This document shows positions 1-64,000 of a stretch of DNA of 64,000 bases, piece after piece. Origin of the DNA: Octopus sinensis (Eukaryota). Made by a program: the position numbers and the translations under genes. The number at the start of each line of letters is the position of its first letter. Position 1 is the first letter of the stretch. Below the pieces are notes generated by a model that worked only from the letters and a program-made list of their open reading frames with translations, was not told where the DNA came from and searched no databases. The DNA is taken from NCBI RefSeq assembly GCF_006345805.1, contig NC_043010.1, positions 63,550,001 through 63,614,000 on the forward strand, written 5' to 3'.

Positions 1-139
1 CATACAAATATATATATATGTATGGCTGAAACCAGTAAAAGTGAAAGATACACACACACACACATAGACAGTATACATATACACACACATACAATATACA
101 TACACACACACATATGGTTGAAACCAGTAAAAGGATAAA

Positions 140-171
140 AGGTATACATATGTGTGTGTGTATATATATAT

Positions 172-226
<55 letters not shown>

Positions 227-286
227 CATATATATATATATATACATATATTTATACATACACATATATATGTATACATACATATA

Positions 287-342
<56 letters not shown>

Positions 343-352
343 ATATATATAT
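140..352. repeat. (TA)n/(TG)n compound microsatellite
   Basis: Direct reading; source of the spurious YIYI ORFs. Confidence 0.95.
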
Positions 353-710
353 AAACACATACATAAATGCACACATATTGAGAGAGGACGGATTTGTATC
401 AATAGTTTTTATATCGGTACTTTCATCTACCAAAACTATATATCCAAAAACAACTAAGCACACTGCTGCTGCTGCTACTACTACTACTACTACTACTACT
501 GCTGCTGCTTCTACTCTCTCCACGCAGACACACTAAAATCTCTGGTGTGGTCATTGATTCACAAACTCAGTGATGGGTAGCCAACCACCTCTAATCGAGC
601 CTGTCAGATATTGACTAAGCACCCCTTACTCTCCCTTCTTGCAGTCACTACCCATACCACTTCATACAGTTAGAATATCGCATTTTACCTTACACAACAG
701 ATATCACCTT

Positions 711-823
711 GTCTGTCTATCAATCTATCTATCTATCTGTCTATCTATCTATCTGTGTCTGTCTGTCTATCTATCTATCAATCTATCTATTTGTGTCTGT
801 CTATCTATCTATCTATGTCTGTA

Positions 824-880
<57 letters not shown>

Positions 881-990
881 ACCTGTCTTTCTGTCTATTT
901 GTGTATGTCTGTCTATCTAACTCTCTCTCTATCAGTCTGTCTGGCTTGGTCTATCTTTCTGATTTAGTGTATCAGTCTGTCTGTCTGTAT
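711..990. repeat. (CTAT)n/(CTGT)n tetranucleotide microsatellite
   Basis: Direct reading. Confidence 0.9.
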
Positions 991-1402
991 TTTGCTTTTA
1001 CAAAATAGTATGCTGTGATTTGAGGAAAGATTTGACTGCTATTTCTAGGAGTTGAGCAATTGTATATAGTTTTCCTTGCTGGGTTTTTGGGTGAACTTTG
1101 AGATGTGTAATATAGATGAACAACTGTCATAGAAGACTTAGAGAGATGTGGCATACAGTAGAGGAAACAGAAGTGAAGTGGAAAGAACCCCCAAAAACCT
1201 TTATCTTCCAAGCTGCTCTAGGATGAGACAATGCTCAGCTATTTTCTCAAACCAGAATTTTGTAACAGAAAATCCTTGATATCAACTAATATATTGACAG
1301 GCGTAGATATGTGGTAAGAAGTTTCATGGTTTTAGGTTCAGTCTCACTGCATGGCTACTACTATAGCCTTGGGTCAACCAAAGCATTGTGTTTGGATTTG
1401 GT

Positions 1403-1434
<32 letters not shown>

Positions 1435-1437
<3 letters not shown>

Positions 1438-1654
1438 AGACCCCTCTGGCACCTGTGCAGGTGGCACGTAAAAAACACCCACTACACTCGCGGAGTGGTT
1501 GGCGTTAGGAAGGGCATCCAGCTGTAGAAACACTGCCAGACTAGACTGGAACCTGGGGCAGTCCCTAGCTCCCCAGACCCCGGTCGAAACCGTCCAACCC
1601 GTGCTAGCGCGGAAAGCGGACGTTAAACGATGATGATGATGATGATGATGATGA
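1435..1654 (+). mobile_element. 5'-truncated 3' end of an RTE-clade LINE with (GAT)n tail
   Basis: ggtggcacgtaaaaaacaccc...ggaagggcatccagctgtagaaac...cggacgttaaac(gat)n; the same sequence is the 3' UTR of the ORF-bearing copy at 12420-13303. Confidence 0.8.
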
Positions 1655-1695
1655 TATATATATATATATATATATAAAATAAATAAAAAAAAAAG

Positions 1696-2078
1696 GGGGC
1701 GCAATGGCCCAGTGGTTAGGGCAGCGGACTCACGGTCATAGGATCGCGGTTTCGATTCCCAGACCGGGCGTTGTGAGTGTTTATTGAGCAAAAGCACCTA
1801 AAAAGCTCCACGAGGCTCCGGCAGGGGATGGTGGTGATCCCTGCTGTACTCTTTCACCACAACTTTCTCTCACTCTTACTTCTTGTTTCTGTTGTACCTG
1901 TATTTCAAGTGGCCAGCCTTGTCACTCTCTGTGTCACGCTGAATATCCCCGAGAACTACGTTAAGGGTGCACGTGTCTGTGGAGTGCTCAGCCACTTACA
2001 TGTTAATTTCCCTAGCAGGCTGTTCCGTTGATTCGGATCAACCGGAACCCTCATCGTCGTAACCGACGGAGTGCTTCC
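1696..2078 (+). mobile_element. tRNA-derived SINE family A (~385 bp)
   Basis: A box tggcccagtgg, B-box-like ggtttcgattccc; near-identical copies at 27407, 41995 and 59248; A-rich target duplication aaaataaaaaa on both sides. Confidence 0.9.
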
Positions 2079-2086
2079 ATCCATCC

Positions 2087-2349
2087 AAAATAAAAAAGGG
2101 GGAAAAAACTACAGAAGGCTTGTGTTATATGGTTAAAGAATATATTTAAGTCGTTATGTTAGAAAAATGTTATAAAATTTTGTGTAAAGTAACATAGTTT
2201 TTGGAGAAATAACCGGTTTCATATTTTCTTTTCAAAAACTATGTTACTATACACAAAATTTTATAACATTTTTCTAACATAACGACTTAAATATATTCTT
2301 TAACCTTATAACAAAAGCCTTCTGTAGTTTTTTCACTCTTTTTTATTTT
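2087..2349. repeat. Long inverted repeat (fold-back), arms ~2087-2203 and 2233-2349
   Basis: Core ~100 bp arms are reverse complements with 3 mismatches; 29-nt spacer. Confidence 0.92.
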
Positions 2350-2390
2350 TCATACATCCAACCATGTGCTTTCACACACCAACTCTCTCA

Positions 2391-2432
<42 letters not shown>

Positions 2433-2616
2433 ACTGCCCGAAATGGTCATGACTTCTGGTACTTGACTGAGGAAAGAAAGCCACGAATGACCCATCTTTT
2501 TTTGCCTGTCCTTCTAATTGTTGTTTCTCTTGTCTGCCTTTGTATCGTCTGTCTGTCCGAATGTTTTAATGTCCTCTGTAGCGTTTTTGCTCCATTTATA
2601 TATATGTATATATAAA

Positions 2617-2684
2617 TGATCGTCTAGTGGTTAGGACCACACATTGTGGCCGTGGTAACCCAGGTTTGAATCCTGGTCACGGCA
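2617..2684 (+). pseudogene. tRNA-His(GTG) pseudogene, 5'-truncated
   Basis: tgatcgtctagtggttaggacc...ttGTGgccgtggtaacccaggtttgaatcctggtcacggca matches the metazoan tRNA-His pattern; lacks the 5' GCCG, has T-loop TTC->TTT and anticodon-stem mismatches. Confidence 0.8.
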
Positions 2685-2773
2685 GCCTCCCTATAATTTA
2701 AACGGCGGTGCATCAGCATGGCCACAGCTCTGAGCTGAAACTAGAGAAAAAAATATATATATACATCTATCTA

Positions 2774-2825
<52 letters not shown>

Positions 2826-3185
2826 CATATATATATCTTCTACTATAATAATACTCTTGTGTTTTCTCTGTCACTACATATGAATGAGAAAGGAAAGAGT
2901 GATAGAGGAATAAGGAAGATAGTGGTGCTGGCAAACTGGCAGTGGGAGCATTTCAACTCTGCGTGAGTATATGTATGTATGTGTGTGCATGTACAAGGGA
3001 AGTATGGGAACGTTTGCATGTGTGAACCAGCGTTCTTTCAGTAGCAAACGATGATTGATGTCACATCTCAAAAGACAACCACTAGATAACATTGATAAGT
3101 TTGTTAATTTGATTTACCATCCATATTTATATATACAATACTACAATTAGCCATCATTTATGATGGCACAAAGCCAGCCTTTATA

Positions 3186-3294
<109 letters not shown>

Positions 3295-3369
3295 TGTGGT
3301 TGGCCAATTCAGAAGTTTACAACCTAAAGGCAGAAATATATATGGCACTAAAGTGAACATGGGCACTAA

Positions 3370-3763
3370 TCAACACCAGTATTGCTAGAAATAAGAGTCA
3401 AAACAGTTCAATACCAACAAAAGCACTGTCTTAATGAACTGACAAGGGAGGCAAGCCCCCAGTGGTTGCAGATACAGCCAGCTCATCAATGACTTCACCT
3501 TCTGATGCTTAATGCATCTTAACGCTCATCAGTGGCTCTCACCGTGCCTATAAGCTGACAAGATGAGATGAGTTTAACCCTTGGTGTGGTGAGAGCCACT
3601 CATGAACATTAAGATACATTAAGCATCAGAACACAAAATTATTGATGATCTGGCTGTATCTGCGACCATAGGGAGCCTGCCTCCCTTGTCAGTTCATTAA
3701 GATAGTGCTTTTGTTGGCTATTGAGCTGTTTTTGGCTCTTATTTCTAGCAATACGGGTGCTGA
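3370..3763. repeat. ~390-bp imperfect fold-back element
   Basis: Arms ~3370-3545 and ~3587-3763 are reverse complements (e.g. gtattgctagaaataagag / ctcttatttctagcaatac). Confidence 0.9.
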
Positions 3764-3851
3764 CTGACAAAGGGTAAGTTACTAGAAACTGGTCGGGAAC
3801 TGAGATATTTTGGGAGAGCAGAATACTAATGTATTCTTTGCTTCTGTGTGA

Positions 3852-3889
<38 letters not shown>

Positions 3890-4131
3890 GAGTGGAAATT
3901 CAGACAAAGGAGTAGTAATCGAGGGTGGTATTACACACAAATATATGGATCACGTATTTATGTATTCAAAAACACTGTTAAAAGTAAAACACCTTTTGTG
4001 GCAAACTTTAGCAGGAAGAAGCTTCCGGTTAAATTGGGAAGTAAGAATTGCCATTGCTGAGTACAAACGGAAATGGGTATTCAATTCTGTTCTCTCTCTC
4101 TCTCTCTCTATGTACGTATGTATATATATAA

Positions 4132-4165
<34 letters not shown>

Positions 4166-4302
4166 ATGTATATTTATGTGTATGTATGTATATATATATT
4201 CATCATCATCATTATCATTGTTTAACGTCTGCCTTCCATGCTGGCATGGGTAGGACGGTTTGACAAGAAGTCCTGTACCCACACACACACATATATATAT
4301 AT

Positions 4303-4500
4303 TACGGAGATGTACTTGCATAGCAAGTGACCTGATCTGAGATCATGTGCTGGAACGAAAGCAATTGCAGCGTGGAAGGTGTTTATAAGCCATTTAAGAA
4401 ACACACAAAAACCGTTAGATTCATTTCAACATTTAAATTTAATTTGTCAAAATATTTTCGTCGCTTTGAGACCGTGACCTGTTCACTGACAAAATTTCGT
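4303..4500 (-). mobile_element. Penelope-like pLTR fragment carrying a minimal hammerhead motif
   Basis: TA-flanked ~200 bp segment; type I hammerhead architecture at 4443-4493 on the minus strand. Confidence 0.55.
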
Positions 4501-4745
4501 TTATATATATATATTATTTATATTATTATTTAATTGATGCTACACATCCATTTCCAAGTAAGTTTATCTTAATCTTTTTGATGCAACTCTACTCCATTCT
4601 ATTTTCTCCCCCATCTTTCTCTAATTCCCTTTTCCTCCCCTTCACCATTTACTATCTGTCTCTCTCTCTCTCTTTCTTCCCCTCTTTCTCTTTTTCTCTC
4701 TCTTGTTTCTCACATGTGACCATCATCCATCTTTCTTCTCCTCAA

Positions 4746-5140
4746 GTTGGACCTAAGAAGCATCAGTTGTGGTATACAAGAGAGATGATTGCGCTGGTAT
4801 GGTCATGTGGCGAGAATGGATGAAGTTAGCTGTGTAAAAAAGTGCCACACCCTAGCAGTTGAGGAAACCTGTGGAAGAGGTAGACCCAGGAAAGCCTGGG
4901 ACAAGGTGGTGAAGCATGATCTTCGAACATTAGGCCTCACTGAGGCAATGACTAGTGACCGAGACCTTTGGAAATATGCTGTGCATGAGAAGACCCAGCA
5001 GGACAAATGAAACCATAACCCATGGCCTTTACCAGGATGTAGCCAGCCCACTTATGCATACCTTTCCTTCTTTGGACACAAAACTCTGCTTGCAAAGACC
5101 TGTTGAGGCAAGTGAAATCGAAATTGAATTCGAAATCGAA
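4746..5140 (+). mobile_element. RTE-clade LINE, ORF C-terminus and start of 3' UTR
   Basis: LRWYGHVARMDE...GRGRPRKAWDKVVKHDLRTLGL...DRDLWK, typical RTE C-terminus; second copy at 12420. Confidence 0.85.
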
Positions 5141-5582
5141 CCTAATTCGTTTCTCTCTATGAAATTTATTCACAAGGTATTGGTTAGCTTCGGTTTATAG
5201 TTGAAGATATTTGTGCAATGTGTTGCACAGTGAGAGTGAATCCCAAACCACATGGTTAGAAAGAAAGCTTCTTTATTTTTTCATTTCTATTTTGTTATTT
5301 GTTGATCTGCTGAGATTAGAAGAAGATGAAGTAACCCCAATCTTTGCAAGCCTTCTGGGAACCACACTTCAAAGAAGTTCAGGACTCCTTCAAACAGCTG
5401 ACCTCTGACAAATTCCACCCAGGAAAGATGATAAAGCTCTTGGATTCTACAAGTTCAAAGATAAATAGTCAGCTTAGTAATTCCTTGAGTTATTTAAATT
5501 CATTTGAATGATCAGACAAATTCCTTGGATCTAGGTAAATCCAGGAAGCTAAGAACCTTATATAAAGTCTTTGCAGTAAAAA

Positions 5583-5813
5583 GGCGTCGAGCTGGCAGAA
5601 ACGTTAGCACGCCAGGCGGAATGCTTAGCAGTATTTCGTCTGCTGCTACGTTCTGAGTTCAAATTCCGCCGAGGTCGACTTTGCCTTTCATCCTTTCGGG
5701 GTCGATTAAATAAGTACCAGTTATGCACTGGGGTCGATATAATTGACTTAATACATACGTCTGTCCTTGTTTGGCCTCTCTGTGTTTAGCCCCTTGTGGG
5801 CAATAAAGAAATA
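5583..5813 (+). mobile_element. tRNA-derived SINE family C (~230 bp)
   Basis: ggcg(g/t)cgagctggcagaa...gagttcaaattcc...gactttgcctttcatcctttcggggtcga; 16-bp TSD ataaagtctt(t/a)gcagt at 5562-5577 and 5814-5829. Confidence 0.88.
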
Positions 5814-6113
5814 ATAAAGTCTTAGCAGTTTTTCTGATAGAGGCATTTTGGTCAAGTTTTTGAATTCCTTCATTCTCCTGAAAATAGTCTGACTCTATCT
5901 TCTTACATTCCTTATACATTTACTTCCTGGAGAGAGAGAGTTTTTTCTGTTAATCAACAGTTTATGTGAATTATGCATTTTTCCAATGAAGTTGTGTGTC
6001 CTTATCATAGAACTAATCTTGATGTTTCCATATTGGGTGTCTTGATGACTTCAAAGATTGCAATGCAGATAGTACTTCTGTAGGATTTCTATGAGGCTGA
6101 ATGTCTAAGGATT

Positions 6114-6334
6114 TTAACCCTTTCATTACCAACCTGGCTGAAACCAGCTCTGCGTACAAGTGTCTTGTTTCCATAAGTTTTGAATTACAATCTTCCACCA
6201 AACCATTAGTCACAATTTATGTTCCTAACACTAGCTGAATGATAACTAATTTATTTTATAATTCTTTGTTATATTTAAAGTAATTGAAAGAAACACAGAG
6301 CATCTCAACAGAAATATGGTAACAAAAGGGTTAA
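6114..6334 (+). mobile_element. piggyBac-like MITE family 1
   Basis: TTAA-CCCTTT...AAAGGG-TTAA termini. Confidence 0.85.
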
Positions 6335-6357
6335 AATATACATTAGAGAAACAATTC

Positions 6358-6586
6358 TTAACCCTTTCGTTACCAACCCAGCTGAAACCGGCTCTGGCTC
6401 TGTAGTACAAGTGTCTTGTTTTCATAAGTTTTGAATTACAATCTTCCACCAAACCTTAGTCACAATTTATGTTCCTAACACTAGCTTAATGATAACCAAG
6501 TTATTCTACTAAATTCTTTGTTATATCTAAAATAATTGAAAGAAACACAGAGCATCTCAACAGAAATACAGTAACAAAAGGGTTAA
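6358..6586 (+). mobile_element. piggyBac-like MITE family 1 (adjacent second copy)
   Basis: TTAA-CCCTTTCGTTAC...GTAACAAAAGGG-TTAA. Confidence 0.85.
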
Positions 6587-7011
6587 AGGATGGCAGTGTA
6601 AATGATGTGTCTGAGAGATATCCAAGAAGCTTTGCTGACAACTAAGATCTCAACTGAATCAATAATGATTCAAACTGCTCCGATGGGAATTCATGGGGTG
6701 CATTCTGAACATTTGGGATACGAACAATAATGTATCTATTCATTCTCAATATGTTCTGGCAAGTTTGAATGCACAATGCCGGTTGCTGTTGTTTTGTCAA
6801 CAGAGAACACCAACACATGTGTTATTGAACACACACTGTCGAAAGAGAGGTGTTCTCCAACAACAAAATCAACAGCGATCAGTTATTCCCATTCAAATCT
6901 GCCGGAATGTTTTGAGACTGAATTGGTTATTGTTTCTCTGATGACTCCCCCTCCCCTTATTGTTGAATTTAGGAGACAAGACATTGATTTGTCCAAGAAT
7001 ATCTGAGCTTA

Positions 7012-7219
7012 TTAACCCTCTAACATTTAAACCAGCCACATATGGCCAAAATATTCTACCTACCATATGTTCAAATTAGCCAGATCCAGCTTCTCACACT
7101 TACCCTACAATGTCATTCTAAAAGTAAACAATCACATCATTGAAATCTGCTATGATATAATGCATGATTACTTCGAAGCTGTATAAATTTGACAGAATAA
7201 CCTGACGCTAAAGGGTTAA
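7012..7219 (+). mobile_element. piggyBac-like MITE family 2
   Basis: TTAA-CCCTCTA...TAAAGGG-TTAA; related copies at 51481 and 55132. Confidence 0.8.
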
Positions 7220-8569
7220 GCAGTTTTTCTCTTTTTCTTGGAAGATTAAAAGAAGTTTTGCTTTATAGTAGAGTAAGGTCTGAAATATGGCGGGGACATT
7301 GACACCTGCTTGTTAGGCAGAAGCTCTTCTCACCTTGCTTTCCATTATTACATAATCAATCAAATGACAATCCATGGATTTGGGATGCATCTGACTTGTT
7401 AGATGATGTTTGGAGGCTGTCCGGAAAGCATAGAGTGAGAACTTATGGCAGTGATTCATGTTCGGTGATCATTTCCATGTGAAGAATTGAAGTCCTTTAT
7501 GAAGACAAGTTTGTCAGGATAACAGAAAAATATGTATTGGTAGAATTCGTTGATATCCTTGCTCAGGGCAGTTCATGCTGGGACATAACAACAGCGACAT
7601 GTTTAACTTCACGAGAGATTTTATCTCGGTCAGTAAACACACTTACCCCACATTCTCTCTCTCTCTCTGTATGTATATATATATAAATATGTTTCCTGGG
7701 TATTCTAAGTAGAGTACATCACACTACCATAGATGGTAAATTTCCTTTGGAATAAATTCTGTTTTTGGAGTTTCGTAATATATATTCTGGTAATTTTTTG
7801 TTCGCATCTAAAAATACACACTCGAGAATCAAGATTAAATGAGGTTGAAATCGTGTTATATATAAAGAGAGCTAGCTCAATGTTTATATTCGTAGCAGAG
7901 TAGAGAAGCATAGTCACAACAACAACCACCATACACCACTTAAAAATAAGTTTATATTAGCCATCTGAAGTTTACATCAAACATACACTCTGTGTGTGTG
8001 TGTGTGTGTGAAATATATGTAACTGAATAATGTTACTTCTTGCAGTTGGTTACGAAGTGTCCAGCCGCAAGATAGAAACTCGGAGTTAATTGCCAACGTA
8101 ATCTGTTATAATAAATATACTCTATTATGTCCTTTTGGCTTATTGAGTTCTTTGTGTAATTTAAAGTTTCTTGATGCAGCGCATTATCCTAATTTTCATA
8201 TATAAAGTTCCTATCAACTTTTTCTTAGAACTTATTTGTGAAAGTGTGTGAGTGCTTGTGTGTATGTGTGTGTGTGTATGTGTATGTGTGTGTGTGTGTA
8301 AGTATAAGTTTAGTATATGAATGTGTGTGTATATGGAGATCGTATTTCGTTAACACGCTTTCATCTATAAAAGTTGTATGTGAAAGGAGGGAGTGAAAGA
8401 AAGAGATAGGAAATCAGGGACAGAGAGATAGAGACAGAGACAAAAAGCAATGAAGAAGAGAGAGAGAGAGAGAAGGGGGAGAGAAAGAGATAAAGAAAGA
8501 AAAAACAACAACAACAAAGAATGAGATAGAAAGAAGAGAGAGAGGGAGAGAGTGTTATATTAAAGCTGG

Positions 8570-8709
8570 TGTGTTGCTGAAGAGAAGAGGTGGTCGACTC
8601 ATTCACCATCGCCGCCGCCATCATCACCGCCGTTGCCGAGAGGGAGAAGGAGAGAAACTGTTACCGTTTATAATAATGGCTGGCCGTCGCCTGGCTTCCA
8701 AAGGTGAAC
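8570..8709 (+). promoter_or_regulatory. Candidate first exon / TSS region of the + strand ZNF gene
   Basis: Locally CpG/GCC-rich, follows a GA-rich tract, YY1-like aataatggc at 8672-8680, AAG|GTGAAC donor-like site after 8703. Confidence 0.5.
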
Positions 8710-11700
8710 ACCATTATAATCCCAATCCACTCTTGTAAAAAACTCTCTTATTATTCCAACCTTTTTTTCCTATTTAAACAAAAAGAAACTCTATTCTTTA
8801 TTTTTTTTTTTTTGGTGACCTTAATTCGTGATCTCCATTCAATCTCCCTCTCTTTAACATCTTAACTTATTCCAATTTATCCCAACTCGTTTGTTTGTTT
8901 TAATCCTAACATTACCAGCATCGACCTTCTTATTTCCTCTCTACTCTGTTTATATATATATACATACATCGTTTTTGTCTAATAATGCTCGTTGTTTAGC
9001 CCTTGGTCAACCCTGATTGTGAGACCTACATACACACATCTTTCTCTCTATATATATATACACGCACACACTGGATGACCTTGTCCAGTATATACTTTTT
9101 AATTTAAAACGGTAGCCTTCTATGTGATTGAGTATGAGGCTGCAGTTTCTAGCAGATCAGCCGGACTTATTTCCAGGCAGAGTATCTTGAACTTCATTAT
9201 CCAGTCTTCTGCTTTGTTTAAGACGGTTGGATTTGTTTTGAGTGAGATTAGGTTGTCATTTCTAACAGATCAAGCGACCACTGAGAAGCCTCTTCCGCTT
9301 TCGAACCGTAATTAACGATGTAAATATTTTAAAAATCTGTTGTTAAATACAGAACGGAGTAAGGATGATTACACCCTTAAATTTTTTCTTAATTTTTTTT
9401 TCTATACATCTAAAACATCCTCAAGAAACTAATGATTTTCTTTAAAAAGTTTCTATTTATTTATATTCGAAATTTCGAAAGTAGACGAAATTCTAATTCG
9501 GGACAGCGGAAATGTGTCAGAACAATGCGACTATATATATTGCCTTAAAGTTATCTAGTGCTCATTATTTATTTTGTGGGAGAATTTACTAGAATTATCA
9601 TCATTACTATGTCGTACAAAACATCCCGAAATCATGTTAAATGATGTTGAAATATTTTTTCCACTTGTCCCAGCCATTTTGTATCGTTTCTCTTGGCTTC
9701 GCTTTGTCTGCAAGTGATACGAGTTGCCTCCCCTCGGCCTCTTTGAAAGTTAACAAGGACGTCTCTATGTGGTTGCTTGGTGTGCTAGAAATAGCAGCCA
9801 AATCTCCCTCAGATTACACCTACAATAACTAATATACACCTACATTAGCTAATATACTCGTAAAAAAAACAAAAACAGTCTGATCGTGTTGCAGTACTTC
9901 TGATCATAGCTCAGCTCTGTCAAGCTCATCAGGAGACGATCAACAATTTCGGAAGTTAACATAGAAACTGGTAGGACGATACTATTCTGTAGTTCCGCGT
10001 AATTTCTTTTCCGCTTTCACCTTCCCATTTTCCCTCCTTTATTTACTTTATTTACTGAGTTACCTCCCCTCGTTCTTTTTTATTCTGTCTTTTGTCATCT
10101 ATTTTCCGTATTCTACGCAAGATCTTTCGTTTTATTTTGCTCCCTTATCATCACTAATCCACCAAACTTACTATAATTACTATTATTAAAGCATTCTAAA
10201 CCATGACCGAAATGTCCCTTTTATGTTTGTAGAAGTACTTGGTTCAATATGTCTTTTCTTTTTTTGAGACAAAAAAAATGTTATTTCCAGTTGGTGAAGC
10301 GACCACAAATTGCTCTTCACGTTATTTCAATTAAAGTTCACATTTTGGATGCCTTTATATGAATATCGCCCTTTCTATGCGCCTTCTGTCCAACAGTCAG
10401 CTTCACTTCCTTGCTGTCAGAAATTTGTTACATGACTGATAGTCCACTGGTCCGTTGTGGTGTGTTCATAACTAAGGATGCGATTAAAAGAATCTTCATT
10501 TCGGTTTAACTGCAAGTTCTAGTGTTGTAAACTCCGTTGTATCTCCAATGTTTTTCTCATACATTATCAGATTCACTCTGCAAAATTTTGACGATGATAG
10601 TAAAAATTTCCAACTTTCCTCCTAATTCCAAAGATGTGAATCCTTTAGCCTCCATTCTGTCACTGAGTTCGTTTATCAAGTCTTTCTTTAAACTGATTCA
10701 AGGTTATAGAAGTTTATATTTCTAGATGGGTTTTATACGGGGCTAACTTGTTCCACAGATAGGGCCTACCAGTTAGTATATCAAGATATTAGTTTTGGTC
10801 ATGCTTTTTCTGAGGGTCTTCCTAAACTTGTGTAAGATTTTATTTTTTACTGTTGACAAATGTGTAAATATAAAAACTGATATTGTAAGATACGGCGATG
10901 GCAACGTATTGAAATTAGCTAAGTGTGGCTAGTTTCATGTTTCGAATATAGCTAGCCATGTTCTAGGAGGTCAATTGTCACCCACTAGATATTACGTTGA
11001 GTGTTATTTGTTCAAGTTCATTCTCCTTGTGTTGGTAGTTATTTTCTGAACCATTATATCTGTGTGAGGAGCGAAAAATCATCCGGTCAAGCTATGGAAT
11101 ATCTGTCTGTTACTTATAGACGTGTACTATTCATTATACCATCACATAGTACTGTTGAAGTAGTTTTAGGCGGTTTAAAGTTTTTAGTCATGGTTTGTAT
11201 TTTTTCGCTCTTGTCACAATAGACAAAACCAAAATAAAAAAAACAATGGGCTAAAAACTTGCTGAACATTAATAAGTTTTAGAATCCCTTTTAATATATT
11301 TATTGTTCATATTTACGAAAACGGGCAGGCGTTTAGGCCATGACAAAAGAAAAACAAACAATGGAAGTTTTAATTTATAATATTTGTAGATCAGTAAGAA
11401 TCAAGCGAATTTGCCAAGGGACCAGGGACTTGTTAGCGAAGGAATACAAATCCTTTCAAGTTCAACTTGTCACTAAACCTGTAGGGATGTCGTTGTTTAA
11501 CTTTAGCCGTCACCTCCTATCATTTTAGAGACATTTAGGGCTACATTATTTAAATTCGTTTTTTGCTAACAGTAAGGTGTGATTAGATGAAAATTTGGCT
11601 GTTATTTCTAGCTGACCGGACAACTACATAGAAGCTTCGTTAATTTCCAGTTCCGGCCAGGCTGTGCTCGCCTCCCTCGCCTCCCTTCCTCCTGCTAGGG

Positions 11701-12419
11701 AGTTGTCTCCCCTTGGTTTTTTAAATGACAATGAAGTTCGAATAATTAATTCGCACTTTTCAAATCCACCCCCGTTATATTGGTTTTGGCTTTTGTTTCG
11801 TTCAGTTTTTACTCGTTATTAGCATTGTATACTATAGAATGCCAAAGTTTGATCGAGCATCTACGATCTGTTGCCTCTTTAAATGTATAACTGAAAAGTT
11901 GTGGGACAGAAGTCTTTCCTCGAATTTTGTCCCATAACTTTTATTGTTTTCAAAGGATGTCCTCCGATATAACTATATAATTATTTATTTCTAATCGATA
12001 TTAAAGTTCGTATTTATTTGTTTTTCAACCATTTCGTTCAGTTTACAAGATAATTTTGCTGCATAAAAATACTGTAGTTTGACCATTACAGAAATGGATC
12101 ATTTTATATACAATAACAAAGAAAAAATATTTTGCATAAATATATTTAGTCTATGTACACACGAGTTTCAAAGACATCAGCAAAACTTGATTAGAATCAG
12201 ATTATGACTAACAATAAACGGAGTAATTATATATAAACCACCGGCTTTTTACATCTCCCCTGCAGCTCCGAGCCAACAGCGAAGGCTCCATGCTAGAAAT
12301 AGCAGAGAAATTCTCTCAAATCCCCACCACCCACTATCACTTCGATTACTTGTTGGACAACAACAAGTAATCGAAGCTGTGCTGGGGCTTTACTCCTCGT
12401 CCATTTATACATTTTGTAC

Positions 12420-13303
12420 ACATGGGCCGTGACCGCTGAGGATATGCGTAAGCTCGCAAGAAATGAAGCCAGTATGCTCCGATGGATGTGTAATGTCAGT
12501 GTTCATACTCGACAGAGTGTAAGTACCTTGAGAGAAAAGTTGGACCTAAGAAGCATCAGTTGTGGTGTGCAAGAGAGACGTTTGCGCTGATATGGTCATG
12601 TGGCGAGAATGGACGAAGATAGTTGTGTGAAAAAGTGGAAGAGGTAGACCCAGGAAAACCTGGGACGAGGTGGTGAAGCACGACCTTCGAACTTTAGGTC
12701 TCACTGAGGAAATGACTAGAGACCGAGACCTTTGGAAGTATGCTGTGCGTTAGAAGACCCAGCAGGACAAGTGAGACCATAACCCGTGGGCTCTACCTGG
12801 GATGTAGCCAGTCCACTTATGCATACCTTTCCTTCTTGGGACACAAAGCTCTACTTGCAAAGACCTGTTGAGGCAAGTGAAAATCAAAATCAAAATCGAT
12901 CAACATCAATGGAAATTGTAGCTGTGGTACCAGTGCCGGTGGCACATAAGAGAACCATCCGAACGTGGCCGTTGCCAGTGCCGCCCCGACTGGCCTCCCT
13001 ACTGGTGGCATGTAAAAAGCACCATCCGATCGTGGCTGTTGCCAGCCTCGCCTGGCTTCTGTGCCGGTGGCACGTAAAAAGCACCATCCAATCGTGGCCG
13101 TTTGCCAGCCTCGTCTGGCACCTGTGCCGGTGGTGTGTAAAAAGCAGCCACTACACTCATGGAGTGGTTGGCGTTAGGAAGGGCATCTAGCCGTAGAAAC
13201 ATTGCCAGATCAGACTAGGCCTGGAGCAGCCTTCTGGCTTCTCAGACCCCAGTTGAACCGTCCAACCCATGCTAGCATGGAAAGCGGACGCTAAACGATG
13301 ATG
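12420..13303 (+). mobile_element. RTE-clade LINE 3' portion (ORF end, 3' UTR with ~60-bp tandem units, GAT tail)
   Basis: RNEASMLRWMCNV...YGHVARMDE...RGRPRKTWDEVVKHDL, with stops and a deletion; ends taaacgatgatg. Confidence 0.88.
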
Positions 13304-13784
13304 TACAATTTCTCCATTATATATACATATATATATATATAATATACACACGTGTGTGAGAACTTGCTTGATCTGATCAAGTGAAATAACTGCTCTTGTA
13401 TTAACATGTAAGTGGCTGAGCATTCCACAGGCATGCGTATCATTAATATAATTATATCAACGCTTGTACTTCACTGGTACTCTATTTGATGGACTCTGGA
13501 ACGAGGAGAGGCATTTGAAACCAGAACTTAGAGGGTTGCTAGTAAATACCATGAGGTATTTTGTCCGACACGTTCTACCATTCATGTAAAAGCAATAAGT
13601 TTTATCTTTGGCTCAAAGCTTTGGATTTTCAAGAAGGGCTGCAGTTGATTTATCCAACCTCTTAGCATATGCTCCATATTATTTTATTGACTCCTGCCAG
13701 ATAAAAGACAAAGCTGACACCCAACTTGATTTCAACCCAGAACGTGAAGGGATGTGGTCTTGTCTTTTGGAACAAGGCTCCACA

Positions 13785-14150
13785 TTTTTACTACCCACAA
13801 GGGGCTAAACATAGAGAAGACAAACGGATTAAGTCGATTATATTGACCCCAGTGCGTAACTGGTACTTAATTTATTAACCCCGAAAGGGTGAAAGGCAAA
13901 GTTGACCTCGGCAGAATTTGAACCCAGAATGTAACGGCAGGAAAAAAAAACCTATTTCTTTATTATCCACGTAGAGGTGACAAACAAGGACAGACATAGG
14001 TATTAAGTCGATTACATCGACCCCAGTGCGTAGCTGGTACTTATTTAATCGATCCCGAAAGGATGAAAGGCAAAGTCGACCTCGACGGCATTTGAACTCG
14101 CAACGTAACGGCACGCAAAATACCGCTAAACATTTCACCCGGCGTGCTAC
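13785..14150 (-). mobile_element. SINE family C, two tandem copies (one partial)
   Basis: Reverse complement of the 5583-5813 consensus, present twice. Confidence 0.8.
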
Positions 14151-14506
14151 AAAAGATTATTTGATGTTTGAGGTTTATTCCATCCCCCCACTCCAGTGAT
14201 ATCATCATCTTCATTCTCATTTTAACATCCACTTTTTTTCTTGCTTGCATGGGTCATAACGGAATATATCAAGGCAGGTTTTTCTGCAGCTGGATGTCCT
14301 TCCTGTCACCAACCCTCACCTGTTTACCAGCAAAGTAATATTTCCCCCCATGGCCAGACAGGGTCTTCATGGAAGATTGGAAACAAACAACATTGCATTG
14401 CTCATTTACACCCATCTGGTGATGTTTACACAAGAGTACATACACATACACACACACACACACATATATGTATATATATATACACACATACATATCCACA
14501 CACACA

Positions 14507-14723
14507 TACCTTGTGGTGCTAAAAAGTTCCTGGCTTTGGGTAAAAAAAAATACAGGATCAGTTAATTATGATTTTATTTAACATATTCCCCTCTCAGGTT
14601 CACACACTTATTGTAGCGGAACTTCAGTTTTTCTAAGCCCTGTAAAAGAACTTGGAAGGATGGGCCTTCAACCAGGCCTTTCACAATAACCCTTAAAGCC
14701 AGGAACTTTTCAGCATCCCCTTA
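14507..14723. mobile_element. Tc1/mariner-type MITE
   Basis: TIRs ggtgctaaaaagttcctggcttt / aaagccaggaactttttcagcatc, with TA near both ends. Confidence 0.75.
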
Positions 14724-15295
14724 AATCCTTAAAAATGTTTTAGCGCAAAGGCCGCGGCCATGCTGGGGCACCACCACTGTATATTAATTCTATGCCATTT
14801 CTCAAAGGTGTAGAAATTAACAGATTTTTTTTTTCCCCCCACATAAATGGAAAAACACCAAACAAAAGAAAATAGAATGAACGGTGTTCGTACTTTTCTT
14901 ACCAGTTTACAGACTAGCACAGTTTTTCTATATAGGCCATTACGTATACCATTTACAGATAAGATAGGTGTTTGATAGGAGTGATGCGGAGGACATTGCT
15001 CAAGAACACAGACTAAAATTATAAAAAAAATCTATTGTCCGATCTACAGCTAAAACTGGTCTGGCAGTTTGGAGGTCAAGAAAAGTAAAAAGAATAAGAG
15101 GGATAAGTACAGGAAGTAGATACTTTAATGGTGACGGCGGTGGTAGTCGTGGTGGGGGGGGGTAGAGGTGTGTGTGTGTGTTGTAACTAATAAATAGTTT
15201 TAAAATATTACTTCCTGGTATAGATATGTTATCTTCACTAGATAAAAGAACTTAAAATAATGATTTGGTGGAACTACACCAGCTGTTATTGTTGT

Positions 15296-15515
15296 TTTGT
15301 TACTGTATTTCTGTTGAGATGCTCTGTGTTTCTTTCAGTTATTTTAAATATAACAAAGAATTTAGTAAATTAACTTAGTTATCATTCAGCTAGTGTTAGG
15401 AACATAAATTGTGACTAAGGTTTGGTGGAAGATGTTAATTCAAAACTTATGAAAACAAGACATTTATACTCAGAGCCGGAGCCGGTTTCAGCCGGGTTGG
15501 TAACGAAAGGGTTAA
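15296..15515 (-). mobile_element. piggyBac-like MITE family 1 (one terminus eroded)
   Basis: Reverse complement of 6358-6586; ends AAAGGG-TTAA. Confidence 0.8.
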
Positions 15516-15516
15516 A

Positions 15517-15900
15517 GGTGGCGAGCCAGCAGAATCGTCAGCACACCGGGCGAAATGCTTAGCAGTATTTCGTCTGCCGTTACGTTCTGAGTTCAAATTC
15601 CGCCGAGGTCGACTTTGCCTTTCATCCTTTCGGGGTCAATTAAATAAGTACCAGTTATGCACTGGGGTTGATATAATCGACTTATTCAGTTTCTCTGTCC
15701 TTGTTTGTCCTCTCTGTGTGTAGCCCATTGTGGGTAGTAAAGAAATGGGTATTTCGTCTGTCTTTATGTTCTGAGTTCAAATTCGTCTGATGTCGACTTT
15801 GCAATTCATCCTTTCAGGGTCAATGAAACACTGGGGTCAATGAAACACTGGGTCAATGTAATCAACTAGTCCCCCCACCTGCTAAATTTCAGGCCTTGTG
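15517..15900 (+). mobile_element. SINE family C plus partial tandem duplicate
   Basis: Matches the 5583 copy. Confidence 0.8.
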
Positions 15901-16181
15901 GCCCCTTAATAAAAGGGATTATTGTTAACAACAGTGATAATGGTTACAGCAATATTCAAATGTTTTATGATCTGAGTTCAATTTTTGCTAGGGTTGACTT
16001 CACTTTCCATCCTTTGTGATCAATACTGGGGTATAGGTATTAAAATGCCACCCCAACCCCATCTCAAAATTATTGACCTTCCCAGGTTCAGTTCCACTGG
16101 GGGTGGGGAGCACTTTGGCCAGGTGTGTTCTACTATTGCCTCGGCCAACCAAAGCTTTGTGAGTCAATTTGGTAGACAGAA

Positions 16182-16225
<44 letters not shown>

Positions 16226-16503
16226 CCCCCCTCTCTCTCTTTCGGAGAGGCACTGAGCAGCTATACGCACACATATACACACGGCAGTAACTTCCACCTA
16301 CCGAATTCAATCACAAAGCTTCGGTCGACTCGGGGCTATAGCGGAAGACACCTACCCAAAGTGCCACGCAGTGGGACTGAACCCGAAACCATGTAGCTAG
16401 GAAGCAAGCTCCTTAACCACTATTATATATATATGAGAGAGAGAGAAATAATACATTTCTAAATCTCTCGGAGAGATTTATACAGTAGTAACATGATAAA
16501 GTA

Positions 16504-16642
16504 GTGGTATGTTGTCAACCTAATGTGACATTCCCATGAAAGGGAAGAATGCTACTGCTATTTAGTGGTGTTTCCTAGGGCTAAATAGCAGTAGCATTCT
16601 TCCCTTTCATGGGACTGTCACATTAAGTTCACAACATACCAC
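16504..16642. repeat. 62-bp-arm inverted repeat (59/62 paired, 15-nt loop)
   Basis: 16504-16565 is the reverse complement of 16581-16642. Confidence 0.92.
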
Positions 16643-16665
16643 CATTTATATATATATTGTATTTA

Positions 16666-16689
16666 TTTTTCTCTTTGTGTCTTTTTCAG
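16666..16689 (+). promoter_or_regulatory. 3' splice acceptor of the ZNF coding exon
   Basis: tttttctctttgtgtctttttCAG|ATTTG. Confidence 0.6.
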
Positions 16690-17083
16690 ATTTGTGAATG
16701 AAGGTTCCCTCCAGAGGAAGATTCCTGAATTGGACTGATATTATCAGCCTCTGGCCTCATGAATGGAATCACCGTTTACAGCACCACACACACACACACC
16801 AACACATCCAGCATTGTGTCATTCATAGATGCTGTGTGTAACCCTGGCTTCGAATGCAAAAGCTGAAATTCTTTGTATTTTATATATATTTTTCGTTTAT
16901 TGGAAAACGAGATCAAACCGGTTCAAAGACATGAACCAAATGTGTTTTTGATGATTTTAATTAAAACAAAACTATTTCAAAAGGTCGTTAACTAAACAAA
17001 AGCAAGGCCTTCCCATTTGCTCCTTCTCTGTCTTTCTCTCTCCTTTCTGTTCCCCACCACCACCACCACCACCACCACACAAT

Positions 17084-18541
17084 ATGTCTTCTGCTCCAAA
17101 CCGCCTTATAAAATATTCTACTGAAAACTCTTTACCCATAGAATATACCAGAAAACTTCAGTATGCTGTTAACCAGGGCCCACTGCCCTCGGCCATTGCA
17201 GCATTGTCACAGGCCAACAATGTATCGACACAGCCAATTGCAGCGACATCAGCAACGGCAGCAGTTGTGTCGACCCCAGCAGTAGCATCACCACCCCCTC
17301 CACAGCCACCACCACCACCATCCCCAGCAACAACAGTAGCAACAACTAGCACTTCGATTATTCCTCGTATATCCACCCTGAACGACAAACCTTTCTATGG
17401 GGGCATTTATAACAACCAGTTGTCCAGTTATTACTTACAGCCCCATGGAATGCTGCCTAATGTTGCCCCACCACAGAAGCTTGTCCCGAACTGTTATCTG
17501 CCGCAGGGCCACGACAAACAGTTGAGCACCAACGACAACAAGGTCCACCAAGGGGTCAACAGTCTCCCTAAATACCAATCAATGCCAGTCATTCAGAAAG
17601 CTGATACGCCAGTCAAGTCATTTCATTGTGGCAGTTGTGAAAAGAGCTTTGCCAGGAGAAGTGCATTGCAGCTGCACCAGAGACTGCACACGGGCGAGAA
17701 ACTGTTCCATTGCACGTTTTGTGCCAAAAAGTTTGTTCACCGAGACAAATTACAAATCCACGAACGAATTCACACAGGGGAGAAACCGTTCCATTGTGAG
17801 ATCTGCACGAAACAGTTTTCTAGGAAGGACAAGTTAAAGATTCACATGAGCTCCCACACGGGTGAGAGGCCTTACCATTGCAACTACTGCCCAAAACAGT
17901 TTGTCCTGAAAGACAAACTACAGATCCACGAACGGACCCATACTGGGGAGAAGCCGTTTATGTGTGAAATCTGTTTGAAGAAGTTTGCACGAAGCGATCG
18001 TTTGAAAATCCATCGAAGGACCCACACGGGGGAGAAGCCCTACCACTGTGACCTCTGCCCCAAACAGTTTGTCCAGAGATGTTACTTAAAGATTCATCGT
18101 AGAATTCACACGGGGGAGAAGCCATTCCAGTGTGATGTCTGCCAGAAGGACTTTGCACGCAAGGATAAGTTACAGATTCACATGCGGACGCACACGGGCG
18201 ACAAACCTTTTGATTGCGACATGTGCTCTGAGCAGTTCACGCGTAAAGTGCAGCTGCAGGCACATAAGAAACACGTGCATGCAGTTATGAGCAAATTGTT
18301 CTGCTGCGAGGTGTGCATGCTGCAGTTTAGCGAACGGGATGAATTGCAGATCCATCAGACGACACACGCCGGCCTCATGTCATTCCAGTGCGATGTGTGC
18401 AACAAGGAATGCGCAACAATGAGTAGCTTGGAGAGCCACAAAAGGACACACGAGGTATTTATGAAGCCCACACTGTGCAAAAACATCAAGGAATACAGCC
18501 CAGGGAACCTTTTGTGGGGCCCAGTCCATCCTCAAACATAA
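17084..18541 (+). CDS. C2H2 zinc-finger protein, 485 aa, 10 fingers, Ala/Pro/Thr-rich N-terminus
   Basis: Uninterrupted ORF with 10 CxxC-x12-H-x3/4-H units and TGEKP linkers; A at -3 of the ATG. Confidence 0.95.
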   Translation: MSSAPNRLIKYSTENSLPIEYTRKLQYAVNQGPLPSAIAALSQANNVSTQPIAATSATAAVVSTPAVASPPPPQPPPPPSPATTVATTSTSIIPRISTLNDKPFYGGIYNNQLSSYYLQPHGMLPNVAPPQKLVPNCYLPQGHDKQLSTNDNKVHQGVNSLPKYQSMPVIQKADTPVKSFHCGSCEKSFARRSALQLHQRLHTGEKLFHCTFCAKKFVHRDKLQIHERIHTGEKPFHCEICTKQFSRKDKLKIHMSSHTGERPYHCNYCPKQFVLKDKLQIHERTHTGEKPFMCEICLKKFARSDRLKIHRRTHTGEKPYHCDLCPKQFVQRCYLKIHRRIHTGEKPFQCDVCQKDFARKDKLQIHMRTHTGDKPFDCDMCSEQFTRKVQLQAHKKHVHAVMSKLFCCEVCMLQFSERDELQIHQTTHAGLMSFQCDVCNKECATMSSLESHKRTHEVFMKPTLCKNIKEYSPGNLLWGPVHPQT

Positions 18542-18789
18542 ACTCCATTCATGTACAACTGCAGTATGCCCCCACCCCACCCCCCAGTATAAATCTCTGT
18601 CCCTTTCTTTCTCCTGTCCCCTCCAACACAACATGTTTGTATACATATATATATCAACATACATGTACATATGTGTTCTCACCTAAATATATATATCTGT
18701 ATACATGTGCACATAAACACTCTGAAATATTTACATATGTTATTCACACAATTATGATGCATAGAATTATATTAACATATATACATTCA

Positions 18790-19677
18790 CAAATACAAAC
18801 TTTGACATATATATGTGTGTGTGTAAATGTGTGCATAAATATATATATGTATATATGTATATGTATGTATGTATATGTATGTATGCATGTATATATGTAT
18901 GTATATATGTATGCATGTATATATGTATGTATGTATGTATGCATGTATATATGTATGTATGCATGTATATATGTATGTATGCATGTATATATGTATGTAT
19001 GTATGTATGTATGCATGTATATATGTATGTATGTATGCATGTATATATGTATGTATGTATGTATGCATGTATATATGTATGTATGTATGCATGTATATAT
19101 GTATGTATGCATGTATATATGTATGAATGTATGTATGTATGCATGTATATATGTATGTATGCATGTATATATGTATGTATGCATGTATATATGTATGTAT
19201 GCATGTATGTATGCATGTATATATGTATGTATGCATGTATATATGTATGTATATATGTATGCATGTATATATGTATGTATGCATGTATATATGTATGTAT
19301 GCATGTATATATGTATGTATGCATGTATGTATGCATGTATGTATATATGTATGCATGTATGTATGCATGTATGTATATATGTATGTATATATGTATGCAT
19401 GTATGTATGCATGTATGTCTGTATGTATGCATGTATATATGTATGTATGTATGCATGTATATATGTATGTATGCATGTATGTTTGTATGCATGTATGAAT
19501 GTATGCATGTATATATGTATATATGTATGAATGTATGTATGCATGTATGTATGTATGCATGTATATATGTATGCATGTATGTATGCATGCATGTATGTAC
19601 GTATGTATGTATGTATATATATATATATGCATATGTATGTATGCACACATATATATACATATATATATATATGTGTA
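18790..19677. repeat. (ATGT)n/(ATGC)n compound satellite with ~20-bp higher-order unit gcatgtatatatgtatgtat
   Basis: Direct reading; source of the long spurious MYVC ORFs. Confidence 0.95.
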
Positions 19678-20573
19678 TACGTGGTCTGCTCAATAATTAT
19701 CTGGGTTGTTGTCATAGTAACGAAGCTGAGGCATGCAGATTGTAGCCATTTGGCAAAGATTGACCTTAAACTTTACTGTGCATGTGCACTGTTTTAACAC
19801 TTTAGCTCCCTTCTGCTTTCTACAGCAGTACTTAGAAGGAAGGTGTGTAGCGTGTGATTGTTGCATTGACCATGACAGAGGAAGTTGGGCAGAGAATTTG
19901 CATGAAATTTTGCCAAAAGCTTGGTGATACCTGTTCAGACGTCTATGGAAAATTTTCAAAAAGTTATCATCATTCATGACACAATCAAAGAGATTTTGTG
20001 CCACAGAATCCCAATTGTCTCTTTGGTCAGCTCAAAGCAGTTTTGGCACGAATTTGGCGGACATGCGTCTCATACGCAAATCTTCAGTGATAATGGACTA
20101 AACTGAGCCATAACAAATCTGCACATCTTCTGATAACTCACAGATGGTGATCCAACAGTTTCCCTTTGCAGCTGCACACACATCTGCGATGTCTTCCTCA
20201 GTTTTGCCGGTTGCTGGTCTCCCAGAACATTCAACAGTAGTGACACATTTTTGGCCATCTTCGAAATGTCTGAACCGCTTGTACACTTCTGTGCGACTCC
20301 CATTCTCCTCCATTTACATTTTCTGCAAGCTTGCATAGGCCTCTGAGCAGGTATTACCATTACGTCTTACTCTGTCATGGTCAATGCGATGATTACACGC
20401 TACACACCTTCCTTCTAAGCATTGCTGTAAACAAAGGCAGTGAGGTAGAACACTGAAATTAGTGTGCATGTACGGCAGAGTTCTGGGTCAATCTTTTCCA
20501 AGCAGCTTCACTATATGTCCTATAGCCTCGTTACTATGGCAACAGTCCGGATACTTATTAATCAGACCTAGTT
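19678..20573. mobile_element. Non-autonomous mariner derivative with long inverted ends
   Basis: ~50-bp TIRs; minus-strand remnant FRHFEDG...SGRP...ITICELSEDVQI...EDLRMRRMSAKFVPKLL (mariner HTH region and WVP-like motif). Confidence 0.88.
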
Positions 20574-20587
20574 TATATATATGTATG

Positions 20588-20629
<42 letters not shown>

Positions 20630-20642
20630 TATACGTATACAT

Positions 20643-20686
<44 letters not shown>

Positions 20687-20699
20687 TATACGTATACAT

Positions 20700-20746
<47 letters not shown>

Positions 20747-20805
20747 ATGCATATATATATATATACACATACATGCATATATGTGTATATATATATATAT
20801 GCATA

Positions 20806-20838
<33 letters not shown>

Positions 20839-20954
20839 GTATCCACATATATATATATGTGTGTATATATATATATATGTATATATATATGTGTGTATAT
20901 ATGTATGCATATATATATGTGTGTGTATATATGTATGCATATATATATATATAT

Positions 20955-21090
20955 ATCATCATCATTTAGCATCTGCTTTCCATGCTTGCATGGGTTGGAC
21001 GGTTCAACTGGGGTTTGGAAGGCCAGAAGGCTGCACCAGGCCCAGTCTGATCTGGCAATGTTTCTACAGCTGGATGCCCTTCCTAATGCC
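20955..21090 (-). mobile_element. RTE 3' end fragment
   Basis: Reverse complement of the (GAT)n-tailed family. Confidence 0.8.
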
Positions 21091-21319
21091 ATGTATGCAT
21101 ATATATATGTATATGTATGCATATATATATGTATGTGTATGTATATAGATGTATATGTATATGTACCCTTCTCTACACATGTAATCTAGCGTAATCCTTT
21201 TTCCTACACACACTATCAAGCTTCACACTTCTGCTATACATCTATACACACGCACATCTACATGGTACTTCATCTCTCTCATTCCCCTTCTCTCTATATA
21301 TATACATATGCGTCATTGT

Positions 21320-21790
21320 GAACTCTACAAAGTATACCAATGGTACCTCTCTTCCTACACAATATACTAATGGTACCTTGCTGTATATCGCTCTTTACAC
21401 AGTATACCAGTGGTACCTCACTGTATCTCTCTAAACAAAATATACTCATAGTACCTCACTGTATCTCTCTCTACACACTATACTAGTAGTACCTTGCCTA
21501 CACAATAATATACCAGTGTTACCTCATGTCTATCTCTTTCAGCACTATATACCAATAGTACTTCTCTGTATCTCTCTCCTTACACAATATACCAATGGTA
21601 CCTCAATTTTTCTTTCTCTCTCTAGATATGCAATATTTCAGTGGTACATCACTCTATCTTCACCAAATATACCAGTGGTACCTCACTCTATCTACACGCT
21701 CAACATTGCAGTGGTACCTCACAATATCTCTCTCTTGTGTATATCATCTGTATCACACTGTCTTTCTCTCTCTTTACACACACATACAAA
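21320..21790. repeat. Degenerate ~35-40-bp minisatellite (tatacca-tggtacctc-ctgtatctctct-tacacaa)
   Basis: About ten recurrences of a(a/g)t(g/a)gtacct. Confidence 0.75.
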
Positions 21791-22288
21791 ATATCAGTGA
21801 TACTGCACAATGTACGCTTCTCCTTCTATACACTATGTAACCCATACCTCAAACCCTCTCTCTCTATGTAAAGCTGAATTCATATCTATGCAGTTTATAA
21901 GTCATAAATGCCTTCACAATATGTTTTACCAAGATATATCGCATCTCTGATAAAACATTATTGATCATCTCTGTTTTACAGTCGTCATCAATCAAACATA
22001 CATGTCTATATACATCAAATATATACAAATGTGTATACACGTACACACAGACTCATTCATCAACACAAACGTATATTCGTGCATATTGCAGATATGCAAA
22101 TAATGTCATTTTGTAATGTGTTATTAAAAATCTTTATTAATTTTAATGCTTGTGTTAAAGTGTTTCATTAAATATCTGTTTTTCAGTTTCTCTGGCCATG
22201 CCGGAGCTTTGTCTCTATTTAACCTTGTCTAACCAATTAAACTTACCATACGAATATATATGTAAATGTGTGTGTGTATGTATGTATG

Positions 22289-22321
<33 letters not shown>

Positions 22322-22368
22322 GCCTTTGACTTACGTACCATATTCATCTGAATCTAAATTTTGCTGAA

Positions 22369-22424
<56 letters not shown>

Positions 22425-22613
22425 CTGGTGGCACGTATAAAGCACCCACTACACTCTTGGAGTGGTTGGCATTAGGAAGTGCATCCAGCTGTAGAAACAC
22501 TGCCAGATCAGACTGGAGCCTGGTGCAGCCTCCTGGCATCCCAGACCCTGGTCGAACCGTCCAACCCGTGCTAGCATGGAAAACAGACATTAAACGATGA
22601 TGATGATGATGAT
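22425..22613 (+). mobile_element. RTE 3' end with (GAT)n tail
   Basis: Family match. Confidence 0.82.
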
Positions 22614-22621
22614 ATACATAG

Positions 22622-22790
22622 ATCATCATCGTTTTACGTCCGTTTTCCATGCTAGTATGGGTTGGACGGTTTGACCGGGGTCTGGGAAGCCAGGAAGCTG
22701 CACCAAGCTCCAGTCTGGTCTGGGAGTGTTTATACAGCTGAATGCCCACCACTCCGTGAGTATAGTTGGTGTTTTTTACGTGCCACCGAC
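22622..22790 (-). mobile_element. RTE 3' end, inverted relative to its neighbour
   Basis: Family match on the minus strand. Confidence 0.8.
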
Positions 22791-23553
22791 ACAAGCCAAC
22801 ACACATCTCGACTTACAATCATTTCACGTCGGTCCAGGGCAATCAACTGGCAAAAATGAATAATCCTGCTTCTCGTTCAGGCGAGGAATATATGTGTCAC
22901 TGAAACCAGGAAACCGGCTGCTTAAGAGCCTGCCATGGCTCGAGAAGGAAACATTTATTTACACACACGCATGGCCACTTGAGAAAAATCACATGGGAAA
23001 ATACAATCGAAGGGAGGTAACTTTGCTACTTATTGTAAATCAATCGTGAGTGTTTGTCGTCTGGCAAACCACGAAATAATTGCGATTATATTTTTCTGAC
23101 AATTAATCGCCCCAACAGACATGAAATATTATTTTAAAAATTTCTTTTACATTTTGCAGTTTAACGAGACAAATAATTATTCAAAACTGGTGTGAAACAA
23201 CTTTAAGTAAACTAATAAACTATGTCATTTGATCAAATGAAAGCAATTTTGACGCATTAGACAAAAAATTGTAATCGTTATAACAAAAGCTCAATCTCAG
23301 GCATTTAAACTAATGATGTGTGTGTGTTTAAACGTGTATAAACACTCGCATATTGGAAAATTGTTGAATGGTGTAAGAAAAATATTTTGTAGTCAAAGGG
23401 AGACAACTCTATCTTATCCTCCTCAAAGGAGTTCCGTGGAAACGAGATGACGTGTAAGGTTGTTAGAAGACCGGGTCGCAATGTCGAGCGACTGGGATTC
23501 TGACTCCATATTACAAGTAATAAATATTTAGTGGCTGTGTGGTAAGTAGCTAA

Positions 23554-23938
23554 AGGCGTATGGGTGGCTGTGTGGTAAGTAGCTTGCTTACCAACCATAT
23601 GGTTCCGGGTTCAGTCCCCACTGTGTGGCACCTTGGGCGAGTGTCTTCTATTATAGCTTCGGGCCGACCAAAGCCTTGTGAGTGGATTTGGTAGACGGAA
23701 ACTGAAAGAAGCCCGTCGTATATATATGTATATGTGTGCATATGTTTGTCCCCCCAACATCGCTTGACAACCGATGCTGGTGTTTACGTCCCCGTAACTT
23801 AGCGGTTCGGCAAATGAGGCCGATAGAATAAGTACTAAGCTTACAAAGAATAAGTCCTGGGGTCTATTTGCTCGACTAAAGGCGGTGCTCCAGCATGGCC
23901 ACAGTCAAATGACTGATACAAGTGAAAGAGTAAAGAGT
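23554..23938 (+). mobile_element. tRNA-derived SINE family B (~390 bp, internal TA/TG microsatellite)
   Basis: gtggctgtgtggtaag A box, gggttcagtccc B box, caccttgggc(a/g)agtgtct core, tail cagcatggccacagtcaaatgactga. Confidence 0.88.
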
Positions 23939-24598
23939 CTTTGTGAATGGCTAACATGTATCCTCTTCGCAGCAATCCCTATAGTTTCAACACTGGGACT
24001 CGAATCAAATCACTTGCATGGCAAGCACGCTTCCATAATGTGTCATCTTAAATATATTACATTACGTCTAGAACCGTGGACTTCATTAATTAGTTCTGTG
24101 CAACTCTTTTCAGCGAATTCAACTCTTCTTACGATCAATTTTGTCTTTAATCTTGCTGCTAAGTTTGTTCTACAACCCTAGGTCAACTCTGATCCTGTAG
24201 ATCGAATCCTTACCATTACGTCTTTTATTCAGTGTCCAGGACTACATTATCGCTTGTTGCTGAGATGTATTTCATTTTCATCACCGGCTTCAACCCTCAT
24301 CTAGCAGACTTGTATGAAAAGTTTCCCACCGTGACCATCTCGTCTTTTTTTTTTTTTTTTCTGAAGCATAGGAGAATATATTTCTTGATACTTAATATCC
24401 TTCCTGTTTTAAAACATCAAGGTGTGATTCAACGAGGTATTTAGCTGCTATTTTGTTAATGAAAACAATATATATTAAAACACGAGGTATTTCAGGTTGT
24501 TTTTTTAGAGCATTAAAGACAAGTGAGGTGGAGGGGTTACCGACCCAGGAGAATGTGTTGTTACAAGTGAAAACAGGGCTGTCAATTGTACATAAATA

Positions 24599-24811
24599 TA
24601 TTTCTTTATTACCCACAAGGGGCTAAACATAGAGGGGACAAACAAGGACAGACAAACGGATTAAGTCGATTACATCGACCCCAGTGAACTGGTACTTAAT
24701 TTATGAAAGGCAAAGTCAACCTCGGCGGAATTTGAACTCAGAACGTAACAGCAGACGAAATACGGCTACGCATTTCGCCCGGTGTGCTAACGTTTCTGCC
24801 AGCTCGCCGCC
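24599..24811 (-). mobile_element. SINE family C
   Basis: Family match. Confidence 0.85.
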
Positions 24812-25903
24812 AGAGAGTTGGAGGCCTTATCGAGCCGAGGAGGAGTGGACTGAATGAATGGCGGAAGAGGATCGATTCAAAGGGAATCCTTTCAGCATTC
24901 ACTGCTGTGGTGTCGTGTTAAGAGAGAGATGTGCAGCATGGACAAATGGTTAAGAAGTCCGCATTTCACCCACAAGGTTTGACGTTCGACTTCGCTGCTT
25001 GGTATCTAGGATAAATGTTGTTTTCTTCGACCTCGGTTCGTCCCATACTTTTGTAAGTGGAGTCAGATAGACGGAAACAATATAAAAAATTCAGTAGAAT
25101 GGATTGTACCTATAATTCAGAGAAGCAGTCTTGTCATTCATATCTGTGGAATACACAGCCACTTACTCGTTATTGTCAAACCGATATTCACCCATTCCGT
25201 CAGCCAACCTTGCAGCTTACAATAAGGCGAAGCAGAGTTACCTCCCTTGCTTAACAAACCAGTTTAGGTTTTTTTTCTTTTTTTCCACAGATTTGCTTCG
25301 ATGTCCCCATCACAGGTCCTAAACCATTGACTTTAACTACTGTTCTTACGCGCAGGCAGGCACGTAGCTACGGGGGGTGGGGCTATAGGGTGCTCAGCAA
25401 CTCCAGTTAGACACTCAGCCCCTCCACCCCAGTATCAGAATTTGTTTTATCCACTTTTGAAAATAATACATTGTCGTCACCTTTTACTCTTAAGCAATAT
25501 CTGAAGTCGCTAAAGATGCAATAAATTGAATTTCTTTTGATTTAGCAGTTTAGTAAATATGCAAATGTGGGTAAATTAGAGCTGGTCAAAGTGTTTGTTG
25601 TAGCTGTAATTATTGTCGCAGAATTGGCTGCTGACCCGGTCATCAACTGTGGGTTGAATTAAGGATTTGGCTGACGATGGGTCAGTTGTTGTTATTGTTG
25701 TTGCTGTGGTGGTCGTGGTGGCGATGGAGCGGCTGGTGATTGTCCTTGTTGCTGTTGAAAAAAGTCTGTGAAGAATTGTTGCTGTAGTTAGAGATTTACG
25801 GTAGTAAACGCATCACTACACACATATATATGAACAGAGACGGATATTAAAAAGTCATTTTATTTTTACTAGTCAGAGAGGATTATTATTTGCGAAAAAG
25901 GAA

Positions 25904-26075
25904 AGGCGCAGGAGTGACTGTGTGATAAGTAGCTTGCTAACCAACCACATGGTTCCGGGTTCAGTCCCACTGCATGGCATCTTGGGCAAGTGTCTTCTAC
26001 TATAGCCTCGGGCCGACCAAAGCCTTGTGAGTGGATTTGGTAGACGGAAACTGAAAGAAGCCTGTCGTATATATG

Positions 26076-26108
<33 letters not shown>

Positions 26109-26250
26109 TTGTGTGTCTGTGTTTGTCCCCCTAGCATTGCTTGACAACCAATGCTGGTGTGTTTATGTCTCCGTCACTTAGCGGTTCGGCAAAAAGAGAC
26201 CGATAGAATAAGTACTGGGCTTACAAAAGTCCCGGGGTCGAGTTGCTCGA
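25904..26250 (+). mobile_element. SINE family B, 3' end replaced by half of a piggyBac-like MITE (26253-26361)
   Basis: Family match; abrupt junction at ~26251. Confidence 0.85.
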
Positions 26251-26589
26251 TTATTGTGACTAAGGTTTGGTGGAATATTTTCATTCAAAACTTATAAAAA
26301 CTAGACATTTATACTAAAGAGCCAGAGCCAGTTTCAGCTGGGTTAGTAACGAAAGGGTTAAGCTTTGGAAGGATTTGAAATGAAGAAAACCTGGAACCAA
26401 ACAAGCACAAATAGGAATGCAGGGGTGTCACACCCAGACACAAAATGATAGGGACATACACACACAGAGGGTGTCCCAGAATTAACTATTTCAATGAAAT
26501 TGGGCAAATTTTATATTCATTACTTAATTATGAGACCAAATCAAAGAGATTTATAAATCTTATGTTAAAACTTTATTGAAAATTTTCAA

Positions 26590-27047
26590 CGCAGGAGTGG
26601 CTGTGTGGTAAGCAGCTTGCTAACCAACCACATGGTTCTAGGTTCAGTCCCACTGCATGGCACCTTGGGTGCGTGTCTTCTACTATAGCCTGGGGCCGAC
26701 CAAAGCCATGTGAGTGGATTTGGTAGGTGGAAACTGAAAGAAGCTCATCATATATGGCGGTGCCCCAGCAAATGGCGGTGCCCCAGCATGGCCACAGCTC
26801 ATGGGCTGAAACTAGAATCAATCAATCATATATATGTGTGTGTGTGTGTCCATGTTTGTCCCCCCACCATCACTTGACAACCGATGCTGGTGTGTTTACG
26901 TCCTCGTAACTTAGCGGTTTAGCAAAAGAGACTGAAAGAATAAGTACTAGGCTTACAAAGAATAAATCCTGGGGGTCGATTTGCTCGACTAAAGGCGGTG
27001 CTCCAGCATGGCCACAGTCAAATGACTGAAACGAGTAAAAGAACAAA
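26590..27047 (+). mobile_element. SINE family B with internal duplicated tail segment
   Basis: Family match; atggcggtgccccagca occurs twice at 26754-26790. Confidence 0.85.
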
Positions 27048-27406
27048 AGAATATAAAAATATGCTCCGTCTGTCTCCCTGCAAATTTCAAATCCATCCTT
27101 TGTGTTGTGAAATGCATTTTGAAGCATTTCAGGGGATGTCTCCTAACTGAATGCGTTTGTTTTTAAGTTCAGCCAAACTATTGATCCATCCTGGGATGGA
27201 GGGAGAAAAAAAATGATTGCAGCTAAATTGAAAAAAAGCTGTGGACAGAGAAACCGGATCCAACAGGAATGAAAATAAAATTATAAACAAAATAAAAAAA
27301 CTGAGACACTTTTAATACATATCAAACATGATAAACATAAATGAAAGAGAATTTTAAAAAAAAATCATCCAATTTCGCTACTGCATCGATGTATACAAGA
27401 TGTAGT

Positions 27407-27788
27407 GGAGGCGCAATGGCCCAGTGGTTAGGGCAGCAGACTCGCGGTCGTAGGATCGCAGTTTCGATTCTCAGACCGGGCGTTGTGAGTGTTTATTGAG
27501 CGAAAACACCTAAAAGCTCCACGAGGCTCCGGCAGGGGATGGTGGTGATCCCTGCTGCACTCTTTCACCACAACTTTCTCTCACTCTTACTTCCTGTTTC
27601 TGTTGTACCTGTATTTCAAAGGGCCGGCCTTGTCACTCTCTGTGTCACGCTGAATATCCCCAAGAACTTCGGTAAGGGTACACGTGTCTGTGGAGTGCTC
27701 AGCCACTTACACGTTAATTTCATGAGCAGGCTGTTCCGTTGATCGGATCAACCGGAACCCTCGTCGTCGTAACCGACGGAGTGCTTCC
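27407..27788 (+). mobile_element. SINE family A
   Basis: 12-bp TSD tatacaagatgt at 27392-27403 and 27790-27801. Confidence 0.92.
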
Positions 27789-27889
27789 TTATACAAGATG
27801 TCCCAAAAATAGTCATAACATTATTAGCAATAAAAAGCATGGTTGTTAGTTAGGATTATAAGATCATGATTATTTCATGTCAGTGGACA

Positions 27890-28075
27890 TAATCTTGAGT
27901 GACCAGCTTGATTTCAGACCAAGAGAGACCGACTGCTTTTCTTTCATTTTCCGTACATCCTTTCCAGGTCTTCTTCGGTCGTCCAACTTCCCTCTTTCCT
28001 TCTCGTCTTGCAATGCACCTTGGAGGTCTCCTTAGAGTGCCACTGATCCAGCCCCATTTTTTTATCAGAATTTCT
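27890..28075 (-). mobile_element. Old LINE (RTE-like) C-terminal fragment
   Basis: Minus strand reads GKREVGRPKKTWKGCTE. Confidence 0.55.
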
Positions 28076-28107
28076 TAAGGGGGAGTTTGGTTCATTATAT
28101 CCAACAA

Positions 28108-28501
28108 CTAGCAGTATCACCCGGCGTTGCTCGGGTTTGTTTCGACCCTTTAGAATTGGAATTTTTGAAAAGTAACAATTTTGCATTATGTAGCTTGTTA
28201 TTCTCTTTAAGTGAACATTTTTCTGGTTGAAATACACCGAAAAATGGTGACACAGCAGTAAAAAATATCGTAAAAAATAGGAATTTCCATAGAAAAAAAA
28301 GCACCTTTTTGATGTAAATAATTTTTGGTGTTAACATGGTCTGATTTGAATTTTTTCTTCTACAGAAGGAAGAGCAGGCCTTCTTCTATCATACTCTCAA
28401 TTTTAGTCAACTTGTGCCGCAGGGTCTCAGAGGAGATAGTGTTAGTTGAAGGCTACCAAACCTGCCGTACACAGACAACTTTAGCTTTATATAGAGAGAG
28501 A
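28108..28501 (-). mobile_element. Non-autonomous Helitron
   Basis: Minus strand A|TC start at 28501, subterminal hairpin acccgagcaacgccgggt, CTAG|T end at 28108; no TSD. Confidence 0.75.
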
Positions 28502-29369
28502 TAAAAGACACACACACACACATTACATACAATAATGAAAACAACACAGTATTTCCCACAATGATTTATTACTGAAAAAAGTAGAAAAACAGTTTACATT
28601 ACAGTGTTATTATAATTATTGTTATTATTATAATTATTATTATTAGTGATATTAGAGAGAGAAAGAGGAGAGGGAAATGAGGGGGGAGAGAGAGAGATGG
28701 GGGGAGGTAAAATACGACCACGGAGTTCATTCAATACCCATATGTGATTGAATAGAAAAAATATAGAATTAAAAACGTTACTGTGTTGGTGGCATGTATA
28801 CATAGAAGTGTTTATATATATATATATATGTGTGTGTGTATATATATCTTCCAGTACATGCTTGTTATATAAACCCGTGTGTGTGTATGCGTGCATATAT
28901 ATATATATATATATAGATAGATATAGATATATGTATATATATATATGCATACACATATATACACCTACAAATACACACAATCATATACACACCCATCTTA
29001 TACAAATTGTTGAGGTAGTAAAAAAAAAACATTGACATATAAAGGAGTAAAGAAGTGGACATGTCATTAAGTAAAAATATAAAACCACATTATAAAGGCC
29101 TGCATACATGTTTATGTGTGGGGGATGTATATGCTCACGCGTGTGTATTTATATACATATATATATATAATGCATGCATAGGTATAAATATATACACGTT
29201 GCTCTTTTACATCCATTTTCCAAAGGGATTGCATATGGGTGTTGCTCAGAATAAACGCTTCTACGAATAGCTGTCCTCTTTTAATGACCAGTGGTCATTT
29301 GACTGTGAAGTGAGGAGTGGAACGAGAGGAGTTGCACACCTTGTTCACAGGTATAAAAATACAATGGAT

Positions 29370-29715
29370 TGTGGCCGTTGCCAGCCTCGTCTGGCCCCCA
29401 TGCTGGTGGCACGTAAAAAGCACCATCCGATCGTGGCCGTTTGCCAGCCTCTTCTGGCCCCCGTGCCGGTGGCACGTAAAAAGCACCATCCGATCGTGGC
29501 CGTTTGCCAGCCTCGTCTGGCACCTGTGCAGGTGGCACGTAAAAAGCACCCACTACACTCACGGAGTGGTTGGCGTTAGGAAGGGCATCCAGCTGTAGAA
29601 ACACTGCCAGATCAGACTGGAGCCTGGTGCAGCCTTCTGGCTTCCCAGACCCCAGTTGAGCCGTCCAACCCATGCTAGCATGGAAAGCAGACGTTAAACG
29701 ATGATGGTGATGATG
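29370..29715 (+). mobile_element. RTE 3' UTR with three ~60-bp tandem units and GAT tail
   Basis: gtggccgtt(t)gccagcct...ggtggcacgtaaaaagcacc three times. Confidence 0.85.
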
Positions 29716-30425
29716 AACTAAAAGAGTTTAACTACACACACACACATAGAAGCAAAAAATATAAGGATCTCTGTTGGTTTTGAAGATGAGTAATTCCAGT
29801 TCTTTAATCAACGGAACCACCTGCCTATGGAATTTTAGTGTTAGTGATCGAGCTTTCCACAGACACAGGTATTCTTAAGGTAACACACAGGTAAAATCAG
29901 TTTGATGGTGTGATAAGGCCGGTCGTCTTTTGGATCAGAAGTGCAATCCATCCATTAGGCCCCTGCAGTTTCTGTCTGCCTGATTTCCCCACACGGGGCT
30001 TGGATCAACCCAGGGTTAGATGAATAGACACAGTCTCAACAAGAAGCACAGAAGGAGATTGAACCTGAGATCATATGACTGTGAAGTGAACTTCTAAACC
30101 ACTTGACCACACACACACACAACTGCCACTGTATTGACCAGACTATCGGACACTGTTGCACACCACTGGTCACCATGCACTTGCTTGCATTGTTGTAGCT
30201 TTTGAAAGATGCCACCCTGCTGGCTAGGCAAGCAGACACACACACACACACATGCATAGATATATAGATATGTACATACATATATATATACACACACATA
30301 TGTACATATATGATTTTAAAATTAATCATATATATATATATATACATACATACACACATGTATGTTTAAAAACAAAGACAGGCTCCTGATGAAAATTCAC
30401 ACATACAGAAACATATAGACACATA

Positions 30426-30808
30426 CTCTTTTTACTCGTTTCAGTCATTTGACTGCAGCCATGCTGGAGCACCGCCTTTAGTCGAGCAAATCGACCCCGG
30501 GACTTATTCCTTGTAAGCCCAGTACTTATTCTATCAGTCTCTTTTTGCCGAACTGCTAAGTGACGGGGACGTAAACACACCAGCATCGGTTGTCAAGCAA
30601 TGCTAGGGGGACAAACACAGACACACACATACATATATATATACGACAGGCTTCTTTCAATTCCTGTCTACCAAATCCACTCACAAGGCATTGGTTGGCC
30701 CGGGGTTATAGCAGAAGACACTTGCCCAAGATGCCACGCAGTGGGACTGAACCAGGGAACCATGTGGTTGGTTAGCAAGCTACTTACCACACAGCCACTC
30801 CTGCGCCT
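30426..30808 (-). mobile_element. SINE family B
   Basis: Family match. Confidence 0.88.
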
Positions 30809-32175
30809 ATGTGCATACTTAATTCTTAGCCACATATATTCACACACACACACATCTTTTAGCTCAAACAGAACCAATGAAGAGGTTTAGTGACACACGA
30901 CTGCTGCCCTGATGTTTGTAACAATTCTAAAATATTTCCTAAACTATATTATTTTTATATTGTAGTTGATCCTCATCTCTAGGGGTCAGCCCAGATAGAA
31001 TACACCCATGATAGAAAGAGTTCCAGTGATGACCATCTCACATTATTAGGGGCCGTTCAAGAATTTGGACCTGGTGATCTCCATTTCTAGCGACTTCGAG
31101 GGCCACCTCCCAGTGGTGTCGGGCGTCAACGAAGAGCCCTCGACTACAACAAGACGACCAAAGTTTTTTTTTTCCCAAGGTCTGGGGTCTCCCGCCCCTA
31201 AGCCCTAGACCATCACCTAATCACCCTTACTATTCTTGTTGCTTAACAACAACAACATTATTAGGGAGTATCTGGGAAGCAATTTGGGAGAGATTTGGTT
31301 GCTATTTCTAATAAGCTATGTAACCACATAGGGATTCTTTCGTTGATTTGGGAGCAATGATAGGTTAAAGTTATTTGTACGGGAGCAAAGAGATTATCAT
31401 AAGTATTAAACTAGGGAAATAACAAGCAAAAACCATTCCTATTGGCATTAATCACCATTGTCATGGTTTGGCTGAGTTCTCTGATCTCCATTACATTCCT
31501 TATACGTGTGTGTGTGTGTGTGTAAATTGCTGGTAGGGACACTGTATTTCATTATGCAGTCACAGATCCAACCAAGCAAATTAAAAGTTCATAAGTCAAT
31601 ACTGCGTACCCCACTGTATTATTAGCAGTGCGATTCAATCACAAAACTTTCAGTGCTGGGTCTAGTTTCTGTAGAGATAACTTTAAAAAAATTATATATA
31701 TGCTTGTGTGTGTATATATATATTTCCCTTCCTTCCTGAGCGTCCAATAATACTATATTTGTTCCACGTCCTCGCGTTGTTGTTTTCATGTTTGGATTAA
31801 CTTTATATATATATATATATATATATATTATATCACTTTTTAAAATTTCTGCGTATCATACTTAAAGCAGACACATCATGGAGAACCCAATTAGCTGCAG
31901 TATTTGTCCAGAGACAGCATCTCCAATAGACACACAGAGTTAAAAAACACAGAAATACATCGGTAGCAGATGGGAAATTGTCCAGCAGCATTGGTAGCAT
32001 TGCTGAATACTGATTTCTGTCTCTTTGGGTTTTGTCAATAGCAAGTGACCATGAAGATTTCCCTCAAGAAGATAACACATTGCCTAGCCCAGGAATTGAA
32101 ACCACAATCTTATTCTCATGAGTGCAACACCTTAACCGCTGAAAGTCATGTGCCTCCATGGAGAAATATATATAT

Positions 32176-32206
<31 letters not shown>

Positions 32207-33833
32207 CATATATATTTGTGTGTATATGGATATGTGTGTGTGTATGGATATATATATATATATATCCGTCCAGAGGTTGGATCTGAACTGAAAACCCTAT
32301 TTCTGATAGTGCTTTAATGTTGTTAAGAAGCATTTAGGATGATCCGAGACTGAGCCAGTCAGAGACACTGATGTGGAGCATCATCATATGCGATAGTTAC
32401 TAAAATTTATGTCTTCTTATTAAACTAAGGGATTGAAGTTGTGTGTGAGGCTGTAAGGAAGCCTACAGACAAACAGTTAAGGTTTTGTGAGCTATAAAAG
32501 CCATTGAACAACAGAGGTTGGCCTTAATTCCTTCAAATTGAAAACAACACATTTCAACATCTGCCGTTTAAGAGACGAAACAACGATGAAATAATAATTA
32601 GTAATTTTGTTACATAAACGGGTTTTTGTAAATGATTAGCTTTTTGTCCAAAATGTGGTGATGTCCCTTAAATATGTTTCGACCATAGACAGATTTCATG
32701 GGTGAAAAATAGATGTTTGTGTTTTTTTTTTTTTTTTTATTTTTCCCTGCCAGAATGTAAACATTGCAAGCGAGAGGTGTGACCTGAACCAGTCGACTGC
32801 AATGTTCAAATAGCTAAGATATAAACAGAAAAGATTAAACATGGATTTGAATGAAGGTCAGCAAAATGTAAACTTAGGATTAGAGGAGTTTTTAACCCGG
32901 GGCCTGTGACAGCTCCCAATTTGCAATGTTAAGTTCCAAGTTCTAATCCTTGTGACAGAAATGAAGCAAATGGAATGATGACATGCTTTGCTGGTGACAC
33001 TGTTAGTGATTCATGTAGATTTGAAGGCACACAGATCCAACGGGGGTATCACAGCAGTTCTACAGTAGTCTGTCACCCGATTGAGTTTACAGTTTAGTCA
33101 GGCCATCAACTGTTGTTCAATTTTTCTAGAGCTTTCTGGAAATTGAGGAGGAGAATGTTGTGGACTCCAACAACAATTTATTTGGTCTTGACACCCTAAC
33201 TCCACCAGAGATGATTGTTGAGAGAAGGAGACACAGCGAGCAAGAGGGGAGGAGAAAATATACGGGAAGGGGGCCGAGTTGTTATTGTACAGGGTCGGTA
33301 AGGAAAAGATATCAGGGATTGTGAAGCTGTTACGTTGGACAAGACACAGACCCTCTTTAAAAAGGTTCTGTTGAATAATTTCATAATTAAGTTGGAAGAA
33401 GTTATTGCTTGTTAAACCAAAATATAAACAACAACAACAATAATTGTTTCTGACATAAAGCTAGCAGAGGAGTGGAGGTGGTGTGGGGGAAGAGTCAATA
33501 CCACTGACTCTGATATTTGACTGGTACTTTATTTTATTGACCCTGAAAAGATGAGATCTCTAGGATTTGAACTGAGACGAGTTCAAAAGAGCTCTAACAA
33601 TTCTGTCAGCTTGTTGCCTTAACAACAACAACAACAACAACAATAATTCTTTATACTACAGACACAAGGCCTGAAATTTTGAAGGAAGTGTGCGCATGTG
33701 AGGAGCAGATAAATTACATCAACCCCCAGTGATCATCTGATGTTCATTTTATTGACCCTGAAAGGATAAAAGGCAAACTCAACCTCAGCGGAATTTGAAC
33801 TCAAATCATAAACGGCCAAAAGAAATGAACAAG

Positions 33834-33867
<34 letters not shown>

Positions 33868-34331
33868 CTGAGATGGGCATCAGAAGAGAAATTGCTGGAG
33901 TTAAAGTATAGTTGATTGAATGAACCCTGGTAAGTCAAAGGTTCTGGCTTCACTCACCAAGGATTTCAACACTTAATATAACAAGATGTAAGAAAGGTTT
34001 CCTGTACTTTGCTGTTAATAACAGTAGTTATAAGAATTAGCCAATTATGAAAGGACAAATTAATGAGGAGGTACAGTTGATTACTATGGAGCCCAATTCT
34101 TGAATGGTACTTGCTTTATGGGCCCCTTAACTAATAAAAGTTACAGTTGACCAATGGAATTTGAACCGGGAACATAATTCAATGCAAAAAGGCATCTTTT
34201 CACTTTATCAATTCTGCCATTCCACATTAAGAAACCACTAAGAATAAGCTGTGTTCAAACCCTCAATTGGTAATACACACACACACACACACACACACAT
34301 ACATACATACATATAAACACAGATACACGTA

Positions 34332-34386
<55 letters not shown>

Positions 34387-34392
34387 GGGCAT

Positions 34393-34540
34393 CCCATTAG
34401 GAAGGGCATCCAGCCATAGAAACACTGCCAGATCAGACTGGGCCTGGTGCAGCCTTCTGGCTTCCCAGACCCCAGTTAAACTGTCCAACCCATGCTAGCG
34501 TGGAAAGCAGACGTTAAACGATGATGATAATGATGATGAT
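34393..34540 (+). mobile_element. RTE 3' end with GAT tail
   Basis: Family match, flanked by (TA)n. Confidence 0.8.
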
Positions 34541-35456
34541 ATATATATATATATATACACACACACATATGCATGCATATACATATATACACACACATAA
34601 ACATATATATACACATATATGCATACATATATACAAACATAGACACACACATATATATATATATATATGTATACATACATACATACGTGTGTTAGTGTGT
34701 ATGTACACACACACACATCAGGAATCATGCACATGTATCAATTTATCAATAAGCATACATTTAATGCCTCACTGTTCATTGTAGAATATATATAAACACC
34801 AAGAGCAGAGTAAACACACATTATAAGAATATATATATATATGTATGAGTGTGCATATATATACACACACACAGAATTCACATATAAACACAGTAATGTG
34901 TACATATACACAGCAGTAGAAAAAATTATGCATCTATATACATAGCTTTACATTTGTGTGTATGCATATGTGTACATCTATCTACACATATATACATACA
35001 ACACACACACACTTTTTTTTTACATAGAATTCTATTTGCATATATCCAAAAACAAACTTCATTATAAATTATTTGCTGATTAGAGCCACCTTTGTTGGGG
35101 CAATATTCCCACCCCACCCCCACAAAAAAAAATGACAACAAATATACAAATATACACATCAGTGTTTCAACCATCACCCCTCAGACATCCAGGCAGACTG
35201 GGAACATTCATAATTGTTAATATCAACCAGGTTTTTTTTTTATCCTTCCCCTCTTCTTTAATACTCAGAAATGTTGGTAATTACTAGTGCCTGGATAGAA
35301 ATACTATCAATGCATAGATGTGTGTGTGTGTGTGTCTGTGTGTGCGCACACATTCATTTCAATGCTTATATGTACTGATATCTATAAATAACTGTACAAT
35401 ACATACATGTTTTATATATATATATATGTATATATGTATGTATATGTATATATGTA

Positions 35457-35491
<35 letters not shown>

Positions 35492-35497
35492 GTATAT

Positions 35498-35552
<55 letters not shown>

Positions 35553-36829
35553 GTATGTATATATATATATATACACACACACACACGTGCACACAAATAT
35601 ATATGGGTATATATATATTCATACACATAAGCATATAAATAAACACATCATATATATATATATATATATATACTTATACCACACACACACACACGTACAT
35701 TGTTGACTTTATACATGCACTTATAGTGAAAGAGGATACAGTTTTTGAGCATCCCCTTTCAAGGTGAGGAGGATGTCCAAAATCCCTTAAAGGGGACACA
35801 CATTGGCAGTGGGTTAGCTCTCCTACTTACTATATACTAGTCGTGAATATGTCTAGTGTCATTTGATATGTGCATGGGACCATCTGTTGTTAACAGGGTG
35901 ATTGCTGTTCTGGTGGAAGGCCCCTTAAATAATATGGAGGAAGTATTTCTTGAGCCACTGGGCTGATTCTCTTACCATACAAATAATCATGTGTATACAT
36001 ACATGGACATACACACACATGTGTGCAATTGCATGTATACATGTATGTTCAGGCCACAACACACCCATGAAACCATTTGCTATCCCCATGTTATGCAAAC
36101 CAATACTTTCTCCAAAGAAGAATCTTATTGCTGTGAGACTGGTTAGAAACCCTAACCACTCCTCTCCCATCATAACTTAAAGATCATGTCTATTCAATTG
36201 TAACTCCTCTTCCCTACGTGATATCTTCACATCACATTCTCAGGTTACTCTTCATGGCCACCACGGGGCTCCAATAATCAGCATTTCCACCAGAAACGCT
36301 GGGCCTTCAGTGACACATCAGTTCTAAGCAACAGCTGTTCCTCAAGTAAGTCGCAACACTAGAACATTATGCATCTGAAACTGTGCACCTGTCATGCACA
36401 GTTTTTATTGCATTCAAATTTGATTACCTAACAGGAAAACCTTGCCCACCCAACCCTAGCATTTCACACTCAACCCTTTCTCCTATTCCCTTTACTTTGT
36501 CAATACCCAATTTTTTAAAACTGCATCCCAACAATACTTCCTTGCTGGTAACCACAAAATCGAGAGGGTTTGGAAAGGGATAAGGGCACAATCCCTAAAC
36601 CATTTGGTTATATCAATAAAAAATATCTCTGACTGGATATTTACCTGAGTAATAAAGTTAATAATATAAAGCACTTCTTTGCTAGGATAATAAAGACTTT
36701 AATATAAAGCCTTCTCTCTTTCTGTGTGTGTGTGTGTGTGAGTGTATGTGTACAGTTTGTTGACTGATACTTTTCGTGAACTGAGAAGACAGTCTCACCC
36801 AGTGCTACAACACTGATGGCAGACTTAAT

Positions 36830-37620
36830 CAACCTGGGAAAAAAAAAACTCCAGGATGAAACCAAACTGAAAGCTGATACAGCATGTGTGGTCCTGTTTG
36901 CAGATGGCAGGACTCACAGTACCGGCTTAGCGTTTGGGATGCATAAAACAGGTTCTTTTAGCCTGCAATGATATTAGCCTCACCATCAACACCAATGCAT
37001 ACCATTCAGCCCCTCATAAGGGGTGAATCACACCTGCAAACACAGTCAAGAACCAGAATCTGCATACCACCAACAAACAAGCTCACATATCCTTGGCAAC
37101 CACTCTCTCAAGAATCATCCATATTGATGAAGTCAAGAGCAGAAGGCCAAGTCCATCATAGCCTTTGGTGAACTTCACAAGAACATCTGAGCGAGGAAGG
37201 GCCTCGACCATCAAACCAAGCAGAAGGCCTACAGAGCTGCTGTTCTGCCAACTCTGCTGTATATCAGAGAGAGATGGAGACTGTTTACAGCAGCTACACC
37301 GTGAAGTTGAATGGTGGCCACTTGAACTGCCAACATCCACACACTTTTACGCAGAGAGCTTAGAGTTATGGCTGACTGAGACTCGCTGTCATATTTTAGA
37401 AATGTCTTTCCTACATTTGTGCTTGTAGAAGGAAATACTTAATCAGTGGGCAGTGGTGAGGCCTCCTTGCAAAAAAGACTTTAGCATTTAGAGCTTCAGA
37501 GACATGGGAGTCTTGCTGCCGAGAGATATGCTTGGTAGTCTCATGAGAAAAGATGTCACAGGGTGTGAGTAGGTCAGCAGCTGGAAAGGTTCAGAACCAC
37601 TGACACATCGACAAAAAGGT
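36830..37620 (+). mobile_element. Degraded RTE LINE reverse-transcriptase region
   Basis: Remnants VLFADG, LTIN, IHIDEV, AFGELHKNI, TKQKAYRAAVLPTLLY with frameshifts. Confidence 0.75.
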
Positions 37621-37832
37621 TTTGTTGGCCAATCCCCAAATGCTGCCATCAATGATGTCATGATGATGATGATCATCATCATCAATATGAATGAACAACT
37701 GAGGAGGAAGTACGTGTGTACTTATGTGATTCTATGTTAGTGTGTGTGTGTGTGTGTGCAGTTATGTTTGTGTATTTGTATATGCTTGTATATACAAAAG
37801 TGTGTATGTGTATATGTATGTATGTATATATT

Positions 37833-38087
37833 GCCGGTGACACGTAAAAGCACCATCCGTTCGTGGCCGTTGTGCCAGCTCTGTCTGGCACCTGTGCAGG
37901 TGGCACGTAAAAAACACCCACTACACTCGCGGAGTGGTTGGCGTTAGGAAGGGCATCCAGCCGTAGAAACACTGCCAAATCTGACTGGGCCTGATGAAGC
38001 CTTCCGGCTTCACAGACCCCAGTTGAACCGTCCAACCCATGCTAGCATGGAAAGCGGATGCTAAATGATGATGATGATGATGATGAT
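37833..38087 (+). mobile_element. RTE 3' end with GAT tail
   Basis: Family match. Confidence 0.82.
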
Positions 38088-38279
38088 GTGTGTTCATTTG
38101 TATGTTTTTGTATTTGTGTGCATATAAGCAAGTTGATTTAAGGGCCGAGAGAACCAGTAAGAGGTGTGCATAGATATGCGGGTATATTTGTAGGGGCCAA
38201 CATGAAGTCCCAAAGAAAGCCATGTTGTCTTTAGCTGATGTCCATTGCTAGACAATAAACACCAAAAGGTACCATAGAA

Positions 38280-38319
<40 letters not shown>

Positions 38320-38639
38320 GTATGAATGGGGATATTAGATGCAACATTATGTGTGTACATATATACATGGATGTTTACATGCACACAAGTATAAAACACA
38401 TCCACACCCACACGGAAAGATTACAAAAAAAAAAAAAAAGGAAAGAAAAAAAAAGAAAAACAAAGCACAGGCATGAAAACATGAATTAAGAAAAATTTGC
38501 ATAAATATTTTTGTGTGCATAAAAACGCACACACACACACACACACAGATGTATGGAAACAGAGAAACGCAGAAAGACAAACATTCATTCTTTTACTCAA
38601 ACTTACACAAAGTTCTGAAACCATATGTGTATGTGTACA

Positions 38640-38704
38640 TATATATGTATATATATAATTACATTTTAATATATATATATATATATATATACATATATAT
38701 AATT

Positions 38705-38744
<40 letters not shown>

Positions 38745-38797
38745 CATGTTATATATATATATATAATTACATGTTATATATATATATATATATAATT

Positions 38798-38836
<39 letters not shown>

Positions 38837-38860
38837 CATGTTATATACATATATATAATT

Positions 38861-38892
<32 letters not shown>

Positions 38893-38932
38893 ATTACATG
38901 TTATATATATATATATATAATTACATTTTATA

Positions 38933-38963
<31 letters not shown>

Positions 38964-38966
38964 ATT

Positions 38967-39006
<40 letters not shown>

Positions 39007-39082
39007 CATGTTATATATATATATATATAATTACATGTTATATATATATATATAATTACATGTTATATATATATATATAATT

Positions 39083-39120
<38 letters not shown>

Positions 39121-39171
39121 CATGTTATATATATATATATAATTACATGTTATATATACATATATATAATT

Positions 39172-39213
<42 letters not shown>

Positions 39214-39287
39214 CATGTTATATATATATATATATACATGTTATATATATATATATAATTACATGTTATATATATATATATATAATT

Positions 39288-39358
<71 letters not shown>
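38640..39358. repeat. Minisatellite: (TA)n punctuated by attacat(g/t)tt
   Basis: More than 20 recurrences of attacatgtt or attacatttt. Confidence 0.92.
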
Positions 39359-39361
<3 letters not shown>

Positions 39362-39498
39362 AGGAAGGACATCCAGCCGTAGAAACATTGCCAGATCAGA
39401 CTGGCCTGGTGAAGCCTTCTGGCTTCCCAGACCCCAGTTGAACCGTCCAACCCATGCTAGCATGGAAAGCGGACGCTAAATGATGATGATGATGATGA
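39359..39498 (+). mobile_element. RTE 3' end with GAT tail
   Basis: Family match. Confidence 0.8.
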
Positions 39499-41994
39499 CA
39501 TATATATATATGTACATATACACATATAGTGTATAATTATGTATATATAGACACACACACACTTCTACATGCATACCACATATACACACTCCTTATTTAC
39601 GAAGGTCATGACCAAAGCCATCATTTACACACATATACAGATGTATATACAGAGGAAAATTTGAAAAATCCATAGTAGCAGCCCTGCCCAAAATAAGTTT
39701 CTTGGTTGGTGTTGAGTATGTTTATGCGAGTGTGTGCGTGTGCACATGCATGGATGCACACATACATACAAATATATATATATATACGTTTGTAAATCCA
39801 TGGGCACACACAGACATATTTTTAAACAAAGTCCTTCTCCAAGTGTTCTCTGATTGTTCTTCATTAATATGATTTTTTTTTTTTTGTTTCAAATAATTAT
39901 AAAGTGATGGAAAAAAAAAAATTGTCCAGGAAGATGGGGGGGGGTGAAGTTGTCATAAAAAAAAAACCAGGAAAAGAAAGAAAAAATACAAATTAGATGA
40001 TGGGAAAAAAAAATTAAAATAAGCACCACAAAGATAAGCCAAAAAAAAAAATCCCAGGGTTATGGCTGGTGGTGGTGGTGGTGGTGGTGATGATGAGAGG
40101 GAGGGAAGGAAGAAGTAGTACACAATGTCAAAATATATTTTCCTGAGCCTTGATGCAGCGGAGGCTGCCTGTGGCGAGTTGCAGTCATCATTGAGTTAGG
40201 AGATACACACACACATAGTAATAGTAGTAGTAGTAGTAATGATGGTGGTGGTGGTGGGGTGGTGGTGGTGGTGACAGCAGAGGCAGTGGTGCTTAATAGG
40301 AGCCCAGATAATAAAAGGAGAAGCAGAAGATGATCCAGAAAACAAACGTCTACATCTGACTTGGACTATTTCTCCTTTCGAGCTGTTAGCAATAACAGGA
40401 TTATTTTGGTTTTTGTTCTTTTTTTTTTTGCATTGGAATGGGGTGGGGTGGGGGGTTGTTAAGTGTTTTTTTTTTCTCTCTCTCTCTCTGTTTTGCTAAC
40501 TTTTTTTTTTTCTGTTGAAATTTTCATTTTTTTTTTTTGTTCTAATCATATTTGGCAGTGAATTCATTTCTAGAGAGTGTCTAGTGTCCAGAGAAGAGTG
40601 CCGTGGCAGATTATTTATATATATATATATACACACATACACATAGGTCTGTCTGTGCATGTGTGTATATGTTATTAGTTGACAGTGGTGAGCTGAAATT
40701 TCTCTTATGGTAATGAAAAGGCAACAGAAAGCTCTCTCCACCCGTTCCATATGGAGTTTCCCTTCTATCATGATAAATGCTGATGTTGTTTGTAGGGGGT
40801 TTAGGCCATAAAAGCACTGATGATGGAGCCATGTACATAGAAAAATCCCTGGTGATGGTGCAATGTAAAAAGCATTGAGTAGACTCAGTAAAGTGGTTGG
40901 TGTTAGGAAGGGCATCCAGCTGCAGAACCCAAGCCAAAACAGACTGTGGGACCTGGTGTGGGCCCCTGGCTTTGCCAGTTCTTGTCAAGCCATCCAACCC
41001 ATGCCAGCATGGAAAACAGATGTTAAATGATGATGATGATGATGATGATGATATTCATGATATATAATATCGTTGTTGTCATAGTAGACCTATGGGCAAA
41101 TCTATTCCAGCCATGACCATTCCTTCTTTTTTATTCGGACACAGTACATACAGCATTATATTTGCCATTGTATCCATTTTTTAAAAAAGAGAGTAGGCTG
41201 TGATCTGAAGGTGACTTGACCTCCTACTTAGCAAAGTTAACAATGACAGCCTACCAGCATGGGGCTATCATTTCAGTATTTTGTCAGTAGCACTGGGCTG
41301 TGTCCATGATAACAAACACTACTGAACTCACATTTGTGTATACAAACAGGTAACTTTAAGCAACATGGACCACAGATAATAGACCAAAATGTCAGCTTAT
41401 GGTGTTGAACAGAAACCCTTTTCCAAGAGGTGATGTGTTCTCTAATGATTCCATTTACTTGTAAGGAAGCATTATACGAGCTGATACTTTATTAACACCA
41501 GAAGGACAAAAGACAAAGTTAACCACGACAGAATTTGAGCTTAGAAAGTAAACAGCCACAACCAAATACTGCAGGCATTTTGTCCAAATTTCTAACAATT
41601 CTACAGATTCAAGACCCTAAGGTATGGCTCGAAGATCAAGCATTGTCAGTTTGTCTTCAGTGAGATGCATTGACATAAAAAGTTAAGGAACAAACAACCT
41701 TCGAAACATGTTTGTATTCCATATATAGCATAAAAAAGTAGAGTGTCATGGGGTAAATGGCTCTGTTGGAAATGGTGGTGGTGGTGGTGTGTTTTATATA
41801 TAAATAGCAAAGGGTAAGTACGATCCACAGATGCAAGCAGCAATGTAAACAATGTTGAGGTAACAGAGACCTGAAGAAGATTAGCCAAGGTGGACTGTGC
41901 TCATTACAACTTATGTAACAGACTTCAGCTTGTTACGAAACAACTGTAGTCCACACTACTTGTTCCGCTCCTTACCTTTTGTGTATATATTAAA

Positions 41995-42377
41995 GGAGGC
42001 GCAATGGCCCAGTGGTTAGGGCAGCGGACTCGCGGTCATAGGATCGCGGTTTCGATTCCCAGACCGGGCGTTGTGAGTGTTTATTGAGCGAAAACACCTA
42101 AAAAGCTCCACGAGGCTCTGGCAGGGGATGGTGGTGATCCCTGCTGTACTCTTTCACCACAACTTTCTCTCACTCTTACTTCCTGTTTCTGTTGTACCTG
42201 TATTTCAAAGGGCCGGCCTTGTCACTCTCTGTGTCACGCTGAATATCCCCAAGAACTACGTTAAGGGTACACGTGTCTGTGGAGTGCTCAGCCACTTACA
42301 CGTTAATTTCACAAGCAGGCTGTTCCGTTGATCGGATCAACCGGAACCCTCGTCGTCGTAACCGACGGAGTGCTTCC
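41995..42377 (+). mobile_element. SINE family A
   Basis: Family match; TSD tatatattaaa before the element and after its TA tail (to 42420). Confidence 0.92.
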
Positions 42378-42381
42378 CATA

Positions 42382-42416
<35 letters not shown>

Positions 42417-44511
42417 TAAAATAGACAAAATTTATTATCCTTATTCTATGCCCATGTTTCTTGACTGGCATGGGTTATTTTATTTCATTATATTTTCGCA
42501 TTTTTTGTGAATTACTGTATCATTGCTTGCAAGTTTCCAATGGCCCAATCCCTGATTCACTGCATTTTAACAGTGAGTGTGGCAAGGGAGTACCTGCAAC
42601 TTGATGTTGAATAAACATAGCAATGAACCTTGTTCCTAATGCACCATTCTTCAGTTTTTCTCAAAGATGTACATCAGTGAAACACATCCAAACAGACTTG
42701 TTTGCTTAACATTCATTTTTCCATGCTAGCTGGGGATTTGTTCAAGGCAATACTCTACGACCTGATGTCCTTTCTGTCAGCAACCCTTACCTGTTTACAA
42801 GCAAGAGCCCCTTTTTATTCCCCTACATAGATCGACTGGTTGTAATATCAACAAGGAATGCGAATGTTCTATCACCATTTCACTCAGGCAGTGACAAGTG
42901 TAGCCATGGGATATCAGTATGTTTGCATGCTTACACATACATGAAGGGCTTCCATCAGTTTCCTTCTACCAAATCTGCCTCACACTGTATAAGTCAACCT
43001 GAGGCTATGGCACAAAAACAAACATTTGTTGCTCTGTGGAACTGGACCCAGAGCCATGTAGTTACAAAATGAACCACAATGTCACAATGGGTTTGTTCCA
43101 GCACAGAGTCACACTACTTATTGCAGTTCCTGCACCCTGCTATTATTTAGTCAGGGGTGGGCCGACGCCCCTAACATCAATAACAACAACAAAAACAATA
43201 ATCCTTTCTATTACAGGCAAAAGGCCTGAAATTGGGAGGGGGGGCAGTCGATTACATTGATCCCAGTACGCAACTGGTACTTAAAGGATGAAAGGTAAAG
43301 TCAACCTCGGCAGAATTTGAGCTCAAAATGTAGTGATGAGCAAAATGGTGCTAGGCATTTCGTTCAGGGTGCCATCAATTCTGCCAAGCTCACTTGCCTT
43401 ACAACAATGACAATATAATGTAAGCCTCCGAGTTAGTTGCAACAAGCAATATTTTTACAAAAGAAGCCAACTGAATCAATAACAACATCTTACTGGTACC
43501 TATTTGACTGGCAGCCTCCTCATCAAATATGAAACACAATGTCTACCTGGGTGGCATTTCACATCCGAAATGGCAATGAAACAAAAGTAAATCACTTAGA
43601 AACATTAAATATAACACTTTCTGTTTTCTGCCAGCCTCACACCATAGTTTGTCGTTTCGGTTTTTTTTTTCTTCTTTTTTGCTTTTTGTAATAGTAAAAA
43701 TAATAATAATAATAATGATAATATACGTTTTTTTTGTTTTTTTTCCAATATGGGCTTGAAACCTGAGTTTTTTCTTTTTGGAGGGAGGGGGGAGGAATAG
43801 AAACCAGAAAAAGGGGATCACTGACAAAAACATAAAGTAGCTCCAGCTGGCAAAAGAAACTGGTTTGTAGATTTGGCACTCACACACACACACACACACA
43901 CACACCACAGTCTTGTGTAGAGTCAAGGCCCCAGATTTATAGGAGTGAAATAATGGGAAGATGTGATGCTCATTACATTTCATTAATAATCACGACGACG
44001 ACGACGATGACGATGAGGATGATGATAATTTCATTCTGTGAGGCATGAGATGCAGAAGGGACAAGAAACTGTGTTGTTCACATTAGAATACAACTTGGGT
44101 CATAAACTTTGTCTGCCAATCAACCACTGCACCACCAAACCGCAAAATAAAAAATTTCATATATATATATATAATTAATAAGCACCTTTTTTTTTTGTTT
44201 CGCTTTTTTTTTTGTATTTTGTTGTATGATTTCATAGTGAATACACATTTCTTTGCATAAATATCTTTCGTTCTCTCTCTCTCTCTCACTATATATACAC
44301 GAACACGAATGTATGTATATATATGCGCATGTATGCGTGTGTATGAGTATGGACAGTTGTAGCTCAGTTGGTGGAGCATTAGCACCTTAAATAATATGCT
44401 GCTTAGCTTTCAGTTTTTGGCATTCAGTGCTGGTTTTGTCATCATTTATCACTGCTGTTGAATGCATGTGCATACACACATCTGTAGGTGTATATATATA
44501 CATATATATAC

Positions 44512-44548
<37 letters not shown>

Positions 44549-44553
<5 letters not shown>

Positions 44554-44779
44554 CTTTACTGCCCACAAGGGGCTAAACACAGAGGGGACAAACTAGGACA
44601 GACAATGGGATTAAGTCGATTACATCGACCCCAGTGCGAAACTGGAACTTAATTTATCGACCCCGAAAGGACGAAAGGCAAAGTCGACCTCATCGGAATT
44701 TGAACTCAGAACATAACAACAGACGAAATACCGCTAAGCATTTCGCCCGGCGTGCTAACGTCTCTGCCAGCTCGCCACC
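44549..44779 (-). mobile_element. SINE family C inside (TA)n
   Basis: Family match. Confidence 0.87.
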
Positions 44780-44862
<83 letters not shown>

Positions 44863-45402
44863 TTTTGTGTGTGCCTGTATGTACATGTTTGTATTTGTTA
44901 AGACCAGCAGTTTCTTTATGTAAATGCTCATTGACACCAGGTCACGCTTTCATTTCATTCATTTTTTAAAAATTAATTTGTTTAATGCACAGTTAAACTT
45001 TAATTATCTGAACATCAGTTTCCCAAACGAAATCTCGAGGTCCCACAATTAAGTTCAACACGGCTGCCTTTGTTCATGATCAGATCAGTTACCCAAACAA
45101 AAATACTCTTTGCCTGTCTTATTCAGATAATGAAGGTCTAACTGTTTTGTTCGACGTTATGCCAGTGCAGGGCATGTATATACATATACACACAAATATA
45201 CACGCATATATGCATACACACATGCAGCATATATCACACGTTTACATACACACATAGAATGAACATAGATATATAGATTTGTAAATGTTTTATCACACAC
45301 ACACAGACACAAAATAAAGATATAGGATCTTATAATAAAAAATGAATTTATCAAACACAGGTATGCAATATAGGCCATTATTTGGCATTAATTGCCATCA
45401 GA

Positions 45403-48192
45403 TCACAGTTGCCACAAATAAGTGCTCATAGGAGGAAATTCTTCAACCGTTTTGTTGATGGAGTTTGAAGAAGTCTTTGGAGGTTTACTGGCAGTCTTGT
45501 TGTGGGTCTTCTTGTGGCGATGTAGTGTGTCGCTCCTAGCAAAGTGTTTAGGGCACAAGTCACAGTGGAAGGCCTTCTCCCCTGTATGGGTTCGTTTGTG
45601 CAGTCGTAGGTAGTGTTTCTGGGCAAATGTTTTGAAACAGAAGTCACACTGGAACGGTCGTTCGCCTGTATGTGTCCTGCGGTGGATATGGAGGGAATTC
45701 CTCTGTGCAAATTGCTTGAAGCAGAAGTCACACTGGAACGGCTTTTCCCCGGTGTGGGTCCGTTTATGCAATTGCAGGTAGTGTTTGTGGGCAAAGTTCT
45801 TGAGGCAGACTTCACACTGGAATGGTTTCTCTCCTGTGTGTGTTCGCTTGTGTATCTGTAATGTGTTTCTCTGAGCAAACTGTTTGAAGCAAATCTCACA
45901 CTGGAACGGTCTCTCCCCGGTGTGAGACCTTTTGTGAACCTGCAGATAATGCCTCTGGGCAAACAGCTTCATACAAACATCACACTGGTAATGTTTCTTT
46001 GTCATGTCACCTTTTATTGAAGTGATGGTGGTAACATAGGTACGTTTCTGAGAAACCTTCTCATGAAGCTTCTTATGAGCTCGTAGTTTGTTGCTCTGAG
46101 CAAACTGTTCGGGACAGAGGTCACAATGGAAAGGTTTCTCCCCCGTGTGGGTCCGTCGATGAATCTGAAGTGTAGTTTTGCGTGCAAATTTCTGGATACA
46201 AAAATCACATTGATACGGCTTTTCGCCGGTGTGAGTTCGTTTGTGAATAACTAAATAATGCTTCTGGGTGAACTTTTTTAAGCAGACATCGCAATGAAGG
46301 AGTTTCTCCCCTGTATGAAGCCTCTTGTGGATTTGCAAATAGTACCTTTGGGCAAACTGCTTGAAGCAAATGTCACACTGGTTCCGTTTTTCTCCAGTAT
46401 GGATGGTCATGTGGGTGCGCAGGTAATAGCGTTGGGCAAACTGCTTGTGACAGATGTCACACTGATATTTCTTCTTGCTAATATGTGTCTTCTTGTGCAT
46501 CTGAAGTTTAATTCTCTGCGAAAACTTTTCAGGGCAAGCATCGCATTGGAACGGCATTTCCCCAGTGTGTGTTCTACGATGGATCTTTAATGTATCTTTT
46601 CTGGAAAACCGCTGAATGCAGAAGTCGCATTGAAAAGGTTTCTCGCCAGTGTGAGATCTTCGGTGTATGGCTAAGTAGTAGCGCTGGGCAAATTGCTTGT
46701 GGCAGATGTCACAAAAATAAAACTTCTTCCCACCTGAGACATTATGAAGATCTTCAAATCTAGGAATATCAGGTGAGACTCCTTGATAACTGCTGGAGTT
46801 GCTTTTTTGAGATAAAGAAGCCTGCATTTGAAGGTGAGGTTGATACTTTGGGGACTGAGCTTCTGGGCTTTGGATTGGGGGTGATGACATTGTTGGAAAA
46901 CTGCTGCTAATTGGAGCTTTAGGTTCTGCTAAGTGGTTTTTGCGATGTCTTTTTAAGACATCTCTGCGAGAGAACTGTCTGTGACAGATGTCGCACTGGA
47001 ACGGTTTCTCTCCTGTATGTTTCCTTCGGTGCATGTGCATCAAATATTCCTGAGCAAACTTCTTGCCGCAGTAATCGCAGAAGAGCTGTTTGAGGGGTTG
47101 AGCGTGACGGGGTTGTTCATCTTCGTCCTCCTCCTCCTCATCATCCTCTTGCAGCTGCTGTTGATGTTGTTTTATGGAGCTCTGCGAGAGTTTGTTCGGG
47201 CCGTATTGTTTTTGAGACACATCACCATGGAATGATTTATCAATACTAGAAGTGGAGCTCTTTTGAGAAGAACTCTCCTTGGATGATTGTCCGCCCTCCA
47301 AGCTTGACTGCATTCTGTCAGTGGTCGGTAAGTAACATGGCTGAGAATACTGGCTGCTGTACATATTGTTACCAGGAAACACTGTCTGACCAATATAGGG
47401 CAGTGGCAGCCTCTGGCTCTCGATAGTCGACTCATGAGAGAACTGGCTCCCAGACAGGTCGCTGTTGCTGTTGTTGTCTGGTTTGTCAACTGGTGAGGCT
47501 ATTCTCTCCTTCTCCAAGTTATGTCTGTGGGAAGAGATCTGTTTACTGGAGATGCTGTTGTGAATGTTTTTCTCTGGAACATGCGACATCCTCGAAGTAT
47601 CAAGAGAGTTTCCATGAGAAAACTGTTTTCCCATGATGCTGGGACTATGAGATGACTTTTCATGCGACATTCTCTGTGAGGCCTGCACATGTTCGTGTGA
47701 ATAGTGTTTACCAGACGAACTACCAACACTGTTGAGGATAGATTTGTCAGCAGCAAGTGATAACCTCTGTGAACTGTGTGAAGAATGAGATGCAGACGAG
47801 GTATGAGAATGAGATGAACTCTGTCTATGGTGAAGGTGTTTGCTGGTCAGTTCATTGTTGTGTTGATGTAGAGACTTCTCAGCGATTGACATAATTCGTT
47901 GCTGCTGGGCATGGTTTGATGTGTGGCTGCTGTGAGAGACATGACCATGGCTGTACTGGGACCGACTCAGGTCACTGTGCAGTGACTTCTCAACAGAGTG
48001 ACTTTGCAACATACGCTGGGTGTCCAGTGCATGATCATTGTTGTGGCTGAAATGTTTGCTGGCCGAGGCCAGAGTATTGTGTATTGATTTCTCAGGAATG
48101 TGAGACATTCGTTGAGGATGAAGACTATGAGCTGGGTGGAAGGGCATCCCATACATGTCATAGTGGAATGGAACACCAGCAGATCTCTCCAT
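45403..48192 (-). CDS. C2H2 zinc-finger protein, 929 aa, 16 fingers in clusters of 2+8+6, His/Ser-rich repetitive N-terminus, acidic stretch
   Basis: Uninterrupted ORF, TGEKP linkers, strong Kozak context aagATGg. Confidence 0.96.
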   Translation of the reverse strand: MERSAGVPFHYDMYGMPFHPAHSLHPQRMSHIPEKSIHNTLASASKHFSHNNDHALDTQRMLQSHSVEKSLHSDLSRSQYSHGHVSHSSHTSNHAQQQRIMSIAEKSLHQHNNELTSKHLHHRQSSSHSHTSSASHSSHSSQRLSLAADKSILNSVGSSSGKHYSHEHVQASQRMSHEKSSHSPSIMGKQFSHGNSLDTSRMSHVPEKNIHNSISSKQISSHRHNLEKERIASPVDKPDNNSNSDLSGSQFSHESTIESQRLPLPYIGQTVFPGNNMYSSQYSQPCYLPTTDRMQSSLEGGQSSKESSSQKSSTSSIDKSFHGDVSQKQYGPNKLSQSSIKQHQQQLQEDDEEEEDEDEQPRHAQPLKQLFCDYCGKKFAQEYLMHMHRRKHTGEKPFQCDICHRQFSRRDVLKRHRKNHLAEPKAPISSSFPTMSSPPIQSPEAQSPKYQPHLQMQASLSQKSNSSSYQGVSPDIPRFEDLHNVSGGKKFYFCDICHKQFAQRYYLAIHRRSHTGEKPFQCDFCIQRFSRKDTLKIHRRTHTGEMPFQCDACPEKFSQRIKLQMHKKTHISKKKYQCDICHKQFAQRYYLRTHMTIHTGEKRNQCDICFKQFAQRYYLQIHKRLHTGEKLLHCDVCLKKFTQKHYLVIHKRTHTGEKPYQCDFCIQKFARKTTLQIHRRTHTGEKPFHCDLCPEQFAQSNKLRAHKKLHEKVSQKRTYVTTITSIKGDMTKKHYQCDVCMKLFAQRHYLQVHKRSHTGERPFQCEICFKQFAQRNTLQIHKRTHTGEKPFQCEVCLKNFAHKHYLQLHKRTHTGEKPFQCDFCFKQFAQRNSLHIHRRTHTGERPFQCDFCFKTFAQKHYLRLHKRTHTGEKAFHCDLCPKHFARSDTLHRHKKTHNKTASKPPKTSSNSINKTVEEFPPMSTYLWQL

Positions 48193-48340
48193 CTTGGGTG
48201 GAGATTAACTGCCTTTCAAATATAATTTATGGTTTAGAAAAAAAAAATAGCTTAAATACCACAACAAATGAGTGACAGCTCTGAATTTTCAAAAATCTCC
48301 TCTTGTCAAATCCAATTTGTTAAAAACAAATTAGATGAAC

Positions 48341-48361
48341 CTGAAAAATGAAAAAAAAAAA
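48341..48361 (-). promoter_or_regulatory. 3' splice acceptor of the minus-strand ZNF coding exon
   Basis: Minus strand tttttttttttcattttTCAG|GTTCAT, 148 nt upstream of the ATG. Confidence 0.65.
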
Positions 48362-48477
48362 TGACAATTAGATAAATATGTTTGAAAATTCTAAAAAGAT
48401 ATTCAACATTAACAAACTGTAAAAATAAAATACTATCAAATGTAAATTAAACCAAAAGACTGAAAGAAATTTTATAC

Positions 48478-48987
48478 AGCCCCGCCTGGTTTGCCAGCCC
48501 CGCCTGGCACCTGTGCAGGTGGCACGTAAAAAGCACCCACTACACTCACGGAGTGGTTGGCGTTAGGAAGGGCATCCAGCTGTAGAAACATTGCCAAATT
48601 AGACTGGAGCCTGGTGCAGCCTTCTGGCTTCCCAGAACCCCGGTCGAACCGTCCAACCCATGCTAGCATGGAGAACGGACGTTAAACGACGATGATGATG
48701 ATGATGAAAAAGGATCCAGTGGGGTGTGATCAATGTGTGAAACCTACTAGCGTATAGTGAGGCTGTTGGACATTTTGTTGCCAGTACCACCCGACTGGCC
48801 CTCATGCCGGTGGCACATAAAAGCACCCACTACACTTTTGGAGTGGTTGGTGTTAGGAAGGGCATCCAGCTGTAGAAACTTTGCCAGATCAGATTGAGCC
48901 TGGTGCAGCCTCTGGTTCACCAGTCCTCAGTCAAACCATCCAGCCCATGCCAGCATGGAAAGCGGATGTTAAACGATAATGATGATA

Positions 48988-48990
<3 letters not shown>
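48478..48990 (+). mobile_element. Two tandem RTE 3' ends (48478-48706 and 48775-48990)
   Basis: Family match, each with a GAT tail. Confidence 0.82.
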
Positions 48991-49022
<32 letters not shown>

Positions 49023-49025
<3 letters not shown>

Positions 49026-49210
49026 GTTAGCTCCTACACGCATTTTTTTCTCTCCTTGTTTCTTTTCTGTGTATCTTTCTGTCGAAGAGCGTAGGCTCGA
49101 AACGTAAAAGACTTGTTCTATTTCTATTCCTGAGCGCCATACTAATACATTGTTTGTTTGTACTCCACCTGCCTTCGTCTTTTGTTTATTTTCGTAAACC
49201 TTCCCGTTAT
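49023..49210 (+). mobile_element. Penelope-like pLTR fragment with minimal hammerhead motif
   Basis: TA-flanked; tcttt-ctgtcga-a-gagc(gtag)gctc-gaaa-cg-ta-aaaga at 49074-49111. Confidence 0.55.
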
Positions 49211-49526
49211 ATATATAAATACACATACAAGATGGGCCAAAAGTCACACACAAAATAAGTTGAATATGCTTGAGACAAGTTTCAGTTTTTCTAAAATTGA
49301 ACAAAATAAATAAAATAATGATGAATACACATGTATTTGTACATGATGATGATGATGGTGAAGAATAATAATAATAATAATAATGGACTCTTCTGTCGAA
49401 GATGACGTATGAGCATCCAGCTTTTGCTGAAAGACCTGCACAAATGATTTGTTTATAGTAATCAAATGTTCATGCCACACATGAACTCACCCCCTACATC
49501 AAACTGATGTTGTCTGAACAGGTGCA

Positions 49527-49951
49527 ACATATGGATGCAAGACCTGGACACTAAAGAAAGCTGACCAGAAGAGAATTAATGCATTCGAGCATTTGGTGTT
49601 GGAGAAGACTTTTACGGATTCCATGGACAGCGAGGCTCACCAATGGAGAAGTTCTTAAGCAGATCAGGCCGAAAATGTCGCTAGAAGCTAGAATCACCAA
49701 GCATAGATTGGCATATTTCGGTCATATTATGCGGAGAAAGTCCCTGGAGAAGGACATCATGGTCGGAATGGTCAGTGGCAAGAGAGGAAGAGGCTGACCA
49801 AGAACCCGCTGGCTTGACACCATCAAGAGTGATACCGGAATGGACATAACCAATCTGAAGGAAGCGGCCCAGGATAGAACTGACTGGAGGACACTGATCC
49901 AACGAGTAACCGAGAGTCGACTTCGACTGAGCGGATAGATAGATAGATAGA
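49527..49951 (+). mobile_element. BovB-like RTE LINE 3' fragment with (GATA)n tail
   Basis: YGCKTWTLKKADQKRINAFE / WCWRRLLRIPWTAR...YFGHIMRRKSLEK...RWLD...RVTESRLRLSG*; 11-bp TSD gaacaggtgca at 49516-49526 and 49952-49962. Confidence 0.9.
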
Positions 49952-50628
49952 GAACAGGTGCACTGTGTATCGTGCATCAAGTGTTGAAGTGATCACAGAG
50001 CAACACGAGATGAAGTGTTTTGCTCAAGAACACAACGCACCACCCAGTCCAGGAATTGAAACCACAACTGCTAGATCACGAGTGCAACGCACTAAGCCAC
50101 ATGCCCTCAAAGAATGTCACACTGGTTCCGTTTTTCTCCAGTAATACAAATAAAATGTCAACTGTTTTGGTGCTTGACTTTAGGCCCACTGCGCGCACGT
50201 GTGTGTGTTTGTGTATACACACACACACACAAATACAGTTGTCATACATTGAGAATGACTTGGTAATAGTCTGCACAATGTCATTTGCTAATGTTTTTAG
50301 GTGTCTGTATAGTTGCAAGTAGACAGAGAAATTCTTTGGACTCTTACAGATCCAACAGAATATTCAAGACAAGACACTTGACTAATATTTTTATTTTATT
50401 GATCCTTTAAGGGATGAAAAGATAAAATTAACCATGGTGAGATTTGAACTCAGAATGTAGAGAGCCAGAACAAGTATCATGCGACACTTTACCCAATGCT
50501 GTACCGTATGATCTATATCCTGCTTCCAGCCCAGCCTCTTTGATGCCCTCTCACCTCCCCATCACATATCTTTTTATCACTCTCCCATCTCCCCCCCCCC
50601 CAGTTACCTGTATTTCTATTCACTATAT

Positions 50629-50858
50629 GTTTCTTTATTACCCACAAGGGGCTAAACATAGAGAGGACAAACAAGGACAGACAAACAAATTAAGTCGATT
50701 ACATCGACACCAGTGCGTAACTGATACTTAATATATCGACCTCGAAAGGATGAAAGGCAAAGTCGACCTCGGCAGAATTTGAACCCAGAATGTAACGGCA
50801 GACAAAATACGGCTATGCATTTCGTCCGGCATGCTAACGTTTCTGCCAGCTCGCCGCC
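50629..50858 (-). mobile_element. SINE family C
   Basis: Family match. Confidence 0.85.
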
Positions 50859-51480
50859 TTATCATCATCATCCTCTAACATCCACTATAATCTATTCACT
50901 ATAATATGCCACTAGAGTTAGTAATGTTTGCAGTATCTGGTCCTGCCCATCATCACCGTTTCTGTGCTGCCAGTCATCACTCCCTTTCCCCCAAACCACT
51001 TACTGACACTCATTGCTTACACTTACCATTGTTCACTTCTGTTAACATTCATCTTTATCCCACCTCTTGGTCTCTTGCCTCGAGCAAATAAGCACATCAT
51101 ACAGTAGTGAAGATTCTTTAGTCTTAGGGGATACAGGACAGCCTCACTAACAGCTGGTATCAGGTGACAATATATATTTTTCATTGATATATTTGAACAA
51201 AATACCCTGTGGCATTTTTGTTCTGTCCAAGTTGCACAGACTCTCCCTTATCACTGTTATGATTGGCCCATTGGAAACCTATTAACCAACGAGGATATTG
51301 TTCACTAAATGTTATATTAAATAAATAAATCTGTTCTTTCAGTTTATTTCTATAAGACATTAAGGTTAGTGCTGTTTAGCCCCAGGTCTGATCAAGCAGG
51401 CTCTTGGTCACATGCATTCCAGCAGTGAACACATCTCATATGTCTAAGGAATGTCTATTCAATGTGTCTATTTTTTTTAT

Positions 51481-51707
51481 TTAACCCTTTAGTATTTAAA
51501 CCGGCCATATCCAGCCAAAATAGTTAATCTGTTTTATGTTCAAACTGATCAGATCCAGGCTCTAACACCTACCCTACAATGTTATTCTACATTAGGTAAT
51601 TACACCATCAAGCTCTTGAAAATATGAGATAATTCATGATTAATTCAAATAAATGGGAATCAATAGGCATTATGTTCGATTGAATAATCTGAACACTAAA
51701 GGGTTAA
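51481..51707 (+). mobile_element. piggyBac-like MITE family 2
   Basis: TTAA-CCCTTTAG...CTAAAGGG-TTAA. Confidence 0.85.
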
Positions 51708-51940
51708 GTTAGAAAGGTGTGATTTGAAAGAGATTCAACTGTTATTCTAGCAATAACCACGTGAGATAGGTTCTCTCATTGCCTCAAAGGACAGTATGAG
51801 ATTCAATGTAGAGAAATCTGCTGTAGTATCATCATTCTGCTTGTTGAATTTCTGAGGCATGGCTTTGTGCCTCCACAAATTCACTCCTCTGTTTTGGTCA
51901 TCCAAGGAGTAACAGTATACTCTTACTGCTAGTTCTTGTG

Positions 51941-52412
51941 ATGGTAAGCTGGCAGAAACGTTAGCACGCCGGGCGAAATGCGTAGCCGTATTTCGTCTGT
52001 CATTACGTCCTGAGTTCAAATTCCGCCGAGGTCAACTTTGCCTTTCATCCTTTCGAGGTCGATAGATAAAGTACCAGTTTTCAACTGGGGTCGATGTAAT
52101 TGACTTAATCCCTTTGTCTGTCCTTGTTTGTCCCCTCTATGTTTAGCCCCCCTTGTGGGTAGTAAAGAAATACATTTTAGGGCGGCGAGCTGGCAGAATC
52201 GTTAGTATGCCGGGCGAAATGCTTAGTGGTATTTCGTCTGCCGCTACGTTCTGAGTTCAAATTCCGCCGAGGTCCACTTTGCCTTTCATCCTTTCGGGGT
52301 CGATTAAAAAAGTACCAGTTACGCACTGGGGTCGATATAATCGACTTAATCCATTTGTCGGTCCTTGTTTGTCATCTCTGTGTTTAGCCCCTTGTGGGTA
52401 GTAAAGAAATAG
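51941..52412 (+). mobile_element. Head-to-tail pair of SINE family C (51941-52172 and 52181-52412)
   Basis: Two full family matches about 8 nt apart. Confidence 0.87.
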
Positions 52413-53693
52413 GTATTATAAGAAGCATATCAACTGGAACCATACTAAAATGGTAAACCAGTTCACTAATGGCAATGAGTATAGGTGTTCATTCTGTCTC
52501 ACTGGTCTACTCATCATATCAATCTAAAAACATATGTGATATGGAGGTGGGGTTCATTACACTTATTAGGAGCCACCATGTTAATATCCCTTTTATCAAG
52601 CAGGTAAGTGTTGGGGGAAAATCTGCAGTATGTAATTTTGCCTTGGTCATGTCATATGTGACTTCCAGCAACCTGGCAAATAGACTTCATCACCCCCCCC
52701 CCATTTCTTCCACATTTACCCTCCACTTTCAGTGCCCAGACCCAGCATTCATTCTCCACCTGTCACTACCACATGAAAGCCATTTCCATTTAATAATGCC
52801 AGGACCCCCTCTTACCCATACGTAGAACATATTTGACCCTTTAGCAATCAGATTACTCTGTCAAGTCTCATGCTTATTTTCTCACATTGTCTTGAATTAA
52901 TTATGCCTTATCTTGTAGCTTTGAGATTTCAATGATGTGATAGTTTATTTTTAGAATGACATTGTTGGGTAGGTGTAAGAGGCTGGAGCTGGCCAATTTG
53001 AACCAGATATGGCTGGTTTGAACTTAAGTCACAGAAAACCTTCTAGGGGAGTGCAAACACGACCATGTGGTTCAGAAGTTTGCTTTGCAGCCATGTGGTT
53101 GCAGGTTTGATCTTACTGCATGGCTCCTTGAGCAAGTATCTTCAACCATAGCCATGAATTGCCAGTGCCTTCTAAATTGAAATCAGGTAGATAGAAACTG
53201 TAAAGAAGCCTGTAATAGAAAGGTTAAAAACTTATGTCCAACACCAACACAGTGACCTTAGTGAAAACCTGACCACTGTTACTATGAAAGAGTAAAATAA
53301 CTTGACTAAGTGTCATCCACTTCACTCGTGGTCAAACAAGGACACTCTGATAGGATACTTGAGGATACACACGCCACAACTTCACACATCAAAGTACAAA
53401 AGCCTGACCTCAGTCAAGCATCATCACTTCCTCAGTTAAGAGGCTACTACTGACCAACTACTTGTACTAATGATGGTCATCTGGATCAAAAATTATTGTT
53501 TACTGTTTTATATCAAATTCAACGGATTCTTTGCATGATCCAAAGGATGGAATTATTATTGTTATTTGTTTTTAGTGGAGCAGTTGTTGCTGTTCTTTTT
53601 TAGCCCCAGGTCAACTCTCATCAAGAAGATTTTTAATCAAAATGCATTCTAGCCATTATGATTCTATCTTGTTTTAGTTTTTCAATTATCAAT

Positions 53694-54061
53694 AGGCGCA
53701 GGAGTGGCTGTGTGGTAAGTAGCTTGCTTACAAACCACATGGTTCTGGGTTCAGTCCCACTGTGTGGCACCTTGGGCAAGTGTCTTCTACTATAGCCTCG
53801 GACCAACCAAAGCCTTGTGAATGGATTTGGTAGACAGAAACTGAAAGAAGCCCATCGTATATATGTATATGTATATGTTTGTGTGTCTGTGTTTGTCACC
53901 CCAACATCGCTTGACAACCGATCCTGGTGTGTTTATGTCCCTGTCACTTAGCAGCTCGGCAAAAGAGACCGATAGAATAAGTCCTGGGGTCGATTTGCTT
54001 GACTAAAAAAGGCAGTGCTCCAGCATGGCTGCAGTCAAATGACTGAAACAAGTGAAAGAGT
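53694..54061 (+). mobile_element. SINE family B
   Basis: Family match. Confidence 0.87.
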
Positions 54062-54651
54062 AATCTGATGGGTTAGTCTCTTTGATGAAGTCAGTGAGGT
54101 GTGACCTTAAGAGATATTTAGCTGTTATTTCAAGCAGATTGAATAGCCATGTTAGATCAAGCAAAGTTATTTACTTTGCTCAGTGACACAACCATCACAA
54201 TGGATTTACTTCCCACCCCCAACTTCTGACCATTCTCTGTCACAATGAGGAAGTCACTGATGACCTGGAGGTCAACAAAAACCAACCAAATAACAAGGTT
54301 TCCTTATAATCAACAAGCAAGAAGACGATGAGTCAATGGCAGAATGCCAGTCTAGACTGTCTAATTAATTAGTAAATAGGAGCTTTACACAGTGGAATCC
54401 AATCAACTATCATGATATAACATTTTCATTACTCTAAGGAGTGACACCGATGGAGCTGCCACTACACAGACACTCAACCTGCTAGAAATAACCACCACTC
54501 TCCCTCAAATCACACTCTACAGTCTTAAAAGGAGAACATACACAATCTAACTGAAAACAAGAGGCTGGAAGGTCACAGCTTGAACACCTTCAATCATAAG
54601 TCTGCTCAATCAGGAGCTAAACAACAACAGCAGCAATAACAACAACAGTAA

Positions 54652-54960
54652 TCATCATCATCATCATCCTTTAACATCCACTTTCTATGCTGGCATGGGT
54701 TGGACGATTTGACTGAGGACTGGCGAACCAGATGGCTGCACCAGGCTCCAGTCTTGATCTGGCAGAGTTTCTACAGCTCAATGCCCTTCCTAACGCCAAC
54801 CATTCCAAGAGTGTAGTGGGTGCTTTTACGTGCCACCTGCATAAGGACCAGTTAGGTGGTACTGGCAACGGCCACGTTCAAATGGTGTTTTTTATGCTCC
54901 ATCTGCACAGAAGCCAGTCCAGCAGCACTGGCAGCAACCTCGCTCGAATGTTTTTTCATG
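54652..54960 (-). mobile_element. RTE 3' UTR fragment
   Basis: Family match on the minus strand. Confidence 0.78.
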
Positions 54961-55131
54961 ATTAATATACAAACCATTCAGAAAGCCTCTACATGGTCAC
55001 TCAGCATGCTAGAAACAACAACCAAACCTCTCTCAAATCATACTGCATTGTCTTTACATTGGGTCATGTAGTCCTAAATACATTATAGCTGACAAAATAT
55101 TGGGATGGCAATGACTGGAACATGTTTGGTC

Positions 55132-55361
55132 TTAACCCTTTAGCATTTAAACCGGCCATATCCAGCCAAAAGTATTCTGCCTGTTTTATGTTCAAACTGG
55201 TCAGATCTGGTCTCTCACACCAGCCCTACAATATCGTTTTAAAAATTAACAGCTACCTCATCAAAATCTCATAGCACCAAGATAATGCCTGATTAGTTCA
55301 AGGCAATATGGATAAAAAAAGGATTAATTTTGGCAGAATAATGCAAACACTAAAGGGTTAA
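55132..55361 (+). mobile_element. piggyBac-like MITE family 2
   Basis: TTAA-CCCTTTAG...CTAAAGGG-TTAA. Confidence 0.85.
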
Positions 55362-57374
55362 GTCTGTTGGATGAGGGCTGATCTTGGACTAAACAACAGA
55401 GCTAATCAATCAAATGACCATTGATGGCACTGCTGCCCACTGCATTTCTTCTTCTTATTTTTTTTTTTTACCTCAGCCACAGTTTCATTGCTGTAGGTCT
55501 GCTTCAGTGGGATTGCCTGGGTGGTACACAGGATTGGTTATATCGAACATTACAGACAATAAACTGAAACCATGGCACAAACTTTGCTGTGTGATTAGGA
55601 GATTGGCTTCAAACTTTCATGGTTCCTGATTTGATTACAAATTATGAGGCCCTGGGAAGGGGTCTTTTATCACGGTCATAGCTTTGGGTTAAGCAATACC
55701 TTGTGACTGAAGTTTTGTAAATGGATACTGTTCAGAAGCCTGAACATTCCACCCCACTCAAAACTTCTGCACTATTTATACCCTCCCCCTTACTGTTGTT
55801 CACTGTGAGTAGGCCCCAGTACATCTCCAACACCCACCATCTATTTCTCTCTCTCTCTCTCTCTCTCTCTAACTATCTCTCACCTTCCTTTTCTTTCCTT
55901 GTCTTACTGGGGTGGCCAAGTATCTCCCTTGTCCCACTATCATACTCACCTGGCACACAGCTACTCCCCCACCCAGTTCCACTCCTCTTAACCCCACTGG
56001 AGGAGTAAAAACGACCACATAAAAAGCACCAGTCCAGTCATGTAAAAAGCAACTGTGCCACCAGTACACGTAAGAGGCACCTCTGCCGGTTCCATATAAA
56101 ATGCACCCGAGCTGGTGCCACTTAATAAACACCCATGTCAGTGTCATGTAAAAAGTACCCAGTACCCTCTGTAAAGTGGTTGGCAATAGGAAGGGCATCC
56201 AGCCATAGAAGCCGTGCCAACAGGCAATTGGAGCCTGGTGCAGCTCTCCATCTTGCCATCTGCTGTCAAACTAAAACCCCCCCGTGGCTGTTAGCATGAT
56301 TTCATAACATATACCATACATTCAGTAATTGCTTTGGGCCCCTATATAACTGAACTGTCATCAACACCCTATTGGCTCTCCCACTCCTGACACAGTGGAA
56401 CATTAGTGATGGAGAAAGGGCTGGGCCAACACTAAGTTGGTACTCATTTTAACTGAGGAGACTGGTGTAGTGTACAATGTTGTACCTTGCTCAAAACACA
56501 ATCTGCTACCTACTCTAGGAAATGAACCTACAACCTTATGGTTGTGATTTCAACACTCAAATCACAATATTGTGTGTGTGTGTATGTATGAGTGTGTTTA
56601 TATATTCTGTGTATGTGTATATAATGTTGTAAATATATGTATATGTGACATCAGTCTAAAACAAATAAGTAACCAAAGCTAAGTGTAACATCTCTTTATG
56701 AACCTGTTTATGCAAGTTAGCTGTTAGACAAATAGAGATCAATAAAATAAGCACTTTGATTGACACAATAGGCTAAACCCAACATACAATGGGCATCTCT
56801 ACAATGCTCATCAGCCAAATTTCACTTATAAATCTGATGCTATGGAGAGGTAACTTGTTCAAGGTGCTGTGTAATGGGATTGAGCTCAGGCCCATGTGGT
56901 TGCAAACCAAATTTCTTAACCACACACCCCTTTGTTGTTTTTTACTTTCTGGGATTGATGAAATAAATAACAGTGTTTTCTTGGGATTCATCCAACTATA
57001 TCCGCCCACCTTCCAATTTGTGGCCATATGCCAAAGTGAAAGTAAAAAAAAACATCATTTAATATATTTATGTTATGAAGGTGAATGCATCTGATGAGTT
57101 GGGTCTATTATTGCACTTCCATTCCTGATTATATCCATTTCAAATCATTCAAGTTGCTAACAATCCTAACAAAGGCCTGCACATCTGTTAATCTCAAATC
57201 TTATTTCCTTTATAAAAATCTGCGGCATCACATCTGTTGAAGAGAACATTGTACCATGCTGCACATATTTTTAAGTAAACAAGGAATCAATTATTTCACC
57301 AAAGTCAAATCAATTTAACAGCCAATCCCAATCAAAACTGGCCGACCTATGATCTAGTCATACAAAATCAGCAT

Positions 57375-57780
57375 AGGCGCAGGAGTGGCTGTGTGGTATG
57401 TAGCTTGCTAACCAACCACATGGTTCCGGGTTCAGTCCAACTGCATGGCATCTTGGGCAAGTGTCTTCTGCTATAGACCCGGGCTGACCAATGCCTTGTG
57501 AGTGGATTTGGTAGACGGAAACTGAAAGAAGCCTGTCGTATATATGTATATATATATGTGTGTGTGTGTGTGTGTTTGCGTGTCTGTGTTTGTCCCCCTA
57601 GCATTGCTTGACAACCGATGCTGGTGTGTTTACGTCCCCCGTCACTTAGCGGTTCGGCAAAAAGAGACCGATAGAATAAGTACTGGGCTTACAAAGAATA
57701 AGTCCCGGGGTCGATTTGCTCGACTAAAGGCGGTGCTCCAGCATGGCTGCAGTCAAATGACTGAAACAAGTAAAAGAGAG
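57375..57780 (+). mobile_element. SINE family B
   Basis: Family match. Confidence 0.88.
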
Positions 57781-57899
57781 AAAAAGAGAGAGAGTAATCT
57801 CTCTTGCTGTTCTCTCCATTAATTTATAATCCGTCCATTATTAAGAGCAGCTCCTTTAACTAGTTTAGTTCAAGCCAATAATAGAAAAATTTTGGTCAT

Positions 57900-58127
57900 T
57901 TAACCCTTTTGTTACCAACCCGGCTGAAACCGGCTCTGGCTCTGAGTACAAATGTCTTGTTTTCATAAGTTTTGAATAAAAATCTTCCACCAAACCTTAG
58001 TCACAATTTATGTTCCTAAACCTAGCTGAATGATAACTAAGTTATTTTACTAAATTCTTTGTTATATTTAAAGTAATTCAAAGAAACACAGAGCATCTCA
58101 AAATAAATACAGTAATGAAAGGGTTAA
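57900..58127 (+). mobile_element. piggyBac-like MITE family 1
   Basis: TTAA-CCCTTT...AAAGGG-TTAA. Confidence 0.87.
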
Positions 58128-59247
58128 CCCATTAGAAAAAGCAGTCATATTGCCCTTAAATCATATTTTAACGTCTCAAAACTGCATCACACACTGGATA
58201 ATGCAGTTGAAGTTACAGAATATCTGAATAAAAGACGGGATGGTCCCAGCTGATTATAAATCTGCTTGGTCAGAGCTGATAATAATAACAACGAAATTAG
58301 ATGTGACAAATACAACTGAAATGTTAAAAAATAAAATTATAGTAAAACAAGAGGTTTTTCTTTTTCTTCAATTTACAATTACTGAGGGTTCATTGAATTC
58401 ATATGTTACAGTGAACACACACACGACCTATAAACACAAAGCCAATAAAACCAACCTTATGTGGTTCTCCAAGCTGCTAGCAATAGCAGCTAAATCTCAT
58501 TCAAATAAAGAAAGGACACATTGATTAATATAGTCCTTTACATTCCTAAAAGACATGATTGTCATGGCTGGAATGCCTTTGCTCATAGAGCTATTCAATA
58601 AGGACTGGTGTGGGGCTGAACAACATTATTATATTCCCATTGTTTTCTGGTTGTCTTCTGAACCAAAATAAAATCCTTGTTTCTGTTCTGTTATCACTTT
58701 AACAGCTACTGTTAAATTTTACTGGGGTGTTGATGCTTAGCCCCAAGTCACACATGATTCAGCTGACCTGTTATAAAAGATATTCAAGCCAGAATCATCA
58801 ATTGAATATCTGTTTTGTAAGACAGTAGAGTGTGACTAAAAGGAGATTCAGAACCAATAAACATAGAAAGAGAGATAGATAGATAAAAGGTCCTTCTCCT
58901 TACAGTTTTAGACTCTTTGTTTTGTGCAAGTTGGAATAACATGGTTTTATTTTATTTTTATCAATTTCTGTTCAACCATTTGAACCCGACTTTTTTTTCT
59001 TACAATACAGTCTTTTCAATGTGTGCATTTTAACTTTTTAAATTAATTAATCAAGAACTTCATGAAATAACTAAGTTAATAAAAGATAAATGTTTATACG
59101 TATTGTTATCTAGTAATATCTTTCGTATAATTAGATTTCAGTCCATGATTTGAATATAAATTTCAACAGTTTAACAGAGGCAGTTTTGGGCAGGTTGGTG
59201 CAGAAAATGCTGTAAGAACATTATTTATGAACCTATTTGTCTGACAT

Positions 59248-59628
59248 GGAAGCACTCCGTCAGTTACGACGACGAGGGTTCCGATTGATCTGATCAACGG
59301 AACAGCCTGCTCGTGAAATTAACGTGTAAGTGGCTGAGCACTCCACAGACACGTGTACCCTTAACGTAGTTCTCGGGGATATTCAGCGTGACACAGAGAG
59401 TGACAAGGCCGGCCCTTTGAAATACAGGTACAACAGAAACAGGAAGTAAGAGTGAGAGAAAGTTGTGGTGAAAGAGTACAGCAGGGATCACCACCATCCC
59501 TGCCGGAGCCTCGTGGAACTTTTAGGTGTTTTCGCTCAATAAACACTCACAACGCCCGGTCTGGGAATCGAAACCGCGATCCTATGACCGCGAGTCCGCT
59601 GCCCTAACCACTGGGCCATTGCGCCTCC
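59248..59628 (-). mobile_element. SINE family A
   Basis: 11-bp TSD ttgtctgacat at 59237-59247 and 59629-59639. Confidence 0.92.
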
Positions 59629-61274
59629 TTGTCTGACATATAACATCTAATATAGCTTGCTGATTAGCATAATAACAGAGGCTATCAAGGTCTACCCTGC
59701 ATTGAGCAACAACAGCAGAGATGGGTAGAACAAGCCCAGAAATCTTTTCAGTTTTGAGCTCTCGTGAGAGGGCCATCTCCTAAAAAGTGGATGAAAGGGA
59801 AGCTGTTATTGACAGAAACATTCAACATTGAGAATCTACCAAAACTAAAGAGGAACAGAATTCATGGAACAGCTCAGTGAAGAAGATGAGATTTGTATCA
59901 ATGTAAGAAACCTTGTTATTGTTATAATTTCACAAAAGTTAAGATATTTGCATATTAATTACTAATGTAAAGATCGTATGACTACAGTTGGCAGTCTTTC
60001 TAAATTGCTAACTATTTATCAATTCAATGTGAGTAGCATGCATTTCAGAGTTAGAAAGAGAGATAAGGGTCAGAAGAAAGTTGGACCTTATCAAGCACAA
60101 TGTATGATGCAATGACTGTAGCAAACCCACTGCTTTAACCCTTCATGCATACATACATACATAAGCCAAGCTTCCATTCAATTTCCGTCTATTAAACTTC
60201 TCTAACAAGGTTTTCATCAACCCAAAGCTACAGTAGAAGGCATTTCCCCCAAATACTACAAAGTTTAACCAAACCTCAAACCATGTGGGTCGCAAAAGGA
60301 TCTTCGTAACCATACAGCCATACCTGCTGTGCTTTTTTATCGTTTCTGTTGGATCAGAGCCAGCTTGCGACTAAACAACAATTAGAACCACACACACACA
60401 TCATTACTGGTTCCAGACAAATTATTTTACTGTATTATTTTCTGGGTAAAAGGCTTTACTGTAGTTAGTTTTGCTCCTTAATTTTCTTACCCCAAATACT
60501 ACAAGAATCAACACAAAATTTCATAAGCTCAGGGTTGATAAAATCTCTATCAGCTATATTATATATAATTTCTCTCCACTAAAGGGTTATCTCTGAAGTG
60601 TAAGACTTCTGCATTTCGTTTTGATACAATAATCAATTCTGCTTTGCAAACTGTTTGGACCTGACATAGAAATAAAGAAATCCACCATAAGTTAACTATT
60701 TTTTTAGAGAGGAGGGAAGGCAATGCCTAAGGGACAGAAGGAGAAAGGTGTACTCAAACAGGAGTTCTAGCCTCAATGATTGCAACAGAATAGAGTCTGC
60801 TAAAGGCACCCAAGGGGCCTCGTGGTGATGTAAAACAAGGCAATGGATTAAGTCTACCACCCAAATAGGCCATGGCAGGATTTGAACTCAAAATGCAAAG
60901 AGCTAGAACAAATACTGCAAGGCATCTAGCTGGGGGTTTTATAGTTCCCTCAATCCATCACCCTAGATGGCTACTTTTTTTTTTATTGACTTTGGAAAAG
61001 TGAAAGGCAAAGTTGACCCGAGCAGAATCTGAACTCAAAATGCAGAGGCTCAAAACAAATACAGTGAAGCACTCTGTCTGACACAGTAACAACAATACTG
61101 CAATGGCTCTTGCCTTGAACCCATGTAGAAATACACACACACACGTTTACATTTGAAGCAAGTGTTGTTGAATGTAAACAGCAAAACAATAAAGTGGTGT
61201 TTCCTGTCATTGAAATGGATTTTCAATTGGTTACAGATGAATTATTTATATATATATATGTATATATATATGTG

Positions 61275-61306
<32 letters not shown>

Positions 61307-64000
61307 CACACACAAAAACATGGGTGTGTATATAGCAGAGGTGGTAGGAAGAGGAGGAGTAGATTTATAATAACAAAGGAGAGAATAGTCAAAGGAAATA
61401 TAAGTTGCAAGCTAAGAAATTCAATGTAGCATAACTCCTGTGACAGGTATTTTAAATAGAGGCTCTTAACCAAAATGTGTGTCTACACACACACGCACAC
61501 AAGATATAAATAGTCATTTAAAGCAGAGTTTCTAGGCATGTGCAGACCTTCATCTTTCATAGCAAGAAAGCAGTAAAGGAGCAAAGCATCAGTTTCACAT
61601 AAACAAATAACCTCCATTTATTACACACCCGTCTCTGGTGCCTCTACATACAAATGTATGCCCTCCCCGCTCACTCCTAGCTCACACTGTAAAGTGACAG
61701 GTGATATGAAGGGCATCGAACAACTGAAAACCCGTGCCAAAGAAAGAAACAAAAATGTAGATTCCCATAAGCCACAGCCCAGCCAGGTGAGAAGTAACTC
61801 TGGAATAAGATGGAATAAAAACTAACAGAGTCGAAGCAATTCGTTACAGACACACTCTCGAGTCCGGTGGCACAATAAAATATACCCAGACCATGTTGAG
61901 ATGGAGTGAAATACCCAGCATATGCCACATTGTAAAAACAGGCATAAAATGATAATACATCATCATTTAGCATCCCTTTTTCCATGCCGGCATGGACCAA
62001 AGTGTTTGACAAGAACGGATGAGCCAGAGGGCTCCACCACATTTTATGTACGCTTTGGCATGGTTTCTGCAGCTGGGTGCCCTTCCAAACACCAAACACT
62101 TAACAGGGTGTGGACTGGGTGCTTTTTATGTGGCACCAGCACTAGTGGGTCACCAAATACCCGCAAGATAAGAAAGACTCCTCAGATGAACAGAGTACAG
62201 ACTGGAGAAAGAAACTGTGATAGAGGGAGAAGAACAGGAGCCTTGCTGAAGAGGTAAATACATGGCTTGCTCACCTGGAGGTCCAGGTACAACCTGAATA
62301 AGACAGAATACAAAGTGCATGGAGTGAAACTAGTGTAACATATGATTAGAGGGATACACATCATTAACACTGCTTTTTTGTTTGTTTTACTATATTGGTT
62401 TGATTTGTTTGGGACGTTTTAAGGCTGTATTTTGCAGCCATATACTTCCCTCGATGCTAAGTTTTTTTTTAGTCACCTCTTATGACATTTAGGGATATGG
62501 TGTATCTTTCCTAAAAACCAGGACACACACGATACGAAAGTCTTCTTTATCAGACTGAGCTCCAATGCATGGGAGCTTATCCTAGTTTACAAAGTATTAA
62601 ATATCAAAAAGGAGATGTCTTTCTCCCTGGATAGGACTTTATCCTAAAGTTTTATATATGAAAATATCTGAGCTCAGTTGTGCAGGTTAACAAAACACCA
62701 ACGAAATAATGGCCTTCACCACATACAACAAGAGACTGTATGTCCAATTACACTGACTGCTCAAGCAATACATACACAATACAGGATTGCATGCTCCTGT
62801 TTATGTCAGAAGTTCAATCTCAGTGTATGTCCCGTTATTCTTTGTCTCTTTGGTCTACTTACTAATGATTAGAACAATGTTATCGTCATCCCAGTGACTT
62901 AGCTCAGCTACTTGCAACAGAGTTGACTCTGCTAAAGACACTCGAAAGCCAGGTGGTGGTGGTGGTGGTGGTGGTGCTCAGCCAGGCAACAGATGGAGTC
63001 TACCACCCCTAAACAGACTCAGTCCCTACCCCCAAGCTTCTACAGTTTCCATTTACCAAATTTTACTCCCAAGGCTTTGGTCAACCTGAAGCTACGGTAG
63101 AAGACACTCAACCACACACCCATGACTGTTGCTCTTCATTGTCTCTGGGCAGAACACTATATTCTACATTACCTCAGTTTACCTGGCTGTCAGGATCTAG
63201 GGCCCACTAGATCACATGGAAATGTTACCTTTGATAGACTGATATCATATCCAAGGAAAGATTTAATTTCCATCCTTTCTGTTGAGTCTCTGAGACAGCA
63301 TACTATATTCTACACTGTCTCAGTTCACATTATAGTCAGCACTAAGTACCAGATCATCTAGGAAATATTACTTGAGATAGAAATATATCTACTGAAACGG
63401 TGATTTAGTTCTCATATGCTTAACAGCAGAATTAAGTACTGCCAAGGAGCTAGGACGTATTTATTGCAAATGTTAATAGACTTCAATAAAGGACACAATA
63501 CAAGGTGGCAACAGGATATGTTATCAGTCTTTTCTAATGTATGTCCCTGCACCATTTCAAGTAAAACAGATTAGTAGACAACAACTGACATTAACTAGGA
63601 AATAAGAATGAAAATGTTTAAATAAAAATACGTGAAACTAAGGAAAGAATTGTTTACTGCTACATTGGGAGTTATGGCACACCTTCCAGTAGATAAACCT
63701 GTTTTTGATATCAGTGTACAGAAGACAAATGTCAAGACACATTTTATACTTCGTGAAACTGTTTAAATATTAAGGCACACCTTAGAGTAAATAAACCTAA
63801 TTATATGTCAAGATAGAGGTGTGTGATTCAAAAGTTTGATTTTCAGTTCCTTGGGTTTTTTTTTTTAATTCGATCTCACAATGCAGCATTTTGGACAAGT
63901 CTTTTCTATTATAGTCGCGAGTGAAATTTCATAGATGGAGACTGTATGGAAGCCTATTGAAGAGATTGCTCTTATTCTCAGTGATAGACTTCATTCAACA

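Follow-up and report, generated by a model that had tools for sequence, protein, structure and literature searches.

Finger-derived units without cysteine ligands at the N terminus of an Octopus sinensis poly-C2H2 protein and in its gene cluster

The gene and its N-terminal units

The window analysed here is a stretch of 64,000 nucleotides of the Octopus sinensis genome (NC_043010.1, positions 63,550,001 to 63,614,000; contig C14 below). Its relevant features are as follows, finger-derived units that lack Cys ligands being termed dead fingers.

45403..48192, minus strand: poly-C2H2 open reading frame of 929 aa, within one exon, with 16 intact fingers (translation and Pfam)
48193..48340, minus strand: 5′ UTR portion of the coding exon, with an AG acceptor at 48341-48342
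48100..48192, minus strand: unit 0 (aa 1-31), a dead finger in exact register, with both Cys replaced by Tyr (TAT), His1 by Gln, and His2 kept
47506..48114, minus strand: units 1-6 (aa 27-229), dead-finger repeats of the Ser type, whose amplification likely followed their decay
47305..47505, minus strand: B-C, the core pair of dead fingers (aa 230-296), with homology to the pair at the N terminus of seven cluster genes in which decay is less advanced
47188..47262, minus strand: last dead finger (aa 311-335), in exact register, with Gly and Ser at the Cys positions
46933..47079, minus strand: first two intact fingers (aa 372-420)
45502..46713, minus strand: array of 14 intact fingers (aa 494-897)
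45406..45447, minus strand: C-terminal motif EEFPPMSTYLWQL, with a related motif in 11 of 11 cluster genes
47159..47592, no strand assigned: 434-bp block, likely a gene-conversion tract, 100% identical to L010 and 96% to L009
17084..18541, plus strand: neighbouring gene with 10 fingers, a distant subfamily member, with a shortened dead-finger pair at approximately 17363-17518

The whole open reading frame encodes a C2H2 poly-zinc-finger protein (tandem C-x2-C-x12-H-x3-H with TGEKP-type linkers; PF00096, E value 1.5e-49), and its 16 intact fingers are predicted to bind DNA. The UTR part of the coding exon (148 nt) contains no ATG, and an in-frame stop lies ahead of the ATG of the reading frame; translation therefore likely begins at MERSAG. 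The contigs of X13 and X14, runs which come from two studies and are presumed to represent RNA, exit the window at 48342 and are spliced to an exon 24.8 kb upstream (GT donor, AG acceptor). That exon is situated outside the window, from L012:9146 onward (G000:C14:63623146). In runs X11 and X12, parts of the dead-finger region are without contig cover. Within the intron, positions 49430-49940 resemble, by eye, the 3′ end of a LINE reverse-transcriptase remnant.

The N-terminal third of the protein (aa 1-335, nt 47188-48192, minus strand) contains approximately 10 finger-derived units from which the Cys ligands are absent. A preliminary description of this DNA had proposed eight or nine decayed fingers kept in frame; the finger derivation and the open frame were upheld, the count was not, and the repeat length that it gave as 28-35 aa was measured as a period of 27-44 aa. 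The four repeat peptides quoted there are all present in the translation, the codons were read correctly (TAT and TAT in FHYDMY; GGT and TCT in FHGDVS), and it is apparent that no repeat keeps a Cys ligand, as had been stated, the sole Cys of aa 1-345 (C286) being off ligand position.

The full register of unit 0 is Y11-x2-Y14-x3-F18-x5-L24-x2-Q27-x3-H31, and exact finger-type E-to-F spacing was observed in four of nine anchored units. The close paralogs on C14 are three, L009, L010 and L011. Across this four-gene branch either Cys was retained in none of 23 units, two Cys and two His being needed for a functional C2H2 finger. Those 23 units are 29 minus six converted duplicates; they were anchored by eye, with units lacking an EK/DK anchor excluded, and corresponding units of different paralogs cannot be counted as independent. 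The clearest ones are those of L011, e.g. EKSSHSEMSGKQYSH, to be compared with the intact consensus EKPYHCDICGKSFSQ.

In composition, aa 1-345 include 81 Ser and 38 His, and the N-terminal region is not acidic (D+E 26 vs K+R 32). An SQ/TQ cluster domain was considered and rejected, as 11 motifs were observed against 7.7 expected, a number reached or exceeded in 126 of 1000 shuffles. No SQ/TQ enrichment was seen in L010 or L011, and the L009 value was matched by 14 of 1000 shuffles.

Finger origin and the eleven-gene cluster

A 12-finger tandem HMM scored 29.4 bits on the dead-finger region, as compared with -2.2 and -2.3 bits for the best of 300 whole shuffles and 300 block shuffles, respectively, and -11.1 bits for the reversed sequence. 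The score was thus reached by none of the shuffles of either kind, the control by which the preliminary description had proposed that a finger origin be judged. For the three paralogs, with both profiles, there were likewise no shuffles scoring as high. The PSSM top-5 sum was equalled by none of 500 shuffles in six of eight settings; in the remaining two, 2-4 of 500 shuffles equalled it. A genome search with the dead-finger region alone retrieved 47 further loci (E values 3.6e-7 to 1e-3), and the four that were opened were all intact arrays of 10-15 fingers.

A single-finger HMM was marginal for the region (5 of 300 shuffles equal) and, with the bulk profile, fell short of significance for two paralogs, whose scores were matched by 73 and 107 of 300 shuffles. 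In a Smith-Waterman comparison with the family's own finger consensus, L010 scored 86 and its best shuffle 89. A Pfam scan of the dead-finger region gave no match, and no KRAB, SCAN, BTB or ZAD family was matched at E values up to 10 here or up to 1 in relatives. The N terminus of the neighbouring gene was intended as a negative control, and shuffles scored as high in 26, then 11, of 300 cases; that gene is itself a relative with a short dead pair, and therefore an invalid control, and the finger test misses short arrays. The units are homologous to the C2H2 consensus and in register with it, as degenerate C2H2 fingers are. Judged by their scores, they derive from C2H2 fingers.

Protein homologue searches limited to near lengths gave no matches for aa 1-345, aa 890-929 or the core pair of the relatives. 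A search among 1.84 billion representatives gave none, nor did any of four exact look-ups. In the Atlas, aa 1-345 had no usable match and aa 1-430 matched only generic C2H2 clusters. These blanks are uninformative with regard to squid and cuttlefish, because the first collection does not contain even this protein.

Contig C14 of the 2.7-Gb genome holds most of the 105 Cadherin_2 (protocadherin-type) matches, and a dense protocadherin-type array at 57.2-60.9 Mb is situated approximately 1 Mb from the nearest dead-finger cluster gene. A search with the C-terminal pattern yielded 10 matches, all at C14:61.67-63.71 Mb (reversed control, 0). The neighbouring gene at 17084-18541, which faces the dead-finger gene and carries a variant of the C-terminal motif, is the eleventh member of the cluster. 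The tails of the 929-aa gene, L009-L011, L026 and L050-L055 read E-[YF]-x-P-x3-L/Y-L-W, and six of the 11 cluster genes share a near-invariant 25-residue version. The tail is a candidate cofactor-binding motif, and on visual inspection may be another dead finger.

A dead-finger pair, its second Cys often Tyr, was found together with the C-terminal motif in 11 of 11 cluster genes, all of which thus possess a conserved, subfamily-defining N-terminal sequence of the kind that marks ZNF-associated effector-type domains. The seven more distant cluster genes have a less decayed B-C pair, mostly in 28-residue register and with no Cys ligand left; unit B of all seven has His1, and has Tyr in place of the second Cys. 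When the genome was queried with the B-C pair, four relatives (E values 3e-15 to 3e-22) outranked the other loci among the matches listed (E values of at least 5e-13). A B-C profile matched aa 230-296 of the 929-aa protein with a probability of 93.7 (E value 2e-7) and scored above 600 shuffles on each of the four close-branch N termini. Among the seven genes, pS for the pair was 0.65-0.96 and pN 0.19-0.37 in 21 of 21 comparisons. Most of the seven have, by eye, a finger-like unit right after the Met; relatives have approximately two or three units, the 929-aa gene approximately 10.

The reach of the domain is so far 11 genes only, which is wider than the preliminary description had it. Its suggestion of a general route by which KRAB-less cephalopod ZNFs gain regulatory domains was overstated, as the domain occurs in 11 clustered genes, and none of the five bulk arrays opened (L005-L008, L014) carries such an N terminus within its reading frame.

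Other repeats were also observed. The L050 reading frame (G000:C14:63405000-63412000) starts with three 16-residue units that have the second Cys alone (DVCSKTQY, DVCNKSQF, DICSKAQF), a different truncated finger repeat, and also contains a run of about 60 Gln. L014 has a highly homogenised intact array, with near-identical fingers running on out of frame, and L007 and L008 are near-identical tandem copies with highly homogenised intact arrays.

Selection, amplification and gene conversion

A likely orthologue was found in run X20, with 52 differences in 670 bases, a part over which the paralogs are synonymously saturated. For aa 1-154/160, 28-29 synonymous and 5-6 nonsynonymous differences were counted (dS 0.36; Fisher P 8e-17), giving a dN/dS of 0.037-0.045 by two ways of counting, from 35 of the 41 differences listed and from a single X20 contig of depth 5 in one relative. 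The residue changes (A55G, G83A, I100M, L108V and S145T) are all five conservative. For aa 210-328 the dN/dS was 0.13 (30 of the 31 differences listed). As these values are far below neutral, the region is under protein-level constraint, and a dN/dS of approximately 0.04 indicates strong purifying selection. The preliminary description had allowed that the region might evolve neutrally or go untranslated; the former is contradicted, and the same ratio suggests that the N-terminal region is translated. Nor do these units behave as degenerate fingers in the sense of non-functional, neutrally decaying motifs. On these comparisons the dead-finger region is ancient relative to the sampled lineages, and selected.

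When compared with two paralogs, Arg (13 of 14), Lys (15 of 17) and His (38 of 51) are kept, but Leu (4 of 22) and Asn (4 of 15) are not, and unit lengths are offset by -2 to +3 residues. A constrained spacer, soluble and disordered and without specific binding, would account for the low complexity of the region and for the differing repeat number and length of the paralogs. It is nonetheless quite improbable, given the low dN/dS with exclusively conservative changes and given that genuine spacers within these genes (aa 421-493; poly-Q/P tracts) are barely alignable between paralogs.

The same replacements recur among the 23 units: Ser has replaced the linker Pro in 17, the second Cys in 17 and the first Cys in 13, Gln has replaced His1 in 10, and Met has replaced Arg in 13. 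His occupies the F+2 position in 18 of 23 dead units vs 6 of 94 intact fingers. With ligand columns excluded, a sibling unit is a nearer match than the best of 94 intact fingers for six of nine units of the 929-aa gene and five of six of L011; for two further units of the 929-aa protein, siblings are no nearer than intact fingers. In a unit tree built from 22 columns, ligand columns included, 22 of the 23 units are grouped together by a single branch (SH-aLRT 99), with unit 0 outside on a long branch; the columns are few, and shared Ser richness may bias the grouping.

The preliminary description had each of its eight or nine fingers decaying in place. The shared derived states favour an old decay in the ancestor of the cluster and a later amplification of a unit that was already dead. 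Independent decay of every finger would be consistent with the differing outcomes in the Cys columns (Tyr/Tyr, Asn/Tyr and Gly/Ser in units 0, 8 and 9) and with single-base changes of Cys codons leading to Ser more often than to any other residue (4 of 18). It is unlikely for the region as a whole, however, in view of the recurrence of the same replacements, including the linker Pro to Ser change in 17 of 23 units when 4 of the 24 nonsynonymous single-base changes from Pro give Ser, and of the excess over the two or three units of relatives. Decay in place is the probable history of units 0, B and C, and not of units 1-6. In the scheme favoured here, the first two or three fingers of the cluster's ancestor would have lost their Cys ligands, the second Cys often becoming Tyr; a Ser-type unit, dead already, was likely amplified in tandem in the four-gene branch; and gene conversion would then have homogenised the core block between paralogs.

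The 434-bp block contains the B-C core pair. L010, to which it is identical, is situated approximately 340 kb from the 929-aa gene in inverted orientation, and pS between the two is 0 in aa 201-336 and 0.92 upstream. In X13 the block has a contig to itself, at depth 63, and the contigs on either side have depths of 12 and 18. X20 likewise has one contig for the block (depth 10.9), where two upstream contigs (5.3 and 6.9) meet; its sequence differs from the reference genome at 31 of 387 bases. L009 shows 11 synonymous differences and one nonsynonymous difference within the block. GC-biased conversion left no clear sign in GC3 (0.55 in the block, 0.45 and 0.64 in its flanks). The finger array and tail contain four more tracts of exact identity with L010, each of 69-150 bp (45467-45616, 45710-45840, 45842-45910 and 46985-47098).

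Sharp-edged near-identity, saturated flanks and collapse in both X13 and X20 contigs are features of interlocus gene conversion. Recurrent conversion is likely, because the block is identical amid saturated flanks and collapses in the contigs of a relative. These patterns fit homogenisation of the block in both lineages after their split; Logan contigs merge small differences, so the copies within X20 may not be fully identical. The same merging, the exactness of an identity seen within one assembly, and an X13 block contig whose five differences are all L009 alleles could instead reflect an assembly or polishing artefact. For the block, such an error is very unlikely: the X13 and X20 contigs break at the block edges with summed depths (63 vs 12-18; 10.9 vs 5.3 + 6.9), the X20 block remains one contig in spite of its 31 differences from the reference, and the differences in L009 show that this copy was not overwritten.

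Possible function and comparison with known systems

The preliminary description had called the region probably disordered, and the predicted folds are consistent with this (pLDDT 42.9 and 52.6, with no confident model); since they were built on alignments of only 3 and 7 sequences, little weight can be given to the low pLDDT as a sign of disorder. The dead fingers likely became an unfolded regulatory region, because the Cys ligands have been lost and yet the sequence is strongly conserved and partly common to the 11-gene cluster. With modest confidence, the N-terminal third is read here as a disordered, multivalent cofactor-binding (transcription-regulatory) region carried on 16 fingers. Selection would retain short repeated motifs (R-[MI], [ED]-K, H and K-[QH]-[FY]-S-H), which, together with the Tyr/Gln/Ser-rich core, would serve as docking or self-association sites while the spacing between them drifts. 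Given what is generally known of activation and low-complexity domains, the aromatic-rich core would somewhat favour activation or condensate formation over repression.

Two other functions have to be weighed. The repeats might bind metal (Zn or Cu) via His, as a sensor, a buffer or an element of zinc-induced oligomerisation. With 38 His in 345 aa, 38 of 51 His retained in the paralog comparison, no His changes relative to X20, His in 18 of 23 units at each of two columns (one of them newly gained) and an invariant His1 in unit B of seven relatives, this reading has some appeal. It is considered improbable in that the units lack Cys ligands altogether, 10 of the 23 have Gln in place of His1 and only nine of the 23 retain His2, spacing varies by up to three residues, and conservation of Arg, Lys and aromatics is no poorer than that of His. 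Alternatively, the less-decayed units could hold a zinc-free finger-like fold, with Tyr in the metal site, that binds nucleic acid or a paralog. A near-exact 28-residue register with F/Y and L core positions kept in several relatives and in units 0, 2, 6 and 9, and the invariant Tyr at the second Cys position of unit B in seven genes, are consistent with such a fold. The absence of a confident model, helix-breaking Pro and Gly inside the former recognition helix, and insertions in the units of the 929-aa gene make it a distinctly improbable one.

A disordered cofactor-binding region remains the preferred reading, and would bear on how cephalopod C2H2 proteins act without KRAB. More speculatively, the region may be an octopod counterpart of KRAB, ZAD or FiNZ made from the gene's own dead fingers, in which loss of zinc ligands led to cofactor recruitment, with a graded series in one cluster, multiplication for valency, and paralogs kept matched by recurrent gene conversion. 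If the regulatory reading is true, it would show how ZNF genes can assemble a regulatory domain out of their own defunct fingers. The cluster would offer a rare stepwise series, within one genome, from a folded metal-binding domain to a selected low-complexity region, and the 65-residue conserved candidate domain and the C-terminal motif are ready for tethering and pull-down assays.

KRAB, SCAN and ZAD are N-terminal domains associated with ZNFs. FiNZ, in the accessible part of its description, is a lineage-specific N-terminal domain of ZNFs (PMC10547256). As with these four, to the extent that the sources were accessible, a lineage-restricted conserved sequence N-terminal to the finger array defines a clustered subfamily. 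Unlike them, the octopus region has no Pfam match, derives from the gene's own fingers, is encoded in the finger exon and is not acidic; it is known from sequence alone and from 11 genes, whereas they are found in hundreds.

In mammalian poly-ZNF genes, degenerate C2H2 fingers have been described, in the accessible portions of the papers, as single non-functional motifs that have lost Cys/His ligands and are still in frame inside poly-ZNF proteins, as are the units studied here (PMC2865497, PMC2604467, PMC2667407). There they occur singly, inside or behind arrays, whereas the octopus gene has approximately 10 as a separate N-terminal region that, in contrast to what those portions describe, shows a dN/dS of approximately 0.04, is found cluster-wide and was likely amplified after decay.

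Cephalopod C2H2 families are very large and mainly neural in expression, according to the accessible parts of PMC12513265 and PMC9068888, and those texts resemble the present locus in their clustered single-coding-exon C2H2 genes on a protocadherin-rich chromosome. Neither mentions, in those parts, an N-terminal domain or degenerate fingers, and a literature search, mostly of papers outside subscription, turned up no cephalopod study describing a conserved N-terminal domain that derives from fingers. Poly-ZF paralogs (PMC2604467) and coleoid protocadherins (PMC9068888) likewise share, as far as those sources could be consulted, short homogenised tracts in otherwise divergent paralogs. In the octopus genes, unlike in those two systems as there described, the longest tract spans the dead-finger core and has similar edges in two lineages.
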